Shown here one piece after another: positions 1 through 64,000 of a DNA stretch of 64,000 bases (its first letter is position 1; each line of letters starts with the position of its first letter). The notes under the pieces are model-generated. The model was not told the origin of the DNA. It was given only the letters and a program-made list of their open reading frames with translations, and did not search any database. Source of the stretch: Candidatus Bathyarchaeota archaeon (GTDB taxonomy: Archaea; Thermoproteota; Bathyarchaeia; 40CM-2-53-6); the NCBI GenBank assembly GCA_963833125.1, contig CAWHWX010000007.1, positions 26,486 to 90,485 of the forward strand, in the 5' to 3' direction. Made by a program: the position numbers and the translations under genes.

Positions 1-2
1 TC

Positions 3-125
3 GACAGCGCGGTTCAGACAATTGTTGAAGATTTGGTGGAGGACTGTGTCGCAAAATCGGGCAAGAACAAGTCGGCTTCTGAGGCAGCTCTCGAACTCCA
101 GGAAGTCATAGCCAGAACTCGATGA
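3..125 (+). CDS. 3' end of a probable CsoR/RcnR-family metal-sensing repressor (partial)
   Basis: Frame from 3 reads DSAVQTIVEDLVEDCVAKSG...ELQEVIARTR*, resembling the CsoR C-terminal helices with a conserved Cys; lies directly upstream of a P1B ATPase. Confidence 0.55.
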   Translation, partial: DSAVQTIVEDLVEDCVAKSGKNKSASEAALELQEVIARTR

Positions 126-261
126 CACATATACCTCAAAGAAGGCGAGAATCTTAACCATAAGCAATAGGCGGCAAGAAATTGCACAAGACAAAGAAGA
201 TAATCAGGCCGGGGAAGAACACGAGCAGAACACGTCGAGAGAGCTGCTACGACTTTCGCTG

Positions 262-2055
262 TTGGGCGTTGCCGCCCTGCTCAGCTGGATCGGAATATGG
301 CGTACACTCATACCGATAGACCTCATTGCGATACTCGCGAGCTTAGTAGGTGGCTATCCAGTCTACAAAGAAACCTTCGGAGCCCTCAGACACGGTCACG
401 TAAACATGGAAGTGTCCATGACTGTTGCCATCTTTGCTTCACTCGCTGTCGGACAATATACCGTGTCGGTTGTAATCACATTCTTCGTCCTCCTATCAGA
501 ATACATCGAGACCTACGCAGTCGACAAAGGACGACAAACCATAACCCTGCTCGAAAAGTCAGCCCCAAAAAGAGCCCTTGTTAGACGCAACGGTACCGAA
601 ATTGAAGTGGACACACAATCTCTCCAACCCAACGATATCGTCATCGTGAGAGATGGCGAACGCATACCTGTGGACGGAACGATCGTCATTGGGACAGCAT
701 TCGTAAATCAATCAATGATGACTGGCGAATCAACTAGACTCGAGAAGAATAGTGGTGATACGGTTTACGCTGGAAGCATAAATGAATCAGGCATCATCGA
801 GGTGCGAACAGACAACGTTGGTAGCGAAACTCTATTCGGAAAGATCATCAAACTTGTAGAAGAAGCGGAGAACAAGAAAGCCCCAATACAGAAGACCTCG
901 GACAAGCTTGCTACGTGGCTCGTTGAATTTGCGATTGGGTTCTCTGCGCTCACCTTTGTATTGACAAGAAATCTAACCTCCACGCTTTCAGTCATTGTAG
1001 TAGCTGGTGCCTGTGGAGTCGCTGCCGGAACACCGCTTGCGATTGTTGCAATCATGGGCAAGGCCGCGAAGAAGGGTGCCATCATCAAGGGAGGAGCATA
1101 CGTCGAGGAAATGAACAGAATTGATACCGTTGTAATTGACAAGACGGGAACTCTCACTTTCGGAGATGCCGTAGTTACGAAGATTATCGCTTTCGATGGA
1201 TATACGCAACAAAAGATCCTGGAATATGCGGCTGTGGCGGAAAGGCACTCCAATCATCCGCTTGCGCGGGCGATAGCTGGCAAAGCGGCTGAGTTGGGAA
1301 TCGTTCTTCCCAGTTCTGGGCAGCCCTCGTCCAATTATCTTCCCGGTAAGGGAATAGTCTCAGTCTACGGCGGAGAAGAAAACGTGGTGGGAAACAACGT
1401 TCTGATGATGGAGAAGAAGGTTAAGTTTCCGGCTGGCGGGAGCCAACTACTTGAGAGTGAGGTTTCAAACGGGGCATCAACAATACTTGTTGCCCACGCC
1501 GGAACAGTGTGCGGCATGATTGCAATATCGGACAGAGTAAGAGCGGAAAGCAAGAAAGCAATAGCGTCTCTGAAAGAGATGGGGATTCGCACCATAATGC
1601 TCACAGGAGACACCAAAGCAGCCGCAAAAGCAGTTGCGAAGGAAGTTGGGGTAGAAGAGGTTCAAGCCGAATTGCTTCCGGGAGACAAGGTTGCTTTCGT
1701 CGAAAGCCTTGTCGCCGAAGGTCACAGAGTGGCTATGGTTGGTGACGGTATCAACGACGCGCCTGCACTAGCGCGGGCTAGTGTCGGGATCGGAATGGGA
1801 GCAGGAACAGATGTTGCAATTGAAGAAGCGGACATCGTTCTGATGACCAATGACCTCCAAAAGATTGCCGATGTTGCGAAGTTGAGTAAGAAAGCCTATC
1901 GCACAATAATGACAAACTTCTATGGGACAATTATGGTAGACGGGATAGGTGTCACTCTTGCCTTCCTCGGGTTCCTAAGCCCGCTTCTGGCTGCAGGGAT
2001 ACACGTTGTATCGGAGCTTATCTTCATCCTAAATTCTGCACGGCTGATTAGGTGA
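262..2055 (+). CDS. Heavy-metal-translocating P1B-type ATPase
   Basis: TGES, DKTGT, HP, TGD and GDGINDAPAL motifs; the TM6 motif is GACG rather than CPC. The true start may be slightly upstream. Confidence 0.93.
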   Translation: MGVAALLSWIGIWRTLIPIDLIAILASLVGGYPVYKETFGALRHGHVNMEVSMTVAIFASLAVGQYTVSVVITFFVLLSEYIETYAVDKGRQTITLLEKSAPKRALVRRNGTEIEVDTQSLQPNDIVIVRDGERIPVDGTIVIGTAFVNQSMMTGESTRLEKNSGDTVYAGSINESGIIEVRTDNVGSETLFGKIIKLVEEAENKKAPIQKTSDKLATWLVEFAIGFSALTFVLTRNLTSTLSVIVVAGACGVAAGTPLAIVAIMGKAAKKGAIIKGGAYVEEMNRIDTVVIDKTGTLTFGDAVVTKIIAFDGYTQQKILEYAAVAERHSNHPLARAIAGKAAELGIVLPSSGQPSSNYLPGKGIVSVYGGEENVVGNNVLMMEKKVKFPAGGSQLLESEVSNGASTILVAHAGTVCGMIAISDRVRAESKKAIASLKEMGIRTIMLTGDTKAAAKAVAKEVGVEEVQAELLPGDKVAFVESLVAEGHRVAMVGDGINDAPALARASVGIGMGAGTDVAIEEADIVLMTNDLQKIADVAKLSKKAYRTIMTNFYGTIMVDGIGVTLAFLGFLSPLLAAGIHVVSELIFILNSARLIR

Positions 2056-2299
2056 AAAGGATCAGCCATTTCAGGCCCGCAACCTAAGTATCCGGTGGTT
2101 TCGTGTTGCGGCAACCGGATTAGCACCGTAACCCTGGCCCAATAGAGTATCATACCTCGATGGGGGGCGTTCCGTACTATGGAAGACGCCTAACTGAAAG
2201 TAACCTTCACGTACGACAAGTCTGGACAAAACTTGCCTAATCCGTGCAAAGTTTAAGGGGAAAACTGCTTCTACGGATGAGTGAAAATGCCGTTAGCTC

Positions 2300-4087
2300 G
2301 TGAGAAACTTGCCAATACGCCAACCAATAGTCGTGGTCCTTGGCCACGTGGACCATGGGAAAACCACATTACTGGACAAGCTGCGGGGGACGACGGTAGC
2401 TAAACATGAGCCTGGGCTAATCACGCAGTTGATTGGCGCCAGCCTACTGCCCAGTGAGACGATTAGGCAAATCTGCGGCGATCTGCTGCAACAGTTTCAT
2501 TTCGAGTTGAAAGTGCCCGGCCTCCTCTTTATCGATACGCCAGGGCATGAGACTTTCTCAAATTTGCGAAGAAGAGGAGGTTCGGCTGCAGATATTGCGA
2601 TTCTCGTAGTCGATGTCACGAAAGGCATAGAGCCCCAAACTGTAGAGTCGATAAATATACTCAAGAGTCGAAAAACACCATTCATTGTCGCTGCCAACAA
2701 GATCGATGCCGTTCCCGGATGGAAATCGCATCCCGACTCTTCGTTTCTCCGGTCGCTCAAGGATCAGTTTCCAGAAGTGCAGACGGAACTGGACAATCGC
2801 GTTTACACTATTATTGGGACCCTATCGAGGCTCGGTTTCCGCGCGGAACGGTTTGACAGAATAGCAGAGTTCAGACAAAACGTGGCAATAGTTCCAGTGA
2901 GCGCGAAGACGGGGGAGGGGATTCCAGAATTGCTTGCTATACTCACAGGCCTAACACAGGCGTACCTTGAGAACGAACTTCAAGTCACCTCCGGCCCAGC
3001 ACGTGGAACAGTATTAGAGGTGAAAGATGATCCGGGGTTGGGCACTACTGTCAACGCCATAATCTACGACGGATCGTTGAAAGTTCACGATACAATTGTT
3101 CTGGGTGGGCGTGACCGACCGATAGTAACTGAGGTCCGGGCCATACTCGTGCCCAAACCTCTCGACGAGATCAGGGATCCGAGGGACCGATTCACCAGCG
3201 TGCGTAGAGTTACAGCGGCGTCCGGAGTCAAAATCGCTGCACCTTCCCTAGAAAGCGCACTTGCGGGTTCAACAATCTATGCTGTCCCGAAGGGAAAGAA
3301 CACTAAGGAATATGTTCGAATCATCGAGGATGAGGTTGAGAAACTTCGAATAAAGACTGAGCGTTCCGGAATTGTCCTCAAGACCGACACTCTGGGGTCC
3401 CTGGAAGCGGTTACCGAGGAACTTTCACGACATGATATTCCAATCCACTTGGCAGATATTGGTGACGTTTCGAAGCGTGACGTCATTGAGGCTGAAACAG
3501 CCAGCGAAGAAGACCGTTTGTTGAGGGTGATTCTCGCTTTCAATGTCAAGGTCCTACCCGACGCTGAGGAGGAGTCGAAAACTAGTGAGACACCGATCTT
3601 TCAGTCGGACGTTATTTACCATATGATGGAGGATTATTTGAGGTGGAATGAGGAACAGCGCAGCGCAGGAGTAAAGGCTGAACTAGATGCATTAGTTAGG
3701 CCTTGTAAAGCTAAGTTTCTTTTAGGATTCATTTTCAGACGAAGCAAACCCGCAATTGTTGGTCTAGAGATTGTTTCGGGCCGTCTGAAACCGAAGTACC
3801 CTCTCATATCCTCATCTGGGAAGAAGCTCGGCCAAGTTCAGAGGATTCAGGATCAAGGCAAGGACGTAATGGAGGCGGTTGTGGGTGGTCAGGTGGCCGT
3901 TTCTATCGAAGACGGTGTTGTTGGCCGCAACATCTCAGAGGGCGACACAATCTATGTGGATGTACCTGAGAGACACCTGAAGACGCTTATGACGAAATTC
4001 CCTTCCGAACTTGTTGAGAGTGATCGGGAAACGGTGAAGGAGCTAATTCAACTTAAGAGAAGGGAAAATCCAGTCTGGGGGCTCTAA
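2300..4087 (+). CDS. infB: Translation initiation factor aIF5B (IF-2)
   Basis: [14 protein letters not shown] and NKID motifs; archaeal IRQPIV N-terminus. Confidence 0.97.
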
Positions 4088-4088
4088 A

Positions 4089-4547
4089 TCATTTCAGCAA
4101 GAATTCGCGTTCAGTTGGTTTGGAATATTTCGTAATCTCGTTGCCTGAGAAGAAGATAGACATTTCTCGTTTCGCATTCTCCGGCGAGTCAGCTCCATGA
4201 ATAGCATTTGGGGTGACTTGAAGAGCGAAATCCCCTCGAATCGTTCCGGCTGCCGCGCTGAGAGGGTTCGTGGCTCCCACTAGATTTCTAACTACGGTGA
4301 CGGCGTTCGGACCCTCCCAGACCATCAAGAATACGGGGCCGGAGGTTACGTGCGATACGAGTTCATTGAAGAATGGTTTGCCTTTGTGCACGCCGTATAA
4401 TCTTTCGGCCTGATCATGAGACATTTGCAGCAGCTTTGCCGCAACCAAGAGGAGACCTTTTCTCTCGAATCGCGAGACTATTTCGCCAATTAACCCCCTC
4501 ATGACACTTTCGGGTTTCAGAAAAGAGAAGGTTTGCTCCGTTTCCAA
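4089..4547 (-). CDS. ndk: Nucleoside diphosphate kinase
   Basis: GTIRGDF and NAIHGADS active-site His motif; conserved L7Ae-S28e-L24e-ndk synteny. TTG start inferred. Confidence 0.95.
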   Translation of the reverse strand: METEQTFSFLKPESVMRGLIGEIVSRFERKGLLLVAAKLLQMSHDQAERLYGVHKGKPFFNELVSHVTSGPVFLMVWEGPNAVTVVRNLVGATNPLSAAAGTIRGDFALQVTPNAIHGADSPENAKREMSIFFSGNEITKYSKPTEREFLLK

Positions 4548-4558
4548 TGCTAACGGGC

Positions 4559-4753
4559 CTACTTGCCTCTTTCCTTCTTCCCATAGTAAAGGGTCCACTT
4601 TAGTTTACGTGGATCTCTCTTGTAGACCATCCTGCTCTTTCTGCATTTAGTCGAACAGAAATAGAAAATCGTCCCGTCATTTTGGATGAACATTATGCCC
4701 GTTCCCTGGTGGAAGTCCTTTCCACAAAAGGAGCATGTATAGGTTCTCGGCAA
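4559..4753 (-). CDS. rpl24e: 50S ribosomal protein L24e
   Basis: CSFCG...FCSTKC...PRKLKWT signature. Confidence 0.97.
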   Translation of the reverse strand: MPRTYTCSFCGKDFHQGTGIMFIQNDGTIFYFCSTKCRKSRMVYKRDPRKLKWTLYYGKKERGK

Positions 4754-4770
4754 CTTTCAGACGCGTCTCC

Positions 4771-4995
4771 CTACCTGATCTTCTTAGCTTCCCTTTCAGT
4801 TTCCCGAAGCATCAAGATATCTCCAGTTCGTATCGGACCCTTGATGTTTCTGGTAATGACTCGGCCCTTGTCCCGCCCCTCCAAGATTCTGACCCGTACC
4901 TGAATGACCTCCCCGGTCACACCAGTTCGCCCGATAATTTGAGTAACTTCGGCGGGTGTGATCGCTTCTTCGGAACGGTCCTTCGCCGAACTCAT
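4771..4995 (-). CDS. rps28e: 30S ribosomal protein S28e
   Basis: [12 protein letters not shown] and LRETEREA signatures. Confidence 0.97.
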
Positions 4996-4997
4996 GC

Positions 4998-5384
4998 CTA
5001 AGATTTAGCCCCAGTTTTCTTCAGTTGATCGATTGCGTCTGTAACTTCCTTAAGCGATTTTGCGCCTTCTCCAGCTTCGAGAACGGTGACGGCTGCGCAG
5101 CCAACATCAATACCCGCGGCTCGACCTAGGTCAAGCTTGCTTGGGACGAAGAGGTAGTGAATCTTGCGTTCGTCGCAAAGAATGGGTATGTGCGCAACTA
5201 CTTGAGGCGGGTCCACATCCTCTGCAATGAGGACAAGCTTCGCTACCGCTCTTTCAACGGCCTTTGTACTCTCGTTTGTTCCCTTCCTTAGTTTCCCTGA
5301 ATCCTTAGCGACCTGTACAACTTGGAGAGCCTTCTCCGAAAGCTCCTTTGGGACTTCGAACTTAACGTAGAACGATTTTGGCAT
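4998..5384 (-). CDS. rpl7ae: 50S ribosomal protein L7Ae (K-turn binding)
   Basis: [13 protein letters not shown] and IAEDVDPP motifs. Confidence 0.97.
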
Positions 5385-5556
5385 TCGCTTCACTGCACAT
5401 TTGCCAATTTATAGCGTAAGGTCATGTGGGCCTTTTATGAAGGTTTCTGCCACGAATCTTGGCTCACCCGGCTAGCGAAACCACTTCAGGAATCATTGTT
5501 CTGAGCAGAAAATGTAACCGATTAACTGATTTGTTATGAAACTTGAATAGGCACCT

Positions 5557-5967
5557 GTGCCCCACTTGCGACACCTTGTCGTCGCGAGATGGACTCTGAT
5601 ACCGATGATCTCCGCGAGTGACGTACTTCAAGCGATCAGCGAGATTCACCAGTACTCAATGCTATTGATTGAGTTGAAGGACTCAACGACCGTAGGCATT
5701 CTACACTCTGGAGGCGATACAATGAGCTACTTCAAACTTGGAGGAGGTCTCAAACACTCAGAAAGAGTCGCTTTAGTTCGCGGCGTCAAAGAAGGAAAAA
5801 CCACTCAATCGCTTAAGGCATTAACTGTCGAAGAACTGATCCGTGAGGTGGAGGGAAGGAAGGCGAAACACATCTGGCTAGAGGCAGTAGGCGAGGAGAA
5901 GAGAGAACATGGATTCCTCAGCATCTCGGAACTCAAGTTGTTCCTCCGAAACAATCCCAGCCGCTAG
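5557..5967 (+). CDS. Hypothetical protein
   Basis: Only substantial ORF in the gap, with protein-like composition; the start is probably the downstream ATG (MISASDV). Confidence 0.55.
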   Translation: MPHLRHLVVARWTLIPMISASDVLQAISEIHQYSMLLIELKDSTTVGILHSGGDTMSYFKLGGGLKHSERVALVRGVKEGKTTQSLKALTVEELIREVEGRKAKHIWLEAVGEEKREHGFLSISELKLFLRNNPSR

Positions 5968-6127
5968 TCACGTCGACTCCCCAAGTCTTCCTAAACACTT
6001 AGCTCGAGGTTGCGGGCACCCGCTTCAATCTTCCTTCCGAACCTGATCAATTACCGTTTCTAATGTAATGTTAATAAAAGGCCCTCAGTCGGTAGTATCG
6101 TTCCAAACTTTCAACAAGGTCATCGTA

Positions 6128-6602
6128 TTGGCGAAATTCAAACTGATAGTCTCTGACCCAGCAAATGGGAAATCCTCGGCTAGCGAAATCGAAGGGCAAG
6201 GGCCCAGGCTCTGATAGGCCGATCATTGGGTGAAACGATAGACGGCTCGCCATTGGGAATCGCACAGTCCAGACTACGGATAACGGGCGGATGCGACAAG
6301 AATGGGATACCAATGCGAGGAGACGTACACGGTGGGGTAAAGAAGTACATAGTCCTCTCCGCCGGCCCCGGGTTCAAACCTCATCGACACGGGGAGAGAA
6401 GAAGGAAGCTAGTACGTGGACGAACAATAACCGACGAAACCTACCAGATTAACTTCGCTCTTACCAAGGAAGGGCCAGCTGAACCAAAGCGTCCCGCCGA
6501 GGCTAAACACCTGCTGAGCCACCAAGAGCATCCCCGTCAAAGCAACCGGAGAAGCCACGGACTAAGAAGGTAGCGAAAAAACCAGCAAAGAAGGGACGGT
6601 AG
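6128..6602 (+). CDS. rps6e: 30S ribosomal protein S6e (apparent frameshifts near 6200 and 6510)
   Basis: TTG-AKFKLIVSDP N-terminus joins ITGGCDKNGIPMR...GERRRKLVRG...QIN; Lys/Pro-rich tail. Confidence 0.93.
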
Positions 6603-6614
6603 GCGGAAAGTAAG

Positions 6615-7088
6615 ATGGATTTCAAAGTCAAGCAAGACACGTACAATCCGCTTCTCAAGCGGAAAGAAGTTAGCATTGAAATCGACCATGATAGCCAAGG
6701 CACCCCGTCGAGAGTAGACTTGAGAAAGGCGGTTGCGTCAAAATACAATACCAAGCCCGAGAACGTGTACGTGGTAGATGTCGAAACGCGAACCGGGACG
6801 CAGAATTCCGTATGCTCTGTAGAAGTCTATGACGATGCCGAAACTGCGAAGCAAACGGTCCGCAAATACATTCAGACTCGCAATCTTCCTCCTGAAGAAC
6901 GAAAGAAAGTAAGAGAGCAAGAAGCAAAGAAGGAGGAACCGAAACCCGAGAAACCTAAGGCCGCGAAACCCGCTGCTGAAGCTAAAGCTGCCAAGCCTGC
7001 TGAAGAAGTGAAGGAAGCTAAACCAAAACCGGAAGCTAAACCCGCGGGTGAGGCGCCAAAGAAAGGCAAAGATGGTGAGACAAAGTGA
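6615..7088 (+). CDS. rps24e: 30S ribosomal protein S24e with a long K/A/E/P-rich C-terminal extension
   Basis: NPLLKRKE, TPSR and VYDD motifs. Confidence 0.95.
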   Translation: MDFKVKQDTYNPLLKRKEVSIEIDHDSQGTPSRVDLRKAVASKYNTKPENVYVVDVETRTGTQNSVCSVEVYDDAETAKQTVRKYIQTRNLPPEERKKVREQEAKKEEPKPEKPKAAKPAAEAKAAKPAEEVKEAKPKPEAKPAGEAPKKGKDGETK

Positions 7089-7304
7089 GCGAAACCAAAG
7101 TAAGCGAGAGCAAACCGAGCGGCAAGAAACAACCTAAGGCTCGGCTAAGTGCCCTCTATGAAGTTGATTCCGAAAAGGGAACGATAAAGCTCAAGAACCG
7201 CAAATGTCCACGTTGTGGAAACATAATGGCATACCATAAGAGCTCCAGTTGAGCGTTGGACTTGCGGTTCATGTAGCTTCACTGATTTCGTTAAAGCCAA
7301 GTAA
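7085..7304 (+). CDS. rps27ae: 30S ribosomal protein S27ae (apparent 1-nt insertion near 7240)
   Basis: Read from the DNA: LYEV...LKNRKCPRCGNIMAYH, then in a shifted frame VERWTCGSCSFTDF; follows S24e. Confidence 0.92.
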
Positions 7305-7305
7305 C

Positions 7306-7824
7306 CTAACCTATCCTCTCCATCTGATCGAGAATCGCTTGGGCCTCTGCCTTCTTTGCCTCCGAGACCCTGACGAGAACAATCCCTTCACCCGGCTGTC
7401 CGTAGACAACTAACGCACCAAGCGGTGCGGACCTCACCGTTACAATCGTGAGTAAATCTTCCTCACCTTCGACTTCTATCAGATCACCACCACCAAGAAT
7501 AGCTCGCTTGACCGTCTCGCACGCTTCGACCTCGATCGTTCCCGCAGGGTTCTTGGTCCTGATCCTCCTCTGCGCTTTGAACTCGTAGGTCTTAGCTCTG
7601 GCCCTCTTTTCCAAGTTATCAATAATCATTAGATCAGCCCTGATTCCACTCTGAGTTGCATTTCTAGAGATGGAGTCTCCCACCAGAATCACCTTAGTCG
7701 GGTGCTCTTTGGCGATGACTTCCTTCAAGATTCGATTGCATTCATCCTCGTTTCCCGCTACGAGTACTCCAAGGGGGCGGCTGAGCGTTTCCCTAAGTTT
7801 TGGAGTTAATACGTACCTTGTCAC
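7306..7824 (-). CDS. GTP-dependent dephospho-CoA kinase (DUF359 family)
   Basis: VGD, NPAGTI, VEGEEDLL and YGQPGEG motifs; usual position after spt4. Confidence 0.92.
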   Translation of the reverse strand: MTRYVLTPKLRETLSRPLGVLVAGNEDECNRILKEVIAKEHPTKVILVGDSISRNATQSGIRADLMIIDNLEKRARAKTYEFKAQRRIRTKNPAGTIEVEACETVKRAILGGGDLIEVEGEEDLLTIVTVRSAPLGALVVYGQPGEGIVLVRVSEAKKAEAQAILDQMERIG

Positions 7825-7850
7825 GTGAAACAGCTTGCCGCTAAGAGTTG

Positions 7851-8036
7851 TCAGCGGACACGCACGGCGTATCGACCTGCGGTTTTGATACCCATCCTTT
7901 TCGCTACCTCGGACGTGTTAGCATCCACTATGACTACAAGTCCGCTCCAGTCGTCGCTAAGGTTCGTGGACTTGCAGTTCGGACAAACGGGGCCATTGCT
8001 GATGTACCTGCAATTCTTGCAGGCCTTATCGGTCAA
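7851..8036 (-). CDS. spt4: Transcription elongation factor Spt4 (RpoE'')
   Basis: ACKNC...CPNC...SDDWSG...GRYAVRV. Confidence 0.96.
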   Translation of the reverse strand: MTDKACKNCRYISNGPVCPNCKSTNLSDDWSGLVVIVDANTSEVAKRMGIKTAGRYAVRVR

Positions 8037-8608
8037 GAGGCCTTCTCCTCACGAACGACCTTCGTCCGCTTAATATCTCCCTCAATCCAGTCGAGCTTGC
8101 CGAGGAAAGGCTGACGCATCGTGATACCAATTTTCCCTCCCGCTCCACCGTGCGGGAAACTTACAGCGATAATTCGTCCTCTTACCATGTCACCTTTTCC
8201 TAGCTTCCGTTGCGATTCTTTGCCTACAAGTACACCATGTTTCTCATCGAAGGATATGTAGTCGTCCATAATCTGAGAAACATGTAGTAGTGCGTCTTCA
8301 GGTCCGATTCTGACGAAAGCTCCGAAATCAGTAACTTCTACGACTTCGCCCTCAACGACCTCGTGCATTTCAGGGTAGAACGACAGTAATTTGAAACTGA
8401 CCTTATGATATGTTGATCCGTCTCCGGGCAAAATCTTGCCCACCGGGTCCACGTCTACGTCTACCACAAGGATTACGTATCCTAATTCTTCGTCGACTAC
8501 GTTTTCATACTTTAGTTTAATCTGGTCTTTCGCGGCCTTATCTATAGGATGGCCGAAGCTTTGCGGCGGAATTCTAACTATGTCTTCTACGGTTACTAGT
8601 CTGAACAT
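8033..8608 (-). CDS. rpoE1: RNA polymerase subunit E' (Rpo7)
   Basis: VRIPP, S1 domain FGAFVRIGP and MRQPFLGKLDWI. Confidence 0.97.
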   Translation of the reverse strand: MFRLVTVEDIVRIPPQSFGHPIDKAAKDQIKLKYENVVDEELGYVILVVDVDVDPVGKILPGDGSTYHKVSFKLLSFYPEMHEVVEGEVVEVTDFGAFVRIGPEDALLHVSQIMDDYISFDEKHGVLVGKESQRKLGKGDMVRGRIIAVSFPHGGAGGKIGITMRQPFLGKLDWIEGDIKRTKVVREEKAS

Positions 8609-8639
8609 TTTGTTACCTTCGTATGAGCCTCATATTGGT

Positions 8640-9045
8640 CTAGAAGTAAGCAGGCTCGATTCCTTCGACTTCTAGTTTTGATTTATCTCTGAGGTACACA
8701 ACCGGGACGTTAATATCTCTTAGCCTCTTTTTCAGTTCAATGTCGTTTGTTGCGACTACGGCCCCGAGTTTTTGAGACGCCTTAACTATTGCGTCATCGA
8801 CTGTCTCGCCTGGACTGAGCGCCACTTCAACCACGTGGCAGCGTGATGCGAGCTGCAGCGCCAAAGACGCTTCCGCAGCACCTTCCCCTCCTCGCAGAGA
8901 TTTGTGTCAATTCACTCTTGACTGCCGAAGGAACTACAAGGTCGACTTTTTTCTGAAAGAGGTACTCCAATTCTTGGAAAATATCGAGATGGAATTGAAA
9001 CGGTATCATCAGGAAGTTGGAATCGAGAATGACTTTGACGGGCAT
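8640..9045 (-). CDS. PIN-domain protein, Utp24/Fcf1-like (apparent frameshift near 8880)
   Basis: ILDSNFLM...VPSAVKSEL joins VDDAI...VATNDIELKKR; typical position between aIF2-gamma and rpoE'. Confidence 0.9.
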
Positions 9046-9047
9046 TT

Positions 9048-10316
9048 CTATGCCTTCAGTGAGCCGAAACCGATCAAACGCCAGCTGTCTGCGATTCTGC
9101 GACTTACTGCGACCTTCGCTCCAGCATCTGCGCACACTGGTTTCTTGAGCACCACATCGACCAATGATTCGCGAGCTGAACTCACTACACCTGAAGTAAC
9201 GGTTGTCCCTACATTCAACACGAGGGCTTCGTTTGTTCTGATTTTCTCCACCGGAACAGCCAATTCGGTCCCTACCACTTTATCGAAAAGGCTGACTTCG
9301 AGCGTTATCTTGCCCACGGTGGGAGGAAGAGTGTCAACTTTTCCCGCGACACTCCCGACAAGGCCGTCGGACTTTGTGAGTGAAGGGTCTAGATCGGTGC
9401 CAAGGCCGACCAATCCTCCGCTTTTCGCTTCTTGAACCTGGCCTCTGCTAACGCTAAGACTCCTTACGGTAGTAAGTAACCGCTCGTACCTGGTCTTACC
9501 ACCTTCCTGAATTGGAATGCCAGGTTTTATTTCGATCTGGTCGCCGACACGAAACACACCCTGCACGATCGAACCCCCAATCACTCCTCCAACCAAGTCA
9601 TCGATTTCAGTGCCCGGCTTATTTACCTCAAAAGAACGCAAGACGTACAATCGGGGCGAGGCGGCAAAATCACGTTTCGGAGTAGGAATATTGTCCTCGA
9701 TCTCCTTCAGCAGCACGTCAATGTTAGTGCCGTGTTGAGCAGATATTGGAACGATTGGAGCTCCATCGGCGATCGTCCCCTTGACAAACGCCCGGATCTC
9801 CTTGTAATTCTCCTGCGCTCTCTCTTTTGTCACGACATCAATCTTATTCTGCACAATAACGAGTTTCTTAATGCCAACACGCTCTGCGGCAAGCAAGTGT
9901 TCTCTGTCCTGGGCCTGAGGACATTTTGCACTACTTGCAAGGACAAACAGTGCACCATCCATCAGTGCTGAGCCTGAGAGCATCGTCACCATGAGACTAT
10001 GGTGTCCAGGGCAATCTACAAAGCTCACTGCCCGTACGAGTGTGGCCTCGCTACCGCAGTTGGGACATTTTGGCTGTACTGTGTAGTTGCTCGGAGCTCG
10101 ACATTTTGGGCACTTGTAGATGAAGGCGTCAGCATATCCGATTCTAATCGTAATTCCCCTTCGTAGTTCTTCAGAATGGCGAGCAGTCCATTGGCCGGTC
10201 AGAGCCTGAACCAGCGTGCTTTTGCCGTTGTCAACGTGCCCAAGCGTCCCGATGTTCACTTCGGGTTGCACTACTTCCTCTGTTTTCCTCTCGGATTTGA
10301 GAATCGCTTGAGCCAT
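9048..10316 (-). CDS. eif2g: Translation initiation factor aIF2 gamma subunit
   Basis: QPEVNIG, GHVDNGKST, RGITIRIGY, Zn knuckle, DCPGH and WRLIGFG. Confidence 0.97.
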   Translation of the reverse strand: MAQAILKSERKTEEVVQPEVNIGTLGHVDNGKSTLVQALTGQWTARHSEELRRGITIRIGYADAFIYKCPKCRAPSNYTVQPKCPNCGSEATLVRAVSFVDCPGHHSLMVTMLSGSALMDGALFVLASSAKCPQAQDREHLLAAERVGIKKLVIVQNKIDVVTKERAQENYKEIRAFVKGTIADGAPIVPISAQHGTNIDVLLKEIEDNIPTPKRDFAASPRLYVLRSFEVNKPGTEIDDLVGGVIGGSIVQGVFRVGDQIEIKPGIPIQEGGKTRYERLLTTVRSLSVSRGQVQEAKSGGLVGLGTDLDPSLTKSDGLVGSVAGKVDTLPPTVGKITLEVSLFDKVVGTELAVPVEKIRTNEALVLNVGTTVTSGVVSSARESLVDVVLKKPVCADAGAKVAVSRRIADSWRLIGFGSLKA

Positions 10317-10631
10317 GTTAATGATCATCCATTTTTGCAGACTGGAACCGATCGGTTCAATATATGTGTGAGGGTAAACTAGCGCCAGAAATCTTCGTTT
10401 GTCAAACCCTAGGCTCATGATAATCCTAGAATCTTAATCTGCTAGAGCGCTTCAGATTCTGATTTAATCATAAGATTAATTAGAGCTCCCTCAACCAATC
10501 GCAACATGGCGAGGAAAAATGGGTGACCGCATTTGCTCACGAACCCTTTTCCCTGCGGCTAGTTAACGCACAACTAGCTAGAGCAGAATTGCACATCCCG
10601 TCTGAGTTTCTTGCATCAGAGGATTACGGAT

Positions 10632-12049
10632 ATGGTTCTTAGAATATACAACACCAGGACGAAAACAATCGAGGAATTCACGCCCCGAGCACGGAAATAG
10701 GGTCCATATGTTCGTGTGCGGTCCTACAGTCTATGATCACAGCCATATTGGTCACGCGCGCACCTATCTTGCTTACGACATAATTGCCCGATACCTTCGA
10801 GCGAAGGGATACAGTCTGTTTTACCTCATGAATGTCACAGACGTGGAGGACAAGATCATCACTCGAGCAAACGCTTCGGGGGTAGATCCGCTGAAGATGG
10901 CGGACGAGTTCGCCAAGGAATTCATGACAGATATGGAAGCACTCGGGATAACAAGCGTCAACCTATACGCGAAAGCATCTGAGCACATTCCTGAAATCAT
11001 TGCACAGATCTCAACCCTCATTGCGAAAGGCTTCGCATACGAAGCCCAAGGTGATGTCTACTACGACGTTTCCAAATTCCCTGACTATGGTAAACTATCG
11101 GGCCAGAAGGTTGAGCAACTCGTTATGCATAGAATCGACCCAGACCCCCGAAAGAGAAGCCCGGCCGACTTTGCGCTATGGAAGAGTGCGAAACCAGGCG
11201 AACCCTGGTGGGATAGTCCTTGGGGAAAGGGCAGACCAGGGTGGCACATCGAGGACACAGCGATAACTACCAACTACTTTGGACCAACATACGACATCCA
11301 CGGCGGCGGCCTCGACCTGATCTTTCCACATCACGAGGCAGAAATCGCTCAGGCTGAAGCAGCCACTGGCGTTTCTCCCCTAGTTCGATTCTGGGTACAT
11401 GGCGGACTCCTCACGATAAGCGGAGAACGCATGGGCCACTCACTGGGCAACTTCATCACCATTGAAGATACACTTCGAAAGCACGATGCCGAAGCTCTGC
11501 GCTTGTATTACGGAATGAGGCATTACCGCAGTCAACTCAGCTTCGATGAAGCTGACATCAAACAGGCAGAGGAAGTTCTTGACAAACTAAGGTCCGTTTA
11601 CAATCAGTTTAGGATGAAAGCTGAGTCGAATGAGGATGATGAACAAGGTGTCGCGGACTCTATCGAGAAGCTATCTACGAAAGCTATTGCTGAATTCAAT
11701 GACGCCATGGACGACGACTTCAATACACCCCGTGCTCTGGCCACGATGATCACTTACGCAAAGGACGTAGAGGCATATGCTGTTCGCAAAATTGGCCGGA
11801 AGCGTTGCTGAGCGGGTCTCCAAGACTCTAAGCTACTTCGGGAACATCTTCGGAATTCTCGTATCAACTCAAGTCAACCAAAACAACGTCATTGATGACC
11901 TGTTGAAAGTTATTCTGCAACTACGAGAGGACGCAAGAAAACGGGGCGACTGGGCCACTGCGGATCGGCTGAGAGAAGCAGTCACCAATTCGGGGATTGG
12001 GCTAGAGGACACTCCTGTCAGGGACGCGGTGGTACCTCGCGTCCGCTGA
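10632..12049 (+). CDS. cysS: Cysteine--tRNA ligase, class I (apparent frameshifts near 10685 and 11795)
   Basis: MVLRIYNT start, CGPTVYD, HIGH, DFALWK, GRPGWHIE, FPHHE, DDDFNTP and C-terminal R..AR...W..AD..R. Confidence 0.95.
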
Positions 12050-12059
12050 TCGGAAGAAA

Positions 12060-12560
12060 TCAAGCTGAAAGTTTGTAACCAATTTTCCTAAGGAAATCTT
12101 TCCTATCTCGCACGTCCTTTTCGGTTTCGACGCCCTTTGATGCGAAACCGTCGACGACCCCTAAGATTCCTCTACCCTGGCCCGTTTCGGCTAAGATGAC
12201 CTGGAAAGGATTCGCCGTGGCCAAGTAGATGTTACAAACCTCTGGGACAGACTTCACCTTGTCGAGGACGTTTATTGGAAATACGTTGCGCATGAATATT
12301 ATGAAACTGTGCCCCGCAGAGAGCTGGAGCGCAGTCTTCGACGCCAATTGCTTAAGGTCGGAGTCGTTCCCCTCTGATCGAATTAGGCAGGGTCCGCTCG
12401 ATTCACAGAAAGCGATTCCGAATTTCGCGTTTGGAACGGCGTTCACCATGGCCTCGTGAAGGTCTTCGACAGTTTTAATGAAATGGCTCTGCCCAAGGAT
12501 CACGTTGCAGCCGTCAGGAACTGTTACATCAACAATTATCGTGTTTAAGGGAGAAGCACC
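12060..12560 (-). CDS. Adenosine-specific kinase / AMP-binding DUF355 family protein
   Basis: [27 protein letters not shown] and [10 protein letters not shown]; start codon uncertain. Confidence 0.88.
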
Positions 12561-12568
12561 TGGATTCG

Positions 12569-13786
12569 TTAGAGCTCCAACTCCTTTTCAACCTTCGCGA
12601 GGACCTCCACTCCCTTAGATCTGACAGCTACGGTGTCCTCGATGCGAACGCCACCGTAGCCGGGAAAATAGACACCTGGCTCGACAGTGACGACCTCTCC
12701 ACTCTTCAGGGGATCCTTGACCGCTAGGCTCAGGTAGGGACTCTCCCCGATCGTAAGCCCAACCCCGTGTCCCAGTGAATGAATGAAGCCGGTCGATAGG
12801 CTCTTCGCCTTACCTTGAAAAATCTCCCTCACTGTTCGGTACCCTGCCCGTTCTATGACGTCGCAAGAAATCTCCATTGCAGCCTCACCCGTTACGCCAG
12901 CGCTCAAGCAGTCAAGCGCGGCCATTTGCGCGCCTTTGACGGCTTCGAACATTTTCCTTGCCCTCGCATCCGCCCTCCCCACAACAAAAGTCCGAGTCAT
13001 GTCGAACCAATACCCACTATTAGCTTGAGGGAAGATGTCAAAGACAATCAGCTTACCCTTCCTGATTTCAGCGGTGTCAACGCCCGCGTTGTGGGGATCT
13101 GCCCCCGATGGGCCAATCGCGAATATCGTGCCCTCCGGCGCAATTAGCTTTTCACGAGCCAACTTCGATGCGACCATGAATTTGACCAATCCGACGGTAG
13201 CCCGTTTCCTATCGATTTGCAAGTGGCCCCGTTTCTCCTTGGCATTCCGAAGCGATTGGAGCACTTCTTCGACTACTTTCGCAGTTTTGCCTCCAACCCT
13301 TCTTATTTCTTCAAGCTCTTTGCGATCTTTCCTGTCTCGTGCGCTCTCGAGTATTGTAGGAGATTGTTGTCCGGTGACCTTCACGCCTAGTCTTTTCAGC
13401 TTCTCAGCTAATCGTAAACCGCTGGCTAAGTCGTTCCTGCCGAAGAGAACTACCTTTCCACGTACTCCTTCCGCTCTCAGTATTTGCAAGATGAGATGTG
13501 GGAAGGCACCGCCTCTATTCTCGAATTGTCTAAGTAGCTTTTCGTATCGCCACTGTGTCAGAGTTTGGATTCTCTTGACTTTACCTGCTCTCTTGGCTGA
13601 CCCGTAATCCAAATTGCTGACAATGAGCAGGGGTGGTCTGCCGAGTTTCTTGAAATAAGTGCCACCTCGGGGAAGTACTCCTCCCACGACGTAGGTAAGA
13701 TCGGGGTCTGCCAGAGTGGTATTTCCGCTCACGACAATCCCATCGATTCCTTTCGACCGCATCTCTGCATCTATATCGTCAATCAT
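12569..13786 (-). CDS. Xaa-Pro aminopeptidase family (M24) peptidase
   Basis: [25 protein letters not shown] and VRIED metal ligands. Confidence 0.93.
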
Positions 13787-13797
13787 CCGAAATCACA

Positions 13798-14112
13798 TCA
13801 ATTCCTCGAACCGATTGCGCGAGCCCGTTTAGTTTTGTTATCAATTTCTAGCCCTAGCACGGATCTTGAAACGTTGAAAGCAGTTCCCAACAATCTAAGG
13901 TATGAGGTCGTTATTGCCCGTAACGCTGCAGTATCTCTCGCCTCGAATTGGAGTTTGAGCATTCTTCCTCTCTTGATAATTCTTGCGTTGGCTTTCTCGC
14001 CTACCGGGTACAAAATCTCAGGGCGTAGTGCTTCGGCGATTGCTTCCATTTGTTGGCGCGACTTGAACCGTGCGCTGATTCTGGCTTCAGCGCTGCGCTT
14101 GGGTTGTCTCAT
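13798..14112 (-). CDS. pcc1: KEOPS complex Pcc1-family subunit (paralog A)
   Basis: AL.PE and LQFEARDTAALRAITTSYLR; exosome superoperon position. Confidence 0.85.
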   Translation of the reverse strand: MRQPKRSAEARISARFKSRQQMEAIAEALRPEILYPVGEKANARIIKRGRMLKLQFEARDTAALRAITTSYLRLLGTAFNVSRSVLGLEIDNKTKRARAIGSRN

Positions 14113-14201
14113 TTTCTCCGTCTTTACGTTCTCTTGCTGACTTGACGCGTTACTCGGATTTCTCTTCAGTAGTCTTATCGGGTTCTTTTTCTTCTTTCGC
14201 T

Positions 14202-14549
14202 TTACGACGCCTTCGCTTTCGTTTTGGCTTTGGCTTCGGCTTCCATCTGTCGTGCTCTTTCAGCTTTAAGCTCGGCCACTGCACTGCTGGCGACGCCAGC
14301 ACGGGCAGCCCTTTCAGCTACTTGACCAAGCTTTGTCGCGGGCGAATAGGCACCCCCTGCGAATTTGAACCCGCAGCTACCGCAGAGCCATATCCCAACA
14401 GATTGGCGTTTGACGGTGCTGATGTGGCATTGAGGGCATTCATGAGGTGCTTTCATCTCAGTCATGATTGTGGAGTATCTTTTCCGTGCCATGGTTCCGT
14501 AGCGGGCCCCGAAGCTCCCAGATGGGCCTACTTTGTACGTTCTTCCCAC
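14202..14549 (-). CDS. rpl37ae: 50S ribosomal protein L37Ae with a charged C-terminal extension (possibly continuing to about 14150 across an indel)
   Basis: FGARYG, CPQC, GIWLCGSC and FAGGAY. Confidence 0.96.
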   Translation of the reverse strand: MGRTYKVGPSGSFGARYGTMARKRYSTIMTEMKAPHECPQCHISTVKRQSVGIWLCGSCGFKFAGGAYSPATKLGQVAERAARAGVASSAVAELKAERARQMEAEAKAKTKAKAS

Positions 14550-14550
14550 G

Positions 14551-15368
14551 TTAGTTCACTTTCGACAGAATTTTCTCTCGAAGTTCCTTCGATTTCTTTA
14601 CTGAGGACGATACAATCTGCTTAATTTCTTCAGGAGTGAAGACACCTAATCCTCCTTTCTGCATAGCGCAAACATTGTCATCCTTGTCCGTCGTGACGGT
14701 AAGGCGGCAACTCATCACTTGCTCTTCCTCGAGGCATGGGTCAACGACGACAGAACCGTCCAGTTTCACAGACGTGATTGGGACAGGGTAGTTCTGCATT
14801 GGGAGAGGGATTTTCGTGTCTTTATACTTGATCTCGCCACCTTTCACCTCAAACGCTTGCATTTTCGCGCTTATCAGTGCCCCCAGCGCCGCCATCCCTG
14901 CAGCATCGATCAAGTTTCCATCATGGTCAAGAACGTAGACGTCCACGAAAATCACGAGAACCTTCTTTCCTGGGTCAATGCACATCTTGGCAACGTCTAT
15001 GGCTTTCGATTCACGTATTCCGCGGTCAACGACTCTCGCAAGCTCGATGGAATTCTCGCCGGGCGGGCCTGCTTCAAATGTAGGGTACGCAAGTGGAACG
15101 AATTCCGCGTGTTGACGGTGAGTATCCCCTCGTTCGGAGTGTCTGGAAAAGGAGTGCCAACTTGGACCTTCACCCCTGCAAGAACTTTAGTCTTGCCGAG
15201 GTAGACTTGAGCAGAACCATTGGCTTTCTCGATAGTGCCAAGCATGATTGTGAGAGGCCGGTAATCCATCAGGCCTCGATCATCAATCCGCTTTCCCTTC
15301 AGAATCAGGTCACGCACAGTTTTCTGCTCGAGCTTGGCCAGTGGCGAAGGTTGGTGTGTTGCGGACAT
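14551..15368 (-). CDS. rrp42: Exosome subunit Rrp42 (apparent 2-nt insertion near 15110)
   Basis: GKRIDDR, KANGSA, PFPDTPNEG, LDHDGNLIDA and CAMQKGG. Confidence 0.95.
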
Positions 15369-16135
15369 TATGCTTTAACCTCCGCGATCTCCTCGGTCTC
15401 AGATTCTTCTCGTTCGATGTGGTACTTCTTCCGAAGGGCGTTGCGTTGCATTTCGTATATCGTCTTGCAAGCATTAATTGCCATTTCTAGGGCCTGCTTT
15501 AGTTCTTCCTCAGTCATCGATCCATCCATTTGGAGTAGGCCAATTGAGTTTGACTTTGGCATGTACGCTACGGGCAGGTCAGCGTCTCCTTTCTTGTCTT
15601 CGATATCGGAGAGGTCGAGGACTACCTTGCCATCTATCTTACCTGCTGCGCAACCAGCAACTAGCTCTCGCAACGGAATTCCGGCATCGGCCAAAGCCAA
15701 TGAGGCGGCAGTGATCCCAGCACATCTGGTTCCTGCGTCCGCTTGCAGGACCTCAATAATGATATCGATGGTTGATCGGGGGAAATATTCCGACATTATC
15801 GAAGGCTCTAGCGACTCTCTGATGACTTTGGAGAGTTCTAGTTCGCGCCTTGATGGGGCGGGTGACTTTCTTTCGTCAGTCGAGAACGGTGCCATGTGAT
15901 ATCGGCACTTCACAACGGCCCTGTCGGCGAGCGCGATATGCTTCGGGTGTGCCTCACGGGGGCCGAATACTGCCGCTAGAATCTTGTTCCTTCCATGTTC
16001 GATGTAGGCTGATCCATCCGCCTTATCGAGTAATCCAACTTCTAATTTGATTGGCCGTAGCTCATCAAGCCGTCGGCCGTCCACGCGGAGTCCGTTTTGA
16101 TTAATTAGCTGAACTTGTTGTTCTTTATTGCCCAA
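15368..16135 (-). CDS. rrp41: Exosome subunit Rrp41
   Basis: RVDGRR..ELRP, YHMAPFS, QADAGTRCA and QMDG. Confidence 0.97.
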   Translation of the reverse strand: MGNKEQQVQLINQNGLRVDGRRLDELRPIKLEVGLLDKADGSAYIEHGRNKILAAVFGPREAHPKHIALADRAVVKCRYHMAPFSTDERKSPAPSRRELELSKVIRESLEPSIMSEYFPRSTIDIIIEVLQADAGTRCAGITAASLALADAGIPLRELVAGCAAGKIDGKVVLDLSDIEDKKGDADLPVAYMPKSNSIGLLQMDGSMTEEELKQALEMAINACKTIYEMQRNALRKKYHIEREESETEEIAEVKA

Positions 16136-16833
16136 CGGTTATTCCCTTCATTCGTTCCAGTATCATTGCTTTCACGCGTTCTGTCAAACCCGTCGTGTGT
16201 GCTTCACGTTCGATCATGTAAATAGCTTCTACAGCTATCAGTTCCTGGTCAGGGTTTCTTCCAGTAACCAAGATAACGCCGTTTTGGCCGGGTATGATAT
16301 CGGCTCCAGTCTCCTTCTTCAACATTGTTATCATCGATCCTTTCTTCCCAATGACTCTCGGTATCTTCGTATTGTTGATGCGCGCCACGCGACCTGAAGG
16401 TACCTTGCCTAGCCCTCTCCCCTTCGTTGTCAAGAGCGGATCACGGGTCCTGTCGAACGCAATCACCTGCGCAATCATAAGATCTCCAACTCCATAGATA
16501 CTACGTAGATCTCGACGCACTGAATCGCGCCTCGCGACTCATGGGAGTTTCAGAGGCAGGCAGCATTGCGGGATAGGGCGCGTAGATATCCACTTGCCAC
16601 CCCGACATTCCAATGTCGGTGACTCGACCTAGAACTATGTCATCTATGCGAGGAATGTAAGCGCCTTTAACGGGCATTACTACGAGCTTGTTCCCAATAA
16701 CCTCAGCCATACCCACACGTGAAGCGAAGATCTTAGACCCTTCACGATACGTGTTCTCGCCCGCAAAGTATGGGCCCTCTGCCAGAACATCCCCCGGGCC
16801 GACTAACTGCTTTCTCTCTGCTATGACCGTCAA
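16125..16833 (-). CDS. rrp4: Exosome RNA-binding subunit Rrp4 (apparent frameshift near 16520)
   Basis: VGPGD, YIP..DD.V.G (S1), IPRVIGKKGSM (KH) and EAHTTGLT. Confidence 0.95.
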
Positions 16834-16981
16834 CCATTCCAACTCAATCTTATGAACGAATTCGAGCAAAACAAGGAAACTGCTAGATATACATTGAGTT
16901 TTCAGTACAAGCGCTCGCACACCCCGCCAGTCCGATCCGGGGTTAGAAGGCGAATTTCGGGCCAAATTTGATTGAATCTGC

Positions 16982-17347
16982 CTATTGCTTCCGTCGTTTC
17001 CAAATTAGCACAGCTACAACAACTGCAGCTACAACCAGAATAAGCGACCCAATCACAAGCAACATTGTCGCCGGTTTGGAGGCTGGAGGAGACGAGATTG
17101 GAGGCAACGGCATGTAAATTGATGAGCTAGCCAGAGAAGTGCTAGTTGCAGTCGTGGCACTAAAAGTGCCGTTAGACCCGAAGAGATATGCTAGGAGGAT
17201 TAGAAGACAAACGCCGGCCGCGATTATTACCCATCTTCGAAGACGCTCGCCTCGCAAGCTTAGCAACGGCTTCCTACTCACTTCGGAAACTCCTATGGCC
17301 AACCGACCAAAGTGGGGCAGAGTTGATTGTGCGACATGCGAGCGCAA
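16982..17347 (-). CDS. Small two-TM membrane protein with S/T/P linker and basic C-terminus
   Basis: Two hydrophobic segments and a KRRKQ end; start uncertain. Confidence 0.55.
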   Translation of the reverse strand: MRSHVAQSTLPHFGRLAIGVSEVSRKPLLSLRGERLRRWVIIAAGVCLLILLAYLFGSNGTFSATTATSTSLASSSIYMPLPPISSPPASKPATMLLVIGSLILVVAAVVVAVLIWKRRKQ

Positions 17348-17392
17348 ACCAGTCCCAACGGGGTCAGGTACGAAGCGTTTCGGTGGGACTGC

Positions 17393-18082
17393 CTATTTTA
17401 GTATCTTTGTTTGAATTGTACCCTGAGTAATCTTTCCAAGCCTTTCGACGAACGGCCCGTAAAGTCCCGCAGGCATCTCGACCACGGCAACCAGTGCTCC
17501 ATCGGCCTGCCATTCCTCCCTGCTAATCGTTCCATAGCCCTTCACAGCACCGTACCCTTTCGGCGCAAACTCTGCCAGTATCTTTATCGCCACACGCATT
17601 TGTTCCATTTTTATCGGTATAAGGGCCCTGAGTTCGTCTATCACATCCTTCGACTGCTCGTCGGCATTTTTGAAAGGGTCAATGGAATACTTGATCTGAT
17701 TCATTGCCTGTTCGATGCGCATAGGTGGGTGTGGCGTTCCGGTTCTCGGGTCGATGCAGTTTCTGGCGATAAAAGCAACGATCTGCTTGCGCTTGTCTTC
17801 TACTAGTTGACGCCTCTGGTCGGTGGTAAGTTGTAGTTCGCCATGTTTCATTATCTCTTCGGCTATCGCTACTGGGTCTTCGGTGCCGAAGGCTTTTTGG
17901 AGCTTTTCAGCAGACGCGTGAGTCCCTTTCCCCGCGTCGGTGTAAACTTCGTCTATGACTAAGATCTGCGATATGCCTAGTTGCTTGCCCATCTTGAATT
18001 CTAAGGCAGGGTCTGGTTTAACCAGGATTTCGAATTTTTCGCCGCTTTTTGAGATTCGCGCCGTGGTGAATTTTTCACTCAT
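17393..18082 (-). CDS. Ribosome maturation factor SBDS/Sdo1
   Basis: GEKFEILV, GELQLT..QRR, IDPRTGTPHPP.RI and EEWQ.DG. Confidence 0.96.
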   Translation of the reverse strand: MSEKFTTARISKSGEKFEILVKPDPALEFKMGKQLGISQILVIDEVYTDAGKGTHASAEKLQKAFGTEDPVAIAEEIMKHGELQLTTDQRRQLVEDKRKQIVAFIARNCIDPRTGTPHPPMRIEQAMNQIKYSIDPFKNADEQSKDVIDELRALIPIKMEQMRVAIKILAEFAPKGYGAVKGYGTISREEWQADGALVAVVEMPAGLYGPFVERLGKITQGTIQTKILK

Positions 18083-18825
18083 CGGCTAGCGGCCTTTTTC
18101 GTCGAATCAAGCCGTTTGATATATTTGTCCACATCTTCCTGGGAGACTTTGCTGAACTTCTTAGTAGCGGCGGATACAGTTGCAATTCTGATCTTCTGCG
18201 CATCTAACTTGTCTTCCAACACCTTGCTCATGCATTTCAAAGAAAGCAGTACAGCATCGTCAAGCGTCATAGTATCTTTGTAGTCTGCTTCCAGTATTTC
18301 GTTCGCAGCATCGCCCCCTGCACCGATCGCCCAAGCTTTGTAGGCGAGAAAGGCACCGCTGGGGTCCGTCCAAAACAATCTGCTACCTTTCCGATCCAAA
18401 CCGCCAAACAGCATCGATATTCCGAAAGGACGTACGCCGGCATGCTGAGTGTAAAGTTGCTTAATCTCTCCAATTCTTCTCGTTAGAATTTCCACGTCAA
18501 TGGGTTCGTCGTAAAGGAGTCGGTTCGATTGAGCGTAAACGCACGCTTGGTCGACTAGGATGTGAGCGTCGCAGCTCAATCCGGCGACGGCAGCGCCAAC
18601 GTGCTCATCAATTTGAAATATCTTCCACATGAATGTGGGATCTTGAAGTTTAGAGGTGGCACGCTCCTCAGCGGCCAGGACAACGCCGTCCGGGCATGCG
18701 ATGCCGAGCACAGTAGCTCCTCTCTTCACAGTCTCGGAGGCGTACTCAACTTGGAATAGGCGCCCGTCGGGCGAGAAAACTGTGATCGCACGGTCGTAAG
18801 CACCAGGAACTGCGAACATTGACAA
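18079..18825 (-). CDS. psmA: Proteasome alpha subunit
   Basis: YDRAITVFSPDGRLFQVEYA, RPFG and DPSG. Confidence 0.98.
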   Translation of the reverse strand: MSMFAVPGAYDRAITVFSPDGRLFQVEYASETVKRGATVLGIACPDGVVLAAEERATSKLQDPTFMWKIFQIDEHVGAAVAGLSCDAHILVDQACVYAQSNRLLYDEPIDVEILTRRIGEIKQLYTQHAGVRPFGISMLFGGLDRKGSRLFWTDPSGAFLAYKAWAIGAGGDAANEILEADYKDTMTLDDAVLLSLKCMSKVLEDKLDAQKIRIATVSAATKKFSKVSQEDVDKYIKRLDSTKKAASR

Positions 18826-18981
18826 TTCAAATTCACCTGTAACGAAATTCAGCCACTTGAGTAGGATTCCCTAATTAAACCCTTTACTCCGGGAAATATT
18901 GTGACCAGATCCACAATCACCAAGTCACGACAAACGTGCTAACCTCATATCGCCTGCAAATAATCTCGAACATGTAGTTGT

Positions 18982-19053
18982 GGGGTCAGCCCGTCGCTGA
19001 GGTCGTCATATCTTCAGCAAAGAGATCTGACTGGGACTGGCTTCTTCATCCCC
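18982..19053 (-). ncRNA. Box C/D guide sRNA
   Basis: Minus strand: GGGG-AUGAAGA(C)-AGCCAGUCCCAGU-CAGA(D')-spacer-AUGACGA(C')-CCUCAGCGACGGG-CUGA(D)-CCCC; terminal stem and two 13-nt guides. Confidence 0.8.
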
Positions 19054-19085
19054 TCAATCACAGCACAGCCGCTTCATGAAAAACG

Positions 19086-19394
19086 TTACCTAACCTTTCG
19101 TTTTCGTAATCCCTTGATAGTTCCAGAGACGGCTATCACCAAGACAGCCATAGTGATCCCACCGCTGTCAGTCATGAGTGCTAAAGCAGATTCAAGTTCC
19201 TTGATTGCGCTTCTTTCACAGGAAACGATGCTGGTCGAAGCGCTTTGATTGAACCTTATGATCTTGGGATCAATACGAGCGAAGCCGATCTCCCCAAAAT
19301 GCGTACGAACAGACGAGTTCAATGCGTCACGGAACTCCTGGTCAGTAAGCTCCCTGCTGTAAACGATTTTTGTGAGTACGTAGCGTCGAGTCAT
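19086..19394 (-). CDS. rnp2: RNase P protein Pop5/Rpp14
   Basis: RRYV, FGEIG and VSGTIKGL; synteny. Confidence 0.9.
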   Translation of the reverse strand: MTRRYVLTKIVYSRELTDQEFRDALNSSVRTHFGEIGFARIDPKIIRFNQSASTSIVSCERSAIKELESALALMTDSGGITMAVLVIAVSGTIKGLRKRKVR

Positions 19395-19400
19395 CGTAAT

Positions 19401-20117
19401 TCAGCGCGCCGATGAAACGATTATTCTCACGCCTTCTTCCACGTACTCGGGTTTTCGTTTCTTAACATTCTCAGCTATGATGGATGACGGCGTAGATGAT
19501 ATGCCGGCAGTCGAGGCTGTCTCTGAGAGGCCAAGCACTGAAGCGATTGCGCTTAATTGAAGCGGGGCCCTCACCATTTCAGCAGTTCTCGCTCCGCTCG
19601 ATAATACGACGTCCACGTTATGTTCCTGGGCGACCGCGATAGTCTTCCGCAATTTAGGGAGAATTCCACCGTCGGTTTGCGTGAGTAGGCTGGTGATTAA
19701 ATTGATCTCCAGGGCGCCGTGCAGTAGACGTGCGAGGGAGTGACTGAAGCGGACATTGCGCGTAAGGGGATCAAAGAACACAACATCAACCCTTCGGTCT
19801 CTTGATGCAACCGTTGCAACACGGGCATTGGCACATTTTACGCCGACTATGTCGTAGGCGTTTCTGAATCTGCGTAGCGATCGAAGTAGCTCGGTTCTTG
19901 AGGGTGAACCTAAGTCTATCCGCATCGCAGTGGCAATTCCTTGATCTTCGAAGGTTTGCCGGATGGAATTGACACGGTCAGGTAGAAGACCAGTCGGGAT
20001 TGTGAGTCCAACAGTAGAGTAGCCAGCCGTCCTCAGGATGTGAGCCATCTGCGTGCACGCGTTTGCGTCATCAACTTTGGGAAAGATATGGAGGTCTACA
20101 AACTTCGACAGTTTCAT
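19401..20117 (-). CDS. rnp3: RNase P protein Rpp30
   Basis: DLH, RVD, LEIN and SSGA...RAP; synteny. Confidence 0.9.
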   Translation of the reverse strand: MKLSKFVDLHIFPKVDDANACTQMAHILRTAGYSTVGLTIPTGLLPDRVNSIRQTFEDQGIATAMRIDLGSPSRTELLRSLRRFRNAYDIVGVKCANARVATVASRDRRVDVVFFDPLTRNVRFSHSLARLLHGALEINLITSLLTQTDGGILPKLRKTIAVAQEHNVDVVLSSGARTAEMVRAPLQLSAIASVLGLSETASTAGISSTPSSIIAENVKKRKPEYVEEGVRIIVSSAR

Positions 20118-20560
20118 TCCGACTCCAAATATTTTGCCATCAGATCGGTGGGTTGATCAGTGAACCTCGTAAATTTCAATCGCACTCTGATCGGGTCCTC
20201 TTCTCCTAGTTGGATGATTCCGAGAAAAGTTCGTTGCTTGTCTATGCGAATGTAAAGATTCCCGTCATCGTCAGAATACAGGCTTAGGTCTCGCCGAATT
20301 GCGAGTTTGTCCCTGGTCGTGAGTTGGCTTAAGAAGAATGTTGTGAACTCCTCAACTTCCGACGGCTTCGTAAGGCGAGCTTCAAAAGTGACGATGGGAT
20401 TCCCATAGTGACCCAACATGTACTTTCGCGTAAACTGCTGCCGGCCTTTCAACCCATCTGGGATCAGGCGCGTCAAGGCTGCCTGAACTTTATCCAAGTC
20501 GTCCGTCGCATGTGCGATGGTGCTGATCTCAACAGTTTGAATAGTCTGCCCCGACTTCAA
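20114..20560 (-). CDS. Exosome-associated RNA-binding protein (DUF54 family)
   Basis: HATDD..KV..AL, GHYGNPI and LYIRIDKQ. Confidence 0.9.
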   Translation of the reverse strand: MKSGQTIQTVEISTIAHATDDLDKVQAALTRLIPDGLKGRQQFTRKYMLGHYGNPIVTFEARLTKPSEVEEFTTFFLSQLTTRDKLAIRRDLSLYSDDDGNLYIRIDKQRTFLGIIQLGEEDPIRVRLKFTRFTDQPTDLMAKYLESE

Positions 20561-20619
20561 TAATACTCACACGACCATCTGTTCGCTTATTTGGGACGGG
20601 GAGAAGATAAAGCCGAGGA

Positions 20620-20989
20620 TTGAACCACGAGCGGATTCAGGTACAAGCTAGCAGTTGCTGTTAGGCGCGATCTAGACATGGGCAAAGGGAAGATCGCGGT
20701 CCAAGTAAGCCACGCGTCGGTCACCGCGGCCGAGGAAACTAGGAAGCGACGTCCGGAATGGTGGAAGCAATGGTACGAAGAGGGGCAACGTAAGATAGTG
20801 GTCAAAGTGAATTCCGAGAGCGATCTCGACCATCTAAGACGTGACGCCGAGGAGTTAGGATTGGTAGCGACAATTATTCACGACAGCGGCCTAACCCAAG
20901 TAGATCCGGGGACGCCGACCTGCGTTGGCATTGGTCCGGCACCTGCAGAACTCGTCGACAAAATCACCGGTGAACTACCTTTACTGTGA
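20620..20989 (+). CDS. pth2: Peptidyl-tRNA hydrolase Pth2
   Basis: YKL...VRRDL.MGKGKIAVQVSHA, QRKIVVKV, DSGLTQ, GIGP and TGELPLL; start uncertain. Confidence 0.95.
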
Positions 20990-21119
20990 AACTTATGGGG
21001 GTAGATCAGCAAAGAATGGTTGTCCAGCTTATGGACAGATGTTCGCAACTCTGAAGTTCAAAGAGAAACTCGTGGACGCCACGATGGCGACTCTATCTCT
21101 TGAACTCGGTCTAGAACGC

Positions 21120-21551
21120 TTAAGATTCCCTCGAGACGGGGTTGTGTGGGTCGCGCATAATTGTTTCGTACCAATGGTGCATGCCGTCCTCCCACACGTA
21201 GTATGAGTTGAGTACTCGAAGATTTGGATATCTCTTTCGTGCCTTCTCTTCGGCTATGTTCTTCAAGCTGGCCGCGCGGGTGAATCGGGTGACGCCCAAG
21301 GCTTTTGGTCTACGCCCCGATCTGGGTCACGGTTTGCGTGCACCACCCTTTCTTATCCTAACCCGAACTACCACGTAACCTTGTTTTGCCTTGTAACCTA
21401 ATGACCTTGCCCGATCAAGTCTAGTCGGATGCTCGACTCTGTGAACGGTCGGCTCGCGCCGCCACTTGATTGCGATTTGACGAAGGTAAAGCTGTAGATC
21501 ACCTTTTTCTCGTCCCAACCATGTTTGAGTTAGATATTTCTGGGCGCCCAT
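21120..21551 (-). CDS. rpl15e: 50S ribosomal protein L15e (in-frame TGA at 21327-21329)
   Basis: [21 protein letters not shown], then in the same frame after [11 protein letters not shown]...[14 protein letters not shown]...WYE...DP. Confidence 0.93.
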
Positions 21552-21678
21552 TGGAATTTTCGACCTCAACCGACATTTGCAAAGCTTAAGACAAATGACA
21601 CGTCTCTAAACTTCAGGCAGTGTGAAAAGTCGCGCTGCTATTTAAGCGGCTTGCAGTCAAGTAAGTGATCTCAAAACC

Positions 21679-23011
21679 ATGACAACGGACGAGGAGTCTC
21701 TTAGGAGGGCGTACCTTCCAGCTCAACTTGCGTTAAAGTACCATCCATTCTATCGTGGAAAAATCGAGATCGTGCCTAAGTGTCCAATTCGTTCTTTCGA
21801 GGATTTCGCGATTTGGTACACTCCTGGGGTTGCTGAAGCCTGTGAAACTATCAAGGCCAGACCCGAGGCAGTCTTCGAGAATACGAACAAGTGGAATACG
21901 ATAGCGATTGTTACCGACGGTTCCCGCGTCTTAGGCCTCGGTGACATCGGCCCCGAAGCGGGCCTCCCAGTGATGGAGGGAAAGGCGCTGCTCTACAAGT
22001 ACTTGGGCGGCATAGACGCATTCCCAATATGCCTTGGCACAAAGAAAGCGGAGGAAATTATTTCTGCGGTAAATTGGATTCAACCATCGTTCGCAGGAAT
22101 AAACCTTGAAGATATAGCCCAGCCGAAATGCTTCGAAATTCTAGATACTCTCCAAAAACAGCTAACCATTCCTGTCTGGCATGACGACCAACAAGGGACA
22201 GCGACGGTAGTACTGGCTGGGTTCATTAACGCTCTCAAAGTGGTCGGAAAGAAAGTATCAGATGTCAGAATCTCCATGGTTGGAGCGGGAGCAGCTAACG
22301 TCGCATTGGCGCGCTTACTCATTCTCTCTGGTGCAAAGCCCGGAAATATGATTCTCGTGGATAGTAAGGGCACATTGCACCGAAATAGAAAGGACCTACA
22401 AAACACTCCTAAGAAATGGAAACTCTGTCAAGAAACAAACGCTGAGGGACGTGAAGGGGGCATCGAAGCCTCCATGGATGGAGCTGATGCGTGCATCGCT
22501 TTGTCGACACCCGGGCCAGGCGTGATAACCAAAGACTTTGTCTCCAAAATGGCTGATAGGGCCATAGTCTTCGCATGCGCCAACCCGATACCTGAGATTT
22601 GGCCATGGGAGGCAGAAGAGGGCGGTGCATCAGTCGTCGCCACTGGACGTTCTGACTTCGCAAACCAATTGAACAATTCGCTAGGGTTTCCTGGGATCTT
22701 CAGAGGAACAATTGACGTTCGTGCACGAACTATTACTGACGAGATGTGTCTAGCAGCGGCGGCTGAACTTGCTAAACTTGCTGAGGAGCGTGGACTCTCT
22801 GCAAAGAATATCATCCCGACAATGGATGATTGGGAAGTTTTTCCGCGTGAGGCCACAGCCGTGGCTGAAAAGGCGGTCGAGCAAGGGGTTGCTAGACTGA
22901 AGAAGACACGGCAGGAAGTTTACGAGAGTGCCCAGATCCATTATCAAGCGAGCTCGGGAACAAACGAGGTATATGATGCGTGGCGGATTTATCCAGGACT
23001 TTCCCACTTGA
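21679..23011 (+). CDS. mae: NAD(P)-dependent malic enzyme (C-terminal indel near 22940)
   Basis: YTPGVA, VTDGSRVLGLG, PVMEGK, NLEDI, HDDQQGT, GAGAA and ATGRSD. Confidence 0.94.
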
Positions 23012-23102
23012 ATCGAGACCTTTCGCTAGGATATTCAAGACTGGACTTGAACAGTCAGGCTTTAATCACGAATTCCTTTGCGCACGATCTTGAGCTCATA
23101 AA

Positions 23103-23786
23103 ATGGCTGATCGTACTATTGCTGTGATAGGTGGAACCGGAGATCAAGGATTCGGCTTAGTCCTTCGTTGGGCTAAAGCAGGCGAAAAAGTGATCATAGG
23201 ATCGAGGCAGTTACAAAAAGCTGAAGATGCTGCCAAGAAAGCCAGAGACATTCTGGGGGGAAACGTGGACGTTTCAGGACTGGAGAACCCTAAGGCCGCA
23301 GCTGCTGCCGACATTATCGTTATGTCGGTTCCGTTCGCTGCCCATGTTGACATGATCAAATCCGTCCACGACAGCGTTCAACCAGACGACATCTTCGTCG
23401 ATGTCGTAGTTCCACTCTCGACAGCAGTTGGAGGGTCTGCATCCACCGCTTTAGCGGTTTGGGAGGGTTCAGCGGCACAACAGGCCGCAAGATTACTTCC
23501 TCCTCACACGAAGGTTGCGTCGGCATTCCACAATGTCGTGGCCGAAGCCCTTCAAGACGTCGGTAAGAATGTGGATTCAGACGTCATTGTTTGTGGCGAC
23601 TCCCAGGAGACCCGAAGGGAAGTAATGGACCTCGCAAAGAAGATACCTGGTGTTAGGGCCATTGATGGGGGACGCTTGGAGAACTCACGGATTGTCGAAC
23701 AGATCACAGCCCTCCTAATTGGAATAAACATTCGGTACAAGGTAAACGCAGCCGGAATACGAATTACTGGGATCATGCCCAGCTAG
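23103..23786 (+). CDS. npdG: F420-dependent NADP oxidoreductase (Fno/NpdG)
   Basis: GGTGDQG.GL, IGSR, VVPL, SAFHNV and VEQIT.LLI.IN. Confidence 0.93.
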   Translation: MADRTIAVIGGTGDQGFGLVLRWAKAGEKVIIGSRQLQKAEDAAKKARDILGGNVDVSGLENPKAAAAADIIVMSVPFAAHVDMIKSVHDSVQPDDIFVDVVVPLSTAVGGSASTALAVWEGSAAQQAARLLPPHTKVASAFHNVVAEALQDVGKNVDSDVIVCGDSQETRREVMDLAKKIPGVRAIDGGRLENSRIVEQITALLIGINIRYKVNAAGIRITGIMPS

Positions 23787-23811
23787 AGTTGATGTTGTAG
23801 GAAATCACGAT

Positions 23812-25023
23812 TTGCCTCGAATAGTGGGTGTGGTTGGGAAACCTAACGTAGGAAAGAGCACATTCTTCAGCGCTGCAACTCTAGCCCACGTGGCAATCGC
23901 AAACTATCCCTTCACGACGATCAAACCGAATATTGGAATGGGATACGTTCGAACGCCCTGTGTCTGTCGGGAGTTCAATGTCATTGACTCACCGGGAAAT
24001 TCCACGTGCATCAATGGCATAAGACTAGTGCCGGTTGAGATAGTTGACTGTGCAGGGCTTGTTCCTGGCGCATGGCAGGGCCGAGGTCTCGGAAACCAAT
24101 TTCTAGACGAGATACGACAGGCCGACGCACTCATCCACATTGTCGATGCATCAGGGTCAACAGATTCTGAAGGTAAACCATGCGACGCGGGCTCGCACGA
24201 CCCCCGTGAAGATGTCCGATTTCTCGAGCATGAATTGGACATGTGGCTTCTACAGATCATTAAGAAGGAATGGGACCGCGCCATTCGAAGGGTCGAAGGT
24301 GCTAAAGACGACCTCCTCGTAATTCTAGAGGAGAAACTAAGCGGCCTTGGAATACGTAAGGATCACTTGATCTCGGCGAAAACGAAAGTTGGTCTGAATT
24401 TCGAGAAACCCAGTTCTTGGTCCGATGACGATCTTCTGAAGTTGATCAGTGAACTGCGCAGCAAGTCGAAACCACTGATAATTGCAGCGAACAAAATGGA
24501 TGTCCCACCCGCTGAGGAAAACCTGAAACTCTTAGGAGGTATTGGTCACTCGGTTGTACCGTGCAGTGCGGAAGCCGAGCTAGCTCTGAGACGAGCTGCC
24601 GAGAAGGGTATCGTGACATATGTCCCTGGAGATAGCAACTTCAAGGTTGACGAAAAGACTCCACCCAACACAGATCAACTGGACGCTTTGAACCGTATCA
24701 AGGAGAAGGTACTCCTTCCATTTGGATCTACGGGCGTCCAGGAATCTCTCAACTTAGCTTTCTTCAAACTTCTCCAAATGATTACGGTATACCCTGTCGA
24801 AGATCCTGAGAAATTAACGGACCATAAAGGCAGGGTTCTTCCTGACGCCTATCTAGTCCCTTACGGTACGACAGCGAAGCAATTTGCTTCAGTGATACAT
24901 TCCGATCTGGCGACGGGTTTCCTTTATGCAACAGAGGTGAGGTCAAAGATGCGAGTCGCCGATGACTACGTACTGAAGGATAGAGATGTAATATCGATAA
25001 CCAGCACGAAAAGACACGCCTAG
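23812..25023 (+). CDS. ychF: Redox-regulated ATPase YchF (OBG family)
   Basis: GKPNVGKST, YPFTT, GLGNQFL, NKMD and a C-terminal TGS domain. Confidence 0.95.
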   Translation: MPRIVGVVGKPNVGKSTFFSAATLAHVAIANYPFTTIKPNIGMGYVRTPCVCREFNVIDSPGNSTCINGIRLVPVEIVDCAGLVPGAWQGRGLGNQFLDEIRQADALIHIVDASGSTDSEGKPCDAGSHDPREDVRFLEHELDMWLLQIIKKEWDRAIRRVEGAKDDLLVILEEKLSGLGIRKDHLISAKTKVGLNFEKPSSWSDDDLLKLISELRSKSKPLIIAANKMDVPPAEENLKLLGGIGHSVVPCSAEAELALRRAAEKGIVTYVPGDSNFKVDEKTPPNTDQLDALNRIKEKVLLPFGSTGVQESLNLAFFKLLQMITVYPVEDPEKLTDHKGRVLPDAYLVPYGTTAKQFASVIHSDLATGFLYATEVRSKMRVADDYVLKDRDVISITSTKRHA

Positions 25024-26318
25024 TCGTGAGTCTTTCTCATACGTCGTTTCTTGATCCTTCTGCTGATTAGAGTCTGTCTTACGAAAACCGCATGACCCGC
25101 TGGCACATCCTTGTATATGGTCGTGCCTGGCCCAATGAGTGAAGAGGGACCGATTTTCACGCCCGGCATTATACTTGCATTGATTCCAGTTTGCGATTCG
25201 TCTCCCATTATGGTTCCCAGCTTCTTTCTCCCTGAGCTTAGCAATCGTCCCTTCACGTTCATATTGACCGGCTCTTGGTCCAGGCGTATGTTTGCCGTAA
25301 TCGTTCCAGCGGCAAGGTTACAGTTGTCCCCAATTACGCTGTCGCCCACATAGGAAAGATGAGGGATTTTTGTACCATCCATGATTACACTATTCTTGAC
25401 CTCGCAGGAAGTCCCGACAACCACATCTTTTCCGATGCTTGTGAAAGGACGGATTCTTGCATTTGGCCCCACCCTGCTTCTTTCGCCTATGTATACTGGC
25501 CCTTCAATGTAGCATCCTGATTTGATCACAGCCGACTCTTCAAGCCAAACAGGCCCTTTCATCGCAGAACCCGGCTCTACAATCCCCCGCACTCGGGGCG
25601 TGAAATTCATTAGAGTTCGTTCATTCGCTTCGAGAAGATCCCAGGGTCTACCAACATCCATCCAATCTTCTCGATCGATTGTCGCGGCTTTGATCTCATG
25701 ACCTTGATCGATTGACCGTTGCAAAGAGGCGGTAAGTTCGTACTCATTCCTCTTCGATCGCGACGTCTCATCTATCGCACGGAATACTTGCTCGTCGAGA
25801 ACGTATATCCCAGAATTCACCCAAGCCTCAGCAGTATTTCTCAGAGGGGGTTTTTCTTGAATTTTCGCGACGCTATCTCCTTTCAGCTCGACTACACCGT
25901 ATTCCGAGGGGTTTGGCATTTGTACGACTCCCATAACTCTTGAACATTCTCGAGACTTCTCAACGACTCCTCCAATGCTCGATGCGTTTACCCACAAGTC
26001 TCCGTATACGGTAAGGAATGGCTCGGTGCCGACAGCGTCTCGAGCTATTCTGAGGGCTGACGCCGTCCCTGTCCACTTGGGTTGATGCAGGTATTCGATG
26101 TTTACGCCATTGATGACTCCGTCACCGAGAGCGTCCTGTATCAGCTCGCCCTTGAAGCCAACGACCATCACGACTTCCTTTATTCGGCTTTCCGCGATCG
26201 CTTTAAGAATAAATGAGATAATCGGCCGTCCTGCTATGGAGAGAAGATGCTTGGGTTTGGTTGTGGCAAGGGGCCACATTCGAGTTCCTTCTCCGGCCGC
26301 CAGAACAACCGCTTTCAC
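25020..26318 (-). CDS. glmU: Bifunctional sugar-1-phosphate nucleotidylyltransferase/acetyltransferase (GlmU-like)
   Basis: LAAGEGTRM.P...PK, hexapeptide repeats, HLSYVGDS and GRKKLG. Confidence 0.92.
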   Translation of the reverse strand: MKAVVLAAGEGTRMWPLATTKPKHLLSIAGRPIISFILKAIAESRIKEVVMVVGFKGELIQDALGDGVINGVNIEYLHQPKWTGTASALRIARDAVGTEPFLTVYGDLWVNASSIGGVVEKSRECSRVMGVVQMPNPSEYGVVELKGDSVAKIQEKPPLRNTAEAWVNSGIYVLDEQVFRAIDETSRSKRNEYELTASLQRSIDQGHEIKAATIDREDWMDVGRPWDLLEANERTLMNFTPRVRGIVEPGSAMKGPVWLEESAVIKSGCYIEGPVYIGERSRVGPNARIRPFTSIGKDVVVGTSCEVKNSVIMDGTKIPHLSYVGDSVIGDNCNLAAGTITANIRLDQEPVNMNVKGRLLSSGRKKLGTIMGDESQTGINASIMPGVKIGPSSLIGPGTTIYKDVPAGHAVFVRQTLISRRIKKRRMRKTHD

Positions 26319-26429
26319 ATTCTTTCACCGATTTGTGGGATCAACACCGCCGTTGCTCGTAATTGTATTGCTGACCGTTTTAAATGGGAGTATGTATGGC
26401 AAGTGTCCCCTGGATGTCGTGGGTTAGGC

Positions 26430-26702
26430 ATGGCCTTTGATGTTCTCTCTTTCCTTGCCGGGATCACGGCAGGCGGCCTTACGGGAGCACTTGCAGGTAC
26501 GCTTTACAGCCTTGAGAAGACAGCGGATCTCCAGGAACGCGTGCGACACTTGGCTCGGCAGATCGACACTCTCGGTGTTAACTTATCTTCGCCTAATGGC
26601 TCGAAAGTGCCAGATTCAAAAACCAATGAAAAGGAGCTTCGTCGTGAACTAGACGTGATTCATGAGGAAATCAGGAGAATGTACAAGCGCTCGTCGCATT
26701 GA
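26430..26702 (+). CDS. Small membrane-anchored coiled-coil protein
   Basis: Gly-rich N-terminal TM segment (FLAGITAGGLTGALAG) followed by heptad-rich helices. Confidence 0.65.
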   Translation: MAFDVLSFLAGITAGGLTGALAGTLYSLEKTADLQERVRHLARQIDTLGVNLSSPNGSKVPDSKTNEKELRRELDVIHEEIRRMYKRSSH

Positions 26703-26712
26703 TCGAATTGGA

Positions 26713-27363
26713 TTAGGCTGCTGCAGCCTTGGCTTGCTCCTTAGCTTGCTCCATGACCTGCGCGGCAGTAGCCATGATTCCAGGGGGCATAGAGAGGACC
26801 CTTGATTTCCTCACCCCAACATGCCTGAGTGGTGCGACCTTCTTTGCAAGGTTGTAAATATCCGAGCCGAGCTTGCCCAGGACCATTTCCTGTGATAATT
26901 GATCATAATTCAGATTGTTGGCTTTTTCTTCAACGATCTGGCGCATAACCTGGCGAACCCCGTGCTCCTGAGACGCATTTATTCTATCTCGGGTGAATGC
27001 AACTACTGAAATCCGAATTGAGAACTGATCTTTCGTAGTTGCGTTGAAGATGCCGTCCATTCTAGTACTTCCACGTCTTACGAGGCTTCTTAGGTAATCG
27101 GTAGCGTACTCATGCGATTTGAGTATCGTATCAGCCCTATGCTCCTTCGTGTTGACGACCAGAAAGTACAGCTTCGTCGATTGGTGGGCAAAATCGTTAG
27201 TTATATCATACAATGTTGTTTCGACGACACGCCCGATTACCGCTGAGGGAATCTCACATGGGATGCTTGCAACAACGTTTTCTCCGAAGTAAGGTGGAGT
27301 GTAGACATCATACCATTCCTTCAATCGCCACTTGTCTCTGACTTTTTTCGACGCTTTGGACAA
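26713..27363 (-). CDS. rps3ae: 30S ribosomal protein S3Ae
   Basis: DKW..K.WY, GRVVETTL.D and DYLRSLVRRGS. Confidence 0.97.
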   Translation of the reverse strand: MSKASKKVRDKWRLKEWYDVYTPPYFGENVVASIPCEIPSAVIGRVVETTLYDITNDFAHQSTKLYFLVVNTKEHRADTILKSHEYATDYLRSLVRRGSTRMDGIFNATTKDQFSIRISVVAFTRDRINASQEHGVRQVMRQIVEEKANNLNYDQLSQEMVLGKLGSDIYNLAKKVAPLRHVGVRKSRVLSMPPGIMATAAQVMEQAKEQAKAAAA

Positions 27364-27444
27364 TTGTCTTCCACTCGGAGTTCAGATTTTAGCAACGTAC
27401 CGTTTGTGCCGTATTTAAAGCGTTCATAGCCAATGTGATTGCGA

Positions 27445-27690
27445 TTATCGTTTTCCAATCTTTTTCAGCGATGTCTCGGTCGCTTGTATGCACCGAAAGA
27501 TATCTTGCAATGTCAGTTGCATGGTTTCAATTCTTTCGCATCCTCTAATTTGAACCGAAAGTATTCGACCGCGCGCATTTGTCGCGACGATCAATTCGCT
27601 TTTCGGGATTTTATCGTCAGGGAACAATGCAGTTTTCACGGCTCTGGCGAAGTGATGGTGAACTATATCGAATGCGAATTTCTGTTTCAT
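27445..27690 (-). CDS. Second Pcc1-like KEOPS subunit (paralog B, Pcc2-like)
   Basis: AL.PD motif, 81 aa, conserved rps15-DHH-pcc1-rps3ae context. Confidence 0.7.
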   Translation of the reverse strand: MKQKFAFDIVHHHFARAVKTALFPDDKIPKSELIVATNARGRILSVQIRGCERIETMQLTLQDIFRCIQATETSLKKIGKR

Positions 27691-29128
27691 ACATTTGTTT
27701 TCAGCTGTGAGAGTAGCACTTGATCGAGTTCCTCGAGGAATGGGACTGGGTCATTGGCCTTGATGTGCGCGCCTGCCGCTACATTGTGTCCTCCTCCGAA
27801 GCCATCGTATTTCTTCGCCGTGGTGTTCAGTGCGGCTCCAAGGTTCATACCCACTGCTAGAAGTTTCGCGGGTGCTCTTGCTGAGAGTTTGATACCGCCA
27901 TCCTTGGCTTTGGTTACGACGATGATTGCGTGGTCTGGAGTTAGGTTACCTGCCGACGATAATATCGAGGAGAACGCTCCAGTCATGCTCTCTTGTATTT
28001 GATTCTCTCCGCGTATCGCCCAGATTATCTTGAATTTCTGAATGGCATCTGGGGATTTTGTCAGCCACTCCATGTAACTGGCCAGAGTCTTCCTGTAAAC
28101 AGCGGCAACTTCGTTAGCTTCAATTAGGGCTGTCTTTCTATCGCCCAGTCCAATGCTGATGCCTATCGAGGGGTTGCCGGTTCTTCCACACGCGTTCAAG
28201 AGGGCGGAGAATTCTCGTGCGTCCCGAGTAGGGCTTCCCTGCGGTTCGTTTACGAAGGTGTATACAGTCCCAACCATATCGAGCACCACGTTTGACGGAA
28301 AACCTTGGTTCGTAAGGTAGGCAATTATTTCGTTCAGGAGTTTCTGCTTCTCCTCCTGTGAGAGGTCAGCTGCGGTTCTGAACCGGTCCCCATCTTTCAC
28401 GGGGATCCCAGCTTTTGATAAAAGTAGGAGGCAATTATCTTCCCGGCCACTAAGATTTGGGAGGTAAGGCGATGTCGTGTAAGCTAGAGCCCGATATATT
28501 GGACGCGTCTTCGGCCGTACACGACTAAGTCTGAGTCAACCTTCGCATTGCCGGAGGATACGGCATCATCAACTAGGAGTTGATTGAGACCAGCAAGTGT
28601 TCTTTTCTCATTCTTGTCTTGCATGTCTCCTAGCGCTCCCACAATTCCGAGGGTACTGAGATCTTTGTTGCCGTCATCGAGTTCTCTTGCAACAAGGTAG
28701 GTGACCCCTGCGGCACTGATCATCGTCGCACCATCGATTCCAAACTCATGCGGATTCACCTGGGCAATCTTGCCTCCCGCCTTGCCGTCTGGGGGGTGGT
28801 GATCTAGAATGACGACCTCTCTTGTGTCAAGCCGTGAGTTTACGAGTTCAGAATAACCGCTGCCAATGTCCGTGAAGATTACTATGTCAGGTTTGCCCGC
28901 GGATATCTCATCAACTATGTCCTCGCGGAGTTCTTCTACAATTCGGACCTTGAAGCGAGCGGACGCACGAGTGAGGGCAGAAGCCATGATGCCGGCTGAA
29001 GAGAGGCCGTCGGCATCATTATGTGATATTGCCGTGAAGGAGGAGTCCGTTTGAAGGTGTTTCTTGATTACTTCTGCAGTTTCTCTTGCCCGTTCAAGGA
29101 AAGCGCCACGTTGTCCGTCCCCAGGCAT
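27687..29128 (-). CDS. DHH-family phosphoesterase, RecJ/GAN-like (apparent frameshift near 28510)
   Basis: HNDADG, DIGSG, LDHH, GALGD and DHHA1 GGGHNVAAG. Confidence 0.93.
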
Positions 29129-29131
29129 TTA

Positions 29132-29581
29132 TTATGCCACTGATGCGACGACATGTTTGTAATGCCATTCTGGGCTGAGTTGCCCTTTAACCCTGTAATA
29201 CTTCTCTAGCCTGTGAATCTTGGATTCGATCATGGCGAGGGAGCGTTTGTTAACGTGATCTTTCCGATTCTTCTCCAAGTGACGCCTAAGGTCGTCAGCC
29301 TTCTTTAGCAATGCGCTCAAGTCTTCTGGAAGGGCTCCCGCCTCTCGACCAGGCTTGAGTATCTCCTGAACATTCTTTCCGGTGATCGACTTCACTAAGG
29401 GTACTCCATATCGGTCACGCATCAATACGCCGATGATACTAGCCGAGTTACCTTCCCGAGAGAGCTTGAGAACCAATGACTCTACCTCTTCCGGGGTATA
29501 TTTGACCCATGACGGGGTTTTCTTGCTGATTGGTCGGGTTGACCCTGATTTGCCTCGTTTGCTCGTGTATAGCCTAGCCGT
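29132..29581 (-). CDS. rps15: 30S ribosomal protein S15 (uS15)
   Basis: RGKSGSTRP, IG..MRD.YG.P, LPEDL and ESKIHRL..YY; the expected start codon position reads ACG. Confidence 0.96.
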   Translation of the reverse strand, partial: TARLYTSKRGKSGSTRPISKKTPSWVKYTPEEVESLVLKLSREGNSASIIGVLMRDRYGVPLVKSITGKNVQEILKPGREAGALPEDLSALLKKADDLRRHLEKNRKDHVNKRSLAMIESKIHRLEKYYRVKGQLSPEWHYKHVVASVA

Positions 29582-29643
29582 AAATGCGCACACTCCGATT
29601 TGGAAATTCGTCTTAGTCTTTGACTCTCGGTTATTTAACTTGT

Positions 29644-30234
29644 CTAGGAGGAGTTGGAGCTTTCCTTCATTGAAAGCCATGTGAAGAATTTGACGAATGC
29701 TCTTGCCCTATGAGAGAGGAGGTTCTTCTCTTGGGTGTTCATTTCTGCGAATGTTCGACCATCTCCTTGAATGGGCGTGAAGACTGGGTCAAATCCAAAT
29801 CCGTGGCTTCCCCTCGGTTTGCGAGTTATCATACCCATTACCTCGCCGCGGAAGCAGAGAGAGGGTCTTCTTGGCCTTGCGAATGAAACCACAGCACGGA
29901 AGGTAGCGCTTCTATCAACCGTACCTTTTAGCAAGTTCAGAACGCCATCAGTCCCTAAAGTTTTGAACACGTAAGCCGAATACGGCCCCGGGAAGCCGTG
30001 CAGTTTGTCTACGAACAAACCCGCGTCTTCTACCAGGATCGGGCGCCGCGTTGTCCGGGAGATTCTCTTAGCGGCGAAGGAGGCTATGTCTTCTAGTTCT
30101 TCTGATTGAATCTCAGTTTTTTCAATCCTCACCTGTTTCAGCGTAATTCCGAAGATATTCGCTATTTCAGTCGCTTCAGCAAATTTCCCCTTGTTTCCAG
30201 TTGCAAAGTAGATTGGTGGATTATGCTCTCTCAA
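29644..30234 (-). CDS. rdgB: Non-canonical purine NTP pyrophosphatase (RdgB/HAM1)
   Basis: FATGNKGK, EDAGL, GFPGPYS, GFGFDPVF and SHRARA. Confidence 0.95.
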   Translation of the reverse strand: MREHNPPIYFATGNKGKFAEATEIANIFGITLKQVRIEKTEIQSEELEDIASFAAKRISRTTRRPILVEDAGLFVDKLHGFPGPYSAYVFKTLGTDGVLNLLKGTVDRSATFRAVVSFARPRRPSLCFRGEVMGMITRKPRGSHGFGFDPVFTPIQGDGRTFAEMNTQEKNLLSHRARAFVKFFTWLSMKESSNSS

Positions 30235-30880
30235 AGTACCTACCTCGCCTTTCAACCTCTCGCATCTTGCTAACTGCTTCCGTGCCGGATCTCTTTCCAA
30301 CGGTCCTGCAATAGCCATTTAGAAAGGCAGTGAAGATTTCTTCGTGAAATCTGATATGGGTGCTTTTCATGGCACGATTCAGGAGAAGTAGATCAACTCC
30401 ACGATCTTCAAGCTGAGTTGAAAAATCTCCCAATCCAAAGTCGATCAAGAAAAGTCTGTCATCAGCGCACAGGACATTGGAGATAGTCAGGTCGCCGTGC
30501 ACTATCCCCCCTTTATGGATTAGAGCAACCATTCGTCCCATCAGGTTGCATTGTTTGCGTCTCGTCACTGACGAGACGGTGTACAGCTGCTCCTTCAATG
30601 TGGGTCCGTTCACGTAATCCATTATAAATGACGACGTTTCTGGATCGATGTGCTGGATTGCAGGAACAGGAACCCCAAGTTTCCTTGCCTCATGCATTAA
30701 GTTCGTCTCATGAACCGTCCTGGCCCGTCGGATCGCTACGTCCAACTGGGCTACTCGATAAGGCTTCGGGAGCCGGGTTTTTCTGACCGCCGTCGACCCA
30801 CACCAGCTTTCTAGGTAGAGCTCGGCTTCCGCCCCTTTGTAAATTAGTTTAGGAAGCCTCTCTTCTCCAGACGATGTCAA
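30221..30880 (-). CDS. bud32: KEOPS kinase Bud32
   Basis: GAEA, HGDLT.SN, IDFGL and RGRY; start uncertain. Confidence 0.95.
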   Translation of the reverse strand: MTSSGEERLPKLIYKGAEAELYLESWCGSTAVRKTRLPKPYRVAQLDVAIRRARTVHETNLMHEARKLGVPVPAIQHIDPETSSFIMDYVNGPTLKEQLYTVSSVTRRKQCNLMGRMVALIHKGGIVHGDLTISNVLCADDRLFLIDFGLGDFSTQLEDRGVDLLLLNRAMKSTHIRFHEEIFTAFLNGYCRTVGKRSGTEAVSKMREVERRGRYFERA

Positions 30881-31845
30881 CGTCCTCCAACCTCCATCTT
30901 GGCCTAACGCTAGATTCGGCAATAGGTATCGTTACACCAGATCGTAACGCGAGGATGCCCGTCCATGCGATTTGGGGACCACAATCCCCAGTGTACGCCT
31001 GATTGACGACACGAGGCGTCGCGTCATGTAGCCCCGCAACATCTGAAAGCTTCTTCTGAAGCGTCTTGTTCGCTGCCACACCTCCGGTTAACAGCACCTC
31101 TCTCTTGCGAGTGTAAGCGAGACTTCGTTCCACGGCTTCAGCGAGCATAGAACATGAAACTTCTTGCATCGAATAACACACATCCTCAAGGGAGGCCCCA
31201 TCCCTGAGTTTTGCGAGAGACGCCGTCAATAAGCCAGAGTACGAAACATCGTTTCCTTTCACCACGTAGGGAAGGGGTATGAAATTCTCAGATTTTGACG
31301 CCAGCTTCTCGATCTCACGTCCGGCAGGCGAGGGAAGATTGATCTCTCTCGCGAACATGTCGTACAGGTTTCCGAGAGTAATATCCTCCGTCTCACCGAA
31401 AATGCGCCATCTCCCACCAGAGAAAGCCGCTGATCGCCGTATGCCCTCCTGAGATCAACACTACAAGAGGATCAGTTGCCCCAGTTGTGAGCGTAGCGAT
31501 CTCAATATGCCCGATGGCATGATTGACGGGTATGAGAGGGATTTGAAAGAATGATGCGATTGACCTTGCGACCGTAGCCCCGACTCTTAGACACGGTCCC
31601 AGGCCTGGGCCTAACGCGATTGCAACTCCTGCAAGTTGAGAGGCTCTAACGTCAGCCTTACCAAGCGCATCTGAAACTACCTTTGCCGCCACCACGCTGT
31701 GGTGCTCTGCGGCTTCTCGAGGATGGATTCCTGTCCCGGGAGCCGAGATGTAAACGTCCCGAACGTCTGATAGAATCTGACCCTGATCATTGACAACGCT
31801 AGCTCCAAACGTGTGCGCAGTCGATTCTATCCCTAGGCAGTGCAA
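30849..31845 (-). CDS. kae1: t6A synthase Kae1/TsaD (apparent frameshift near 31425)
   Basis: GIESTAHT, GPGLGPCL, NH..GHIE, SGGHT, LPYVVKG.D and GGVAAN. Confidence 0.96.
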
Positions 31846-31917
31846 TGAGATCGCGGCCCTGACTTGTTGGCGGCGTTTGAAAAGGTTAGTTAAAACACGC
31901 TAGAGCCTGATCTGCTA

Positions 31918-32292
31918 TTACTTCGTTATATCGACCACGCAAAAGAGGTTGCTATCAGGATCCTCAAGTACAATAAAGTCTTCATCCGGTTCGTATTCCT
32001 GAGGGTGACGCGTAGCTCCTAGGTTAAGCAGCCGCTCAACTTCTCTCTTCTGGTCGTTCGTGTAGAGGTCGAAGTGTAGCCAATTTCTGCCCGTAAGTTT
32101 CTCCCCAGGTTGAACTTGATTCAAGGAAACATTCGTGTTTCTGCCTTCTGGGTCTCGAAGAATCACCCAGCCGCCCTGAACTGGCTTCGTCGTAGTGTAG
32201 TGAAGCGCCTCTTGCCAGAAAGCCAACATATTGTCGAAGTTAATGCAATTAATAACGACGGAGCCTATCTTCAATTGAGACTTGTCATTCAT
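31918..32292 (-). CDS. VOC/glyoxalase-like family protein
   Basis: LAFW..AL, LHFDL, VERL..LGA and LEDP.SN.FCVV. Confidence 0.88.
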   Translation of the reverse strand: MNDKSQLKIGSVVINCINFDNMLAFWQEALHYTTTKPVQGGWVILRDPEGRNTNVSLNQVQPGEKLTGRNWLHFDLYTNDQKREVERLLNLGATRHPQEYEPDEDFIVLEDPDSNLFCVVDITK

Positions 32293-32431
32293 TTGCGTAT
32301 CTTGTAACTCTCGGTTGCCCTGCGAGTATAAGTCATTCTCTATCCTGCAGATCTCTCACGCTTGCCAGAGGCCAAGAAAAAACGTAGGACCGGCAACTAA
32401 GGTCCGGAAACCAAGACGTTAAATTAAAATA

Positions 32432-32523
32432 AGCTGTAGCGCCGAGGGGAAGCGAATGGTGTCGTCCGTGAAAGGTGACCGGGAAATCGCACCGTAGCTC
32501 TCGTCTGCGAAGAATCCTCAGCT
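32432..32523 (+). ncRNA. Putative structured RNA (ncRNA or ileS leader)
   Basis: Nested stems with G-U pairs favouring the + strand; GAAA tetraloop and GUGAAA loop; follows an AT-rich TATA-like tract. Confidence 0.4.
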
Positions 32524-32582
32524 CCGAATCTTCTTACATTTTCATTAAACCATTCTGCGATGCCCTTGGCAGTTGATCAAAC

Positions 32583-35500
32583 TTGGTAGCAAAGAGCAAG
32601 TATGTTGGCGAATTACCCAAGCAATACGACCACAAGGCAGTGGAGGCTGAAGTCAAAGACGTTTGGAACCGCGACCGGACCTATGAATTGGTAAAGAAGG
32701 TTAGACTGAGTGGAGATAAGTTCTATTTCCTTGACGGGCCTCCATTTCCGAGTTCCGACACACCGCACATTGGCACTTCATGGAACAAGGTTCTCAAGGA
32801 TACCGTGATCCGATACAAACGGTCGCGTGGATTCAATGTTAGGGATCAACCCGGTTATGATTGCCACGGGCTTCCAATCGAATTAGCCATCGAACAGAAG
32901 TTTGGAGTTAAATCCAAGAAGGAAATCGAGAGCTTCGGCTTAGAACGATTCATTTCCGAGTGTAGAAGGTTCGCTGAAACAAACGCAGCCGCGATGACGA
33001 AGGCGTTCCAGGATCTCGGAATATGGATGGACTGGAACCAGCCTTACATGACGCACCTGGACTATTACATTGAATGCGACTGGTGGGGCCTAAAACAGGC
33101 GTGGTCAAAGGGGCTGTTCGAACACGGGCAGCGGGTCGTGCACTGGTGCCCACGATGTGAGACCGTACTTTCGGATTACGAAGTTGTTTTAGAATACAAG
33201 ATGCTTCGTGACCCATCGATATACGTCAAATTCCCAGTAGTAGACAGACCGAACGAATACATACTGATTTGGACAACTACTCCATGGACGCTGCCATCGA
33301 ACGTAGGAGTCATGGTGAACCCTGACTTCCAGTATGCTCGGGTCAAATCCGAAGGCGAGACCTACATATTTGCAAAGGAACGAATAGAGGCCGTTCAGAA
33401 GGAGACCGGTCGATCATTCGAACTCTTGGACGCATTTCCGGGCAGCAAACTTGAAGGACTCAAGTACAGAGGCCCACTAGAGACTCTCGTGCCCGCCCAA
33501 CTCAACTTGCAGAACGGGCACCGCGTTGTCCTGAGCAAAGAATACGTCACTTTGACGGAAGGAACCGGATGCGTTCATTCAGCACCTGGGCACGGTGAAG
33601 AAGATTATGAGGTCGGCGTACGAAACAACTTACCCGTACTCATGCTTGTAGACGACCAAGGCAAATTCGTCCCCGAAGCAGGAAAGTACGCAGGAAAATC
33701 GGTAAGAGACGCCAACCCTGAAATCATCGACGACCTGAAGTCTCTTGGAGTACTACTCTTTGCAGGAGAAATCGAACACCGCAGTCCCGTCTGCTGGCGC
33801 TGCAAGACCCCACTCATAATTCGCGCAACAAAACAGTGGGTCATACACATCGCACAACTGAAGGATCAATTCATCAAGGAAGTAGATTCCACGCTTTGGA
33901 TTCCGACATGGGCAGGAGCAAATCAATTCAAGAACTGGCTTCAGGGCCTGAAGGACTGGGTTATCTCGCGACAGCGCTATTGGGGCACCCCACTCCCCGT
34001 ATGGAGTTGCACATCATGCGGAAAAGACAAGATTGTGGGTTCTAAGCAGGAACTTCTGGACAACGCGGTTTCCAAAGTCGACCTGCCAACGCTACATAGA
34101 CCGTGGGTTGACATGGTTAAGTTACGGTGCGACTGCGGCGGAGAAATGACTCGTGTACCGGACGTGATCGACGTATGGTTCGAATCTGGAGGTGCGTCGC
34201 TGGCGTGCCTAGGTCACCCTACCAATGTAAAGGAAACGAAATTTTGGTGGCCCGCAGACTTCATAGTCGAGGGACGCGACCAGATAACTGCATGGTTCTT
34301 TGGATTATTGAGACATGGAATCGTGACGATGGGCAAGTGCCCCTACAAGACCGTCCTGATGCATGGCTTCGCACTTGACGCCCAGGGCCGTGAGATGCAC
34401 AAGTCGCTAGGGAATTTCGTATCGGCTAAGGAGGTCGTGGAGAAGTTCGGACGGGACGCATTCCGGTACTATGTGCTACAAACGACGCTTTGGGAAGACC
34501 TACAGTTCTCGTGGGACGCAGTTCGCCAACACCAAGGCGACCTGAGCACCATATGGAACACGTTTGTCTTCGCAAGCACCTACATGAGTCTGGATAAGTT
34601 TTCGCCCGCGGAGCTATCTTTGAAGCGCGTGCAAAGGAGTCTGCGGCCGGAGGATCGGTGGCTGCTTAGTCGGACCCACCGCACCATCAAAGAAGTAACC
34701 TCGTTGATGGATGAATACAAGATTCATGAGGCGTTGCGTAAGCTGAAAGCGTTTCTCGTCGAGGACCTAAGCCATACCTACATCCGATATGTTAGACGTC
34801 GGACCTGGGTAGAGAAGCGAACACGAGATAAACAGGTCGCATATGCGACGCTTTATTCAGCCCTCGAATCTGCCCTCATCATGCTTACGCCAATCATTCC
34901 CTTTCTCACAGAATCGATCTACCAACACATGTTTCGGAACGCGGAATCAAAGAACCCAGAGACGGTGCACCTCCTCGCGTGGCCCAAATATGATGCAAAG
35001 TGGATAGTTGACTCCCTGGAGGAAGAAATGAAAGCAGCCCAGAACGTGATCTCTACCGTAGCGGTAGTGAGAATGGGCAAGGGCTTGAAACAAAGGCAAC
35101 CCGTTCCGCAGGTTTGCGTGACCAGCGAATCTAAGACTGTTGGAACCGCACTGAAGACGTATGAAGACTTATTGTGTGATCAAGCGAATACTCGACGCCT
35201 TAAACTGGTTTCAAAAGAGTCACTCTCAAAGCTCACCGATTCAAATCGATACGCAAAGACAGACTTCTCAGACGGCACCGTTCTAGTCGACCTCAAGTTG
35301 TCAAAGAGTGAGGTTGCCGAGGGATTGGCTCGAGATGCTGTCCGAAGAATGCAACAGATGCGGAAGGAGATGGATCTGAAGGTGGATTCATTCGTCCACG
35401 CCTACGTTGTGGCGCCTTCAAAGAAGGAGGCGAGCCTACTCAAAATGAAGAGGAGTTACATTGCAGGCGAAGTTCGGGCGAAACAACTCAAAATAACGAC

Positions 35501-35616
35501 AGGCGAAGTTACGGTGCGCCAGCCCTACTACACTAAGAGATGGCAGATTGACGGGACTGACTTTCGAATTCGGACTTTGTGAAACGTCTAAACTAAAACG
35601 AAAACCTGCTACATAA
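32583..35616 (+). CDS. ileS: Isoleucine--tRNA ligase (C-terminal indel near 35565)
   Basis: DGPP, HIGT, GYDCHGLP, WTTTPWTLP, GTGCVHSAPGHG, SRQRYWG and MHKS. Confidence 0.97.
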
Positions 35617-35627
35617 TCCTACGTGCT

Positions 35628-36585
35628 CTAGAGAGGGACTTCGATAAAGAGACGCTCTAGCAGCTCCTTGTACCTATTTCTGATGGTAACCTCGGTAACA
35701 TTGGCTATTTCTGCAATTTCACGCTGAGTTTTCCTCTCGTTCGTTAGAACAGTTGCGATGTAAGTTGCTGCGGCGGCGATCCCAGTTGGACCCCTTCCGC
35801 TTGTCAGCTTCATCTCTTTCGCAATCTCCAGAATCTTGATGGCGAGGGCTTCCGCTTTTCCTGAGATGACAAGCTTGTTACTGAACCGCGCAGCGTAATT
35901 CCTGCTGGTCGAGGGGGGTACGAATGCCTCTAACTCTCGCACCATGAATCTGTAGCTTCGACCCACATCCTTCTTGTTCAAACTTGAGGAGGACGCGATC
36001 TCATCCAGCGTTCGTGGGACACCGCATTGTCTGCAACTCATGTAGATCGCAGCGGCCGTGACGTTATGAATCGATCTTCCACGAATGAGGCGTTTCTTTA
36101 TGGCACGCCGATAAATCACAGAAGCGGTTTCAAGGATATTCTTCGGAACGTTGAGAGCAGAAGCGAGTTTGCTCAGTTCTGCCAGTGCGACTGCAAGGTT
36201 TCGCTCTGTTGCATCAGAGACTCGAACTCTACTCTGCCACTTGCGAAGCTTGTACAAGTCGAGCCTTTGGGTTGCGGTTGCGCGTTTTCCAAGAACACGC
36301 CTGTCACGCCAGTCGATAATAGTTGAGAGACCCTTGTCGTGGATAGTGTAAGTGATTGGAGCGCCAACCGCGAGTTCGGCTTTTCTTTTGGTCGTCGTCG
36401 AAGGCTCGCCATTCTGGCCTTGTGTCAGCCAATTTCTCGTCGATCACGCATCCGCACGCCATGCAAACAATCTCTGCGGCCTCGTAGTCACGCATCAGCT
36501 TTGGCCCGCCGCATTCCGGGCAAACCCGGATCTTAGGAGCGGCTTGCAGCGATTCCCCTAATTCACCATCGGGTTCTTCCGACAC
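35628..36585 (-). CDS. tfb: Transcription initiation factor TFB (apparent 1-nt insertion near 36370)
   Basis: CPECG Zn ribbon, PEWRAF, HDKGLST, ERNL, RGRS, GRGP.G and [13 protein letters not shown]. Confidence 0.96.
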
Positions 36586-36608
36586 TATCTCAACTACTCT
36601 AAACTAAA

Positions 36609-36839
36609 CTAATCGAGCGAGTATACGATGCGGTGGACGAATTTTGCTGGCGAAGAACTTGCGGGCCTAATGGACACGTAAGGAGCAGACACTGGTCCGA
36701 AAAAGTCTTGCACTTTTCCAATTTCCTTAAGCTTACTATCACAAGTTCGCGTTCCAAGTTTAACGAAGCGGGCTTCTTCGCATTTTACTATGAGGCTGCG
36801 GCTCTTCGACAAGTGAAGAATTTTGCCCAGCCTCTTCAA
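36609..36839 (-). CDS. gar1: H/ACA RNP protein Gar1
   Basis: KRLGKILH and IGKVQDFFGPV..PYVSIRP; conserved gar1-tfb pairing. Confidence 0.9.
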   Translation of the reverse strand: MKRLGKILHLSKSRSLIVKCEEARFVKLGTRTCDSKLKEIGKVQDFFGPVSAPYVSIRPASSSPAKFVHRIVYSLD

Positions 36840-36952
36840 ATTGCCTTCGTCACTCCCGCCGTGGACCCCCGACAAGCCCGCAGCATATTTAAACGTAGAT
36901 ATCTGTCGAAACCTTTCAACCTTGCCTAGAATTCTTACAACGAAAGTGTGAC

Positions 36953-37065
36953 ATGACAATTGTCATAATTTTCGTGAATAACGCTGGCCGCAAAGAAGCA
37001 TCAGTGTTCATGCCACGGCACGCGGAGAAATTGACAATTAACTCATACAATAATCGGACAATTGT
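36953..37065. promoter_or_regulatory. Palindromic operator ATGACAATTGTCAT plus two GACAATT-containing sites
   Basis: Perfect 14-bp palindrome at 36953-36966, TTGACAATTA at 37031-37040 and GACAATTGT at 37057-37065, in the divergent gar1/smc intergenic region. Confidence 0.5.
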
Positions 37066-37149
37066 GGATATGGATTATGGAACCCATGGACCCCTGAACG
37101 TTTTTTACGAGGCGAGGGGACGTAGATTTCAAACGGTAGCTAAGATCCG

Positions 37150-39071
37150 ATGATAAAGGGCGTCGTCCTAACAAATTTCATGTCCTACGAAAATTCCTAT
37201 GTCCCACTAGAACCGGGACTCAACTTAATTTGCGGACCCAACGGCGCAGGCAAATCATCGATCCTACTCGCAATCTCAGTAGTCCTAGGACAGGCGTACA
37301 CGGAAAGGTCGAAGCGACTAAGCGACCTCATAAAATGGGGAACAGATGAAGCCAGAGTCACCTTAATTCTCGACAACAGCGGCGAGAAGAGACCCTTTCC
37401 AAACTACCACACCGACCTCGTTACAGTTACCAGAGTAATCAAGGCCAACGGCACCTACTACTACCTCCTCCAAAACAAACCCGTAGCGAAATCCGCAGTC
37501 ACCGACGTTCTGCAGTCCAGAGGTCTAAACCCAGACAACATCCTGGTCATCATGCATCAATTCATGGTCGGCCGATTCGCCGCAGTAAGTCCCACAAGAT
37601 AAATTGAAAATGCTTGAAGAAGCAGTGGGATTCCAAACATACCGTGAAGAAGTACAAGACGAGAAAGCGCTTGGAAAACGTAATGAGCGAAGAACAGTCG
37701 CTCGTGCAGGTCCTCGAATCGACGAAGGAAACGCACGACTTTTGGAAGCGTGAATATGACCGCTACCTCCAGAAGAGGCAACTTGAGACTAAGCTCAATG
37801 CGTTGAAACAGGAGTTGCTGTGGAGCAGAATACAGAAGAAAAAGGACTCTTTGGCACACATTGAAGAAAGGATAGAGTCCAAAACAAGAGCCCTGCAATC
37901 GATTGATAACAAAATCCAGGAATTGGCAGACTCCAAGAAGAAACGCCAAGCAAAGTATGACGAGCTCAACCTCGGCCGAATGGGATTAGAAGATCAACGT
38001 GTCGAACTTGTCAAGCAGATAACGACCCAAGAACTCAACATCGAGTGGGCCACTAATCTGCTCAGCCACTTCCACTCCATAGAAACTTCCTCAGAACCAA
38101 CCTTGCCACCGGCACTCCAAGACCTAAACAAATTGAAGCTTTCTTGGAAAGATACCGCTGAAGAAGCTCAGAAGAAACTTGAAAGAGAGAAGGAAAAGGC
38201 CTCAGCCCTAGGCGACAAAATCGTCGATACGAGCGGCCGTCTAGAAGACGCCCTCACCCGCCTCATAGATACTAACGTTGAGCACGAAGTTTCCGGGTTC
38301 AAGAGAAAACTCCTGATGGAGGATGTGGCCGACCTACAAGCACAGATTCGCCTTGCCAAGGAAGAATTAGACCCAATGATTGCTTCTGCCGAGAAAGTAG
38401 GAGCACAGACCGGGTCACCCAGGAAAATCTTCGATATCATGCTCGAAATCGGCGCCGTGGAGGAGCAGATGAAACCCTTGGCTGCACTCTCCGAGGACGT
38501 CGAGCGCATGTACTCATCATACGCAAAGGTCTACGAAGATTTGAAACTCAAAGCTGACCAAGTCGCCGTTAGCCGGCAAGAGGTGCTCTCCGAACTCGAT
38601 AAGCGGTTGTCAAGATGGCGTGAAGTATTGGCAAACTTCTTGGAACAGTTGACTGGTCGGTACGCTGAGATTCTCAGAACGGTCAGTGCAACCGGCTCGA
38701 TCCGACTCATATCTTCAAGGGATATCGAAAAATGCGGACTGGAGATACTGGTGGGGTACAAGGGAAACAAACCCACCGCCCTTGACGCGTTTACCCAGAG
38801 CGGAGGAGAACGCAGCATTGCCATGATGGCATTCCTACTCGCATTGCAGCAGCACATAACGTCCCCGTTCAGGGCTATTGATGAGTTCGATGTTCACATG
38901 GATCCGAAGAACCGTGAATCAGTTACGCAGCTCATTATGACCAATGCAGCAGCTATGGTTGAAGGTCAGTACGTGGCTATTACTCCTGGACAGGTGAACG
39001 TAACCGACAAGAGCCACGTGATCGTTGTCCAGAATGTGGGCGGTTCCTCGGTAGTTAGTGAGTTGAAGTAG
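37150..39071 (+). CDS. SMC-family ATPase with Smc5/6-like head and short coiled coil (apparent indels near 37590 and 37660)
   Basis: NFMSY, Walker A GPNGAGKSS, coiled coil, QSGGERS signature and PFRAIDEFDVHMD Walker B/D-loop. Confidence 0.92.
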
Positions 39072-39073
39072 AA

Positions 39074-39874
39074 TTGACTGAGAAGCCGAAAGCGAAGAGC
39101 GGACGTCAAGTACTGGCCTCAGGAAGAAAGGAATTGAAGGAAGTCATCCAAACCTGTGACGCCATCGAGCGAAGGAAATTCAACCCATTCTTCCTCGATG
39201 TCAAGCTAGGCGTTGATACGCTACGCCAATACTTTCCGCACTGGGAAGGGTTTGAAGACCACTGCCTCGACGCCCACGCCCTGAACCGACTCTCGGAAGT
39301 CGTCAGGCTGCAAAATACCCAGCTAAAGTTTCAATCAAGCGCCCTCTACGCCGAGCCCGAGTTTGTCGCAAAGAAGTTCCAAAGAATGAGCGAGAAGAGA
39401 CTCGCCGAAGTGTTCCTCCAGAGTTGGCATCCAATCGCTGAATTGGAACAACTTACGAACGAAACAGTCTCTGCCGGCCTTGACTACTGGAACCTCCTCC
39501 TACCCATCCAAGAGAGGTGGAAGCGCCGAGCATACCAGCGAGGAAAGAACCCAGAAAGCGCCGATTCCGGAATTTTGACAGGGCTTGGATTCCACGATGA
39601 GGAATTCGGCAAACAACTGACGGGATTATGGAACGAACTGCGACAAATTCACGGCACCGACCAGAAACCGGTGGACTACTGGCGGTTTGTCAAGGGGCCG
39701 AACCATCAGAAAACAGTGCAGCGCGCCTATTTTGTGAGTTTCCTAGTCACTTACGGTTACGCCCAATTACAACTTGAAGGCGATCAAATCACATTGATAC
39801 CCACCGAAAAGCCCTCAGAGAAACCACTCGAAGGCGGGACCAGTTTCCCCATACCGATCCCCAAAGAGGCATAA
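39074..39874 (+). CDS. Kleisin-like protein (Nse4/ScpA-like)
   Basis: Immediately after the SMC gene; the C-terminus YWRFV...KTVQRAYFVSFLVTYG resembles the Nse4 C-terminal winged helix. Confidence 0.65.
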   Translation: MTEKPKAKSGRQVLASGRKELKEVIQTCDAIERRKFNPFFLDVKLGVDTLRQYFPHWEGFEDHCLDAHALNRLSEVVRLQNTQLKFQSSALYAEPEFVAKKFQRMSEKRLAEVFLQSWHPIAELEQLTNETVSAGLDYWNLLLPIQERWKRRAYQRGKNPESADSGILTGLGFHDEEFGKQLTGLWNELRQIHGTDQKPVDYWRFVKGPNHQKTVQRAYFVSFLVTYGYAQLQLEGDQITLIPTEKPSEKPLEGGTSFPIPIPKEA

Positions 39875-39878
39875 CCTC

Positions 39879-40451
39879 ATGGAACAAGCCGAAACAAAGA
39901 GCTTCTATTCGGACAAATTGAAGCGGGCCATTCACCTACTAGTTTTCCGCCGCGGAAAGATGCCCGGCGCGAGAGAGTGGGAGCTGAAAGAAAAAGTTGG
40001 CAAGAACTATGAGCAGGTGCTGGAGCAGCTCAATCAGATGCTGTCGGAACTTGATTTAGAGGTGAAGAAGGTTACGGAGCCGTCCAGTGGGCAGATGACT
40101 GAAGAAGGCACGCCGATTCCAATGGACGAGGCTAGGTATCATGTGGCCCTGAAAGGTTCGCTTGGGTTGAAGGAGGCTAAGATGATTGGGTGGCGGATTG
40201 ATAACCTGGCCGCGCTCAGCGGCGCAATAGCATACCTAGTCGCAAAGCAAGGTAAGGCCCCACGGGACGACGTGGAGAAAGTGATCGCGCTGAAGTATGG
40301 GCGTTGGAAGGCAGCGACATTGGTAGACATCTTTCTCAGGACTGGCTACCTTGATGAAGACGATGCTGGCGTCATGGCTCTCGGTTGGAGAACCAAGTCA
40401 GAAGTGAACCTTCCCGCTTTGATGACGAAAATGACTGAAGGGAAGGTTTAG
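39879..40451 (+). CDS. KITE-like tandem winged-helix protein (Nse1/Nse3/ScpB-like)
   Basis: 190 aa, third gene of the SMC operon; ends GYL...LGWRTKSEV, like the Nse1/MAGE GPR..E motif. Confidence 0.6.
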   Translation: MEQAETKSFYSDKLKRAIHLLVFRRGKMPGAREWELKEKVGKNYEQVLEQLNQMLSELDLEVKKVTEPSSGQMTEEGTPIPMDEARYHVALKGSLGLKEAKMIGWRIDNLAALSGAIAYLVAKQGKAPRDDVEKVIALKYGRWKAATLVDIFLRTGYLDEDDAGVMALGWRTKSEVNLPALMTKMTEGKV

Positions 40452-41557
40452 TCGGCCGCGGCTTCCGTGCTCGACGCCTGTTTGAGAAAGTCGTTCGGAT
40501 ATTTCTTCTTAGAAACGAAACCCTTCACATTCCCACGCTTAACGTGCCCTGCCAACGCCAACAGTTGTTCTCGTTGTGCATAATGATCATGGACCTTGCT
40601 TCGCCCCAAAACAGTTAGAACTTGCCCGAGAAAGAATGTCGGTAGCCGTTGCTTGTTGCACATCGGACAGGTGCAAGTAAGACGCGGCCCGTACTCGTGA
40701 GTCCATTCTTTCCGTTTGAAGACGCCCCAGTTTGTGGAGTCAAACATGTTGATCTTATCTTTGGTAAGTGGAACGGGGGGTGGCGGGACAACCCATCTAT
40801 TGAAACTGTCAACTCCGAAGAATGGAAGCATCATACCCTCGGAGCATCGGAGATATGCTCTAGCGAATCGAATCTTAGGGGGAATCTGGAACGCGTGAAC
40901 CCAAAGTTCAGGGTCTTTCTTTTTGGCCTCTTCCAGTGAACGGAGCGCCTGATAATAGAATCCTCCCCTCATATCGAACCCAAGGGCTTTGACTCCTCTC
41001 TTCAGTAACGGTTTCAGGCTCTTCTCGAAATCATCCGATGTCGCCGCGGGCGCGAGCACCGGCATTAGCGGCTTATCCAAACCTCTGTTATCCACCCATC
41101 TCTGAGCGAATTTGTACAGCGCTAGAAAGTCGGTTGGAGATACCCCTGGACTCTGTTGGACCGTGATGACATCCATGTCAGCAAAGTACTGGAGGTCGAG
41201 GACGGTTCGCAGATCCGCCGTCTCTGTAAGAGCAGCTTCTCCTTTCAGGACCAGAAACAACATGCTGAGCGCGTCTTCGTGAGCGCTCGTTTCACGAGCT
41301 AAGCGCCTGGAGAACTCCTTCAGAAATTCCTCTTCTTTCAGAATCCGCTTCAAGGTCTCAGGGTAGATCAGTTTACCCGCAACAATAATCTCGGTTGGAA
41401 ATTCCTGCTTTAACCCTACCAGCCTTGTTGCGTTCAATTCGGTTGTTGTGGCAAACTTGTTCGGGAGACTTACCTTAGCATTTGCATAGTTTAGGAGCCC
41501 ACTGGTCGTTCCCGTTTCTTCGTCGCTTTCAATGTTTTTCTTGACAAGGTCTGGCAT
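40448..41557 (-). CDS. Divergent tRNA-guanine-transglycosylase-fold protein
   Basis: TIM-barrel-like pattern with VHAF, GVDSF and a C-terminal CTCPMC...H zinc site as in TGT. Confidence 0.55.
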   Translation of the reverse strand: MPDLVKKNIESDEETGTTSGLLNYANAKVSLPNKFATTTELNATRLVGLKQEFPTEIIVAGKLIYPETLKRILKEEEFLKEFSRRLARETSAHEDALSMLFLVLKGEAALTETADLRTVLDLQYFADMDVITVQQSPGVSPTDFLALYKFAQRWVDNRGLDKPLMPVLAPAATSDDFEKSLKPLLKRGVKALGFDMRGGFYYQALRSLEEAKKKDPELWVHAFQIPPKIRFARAYLRCSEGMMLPFFGVDSFNRWVVPPPPVPLTKDKINMFDSTNWGVFKRKEWTHEYGPRLTCTCPMCNKQRLPTFFLGQVLTVLGRSKVHDHYAQREQLLALAGHVKRGNVKGFVSKKKYPNDFLKQASSTEAAAD

Positions 41558-41631
41558 GGATGGCCCCCACTTGGATGTGGTAGTTCACGATGGGTCCTAG
41601 ATTAAAACTCAGGTATGCCGGGAAGGAGGTT

Positions 41632-41952
41632 CTAATTCTTGACAGTTATTTCTATCACGAGCTTCTCTGGTTGTGAAGCGATCTTCATTGAAGTAATCGC
41701 GTAATCGTCTTGCATTCTGAGCATTCGATTCATGATTCTTATTTTGTCCCCGGGAATCGGTTGAACCTTGAGCTCCTCCGTTTCGGTTATGCAACTCGAA
41801 CAGATCCAGTAGCTTTTCTTGAGCAGAGTTCCTTCCTGCTCGGGATTGTCTTCATATCTTACTTTATGACAGATTTGTTCGCTAATCGCCTTGCATTTTT
41901 GGCAGTAGCGTCTTTCCGAAATCTGAATGTGTTTGCCGCTATTGGTGATCAC
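41632..41952 (-). CDS. Small zinc-ribbon protein
   Basis: CQKC and CSSC pairs. Confidence 0.65.
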   Translation of the reverse strand: MITNSGKHIQISERRYCQKCKAISEQICHKVRYEDNPEQEGTLLKKSYWICSSCITETEELKVQPIPGDKIRIMNRMLRMQDDYAITSMKIASQPEKLVIEITVKN

Positions 41953-42105
41953 AGTGAGTCGTACAACATTTCGAAACGTTTCGCATTTAGGTTAGAGAGT
42001 CGGAAGAAAGTGTCAGGCTAGCGGCTAAGTGTTCCCGAGGTCTGAAATGCTTAATAGGTCGCCGTCTATGGGTACGCGGATTCTTGAATTCTGAAGGGAT
42101 TTGTT

Positions 42106-42480
42106 TTGGGCGAAGAAGTTGAGCTGCCACCACAAGTCCAAGAACAACTAGTGCGGTTGCAGCAACTCCAACAAACACTGCAATCCGTTTCATCCCAGAA
42201 ACAACAATTGGAACTTGAGCTCAATGAAACGGACAAGGCGTTAGCGGAACTTGAGAAGTCGACTGATGAGACACCGGTTTACAAGAGCGTTGGCAGCATC
42301 CTAGTCAAGTCCAACCGCCAAACCCTATTGACAGAGTTGAAAGAAAGGAAGGAACTGCTTACAACACGAGTTACGGTATTGGGCAAACAGGAAGACCGAA
42401 CGAAAGAACGTCTGAAGGAAGTTCAAGAGAAACTTCAAGAACGACTCCAAGGACCAAGAACCCCAAGCCAAAAGCAGTAA
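42106..42480 (+). CDS. pfdB: Prefoldin beta subunit
   Basis: LPPQVQ, Q-rich coiled coil and VYKSVGSILVK. Confidence 0.96.
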   Translation: MGEEVELPPQVQEQLVRLQQLQQTLQSVSSQKQQLELELNETDKALAELEKSTDETPVYKSVGSILVKSNRQTLLTELKERKELLTTRVTVLGKQEDRTKERLKEVQEKLQERLQGPRTPSQKQ

Positions 42481-42530
42481 AATGGCCCCTGCTTGGCGAT
42501 ACGCCACCTCGGCAACGTAGGGATTGAAAA

Positions 42531-42833
42531 TTGACGATTGAGTTAACAAGACCACCCACAGACGAGGAAATTGAACAAATGTGCCTCGCGGCCGAGGATG
42601 CGGCTCGAAGACATTTGATGTCCAAGATTCCTTTGAAGCGTCTTAGTGACCTGGATGTTATGGTTGAAGCGGTTGGTGGCAAACCCTTGGTTCTCTCGGT
42701 CGACGTTGCAATTGAGTTGGCAAGCGGAAACGAGGATGTCGACCCATTGGTCGATGATGCTACCGATTTGGCGTTCTCCGCGGCGGAAGCCAAAGCGAGG
42801 GAGCTCAAACTATGCCTGGATACGCCCGCCTAG
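42531..42833 (+). CDS. DUF3194-family protein
   Basis: AE.AAR..L.SKI..K...DLDV pattern; usual pfdB-DUF3194-DHH context. Confidence 0.75.
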   Translation: MTIELTRPPTDEEIEQMCLAAEDAARRHLMSKIPLKRLSDLDVMVEAVGGKPLVLSVDVAIELASGNEDVDPLVDDATDLAFSAAEAKARELKLCLDTPA

Positions 42834-43870
42834 TCAGGCTCCTAAAGAGCGCTGATTCAGTACTCATACTTGGGCATCAAAACGCTGACCCAGACGCTGT
42901 TTGTTCCGCCTACGCCTTCTCTCTTCTCGCTAAGCGGATCAACAGAAAACTCACGTTAAGCTTCGCTTCCCCAGATGGCGTGAGTAAATTATCGAAGCAG
43001 ATTCTCCAAACGGTTGCATTACAGGTAGTAGAGAATCCAGACCCGGCGAATGCAGACCTCATTGTGACTGTGGACACTAACACATTGCAGCAACTGGGAG
43101 ACTTGAAAGGCCCAGTTGTCGACTCCCGGAAGCCATTGGTTATGATCGACCACCACGCACCGCACCCAGAAAATGCCAAAACAGCAACATTCGTCATTTG
43201 CGACGACAAGGCCACGTCGACGTGTGAAATGATCCTCGACATGCACACCAAGCTGCACATACCTCTGAGCCGAATTGCTAGCCAAGCACTCTTGATCGGA
43301 TTGATTGTTGAAACCGGCCATCTAACAATCGCTACACGCCGCACGTTCGACTCCGCATGTTCCCTCGTCAAAGCTGGGGCAGATCCGGAAATGGCCTTGA
43401 CAGTTACCCGTTCTTCAATGGACGAGTCTGAACGGATTGCTCGGTTGAAGTCTGCGCAACGGTTGAGGATGGAGCGCGTCGGCAAGTGGGTCGTAGCTCT
43501 GACAGAGGTGGGATCCTACCATGCCTCCGCGGCGCGAGCTCTCATTGCTTTGGGGGCTCATGTGGGGGTAGTTGCGGGCAAGAGAAACGATGAGTTAACT
43601 GTTAGTTTCCGTTCAACGCGAGATTTCGCGGCTGAGACTGGATTTCATCTTGGAAGAGATTTAGCGAACCCGGTTGGGGTAAGGATGGGTGGGATGGGGG
43701 GCGGACACGCAACTGCGGCTGGAGCGAATGTGTCTGGGGATGTTAACCAGGCGTTCAAGCTGGTCTTGACCATCCTCAGAGATTTCTTAGTCGTTCAAAC
43801 AAAGGCTATTACTCCGCCTTCGGCTAATGCGCAGGCTCCACCTCAGAATGGAGTAATTACTCAAGAATGA
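42812..43870 (+). CDS. DHH/DHHA1 phosphoesterase (NrnA-like)
   Basis: HQNADPDA, VDT, IDHH and GGGHATAAG. Confidence 0.92.
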   Translation: MPGYARLVRLLKSADSVLILGHQNADPDAVCSAYAFSLLAKRINRKLTLSFASPDGVSKLSKQILQTVALQVVENPDPANADLIVTVDTNTLQQLGDLKGPVVDSRKPLVMIDHHAPHPENAKTATFVICDDKATSTCEMILDMHTKLHIPLSRIASQALLIGLIVETGHLTIATRRTFDSACSLVKAGADPEMALTVTRSSMDESERIARLKSAQRLRMERVGKWVVALTEVGSYHASAARALIALGAHVGVVAGKRNDELTVSFRSTRDFAAETGFHLGRDLANPVGVRMGGMGGGHATAAGANVSGDVNQAFKLVLTILRDFLVVQTKAITPPSANAQAPPQNGVITQE

Positions 43871-43897
43871 GAAGGAAGACCTGCAGAGGCATGTACG

Positions 43898-44737
43898 GTG
43901 GCTGCAATCTCAGCGCGGAATCTCTCATTCAAGTACGCTGGCGCTGAAAAGCCGTCGATGGAAAATGTCTCGCTCTCCATAGAGAGAGGCGAGTTCGTAA
44001 TTCTGACCGGACCAAGTGGTTGCGGCAAAACGACACTATGCAGGTGCCTCAACGGGCTCATTCCCAACTTCTACTCAGGCGACCTTACAGGCGATTTAGA
44101 GGTTGATGGGCTTAACGTAACCGGGAGAACAACCGCTGAACTAGCATCACATGTCGGTTTTGTTTTCCAAAACCCCGAGAATCAACTCTTCTCATTATCA
44201 GTTGAGAGAGACGTTGGTTTCGGGCTGGAGAACATGGGCGTTCCAAGAGAGGAGGCGATCGAAAGGGTTCAATGGGCAATGCGAGCTACGGGCATCTTTG
44301 ACCTACGTAGCAAAGCGCCCTACGAACTGTCAGGTGGACAACAACAGCGCGCGGCTATCGCAGGCATCCTTGCAATGCGGCCGAAGATCCTAGTACTCGA
44401 TGAACCTACCTCCTTCCTCGACCCAAAATCCGCGGAAGAGATAGTCGCCGCAATAGCAAAACTAAGCCATGACATTGGGCTAACCACCCTACTCGTCGAA
44501 CACCGATTGGACATTGTTTCACGATATGCCAACCGAGTAATCGTCATGGACGCCGGCAAAGTGGAACTAGACGGGTCACCGAGCGACGTGTATAATGACC
44601 GAGCAAGATTGATCGGAGTTGGACTTCCGCGGGTTACGATGCTATTCCATCTCCTACGCACCGAAGGACTCGCTGTGGGCAATCCAATCACCGTGGAACA
44701 GGCTTCAGACGACCTTAGAAGGCTCTTAACCAAATGA
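43898..44737 (+). CDS. ecfA1: ECF transporter ATPase (EcfA1)
   Basis: GPSGCGKTT, FQNPENQ, LSGGQQQR and LDEPT. Confidence 0.92.
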   Translation: MAAISARNLSFKYAGAEKPSMENVSLSIERGEFVILTGPSGCGKTTLCRCLNGLIPNFYSGDLTGDLEVDGLNVTGRTTAELASHVGFVFQNPENQLFSLSVERDVGFGLENMGVPREEAIERVQWAMRATGIFDLRSKAPYELSGGQQQRAAIAGILAMRPKILVLDEPTSFLDPKSAEEIVAAIAKLSHDIGLTTLLVEHRLDIVSRYANRVIVMDAGKVELDGSPSDVYNDRARLIGVGLPRVTMLFHLLRTEGLAVGNPITVEQASDDLRRLLTK

Positions 44738-45582
44738 TCTCCATCCAAAACGTCACCTTCCACTACCCAGACGGACCCGACGTACTTCAAGGAGCAAGTC
44801 TCGAAATTCACGATGGCGAGTTCGTTGCTATAATGGGTGAAAATGGAGCCGGCAAGACAACACTAGTAAAAATGTTCAACGGCCTACTCAAGCCCGATAC
44901 CGGAACTATAACGGTCGACGGAATCGACACGAACAAGAAATCCGTGGCCCAACTTTCGCGAGACGTTGGCCTAATTTTTCAGAACCCTGACAATCAACTA
45001 TTCGCTGAAACCGTGGCCCAGGAGTTAGCGTTTTCTCTCAGAAACTTCGGCTTCAGCGAGGATGTCATTGAAAGGCGAGTAACCTCCATTCTAAACACCT
45101 TGGATTTAGAACGCTACGAGAAATCCTCGCCTTTCGTCTTGAGCGGTGGAGAACGAAAACGCGTAGCGCTAGCCGCAATCCTCGTCTGGGATCCAAAACA
45201 CGTGATAATGGACGAACCGACGATCGGCCAGGATTACCTCCAGAAGGACCGACTAAGGAACTTCATCATGCAACTGGTTTCTCAAGGAAAGACAGTCGTA
45301 ATTGTCACGCATGATGTAGAGTTCGTAGCTGAATGTAAGCCACGAGTCGTGTTACTATCCCATGGGAAGGTCATCGGCGACGGATCAGCAACTACAATCC
45401 TCACCAACTCTTCTCTAGTCCAGCAAGCGTCACTGGTACTCCCACAGATCTCAACCCTCATGAAGAACCTAACCGACCTCGGTGCCCCCTCAGAAATCAT
45501 CGACGCATACGCCGCCAGAGACTTCGTAGTCGCACGAATGGGCGGAAAGGGAAGCAACACGACTCCTCAAGGGTTGGTTTGA
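44734..45582 (+). CDS. ecfA2: ECF transporter ATPase (EcfA2)
   Basis: GENGAGKTT, FQNPDNQ, LSGGERKR and DEPTIGQD. Confidence 0.92.
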   Translation: MISIQNVTFHYPDGPDVLQGASLEIHDGEFVAIMGENGAGKTTLVKMFNGLLKPDTGTITVDGIDTNKKSVAQLSRDVGLIFQNPDNQLFAETVAQELAFSLRNFGFSEDVIERRVTSILNTLDLERYEKSSPFVLSGGERKRVALAAILVWDPKHVIMDEPTIGQDYLQKDRLRNFIMQLVSQGKTVVIVTHDVEFVAECKPRVVLLSHGKVIGDGSATTILTNSSLVQQASLVLPQISTLMKNLTDLGAPSEIIDAYAARDFVVARMGGKGSNTTPQGLV

Positions 45583-46396
45583 TTGTCACTTAAGTTCGTT
45601 CAAGGGTTCAAGTTCACAAAACTCGATACGCCGATGCATAGGCTTGACCCACGAAGTAAGTTCGTTCTGATGCTTGGATTCTTCGTTTCGGCGTTGATGT
45701 TTACAAACATCTTTGCCCTTCTCATTGTCTTTCTTTTGCAGGTTCCCATAGTTTTGGTCGCGAAGACTGTGAAGCGTTGGTTGCAGTCAATGCGCGGCGT
45801 ACTCATCTATGGGGGTTTCATTTTCATCATGAACATCATATTCGGTACTGCGCTGGTACAAGCGATTGCGTTTTCGATCCGTTTCCTAGCGGTCGTCTCA
45901 GCTTTTTCTCTGTTCTTCATGACAACCTCAGCAGATGACCTGGGCCTGGCGCTTGAACAGATCCACGCCCCATACTCGATCGCGTTCACGTTCACGACCG
46001 CGGTTAGGCTCGTGCCAACAATGGCGATAGACGCTCAAACGGTTGTCGACGCCCAACGCTCACGCAGGCCTAGAGTTGGACAAGGGAAACTTCCTGAAAC
46101 GCATACGCAACTATGTCCCAATCCTGATCCCGCTCATAATCTCAGCCATTCGAAGGAGCGTTGAGCTCGCCGAGGCATTGGAGGCGCGTGCCTTTGGGGC
46201 TACAGAGAAGCGGACGAGTATTGTGACACTGAAGATGCGCCTTGCGGATTACTTAGTGATCGTGGCAACATTCCTTGGCCTAGGATTTGCGGTTTACGTC
46301 TACCTTCACGTGCCGCTGCCTAACCCTATAATCCCGATTCAACTGCCACGAATTAGTTGGCCGACTCTTCTTACAAGTCGGATTGATCAAATCTAG
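45583..46396 (+). CDS. ecfT: ECF transporter transmembrane component EcfT (apparent frameshift near 46065)
   Basis: LDPRSK, AQRSR(G) and ALEARAF Ala-Arg-Gly-type motifs. Confidence 0.92.
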
Positions 46397-46454
46397 CGAA
46401 GATAGCCACTAGAGGATTAAGTGTTTAAATCAGAGCCGACCGGCATAACTTCTC

Positions 46455-46953
46455 ATGCGGCTGACGAATTCCGTAGTTGCGTCCCTGCTAATCTTTGCCG
46501 TTGCTGGCAGCTTTGTTTCACCCCAGGTGTCGGCCCAAACATACCCAACTTATTCGTTCTCGCTTAGTGGAACATCGATCGTCTCATGCTGGTATTGGGG
46601 GGTTATGTTCAATGCTGCTGAAGGGCAGCGGTTCAGCGTTAAGTGGAGCGAGACAGGTGGCGCTCCCACTTCACTCGACCTGTACATCGTCGCTCCCTCA
46701 TCGATAAGTCAACATTGGTTGTGCGACACTGGTCCGGTTGATTTCTATTACAATTCAGGTGCATTCGGATCAGCGAATTGGGCTGCGCCATCTGCAGGGG
46801 AAATACGTCGTATTGCTCGTGAACAACAACTATGGCTCTGTTTCGGGCACGCTATCGATAGTGGCGGTAAATGCGACAGTGACAGCGACCTCAATTGGCT
46901 ATGGGATGGCGCGGCAACCGCCCCTGTGCCTAGGCAAACGATTGTTCGCCTAG
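46455..46953 (+). CDS. Secreted beta-sandwich protein (apparent frameshift near 46800)
   Basis: Signal peptide ending VSA-QTYP; paralogous to 60929-61483. Confidence 0.6.
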
Positions 46954-47068
46954 TGCTAACCGTTAGTCTAACCCGGCGAGGGACAATTGGAAGTGCATAG
47001 TGGCCGTGGCTGGTTGGCTTCCTATTCGTACACGTCGTCCGTTAGCACAGATGACTTTAGTTAGGTAC

Positions 47069-48313
47069 CTAGCGCCAAGAATCGAGGTACCGTGACTGTT
47101 CCTGGCTTAGGCTGTCAATTTCCATATCGTGGCTTTCAAGCCAGAGCTTCGCTACTGATTTGTCTATGGCGGCTGGTACTCCGTAGACTTTTGCTTCCAG
47201 CTTTCCTTTATTTTTCAGGAGGTATTCCACGCAGAGGGCTTGGTTTGCGAATGTCATGTCCATAACCTCAGCGGGGTGACCGTCAGCCGCAGCGAGGTTG
47301 ACTAATCTGCCTTCGGCCAGCAGGTAGAGTCGTCGTCCGTCGTTCATTTTGAACTCCTCCACATTCAGTCGTGCAGTCCGAACGGACGCTGCTTGCTCCC
47401 GGAGAGCCTGAACATCGACCTCGACGTCGAAGTGGCCGGAGTTTGCTAAGATCACGCCGTCTTTCATTGCCCCAAAGTGTTCTGAGGTTATGATTTGGTT
47501 GCAGCCGGTGGCAGTGATGAATATGTCTCCCACCTTTGCCGCTTCCTTCATCGGCATTACCGAGTATCCCTCCATTACAGCCTCCAAGGCTCTTATCGGG
47601 TCGACTTCGGTGACTACGACCTTTGCCCCAAGCCCTTTGGCCCTTAGGGCTATGCCGCGGCCTACCCATCCGAAGCCTCCGACTACTAACCGTCTTGCCG
47701 GCGATCAGCATGTTCGTCGCACGCATCACGCCTTCCAACGCCGATTGGCCTGTCCCATGTTGGCTGTCGAATAGGAACTTGGTGTAAGCATCATTCACTG
47801 CAATGACGGGATATTTCAAGGAACCATCCTTCTCCATAGCTCTGTAACGATGCACGCCGGTTGTTGTTTCTTCGCAAGCCCCGATCATATCGGAAAGCAA
47901 CGCTTTCTGCTCTGTGTGGATAGTGACGGAGAGCTCTCCTCCATCATCGATAACCACTCGAGGCTTATGTCCCAGAACGTCGAAGTAGATTCTCATGATG
48001 CTCCTCCGCAGTTACACCCCGCCAAGCGTACACGTTGGCCCCCGACTTCGCCAGCGCCGCTGCCACATCGTCCTGTGTTGACAGTGGATTGCTACCAGTT
48101 ATCGCGATAACAGCGCCGCCCGCCTGCAAGGCCTCCCCTAAAACGGCGGTCTTCATCTCGAGATGCATACACATCCCGATCGAAAGCCCGCGAAAAGGTT
48201 GCTCTTTCTCGAATCGCTTCTGAATTTCTCCCAGTACGGGCATGTGGGCGGCGGGCCCATTCAATCTTCAACTCACCCTGAGCGGCGAGAGATGGATCCT
48301 TGACTTTACTCAA
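47069..48313 (-). CDS. ahcY: Adenosylhomocysteinase (several apparent indels)
   Basis: [43 protein letters not shown] and GHPAEVMD. Confidence 0.96.
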
Positions 48314-48408
48314 TAGAACAACTTCCTTCCTCGTGATTACTTAGCTTTACGCAATCAAGCGCATCGTTTGGCTTTTAACTTGACTCGCAACACTAGACTC
48401 GAAGTCCC

Positions 48409-49719
48409 TTGCCGTCTATTTTGATCAAGAATTGTTCGTGGCTCGTAACACAAAACCAAAGCCGTGACGTGCTCCGTGATTACTCTGTGCTCATTCGCGA
48501 TGGTAAGATCGAGGAGATCGGGAAAGGGCTATGCGGCCCGGCTGATATGGAACTAAACGGGGACGGCAAGATCGTTCTTCCAGGTTTGATCAATACACAC
48601 ACGCACCTCTCAATGGTATTGTTCCGAGGCTATGCAGATGATATGCAGTTACAGGATTGGTTGCAGAAGAAGATCTGGCCGCTCGAGGCAAGGTTGACCG
48701 GGGAGGCATGTTACCAAGGTGCCCTTCTCGGCTGTGCGGAGATGATTATGTCTGGCACGACCACGTTCATGGACATGTATTTTCACCTCGAAGATGTTGC
48801 GAAGGCCGTGGACGAGTCTGGGCTCCGGGCTTTCCTCTCTTACGGAATCATAGACCTGTTCGACCCGGCTAAGGCGAAGGCTGAACAGGAAAAAAGCCGA
48901 CAACTATTCGAGTTCTTCCATAACCTCGGAAGTTCAAGAATACGGTTTGCGTTGGGCCCTCATGCGCCATACACTTGTTCGGCTGAGACTTTGCTTTGGG
49001 CGAGAGATTTTGCGGAGAAGAACGGGCTGATTTTTCACATTCACATCGCCGAGACTCGCAAGGAGCAAGCAGACTCACAGCAACATCAAGGAGCACGCGT
49101 GGTCGAGTACTTGGACAAGATAGGTGCGCTTTGCAATAGAATGCTTGGGGCACACTGTGTTTGGTTAACGAAGAGCGAGGTCGCTCTTCTAGCGAAAGCC
49201 GGTGTGAGCGTGGCCCATTGCCCAGTATCCAATATGAAGCTTGCGAGCGGTGGCGTTGCGCCCCTTCCAGAGATGTTTGACGCGGGAATCGCAGTCGGCT
49301 TAGGAACCGACGGGGCGGCAAGCAATAATTCTCTAGATATGTTCGAGACGATGAAGGTCTGCGCTCTACTGCATAAGGCGCATCGATGGGACCCAACGGT
49401 ACTGAATGCTCAGAAGGTATTGGACCTGGCTACGATTGGCGGTGCGAGAGCTCTTGGGATTGAAGATGAAGTGGGAGCATCGAGGCTGGGAAAGAAAGCG
49501 GACATTATCCTCCTAGATGGGAAGATGCCGAACTTGAACCCTGTTCATGGAAAGGAGACAATAGTATCCGACCTCGTATATTCAGCCTCGGCGGCTAACG
49601 TCAACACAACCATCGTGGATGGTAAGGTTCTGATGCAGAACAGGCAGCTCCGGACGATGAATCTAGAACAGATAGTTCAGCACGCAGGCGAGATTACGAG
49701 CAAATTGATCCATCCTTGA
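48409..49719 (+). CDS. mtaD: 5'-methylthioadenosine/SAH deaminase (amidohydrolase)
   Basis: PGLINTHTH, PHAPY, HIHIAET, HCPVSNMKL and GTDG.ASNN; divergent from ahcY. Confidence 0.88.
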   Translation: MPSILIKNCSWLVTQNQSRDVLRDYSVLIRDGKIEEIGKGLCGPADMELNGDGKIVLPGLINTHTHLSMVLFRGYADDMQLQDWLQKKIWPLEARLTGEACYQGALLGCAEMIMSGTTTFMDMYFHLEDVAKAVDESGLRAFLSYGIIDLFDPAKAKAEQEKSRQLFEFFHNLGSSRIRFALGPHAPYTCSAETLLWARDFAEKNGLIFHIHIAETRKEQADSQQHQGARVVEYLDKIGALCNRMLGAHCVWLTKSEVALLAKAGVSVAHCPVSNMKLASGGVAPLPEMFDAGIAVGLGTDGAASNNSLDMFETMKVCALLHKAHRWDPTVLNAQKVLDLATIGGARALGIEDEVGASRLGKKADIILLDGKMPNLNPVHGKETIVSDLVYSASAANVNTTIVDGKVLMQNRQLRTMNLEQIVQHAGEITSKLIHP

Positions 49720-49730
49720 CTCGCTCCACG

Positions 49731-50414
49731 TCAAACTAACAGAACTTGCTCAAGCTCCAAATAGCCTGATTCACCGGCCCAATGGCGCATTGACTTTGTT
49801 ACTGAAAGGCGCCTGTTGAATACCGGCCCTGCGAGAGTGAACGTTTCAGCCTCGCCGCCTTCGAACGCCACGCTCAGGCCATACTTCCTTCTGAGTTCTA
49901 GAAGTTCCTTCAGCTCCTTTGAGCCCAGCGACTTGCCAAGCCATTTCTCGTCGAGGCCAAGAGCGCTGCAGGCTGTGACGATGATTTCGAATCCCGCTTC
50001 AATTTCATCCCGTACCAGTTGCTCCTCATTCTTGTGCCATAACGGCGCAAAGCTCCTTAAGCCGAGTTTTTCGCACAAATTATCGAGCCGCGTCCGTTGA
50101 TATTCGCTGGCGATAGCCCCTGATACAATAGCCTCAATCCCTACCGATTTCTTTAGCCCCTCTAACTCGGCGGCGAGATCTTCAAGCTCCTCCTCCTTTA
50201 CACCCGCAGTCGGGACATGTGCCTGCGGTATGCCGATTGCCTCCGCCTGCAGGCTGGTCCACTTTAGCGCTGGGTAGTGGAACATCCACGAATCCTTAGC
50301 TTCGGGGAAGACCGTGACTAGACGTTCGACGTCCCAGCCTTGCATTTGAGCGTACCAGAGGGCGTATGTGCTATCTTTTCCGCCACTGAAAAGTGAAGCT
50401 ACCTTCATGATCAA
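49731..50414 (-). CDS. dph6: Diphthine--ammonia ligase (Dph6)
   Basis: SGGKDS PP-loop, SWMFH, GAIASEYQ and EGGEAET. Confidence 0.92.
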   Translation of the reverse strand: MIMKVASLFSGGKDSTYALWYAQMQGWDVERLVTVFPEAKDSWMFHYPALKWTSLQAEAIGIPQAHVPTAGVKEEELEDLAAELEGLKKSVGIEAIVSGAIASEYQRTRLDNLCEKLGLRSFAPLWHKNEEQLVRDEIEAGFEIIVTACSALGLDEKWLGKSLGSKELKELLELRRKYGLSVAFEGGEAETFTLAGPVFNRRLSVTKSMRHWAGESGYLELEQVLLV

Positions 50415-50417
50415 TCC

Positions 50418-52010
50418 TCAGAAATCTGCGGGAGATTTGAACCTGAATTGATCTTGATAGAGTTTTGTTAATCGTTGTTGCGTATCCGCATCCTCGGGCC
50501 GTTTATCTTCACGGAACCGTGTGATTCTGGCGAAGCGTAAAGCGAAGCCTGATTTGTAGTGAGGGCTGTGTTGGATCTCATTAAACGTAACTTCCACTAC
50601 GATCGCTGGTTTCACGTAAACTGTGTAGTCGGTCTCTTTCGTCTTGAGCTCGAGCAATTTGGGAGTGATTTCCGTAAACTCTTGATCGGTGAGGCCCTTG
50701 AATGTCTTTCCGACCAATAGGAACTCTCCTGACGTGTTGTCTCTAACTGCGAGGTGATAGTTGCTTAACCAGCCCTTTCTCCTACCTGAACCCCAATCCG
50801 CCGCCACTATTACAACATCTAGGGTTTCGGCTAGTTTGATCTTGAACCATTTCTTCCCACGAACGCCAGGCGTGTAGGTGCTTTTCAAATCCTTCGCCAT
50901 GAGCCCTTCATGGCCAGCCTGGATGGAAGCCTGCAACAACTTCTCTGCTTCGCCAGCGTCGCGGGTTACGATTCTTGCGGCGAGCAACTCGTTGTCAGTC
51001 AGCCCTCGGAGAATCTCCCATCTCTTTTCGTAAGGGACGTCGATCAGTAGTTCTCTATCTAAGTAGATTACGTCAAACAGGAATAGCCTGAGCGGTATGC
51101 TCCTGACCATGGCGTCAATTTCGTGAACCCGACGAAACCTTCTCATCAGATCCTGAAACGGAAGTGGTTTGCCTTCTCGGCCGATTGCTACGATTTCCCC
51201 TTCAACGAGGTATTCGGAACCTCGAACACGGTCGCGGGCAAGGCGGACTATGTCGGGGACGCTGGTCGTGACGTCGCTGAGTCTTCTACTGAATATCCTA
51301 ACTTGGTCGGCTTTTCGGTGTATCTGGATTCTTGCTCCATCGTACTTGAACTCAAACGCCGAGATACCCCCATGTTCTTTGATTGCCTCCCCAACTCCCT
51401 CTGCCATTTCGGCAAGCATTGGTTTGATTGGCACAAAGAGCATCACTCCAACGCCTTCGATCGCCGCCCGTCCTTTGGTTAAGGCTAACTCCGCGACATT
51501 GGGTAAGCTCCCCAGCAGCATGTTTGCCCTTCTGACTTGCTCTGGGTTGATCGCCGTGGCTTTCGCAATGGCATCGAGGACTACTCCTTCGACAGCGCCG
51601 ACTCTCATCTCACCGAACACTATCCGCATCAAGTAGTCGGCATCGCTTCGTGGGAGTCGGCTGAGAAGGGTGTTCATCAGCATCTCTTTACGCTGCCTTG
51701 ACCCCGGCCCTGATGTGTTCGCGATCTTGTCGAAGGTTCGGTAAACTTCAAGGATCGTCACAGGAGACTGAATCAGGGCGGATTGACCTGTATTGCGGTG
51801 AACCTTCCATACGGTTTGCCCGCCGACCTCGAGAACTCTCTCATCCGATTCGGGAAAAGGCCGCCCTGTTACGAACGATACAGCCGGTGCGATTTCATTT
51901 GGGTCGAGCAATTTCAGGAAATCCACTAGGTAGCCGATTTTCTCGGTGCGTTTGGTAGTGGATTCGAGTTTGCGGCAGAGGTCAGCGAACTTAGAGAATG
52001 GGGTCGGCAA
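50418..52010 (-). CDS. lig: ATP-dependent DNA ligase
   Basis: PMLA, KYDGARIQ, EGLMAK, WFKIK and LRFARI..R.DK. Confidence 0.97.
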   Translation of the reverse strand: MPTPFSKFADLCRKLESTTKRTEKIGYLVDFLKLLDPNEIAPAVSFVTGRPFPESDERVLEVGGQTVWKVHRNTGQSALIQSPVTILEVYRTFDKIANTSGPGSRQRKEMLMNTLLSRLPRSDADYLMRIVFGEMRVGAVEGVVLDAIAKATAINPEQVRRANMLLGSLPNVAELALTKGRAAIEGVGVMLFVPIKPMLAEMAEGVGEAIKEHGGISAFEFKYDGARIQIHRKADQVRIFSRRLSDVTTSVPDIVRLARDRVRGSEYLVEGEIVAIGREGKPLPFQDLMRRFRRVHEIDAMVRSIPLRLFLFDVIYLDRELLIDVPYEKRWEILRGLTDNELLAARIVTRDAGEAEKLLQASIQAGHEGLMAKDLKSTYTPGVRGKKWFKIKLAETLDVVIVAADWGSGRRKGWLSNYHLAVRDNTSGEFLLVGKTFKGLTDQEFTEITPKLLELKTKETDYTVYVKPAIVVEVTFNEIQHSPHYKSGFALRFARITRFREDKRPEDADTQQRLTKLYQDQFRFKSPADF

Positions 52011-53052
52011 CTAGACAGCTCCTGGGCGGTCCAGCCAACTTGTCAGACTAGATTTCTCTTGAGAATAGAACTCTCGCATCCTCTTAACTGCGAGATCGAC
52101 GCGGTCTGATGAGAAACCACGATCCACGCAGAGGAACTGCCTGAGAGCGTCTTCTTTGAGTCCTTTGAATTTGAGGTCGTACTCGTCGGCTACCGTTGGG
52201 TTTAGGAATAGGGCGCGAATATTCCCGCGCTTCTATTGGTAGCTGGTCTCGATACTCAGGTGGCAGGTTTTCGAGAGTTCCATATTTCTTGATGAGTTTG
52301 AGCGCTGTCTTCGGTCCGACTCCCTTTATGCCATGATTGAAGTCGGTTCCAACTAGGATTGCTAGATCGATCAACTGTTCCCTCGAGACTTCAAGGGCTT
52401 TCAGGAGTTGTTCTAGCTCAATGAGTTCGGGGATAAGAGGTCTCGAGGTGCCTTTGCTGGGTAGAAATTCCTGCCCGGAGATCGTAACATATCGGACTAG
52501 TCGCGGCGCCCCGAATAGGACTGAGTCGTAGTCTCGACTGTTAGCAGCCCAGACATCTCCTTTTCTCGCCATATATGCCGCCTGAGCTTCCCCCTCCTCT
52601 GGAGCTTGCACGTGCGGAATTCCCAAAAGGGTGAGTACAGTCTTGGCGTCGTCTTGCATCGCTTTGTTAAGCGAATCCATCCTTACGGCTTTCTTCCACG
52701 CCGCCGAGTAATCATGCCGCTTTACGGCGTCTTCCCATTCCCTGCGAGCCTTATCCCTATACTCACGTCTGGCCTTCAAAGTCTTCATCTTAAGGCCCGG
52801 GGGTTTCCCATCGAAGATGAAAACGGGCCGGACGTGATAGTCGCCCATGAGGCGGGTGGTGCGCATGAGGAGGCCGAGTAGGTGAGAGGTCACGTTACCA
52901 TGCGCATCAGTAAATGGCCTTCCATCCCGCATACGAATTAGAGCGAGAAACTGATAGAGTAAGTTGTTTGAGTCAACAGCTAAACTTCGACCCCTAAGAT
53001 CATCCAGAACAATCTGGCGGCGAACCACCAGCGGTGAGAGGTCGAAACCCAT
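52011..53052 (-). CDS. fen: Flap endonuclease 1 (C-terminal indel near 52225)
   Basis: YQFL, TSHL.G, FDGKPP, EGEAQAA, SRDYDS, GTDFN and GVGPK; the shifted tail ends in PIP-like SSLTSWL. Confidence 0.96.
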
Positions 53053-53244
53053 GCCAACACACCCCCTTCGAAAAGGGCCGGCGCCATAATAATTACACTC
53101 AATCAAAACCACTAACCAAGAATAATGACCATCGACTTGTCTGAATCTGCTTCACGTATTCCTGACTTATTGACTCAATCAAAATGATTAAATGAGTTCG
53201 TGTGTTGTTGCCATCTTGAAATTTCGGTGCAGAGTTGAGACATA

Positions 53245-55460
53245 GTGCCACGTTACAAGTCCACAACGGAAATACAGAAGATCATAGCGAACAAGGAACA
53301 GATCCGAAAGACGTAGACTAGTCCGCGTCCGGAACATATGGGCATCATCGCCCACGTCGACCACGGTAAGACGACGATGAGCGATTCCCTCCTTGCCGCT
53401 GCCGGGCTTCTGTCGCCAGGGATGGCTGGTACAGCGCTAGCCCTCGATTACATGGAGGAGGAGCAGAAGCGACAGATGACCATCAAAGCCGCCAACGTAA
53501 GCCTTCTTCACGAGCGTAATGGCACGCCCTACGTCATCAACCTGATCGACACGCCCGGCCACGTGGACTTCTCAGGCCGAGTAACACGCTCCCTCAGAGC
53601 CACGGATGGAGCCGTGGTTGTAGTTGACTCCGTTGAGGAGATTATGGTTCAAACCGAGACGGTTACCAGGCAGGCACTTGAAGAACGGGTTCGGCCCTGT
53701 GCTCTACATAAACAAAATCGACCGTCTCATCAAAGAGTTGAGATTAACCCCCGACCAAATACAGGAGAGGATCGGGAGGATTATCACAGAATTCAACCGA
53801 CTCGTCGAACTCTACGCGGAACCCGAGTACCGGGAAAAGTGGAAAGTTAGTTTCGCAAGCAATACAGTTGCAATGGGATCCGCAAAGGACAAGTGGGGAT
53901 TCAATGCGGAGATCGCCAAAGAGTCGAACGTAAGGTTCTCCGACGTGGTCGACGCCTACCTGAACGACAAGATAACGGAACTGACCACAAAAGCGCCTTT
54001 GCATGATGCCGTTCTGAACATGGCGGTTGAAGCCATGCCTCCCCCACACGTTGCGCAAAGATATCGCGTTCCGAGGGTTTGGAAGGGGAACATTGACAGT
54101 GAGGTCGGCAAGGCTATGCTCAACTGCGATGACAACGGCCCAGTAGTTATGGCCATAACGAACATCGTCGTCGACCCACAGGCTGGAATTGTGGCGAGCG
54201 GTAGATTATTTTCGGGTACGATTACGGAGGGGTCAACATTCCACCTTCTTGGCGCCCCGCGTGGACCAGAGAGTTCAACAGGTGTGTATTTTCATGGGAC
54301 CCTACCGAGAAATCGTGGGGACCATAAGCGCGGGCAACATTCCAGCCCTTCTAGGGCTTGAATCAGCTAAGGCCGGTGAGACACTTTCAACCATCAAAGA
54401 CATTGCACCCTTCGAAGCGGTTCACTACGTCACCGAACCAGTCGTTACGATGGCGGTAGAGCCGAAATTTAGCCGAGATCTGCCGAAGCTCGTTGAAGTT
54501 CTAAGGAGACTGAGCCTCGAGGACCCGAACTTAGTTACCAAGATCAACGAGGAGACCGGGGAATACCTCATTGCAGGAATGGGGACTCTCCACCTGGAGA
54601 TTGCAAACACCCTGATCACCAAGACGGGGCTGGAGATTGTAACCTCCAAACCCATCGTAATCTACCGCGAGAGCATAAGAGGCCCCGCTGGACCGGTTGA
54701 AGGCAAATCGCCGAACAAGCACAACAAAATCTACCTCAGCGTCGAACCCCTACCCGACAAGATTGTGAATATGATAAAGGAGGGGAAGATCGGCGAATAC
54801 CAAGACAAGCACGAGATGGCAAAGATTCTGCGCGAAGAAGGATGGCCCCCCGACGAGGCACGTGGGGTTTGGAGCGTGGATGAGGGAAGCAACATGCTGG
54901 TAGAGGTAACGAAGGGAGCGCAATATGTTCAGGAAGTGAAAGACATGGTCATAGCAGGGTACCGATGGGGCTTGAAAGAAGGGCCCCTCGCCTATGAACA
55001 GATCCGGGGAATCAAAGTGAAGATCACGGACGTATCCCTGCACGAAGACCCAGTCCACAGAGGACCCGCCCAAATTATGCCCATGAGCCGACGAGCATTC
55101 TTCGTAGCATTCCTCAACGACAACCCCGTCCTCCTAGAACCAATTCAGAGGATCACCGTGAAGGTTCCACCCGAACTCTTAGGAGCCGCAACAAGCGTGA
55201 TCTCGCAGAAGCGAGGCAAGATCGTATCCGTAGACCAACGAGGACACTTAGTTTACGTGGTCGGCGAACTGCCCACAGCGGAAAGCTTCGACCTATCCGA
55301 GGTTATGCGAGGCGCCTCCCAAGGAAGAGCGTTCTGGGGACTGGAATTCGCACATTGGGCCCCCGTCCCACAATCCTTGGTCAACACAGTTATCTCTGAC
55401 ATACGAAAACGCAAAGGACTGTCACCCGAACCACAGAAAGTAGAAGACTTCATGGAATAG
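53245..55460 (+). CDS. fusA: Elongation factor 2, with a 27-nt BHB intron and two apparent 1-nt insertions near 53697 and 54257
   Basis: GTG-PRYKST...KEQIR|[34 protein letters not shown] and diphthamide loop HEDPVHRG. Confidence 0.96.
53309..53335 (+). other. Bulge-helix-bulge intron in EF-2 mRNA
   Basis: Central helix UCCG(53303-06)/CGGA(53330-33), 3-nt bulges AAA(53307-09) and ACA(53334-36), inner helix GACG/CGUC; contains an in-frame TAG; removal gives CGA AAT ATG (R-N-M). Confidence 0.88.
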
Positions 55461-55738
55461 ACTCAGCGTGGGTTCACCGGCCGTAGCGTTCGCGTTTCTG
55501 TCAAATGTTCGTAGGTCTTCCTTCGCTTTCTCAAGTTCGTTTGATGGGGGTTTTGGTGGTTGTGTGGGGTTGTTTTGGGTTTGGTTTTGGGTTGGTTGGT
55601 GGAAAAATCTTGGGTGGTTTAGGGATGAGTCTGGGTGGTAACGTCAGCTTGTCGGGGTTGCTGCTGCAAACTGCTTCGTTTGGGGGGATTGAGGCGTAAA
55701 ATGGGGCGAGGGGTATCTTCGTTTGACACCGTTTGGCA

Positions 55739-55765
55739 CCACCCCTCGAGGGGTGGATCCACCCC
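55739..55765. repeat. Two overlapping perfect palindromes
   Basis: CCACCCCTCGAGGGGTGG (55739-55756) and GGGGTGGATCCACCCC (55750-55765). Confidence 0.7.
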
Positions 55766-56084
55766 ATCCATTCCGAACAGAAAACAAGAAGAACCTCTTA
55801 ACAACCGTTAACTTGACGTTATCGTCTGAGTTGTCTCCGACATGTGAGACTCGTTGTTTGATTACTTCAGCCTTGAAATCCTCAAGGGTGGATGTGAACA
55901 TTCTAGCGGGTGGCAGCTTAGGAAATCCGTCGTCGAGTTAGATGGTGCGCGCAGACACACTAAAACCAGTAACAACAAGCCAACCATTCATTCGATATTT
56001 ATTGGCAGATTTGACGTTATGAGGAAACTGTTAGATGCTAGCCGAATACACCAATATCGACCACGAACTGTGAGGAAGTTTTGA

Positions 56085-57074
56085 ATGAGCAAGACGATTC
56101 GCTGGGGAATCGTTGGCACAGGTGATATTGCCAAAAAGTTCGCTGCAGGGCTGACCGTGCTCCCCGACTCGGAATTGGTCGCAGTCGCATCGCACTCCAG
56201 AAAAACCGCTGACGCCTTCGGCGACCTCTTCCACGTGACGAAGAGATATGACAACTACGAAGGCCTTGCGCAGGACCCCGATGTTAACGTAGTCTACATC
56301 GCCACGCCTCACAGCCTTCACAAGGAGAATACGGTGATGTGTCTACGAGCGGGGAAACCAGTACTCTGCGAGAAACCATTCGCCATAAACGCTGGGGAGG
56401 CAATGGAGATGATCCGGCTCGCGCGCGAGCGTCGACTATTCCTCATGGAGGCAATGTGGACCCGTTTCTTCCCGCTCATGGTAAAAGTACGCGAAATGAT
56501 CGCTTCAGAAACAATTGGCGAAATGAGAATGCTGATGGCGGATTTCGGCTACAGGTTGGACGACTTCAAGAACTGGATATTCAACCCGAACTTCGGTGGC
56601 GGCGGATTGCTTGACGTGGGCATCTACCCGCTGTCACTCTCACACATGATCTTCGGAACCCCAAATCAAATCACAAGCATATCACACCTCGGCGACACTG
56701 GCGTGGACGAGCAATCAGCCGTCCTACTAGGTTACAAGGACGGGGGAATTGCACTCATCGCGTCGGCCACGAGAACGGAGACACCCCAAGTAGCTTACCT
56801 CCTCGGAACCAAGGGACGAATCCACATACATTCACCATGGTGGAAACCCCAAACACTAACCCTATCCGTAAACGGTAGAGCAGACGAAGTGATACAAATC
56901 CCATTCCAAGGAAACGGCTACAATTACGAAGCCGCCGAAGTCGCACGCTGCCTCCGCGAAGGCAAAACGGAAAGCGACACAATCTCACTTGATGAGACAC
57001 TCTCAATAATGAAAACGATGGATGCAATTCGTGCTCAGTGGAACCTCAAGTACCCCATGGAGTTACCCACTTAG
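56085..57074 (+). CDS. Gfo/Idh/MocA family oxidoreductase
   Basis: WGIVGTG.IA, YIATPH, CEKP, MEAMWTRF and GGGLLDVGIY. Confidence 0.94.
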   Translation: MSKTIRWGIVGTGDIAKKFAAGLTVLPDSELVAVASHSRKTADAFGDLFHVTKRYDNYEGLAQDPDVNVVYIATPHSLHKENTVMCLRAGKPVLCEKPFAINAGEAMEMIRLARERRLFLMEAMWTRFFPLMVKVREMIASETIGEMRMLMADFGYRLDDFKNWIFNPNFGGGGLLDVGIYPLSLSHMIFGTPNQITSISHLGDTGVDEQSAVLLGYKDGGIALIASATRTETPQVAYLLGTKGRIHIHSPWWKPQTLTLSVNGRADEVIQIPFQGNGYNYEAAEVARCLREGKTESDTISLDETLSIMKTMDAIRAQWNLKYPMELPT

Positions 57075-57449
57075 ATCTCGAAAGTGTCGTGACCATCGTC
57101 CGCGATTTGCTATCTTAACTGCAATGCCAATTATTGTTTCAAATTATGAATCGGTATTGTACCCTGCTCGTTGAATTGGTCTAAGTGTTGAACCGCTTTC
57201 GGTAGATAGTTCTTGCAGAAATGGTCTTCCGGTAAGATCGGCTGAAAATTGTGTTCTTCTTTTAGGAAAGGATCACATTTCAGTAAGCTCGGCTGACTCC
57301 ACTAATATCAGAACTTTCTGGGAAACAAACTTAATCGAAAACTCAAGACTGAACAGAAGAGACATGTAATCGTGCCGATACCAGTAATGACTGCGAAATG
57401 TTGGGGTAGTCCCCATCAAATGGGAAGAGACAGAGGTTTAACCGCAAAG

Positions 57450-59581
57450 CTACCCAGGTCGGCGCCGAGCAGTCGTCCTACTTGCGGCCAATATGAACAT
57501 GGCAATTACAAGACCGAGAATTATTGACTCGATTGGAAAACCAGGGATACTCGTAAGAGGATTCCCGGTCGCGGCTTGTGTCGTGGTTGAGGGTTGCGTT
57601 GTCAACAGAGTTGTTGAAGGAGCCATGCTCGTATTCATACTCATACTCGCTGAAGTAGACTGAGTCATGCTAGTTGATGTTACCGACGCGGTTGCCGTTA
57701 TCAAAGGAGTGTATCCAGCCGCTCGAAGATCATCCGCGGCGGCGCCGAGATCGTATGTGTCTGGACTTAGAGTTGAATCGTACCAAATGCCCCAACCCGG
57801 CCCTAGGAAGCTGGCTAACGAGTATCCTGATCCGCCTAGGAGTTGGCTCACGATTTGATCACGTGGAATGAGGTGGCTAATCGCTTTACGAACTAAGCGG
57901 GCTGATTCTGCAGCCTGTGACGGGTTACTCTTGCCCAATGGTGTGTCTACTCCTGTTCCGAATACTGGGTTGTTCATGTTGAAGCCCATCTCCTGCCAAC
58001 CCAGCTCAGCGGCCGTGATGACGTTGATGTTGGGCATGGACTGAAGCGTTGCCTTGTCTATGCCTAGTCCGTAATTGTAGTCCAATAGAATCCACCTGTC
58101 CATTCTTTAGAGCAGCAATAGCGGCGTCCCTGCCATTGATCCATTGAACTTTGTAAGTGTTAACCGAGAACTGCCCCATTGATTGTAAGCCAGAGGCGTT
58201 CCAGTATTCCGGGAATTTAGTTAGCGTTGCGATGTTGTTGGTAAAGTCGTAGCTCTGCAGCACATATGCACCTGCGCCGATTGGGCCAACCGCAGTGTAC
58301 GACCCTGACCCACCATACTTCGCCTTACTCCAGGTATAGGTGTGCGGTGTTCGCACGGTGCTAAAGGGAGCACTGTCCCAGGTATTGAATGCGAATCCTT
58401 CCATGATATGCTTCGGCAACGGAGCGAAACCCGTGTACGCTGAATTGGTGAATGCGTAGGCGGCAGGTATGTGAAATTGGAACTGATACTTGCTTGTCGC
58501 TTTCCACCATCCGTTTGATTGGGGAATCCCAGGTCCAGTATTATCATCGACCATGGAGGTTCCGTCGAGGAATGTGAAGGTAACTTTGCTGCCCAGATAC
58601 TGGATGTTGCTCCCAAGACCCACACTTGCCGTATTGGGATTCGTTAATGCGTATTGTGTGAATACGAAGTCGTCTGCGGTAACCTCAACACCGTCCTGGA
58701 ACATCACACCCGGCCTTATGTTAACGGTCCAAGTCGTTCCGTCCGGGCTTGCAGTTATGCTCTGAGCAGTGCCAGGTATGTAGCAACTGCATCGGGGGTC
58801 AGCTTCCTGTAGTGATCCACCGATTATGGCGCCGTAGACGTAAAGTGCGTAGAAGCTGTTTGAGGATTTTGTGACGGCTGGGTTCAGAGTGCCGCTTGGG
58901 AAGATGCTGGCTGATTCAGCCATCGTGAGGCTGTTTCCGCCACCCCAATGCTGAACGTCGGGAAACGTAACCTCGCTGTAGGTGTTCGAGCTGCCCCATG
59001 CGGTGAATTTCGCTACTCTCGGGATGAGGTCGATGGGCTCGTAGATGTAATTGTACGGAGCGTCATTGAAGATTTGTTCTTGAAGTTGGTGCGTTAGTTG
59101 CACCTGTGTCGCGGCGTCCGTCGTAGTGGAGAGTTTGCTAAGAAGAGAGTTCACTATAGGGCTGTTGTAGTATGCGTAATTGTTTCCTGTTGGTGGAAAT
59201 GCTTTGCCGCCAAAGTTAGAGCCGAAATCGGGCACGAACGAAGTGTAACCCCATCCGATGAACCCAACGTCATAACCTCCTTGGTCGTATGAAGAGCCTG
59301 GAGACGCAGTCGTTGCGAACATCCGGTTGACTAGCTGGTCAAAGTTTGCAATGACGAGTTTCGCGTCGATTCCCTCAGCGACCATGTTTTGCACAATTGT
59401 CTTGGCGTAGGCCTGTCTGACTTGGTTGGCGCCTGAGGGAACTATTACGGTGAGGGAGAAAAGCGGAGCTTGGCCCCTAGCCATCCCGGCGGGCTGGACT
59501 AACAGCCAACACGCTAGGAAAACTAAGAGCGCGAAAAACCCCTTCCAAAACTGGAGACCTATTTGACCGAAGGAATAACAT
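57450..59581 (-). CDS. Family-5 (peptide/nickel) ABC solute-binding protein, circularly permuted, with a PGF-CTERM-like anchor (apparent indels)
   Basis: SPDG.TWT..IRPGV.FQDG..VTADD, PIGAGAY and VRKAIS..I.R motifs; S/T-rich stalk; IPGFP-TM-RRR tail; signal peptide upstream of 59484. Confidence 0.85.
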
Positions 59582-59883
59582 GTTAAACCTGACCGTTGTG
59601 TTTAGTTTTTATCACTTTCGCAAATTACATATGGAATATCGTGCCACCGCTGGTGCGTATTTCCAGAGGTCACATAAATTACCATATGTAACTCAAAGCG
59701 TGGCTATCCAGAATAACCCAGGGAGACGGAGCGTGCTTCTTTGGCATTCTGAACACGCGAAGCGTCTAGCTGCTTCACACGAGACTCAGATTGGCTCCGT
59801 AAAATTTACCAATCTTAGGCCGTGAGAACATAAAATACTCGAAGTCCATCTGAAAGGTGAACGATTGAAGGGCGGCAAGCTGA

Positions 59884-60779
59884 ATGAAGCGTAGTCTCAC
59901 TTTCTCCCTCATCGTTGTTTTGGTGGCTGTAGTCTCGTTCGCAGGCGGCGTTTATGTTACTCCCACCCGACAAGTAACCAGCTACGGAACCATTACTGAA
60001 AACCAAACGGAGACTAGCACCGTTAACTCAACGAAAACGACTACACAAACGCTAGAACTTAGCATGCCGAATCTTATGATTGGATATTCAGAAATATCCA
60101 GCTATTTGGCAGACCCCAATAAGCCGAAGCTGCAAGTCGCCGCAATTATGTGGTCTTACCAAGTCACTCCATCCTTGACTTCATCTCTTCATCAGGCCGG
60201 CGTCCAGGTAGTTGCGCAGGGTGCGAGTGTTCCCGGCTGCGGCAATGAAGATGACCTCATTGCGGCCCTTTCACCGTATGTAGATATTTGGTATGTGGAC
60301 GAGCCATACTTACAATCACCACACATCCAGGTCAAGTGGGTTGTAGAAGTAGCAGCATTCCGGCGTGGGCTCCTTTTGTGAATCATGACATTGCTCAAGC
60401 TCACCTGTGGAATCCAAATATTGTCTACTGTATTGGTGAACCTTCCATTTCCGACATTGAAGCCGAGGTAATTGCTGGAATCCGGCCAGATTGCTTTCTT
60501 GGGGAAGCCTACAATGGGGATGGATACGCAACATATGGTTACTTACAATCGTTGAAAACGACTGGAACCGTTCGTCATATTGGAATGTGGACCACTCTGC
60601 TGACTTCTTCGGATGCGCAAATTCTGAGAAACGGTGACACGATCGTAATTTGCGACTGTTTTGGGAACATTCCCTGGGCGACGACAAGCGCCTACCTGCA
60701 ATATTACGGGTTTGAAGGAACTGGCATAGTTACAGTTTCTTTAGAATTAGACCGCAGTAATGATCAAGCGTTTAAGTGA
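59884..60779 (+). CDS. Secreted or membrane-anchored hypothetical protein, possibly glycoside-hydrolase-like (apparent frameshift near 60330)
   Basis: N-terminal TM, Thr-rich linker, WYVDEP and IGEP motifs; two overlapping ORFs. Confidence 0.55.
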
Positions 60780-60928
60780 ACAGGGCTAGACAGCGACCCT
60801 GACTTAGGATCGATTCTCTGTGCGGAATATTCTTCTTCGAATCAATCAGCTGATGATTGGGAAGAGATCGACGCGACAGGATGCAAAGCCATAAATCCCC
60901 TTTACAATGCTCTCGGAGTGAGAAGTTT

Positions 60929-61483
60929 ATGCGACGAAAGACGATCGTTACTCTGATCATCTTACTGGCCCCTCTGTTCGGGTTGGCTCAGTTCGCCAAT
61001 GCGCAGACATACCCTATCGCTACGACTACCTACGTCACCACAACAACAAGCGTTATCAACAGTCAATCGACTGTTGCAGATAACCCTCCTGTAGGACAAT
61101 GTGCAATTTACTACTCTCCATTCAATGCAACCTCGGGTGAACGAATACAAGGCACGATCACCGCCAACCAACCGGTTGACTTCTACATCATGTCTGCAAG
61201 CCAGGCATCAAACTTGTTGGCGCCTGGAACCCCATGCGATCCCAACTCGGTGGAACTAAACGGAGCGGGCGCGGAAGTCAGTCAGACTAAGATCACCTCG
61301 TACAGCATAGACTGGACCCCACCGGTGGGTGGAACATATTATTTCGTAATCATTAATCTACATTCGACGGCTAGCAATTCGATCACACTGGTAGCTGGAA
61401 CTCAAGTAACCCAAACCGTTTCCTCGACCTTCAGAGCACAACGCGAACCTAGTAACGGCGACACAATCAATGACCGTGGTTAA
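60929..61483 (+). CDS. Secreted beta-sandwich protein (3' end uncertain)
   Basis: MRRKTIV signal peptide, ANA-QTYP, C...FNA..G.RI, VDFYIM and WTPP..GTYY. Confidence 0.65.
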   Translation: MRRKTIVTLIILLAPLFGLAQFANAQTYPIATTTYVTTTTSVINSQSTVADNPPVGQCAIYYSPFNATSGERIQGTITANQPVDFYIMSASQASNLLAPGTPCDPNSVELNGAGAEVSQTKITSYSIDWTPPVGGTYYFVIINLHSTASNSITLVAGTQVTQTVSSTFRAQREPSNGDTINDRG

Positions 61484-61751
61484 AACAGAGACCACGGCAC
61501 AAGGTGGGCAACTCGGGTTTGAGTGGTACCCCTGTAACACCTTTTCCCGTGTCCCGACGGTGCAAAGTGCATTCCCAAGGCTATGTGGCGGCCGAAATAT
61601 ACTCCTGACAACGAACGTCATGGCCGTTATCACCAAACCTTTCGATGGCATGGCAGAAGATGGAATTTATCATAGGGGCAACGATTTTAGACTCATGCTT
61701 CGATTCACACTGTGGCCCTCCTGAGGAGTAACGGATACAATCAGATAGGTT

Positions 61752-62761
61752 ATGCAACAGATGCTAGGTAGCAGAAGACTGCATCTCATTCTACAGATAT
61801 TGCTCATGATTCTTATCTTTGGAGGGTTGCTCTGGTACGTAGGATTTGGGAGTCTACTCTCAACCCTATCCAAAACGAATCCAATATTCGTCTTGATCGC
61901 TTTCATACCTTATTTCTTCATCAACGTTCTCTTCACCATTCGAATCATGAGAGTCCTTCAGCGCCAAGGGATCAAGACATCTTTTGGTAAGACACTACTC
62001 GCGCAGTACAGTGGGATGTTAACAAGCGACATCACTCCAGGAAGAACTGGATATCTACTGACTCCGGTGTACCTGAAGAGCCAGGGAGTTGATACTTCGG
62101 CAAGCCTTTCGTGTATTTTGGGCATTCAGTCGATTGAGTTTCTGGTAAAGGTGCTCGGCGGAGCCTTAGCATTGATCTTCCTTCTGAACCAAACAATTTT
62201 CTCACAGGAGTTGGTATGGGTTGGTTCAATAGGTATCGGCCTAATGTTACTTGGCGGGTTACGCTGGCGGCGATCATTTGGTCCCCTCGAGTGACTGCGC
62301 TACTAAGAAGAATTGCAGCCTCTAACCAGCTATCACGCTTCACTGCGGGAATAATGGCTAAACTGGATCAGTTTGGTGAGAACGCTCTGAAGACCCGCAG
62401 CGCAATCCCTGAAATCTTCGCCATTACAATAGCGTCTTGGATCTTGAAGGGATTCGAGTGGTATTTCCTAGGCCTGGCCGTTGGGATAACAAACATAGGA
62501 TGGCTCGGCTTCTTCCTACTACACCCCCTCATAACCGCATTCGGCTTCGTCCCGCTGACACCATCAGGCATCGGCTTCCAGGAAGGAGCCATTGTGGGAA
62601 TCTTCCTCCTCCTGGGAGTAGACATCAAACTCGCCTTGGCATTCGCAATTCTCGCGCGAGCCTTGCTTATCGTGGAAGACCTCGCGGGAGTCCCGCAGAT
62701 CGCCAAATCAGCTCAACTGGGCCTATTCGCTACAACCAAGAGCGTACGAACAAGGGCCTAA
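61752..62761 (+). CDS. Lysylphosphatidylglycerol-synthase TM / flippase-like membrane protein (UPF0104) (apparent frameshift near 62265)
   Basis: Multiple TM segments, ITPGRTG and VPLTPSGIGFQEG. Confidence 0.85.
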
Positions 62762-63019
62762 CTCTCAACATCTTACTGAGTCACCACTAAAGAAACAATT
62801 GCCTCAATATGAAAACAGCGGCATACCACGTACTAACACCAAACTACAAGAACCAACGTGAACACCATGAGAAAGGCATGAAATCTCGCGCCGATCAAAC
62901 CGAAAGGCGAGACAAGCCTGACCACTTAGCCATTAGAGTGGGCGGTTTGTGTGTGGGTCTAATGGTGCGCACGCCCATCGCCATGTTAGGTTCGATTCTT
63001 GGTCTTCCAAATGCGTGTG

Positions 63020-63758
63020 TGTTCTGAAGTTTCGTTCCGAGGCAAAACGACGGTTCATGAGCTTCTCGAAGCGAAATTTCAAGGTTGATTCGCCAGATGA
63101 TTTGGCTGCAGCTGCTTTAATCAGAAGGCCCAATGACGAACTCCATGAATATCATAACTTCCTCGAAAAGCATCTTTATCGAAAACTCAAGACTAAACAG
63201 AAGACTTCATGGAATAGGCTAGAAGCAGTCATACAACGTTACAATAAATGCTTTAAACTCAAAACAATGGCCATACTTAGGAAGAAATGGCAAGGCCAAT
63301 CGAAACCCTCCTCTCACTCCCACGCGTTCGCCTGATCGACAGAGTCCCCATTATCGAAACAGAGGAGTACGTCAGAAGATTCATTCATCGGATCGAGACC
63401 CAGCCCAGATTGGTGCAAAGATCACTGCAGGTCTCAAACGAGTCTGCAAAGCAATTCTCCGCCGACGATAAAGGGCTCTCAACTATGCTCGATGAACTCA
63501 ACAGCGCTGAGTATGTGGTTACAAGGAATTCAAAGCGCATCATGGAGGGCATGCTGAGTGAGATTTGTGCTGACGGGACAAATCTTCAAAAACTTCGAGC
63601 AGAAGATCGAGCCGCTCTGCGAGATCTCACGGTCGCTCCTTGATGCATCCAATCTCGCCGCAAACCTAGCAGACAGAGCTAAGGAAGATTCCGTTGATGT
63701 AGCCAGGGCCTTGCTGATCGACCTCCCAACACACCCACCAAACCCCACCGGACCCTGA
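63020..63758 (+). CDS. Hypothetical protein, broken into three ORFs
   Basis: Three consecutive overlapping + strand ORFs with helical, protein-like composition; no family recognised; start approximate. Confidence 0.4.
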
Positions 63759-63817
63759 GATCGTTACATTCCGGAGCGGTCGTGAGGCTTTTATTTAGTT
63801 GATAGGATTCGGGACTT

Positions 63818-63995
63818 GCGGCTGTTGTGCTGGCCTCCGAGTGCGAGAGCTGCGTAGATGCTCCGCTTAGCCGTGGTCCAGATCCCCGTGGCTTCAAGGG
63901 GAGGACTGCCTGGTCTATGACGGGGGCTTCCCAAGCCTCAAAGCTGCCTCGACGGCAGCGAGGGAACCCGGGTCCCAATCCCGGCGGCCGCACCA
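63818..63995 (+). tRNA. tRNA-Gly(CCC) with three BHB introns (63826-63874, 63882-63908, 63942-63965)
   Basis: Spliced product GCGGCUG-UG-GUCCAGCCUGGUCUAUGAC-G-GGGGC-UUCCCAA-GCCUC-AAAC-CCGGG-loop-CCCGG-CGGCCGC-A-CCA; TATA-like TTTTATTTA about 25 nt upstream. Confidence 0.9.
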
Positions 63996-64000
63996 ACAAT

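Follow-up and report, generated by a model that had tools for sequence, protein, structure and literature searches.

A three-intron tRNA-Gly(CCC) gene in soil Bathyarchaeia and the predicted position of its first intron

The locus and its relatives

The gene described here lies on the plus strand at positions 63818-63995 of the window, that is, of the whole 64-kb stretch of DNA that was analysed (positions 26486-90485 of contig C7 of genome G000), and it ends 5 nt from the contig end. An earlier note on this DNA had read the locus as a tRNA-Gly(CCC) gene interrupted by three BHB introns, and re-reading the letters confirmed the sequence as well as the place of every helix that it had named. 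When the four exons of that reading (63818-63825, 63875-63881, 63909-63941 and 63966-63995) were joined in silico, ARAGORN recognised a tRNA-Gly(ccc) of 78 nt with an encoded CCA, and because of this product we regard the core observation as real. Judged from its sequence, this is a real gene for tRNA-Gly(CCC), with three predicted BHB introns, the splicing of which we infer. The unspliced locus was not matched by ARAGORN with its intron option either on or off, and the program reported 0 tRNAs in the whole 64-kb window. Rfam searches gave no match at gathering scores and, at E-value thresholds, only chance-level matches at the unspliced locus. An open reading frame on the minus strand (63679-63999) was rejected as a gene, since from one species to another the introns differ in length by numbers not divisible by three.

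The second and third introns have exact BHB geometry, with a 4-bp helix and 3-nt bulges on opposite strands. Intron 2 (63882-63908, 27 nt) interrupts the tRNA at position 15/16 and shows the central helix GUCC/GGAC, the bulges AGA and UGC and the inner helix UCCCC/GGGGA. Intron 3 (63942-63965, 24 nt) lies at position 45/46, with the central helix CCUC/GAGG, the bulges AAA and GAA and the inner helix GCUGCC/GGCAGC, and its motif appears even in the unconstrained MFE fold. Between the two lies exon 3 (63909-63941, tRNA nucleotides 16-45), which carries the anticodon CCC at 63930-63932; exon 4 (63966-63995, nucleotides 46-76) includes the T-loop and the encoded CCA (63993-63995). BHB motifs are cleaved after the second base of the bulge, and applying this rule to the locus gave register-exact cloverleaves. 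The 4-bp helix and two 3-nt bulges that mark archaeal BHB introns were found in all three motifs of the gene, and their removal leaves a canonical cloverleaf.

Using the 178-nt stretch as a DNA query over 41 genomes (G000 and 40 relatives), we recovered the complete gene with its introns from 17 of 22 genomes of the same genus (g1), at 76-93% identity. The other genomes of g1 contain either a partial, defective copy (G003) or T-arm matches only (four genomes, 75-89% complete). A Gly-CCC gene with introns is also present in 5 of 10 genomes of genus g14, where the first intron has the same layout as in g1. In an alignment of 18 sequences (A1), the exons are almost invariant and the intron loops vary in sequence and length. 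The plus-strand TATA-like box TTTTATTT (63789-63796) lies 21 nt upstream of 63818; an A/T box is found 21-24 nt upstream in A1, and it is equally spaced in the same-genus homologues and in g14.

The helix cells of A1 are paired in 93.3% of cases, compared with 35-53% when the partners are slid, and 8 pairs have changed on both sides. The central helix of intron 2 is fully paired in 20 of 20 sequences, at intron lengths of 19-35 nt; that of intron 3 is fully paired in 15 of 18 and keeps 3 of its 4 pairs in the remaining 3. The inner helices of intron 2 co-vary, and compensatory changes occur in the inner helices of both introns, the lengths of which differ across relatives. Conserved exons, variable introns and helices kept by compensatory change are likewise as in archaeal BHB introns, and both introns hold exactly as the earlier note had drawn them.

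Across 301 genomes of the class, a pattern search confined the D-loop interruption to the family of g1, g2 and g3, plus one probable chance match elsewhere. Within the family it was found in 9 of 13 sampled in g1, 15 of 19 in g2 and 1 of 3 in g3, and the gap was never zero. The sets of introns differ between genera: those of g1 are at 3/4 (or 8/9), 15/16 and 45/46, g14 has the same first two and one in the anticodon stem, with none at 45/46, and g2 and g3 have an uninterrupted 5' end and introns at 15/16 and 37/38. Such differences fit a turnover of introns within the family; for this lineage, the earlier note had proposed active intron gain. The Thermoproteales, to which the earlier note had pointed, are not the lineage concerned: because the public records with the same gene are Candidatus Bathyarchaeia or Bathyarchaeota, we assign the host and its relatives with this gene to the Bathyarchaeia.

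The copy in our own genome might be decaying or silent, either as a pseudogene or as an assembly-damaged gene. Its T-loop carries a C57 that is seen in none of 22 relatives, the gene lies next to the contig end, the EF-2 frame of the same assembly contains single-base shifts and the G003 copy looks degenerate. The promoter box, all three motifs and the exon bases other than position 57 nevertheless match those of the 22 relatives. Moreover, searches of this 88%-complete genome turned up no second Gly-CCC gene, and hence none of the intact intron-less kind that the earlier note had named as evidence against its reading. We consider decay or silence of the gene most improbable. A search of sequencing runs for words of the locus returned 0 RNA runs and three DNA runs, each with small shares of the words.

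Several loop bases are unusual across the 23-sequence comparison used below (our own gene, 17 others of genus g1 and 5 of genus g14). The T-loop at 63972-63978 reads UCCCAAU in our own gene and UCCGAAU, UCCAAAU or UUCGAAU in relatives. Nucleotide 55, usually U, is C in 20 of the 23 Gly-CCC genes, and also at 7 of 42 T-arm sites of our own genome, including that of Gly-UCC. The anticodon loop is CCCCCAA, with C33 for the near-universal U33, in 4 of the 23 (L017 of G001 and L198-L200 of g14).

Position of the first intron

The first intron can be drawn in two ways. The earlier note had placed a 49-nt intron (63826-63874) at position 8/9, with GGCU/AGCC as its central helix, exon 1 at 63818-63825 and a 7-nt micro-exon, GGUCCAG, as exon 2; the hairpin inside it would then be mere intron structure. 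Within this 49-nt stretch, alignment A1 holds a nearly invariant block, GAGUGCGAGAG ... CUCC(R)(Y)U, which is itself a BHB. This nested motif (63840-63870) has the central helix AGUG/CGCU, the bulges CGA and UAG and the inner helix GAGC/GCUC. The 5' strand of its central helix, AGUG (63840-63843), is made of three leader bases and G1 and pairs with CGCU at 63864-63867. The corresponding intron (63846-63869), 24 nt long with a 9-nt loop, would lie at position 3/4, between an exon 1 of tRNA nucleotides 1-3 only (GCG, 63843-63845) and a 12-nt exon 2 of nucleotides 4-15 (63870-63881). Comparison of the sequences suggests that the first intron is probably this nested 24-nt intron at 3/4 and not the 49-nt intron at 8/9.

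Folding of the products is compatible with either reading, as ARAGORN recovered a Gly(ccc) cloverleaf of 78 nt from 18 of 18 sequences whether the first intron was removed at 3/4 or at 8/9. After 3/4 splicing, the tRNA starts at the second copy of the 5' strand and has 7 Watson-Crick acceptor pairs in all 18. The readings predict different nucleotides at tRNA positions 1-8, namely GCGGCCGU for 3/4 and GCGGCUGU for 8/9, so that position 6 of our own tRNA would be C in the former case and U in the latter.

Comparison between species separates the two. The 3/4 cut joins GCG to GCCGU and so restores the 5' end that genera g2 and g3 have uninterrupted, as GCGGCCG-U-G, at 16 of 16 loci; our own Gly-GCC and Gly-UCC genes are alike in this. 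Across the 23 sequences, GCG and GCCGUGGUC(C/U)AG are invariant, the acceptor stem rebuilt by 3/4 splicing is fully Watson-Crick and nucleotide 8 is always U. In contrast, splicing at 8/9 would leave U at nucleotide 8 in 12 sequences, A in 9 and G in 2, which makes it a purine in 11 of 23. The exon bases of the 8/9 reading vary at positions 5, 6 and 8 (positions 5-6 are UC in 15, CU in 5 and CC in 3), whereas the bulge GU and the internal GCG that it assigns to the intron are invariant in 23 of 23. We surveyed nucleotide 8 at the 42 sites of our own genome that have a T-arm, an acceptor strand and CCA, of which 39 could be matched over the full 5' strand. U8 is present at every real 5' end listed, and A8 occurs only in two spurious alternates.

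The two candidate motifs also differ in structure. The central helix of the 3/4 motif is fully paired in 22 of 23 sequences and comes in 8 types, its outer pair switching between A-U, G.U and G-C. The intron-side bases of its bulges vary freely (A in 14, U in 8 and C in 1; AG in 17, UA in 3 and GG, AA and AU in 1 each), which mirrors the undisputed introns 2 and 3, and in the 23-sequence comparison intron 1 measures 18-24 nt in relatives. The helix GGCU/AGCC claimed for the 8/9 intron does exist: it is paired in 21 of 23 sequences (bases 3-6 with 52-55) and shows one compensatory switch, U-A versus C-G, in our own clade. It is broken, however, in 2 of 5 sequences of g14, and an inner helix adjoining it is missing, with 0-1 bp in 16 of 18. 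The mean cost of forming the motif is 6.0 kcal/mol for the 3/4 BHB, 2.8 for BHB 2 and 1.5 for BHB 3, compared with 17.8 kcal/mol (range, 12.7-22.8) for the 8/9 BHB, and the 3/4 motif is the cheaper one in 18 of 18 sequences. When the 43 variable bases were shuffled 20000 times, 143 of the shuffles produced a nested acceptor-restoring BHB whose inner helix had 3 bp or more.

Ordered splicing, which the earlier note had proposed on the ground that the first two motifs share bases, is not needed, because the 3/4 reading sets these motifs 5 nt apart; all three BHBs can then coexist in one fold, in which the first copy of the 5' strand is paired with the 3' strand.

Two further points favour the 8/9 reading: its exon 1 begins with the first copy, which is conserved and stands at a normal promoter distance, and an 8/9-type motif on acceptor bases 3-6 seems, by eye, to be present in a Leu-like gene of our own genome (contig C9), at a cost of 5.6 kcal/mol. 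Weighed against the variable nucleotide 8, the high motif cost and the broken helices, they leave the 49-nt intron and its micro-exon unlikely in our view.

For the 3/4 reading, in turn, the promoter is a difficulty. The distance from the start of the TATA-like box to the proposed mature 5' end is about 54 nt, whereas in about 19 other tRNA genes of our own genome, read by eye, the box starts about 27-47 nt upstream. From the box to the first copy it is about 29 nt, which is an ordinary spacing and equals that between the box and the true 5' end in g2 and g3. A second difficulty is that RNAalifold pairs the conserved spacer GGCU with RGCC (bases 52-55), a pairing that would leave the 3/4 motif with a 3' bulge of 2 nt. 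The outer helix of this motif is also weak.

Other ways to draw the region were tried and discarded. Taking the spacer GGCU as central helix, with an exon ending in GGCUGG, would call for A1/A2 or U1 and breaks down in 5 species or more. Reading the helix-bulge-helix as a kink-turn was rejected because the bases after the bulge are Watson-Crick paired.

It is also conceivable that both motifs are used, so that two isodecoders with different acceptor stems result and both copies of the 5' strand stay under selection. Both copies are indeed conserved and both in-silico products fold. On the other hand, nucleotide 8 of the 8/9 product would be A or G in 11 of the 23 species, bases 52-55 are contested between the two helices and the literature that we searched contained no precedent. 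We therefore judge dual use to be very unlikely.

The 5' leader and a model of processing

Under the 3/4 reading, the stretch 63818-63842 would be a 5' leader of 25 nt, which contains what had been taken for exon 1 (63818-63825). Its first 7 bases, GCGGCUG (63818-63824), form a pseudo-acceptor strand complementary to the 3' acceptor strand CGGCCGC, and they pair with that strand both in the RNAalifold consensus and in the MFE fold. Leaders are 23-28 nt long in the 23 sequences, and their positions 8-11 vary freely. The first copy itself reads GCGG(C/U)(C/U)G in 23 of 23, positions 1-4 and 7 being invariant and positions 5-6 always pyrimidines. Since it is conserved as an exon would be, the 3/4 reading needs an extra role for this copy. 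Modelling of the fold suggests that it may act as a placeholder, or decoy. We put forward tentatively, as one possible account, that the 7-nt pseudo-acceptor holds the 3' strand, and with it a tRNA-like fold, for as long as the intron divides the genuine 5' strand into 3 + 4 nucleotides, and that it is the domesticated remnant of a 5'-fragment duplication of the kind seen in Caldiarchaeum. With the 5' strand split in this way, 5' maturation by RNase P would have to wait for splicing.

Between the decoy and the first BHB, two genera share a conserved spacer, GGC(U/C)GG (63828-63833); its bases are complementary, in g1, to the CCAGCC of the D-arm once intron 2 is removed.

In the G003 copy (L019), neither the decoy strand nor the GAGUGCG block is present, CCGUGGUCC is duplicated, and both the anticodon stem and the intron 3 helix contain mismatches. 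This copy is probably decaying or misassembled. Its single valid splice solution is of the 3/4 type, with U2, and we gave this solution no weight because the copy has several defects. A separate 5' half was sought in G003 and in the four other genomes that lack the gene, where 11-mer matches stayed at chance level and none was leader-like.

Taken together, the data are best explained by a functional tRNA-Gly(CCC) gene of soil Bathyarchaeia with three protein-spliced BHB introns at 3/4, 15/16 and 45/46, a reading of the sequences that we consider likely. Transcription would start near 63818, and the first 7 bases of the transcript would serve as the pseudo-acceptor that pairs with the 3' acceptor strand as long as the real 5' strand is split. 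The last three leader bases and G1 would pair with the 3' part of intron 1 and thereby form the 4-bp central helix of the first BHB. An alpha/beta-type endonuclease would cut after the second base of every 3-nt bulge in all three BHBs, and RtcB would ligate the four exons of 3, 12, 33 and 30 nt. The rebuilt 5' strand, fully Watson-Crick paired, would then displace the decoy, and RNase P would take off the 25-nt leader. This model of the transcription start, the cleavage sites, the order of steps and the role of the decoy builds on the observed motifs with their conservation and covariation, on the in-silico products and on the enzyme genes present.

These enzyme genes include two EndA paralogues in our own genome (C34:61065-61622 and C14:18721-19293); PF01974 and PF02778 match both of them and nothing else. 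The 185-aa product of one is alpha-like: it aligns over its full length with the alpha subunit of Aeropyrum pernix (3p1z_B; E value, 8e-40), with an extra loop and with Tyr, His and Lys in place, which we take to be the catalytic residues. The second paralogue, of 190 aa, has a gap at the His, and its best matches are the archaeal catalytic-type chains 5x89 and 1a79. Two paralogous genes with N- and C-terminal domains, one with the presumed catalytic residues and loop and the other lacking one of these residues, are what an (alpha-beta)2 enzyme predicts. The subunit architecture, which the earlier note had proposed to determine, is thus by sequence of the alpha/beta type, the type of endonuclease that is linked to relaxed or non-canonical introns. 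As in the crenarchaeal (alpha-beta)2 endonuclease (A. pernix 3p1z), there are two paralogous genes and the alpha subunit aligns end to end; in contrast to it, the enzyme here is known from its genes, and the second subunit is nearest to 5x89 and 1a79 rather than to a solved beta chain. RtcB was matched with 574 bits and RNase P RNA with 178 bits in the same genome.

Known systems and other genes of the genome

Multi-intron tRNA genes are already known, and the bare finding is ordinary for specialists. Excerpted text of two reports gives three introns per tRNA gene as the maximum in Thermoproteales (PMC4033280; PMC8450103). The gene resembles those of Thermoproteales such as Pyrobaculum and Thermofilum, for which the excerpts describe up to three BHB introns per gene, non-canonical positions, an alpha/beta-type endonuclease and relaxed motifs without one flanking helix (PMC4033280, PMC4090602, PMC8450103). 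It differs from them in belonging to Bathyarchaeia and in the predicted placement of the first intron in the acceptor stem, with a helix built from leader bases. According to the excerpt on tRNAscan-SE 2.0, the program extends candidates by 60 nt of flank and so catches introns near tRNA ends (PMC8450103); motifs that reach into the flanks are therefore a recognised case.

In the available part of a 2026 preprint on Asgard archaea, up to five introns per tRNA gene are reported, and acceptor-stem insertions are few and grouped as 'other'. Like the genes described there, most tRNA genes here are interrupted, D-arm introns are common and missed by standard tools, and positions have been gained repeatedly within families. 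The Asgard archaea are another phylum, however, and the available part of that preprint makes no mention of leaders. The tRNA-Thr(GGU) of Caldiarchaeum subterraneum, as described in the excerpted report, is interrupted at 24/25 and at 45/46 and is preceded by a separate fragment of its own 5' region (PMC3293823). It shares with our gene the 45/46 intron and a partial second 5' copy upstream of a working gene, and by analogy its fragment suggests how a duplicated 5' strand could arise. There, the fragment lies beyond a 1.9-kb mobile insertion, with no action in the same transcript proposed in the excerpt, whereas here a copy of 7 nt, conserved in both genera, is placed 18 nt upstream. A literature search on Bathyarchaeota or Bathyarchaeia and tRNA introns found no paper.

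The gene is thus of a known kind, and it would be new provided that three features predicted from sequence comparison hold, namely the intron at 3/4, the motif built from leader bases and the decoy. Multi-intron tRNA genes are carried by a whole family of soil Bathyarchaeia. If the 3/4 reading is true, the mature exon 1 is only 3 nt long and the splice motif depends on the 5' leader, which would fix the order as splicing first and RNase P second. Conservation of a decoy 5' strand in two genera would add a new kind of element to tRNA precursors. For annotation, the locus is a warning, as a single gene offers two equally foldable splice solutions that only interspecies comparison separates.

The earlier note had also linked the tRNA introns to an intron in EF-2. 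The EF-2 frame (53317-55460 of the window) breaks twice, through an extra base at 53698 and through a 1-nt shift within 54252-54259, in a C-rich run. At these two sites there are single-base shifts and no inserted sequence, so that the link is not supported there; the breaks look like assembly indels or real frame shifts, not introns.

Other tRNA genes of the genome are interrupted as well. In an automated census combining BHB searches with ARAGORN, 6 of 103 candidate regions fold without splicing, a figure to be read with the limits that ARAGORN accepts too many false cloverleaves, that the filter misses relaxed motifs and that only two simple counts were used. On the minus strand of contig C9 (about 6770-6960) lies a tRNA-Leu-like gene with an apparent 28-nt intron at 8/9 (GGGG/CCCC), another at 15/16 and additional insertions, which may bring the total to four; this was read by eye, and automated splicing gave no solution. 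Its paralogue on contig C5 has the 15/16 intron and lacks that at 8/9.

The Gly-GCC gene of our own genome, spliced in silico, gives a Gly(gcc) of 78 nt; it has canonical motifs at 15/16 and 45/46, and its third insertion is 26 nt long. This three-insertion tRNA-Gly(GCC) is present in three near-identical copies (C6:3370-3707 and C29:4446-4783 on the minus strand and C18:125669-126006 on the plus strand), which may be strain copies or real repeats, the contamination estimate being 7%. Other tRNA 3' ends of the genome also occur in threes.
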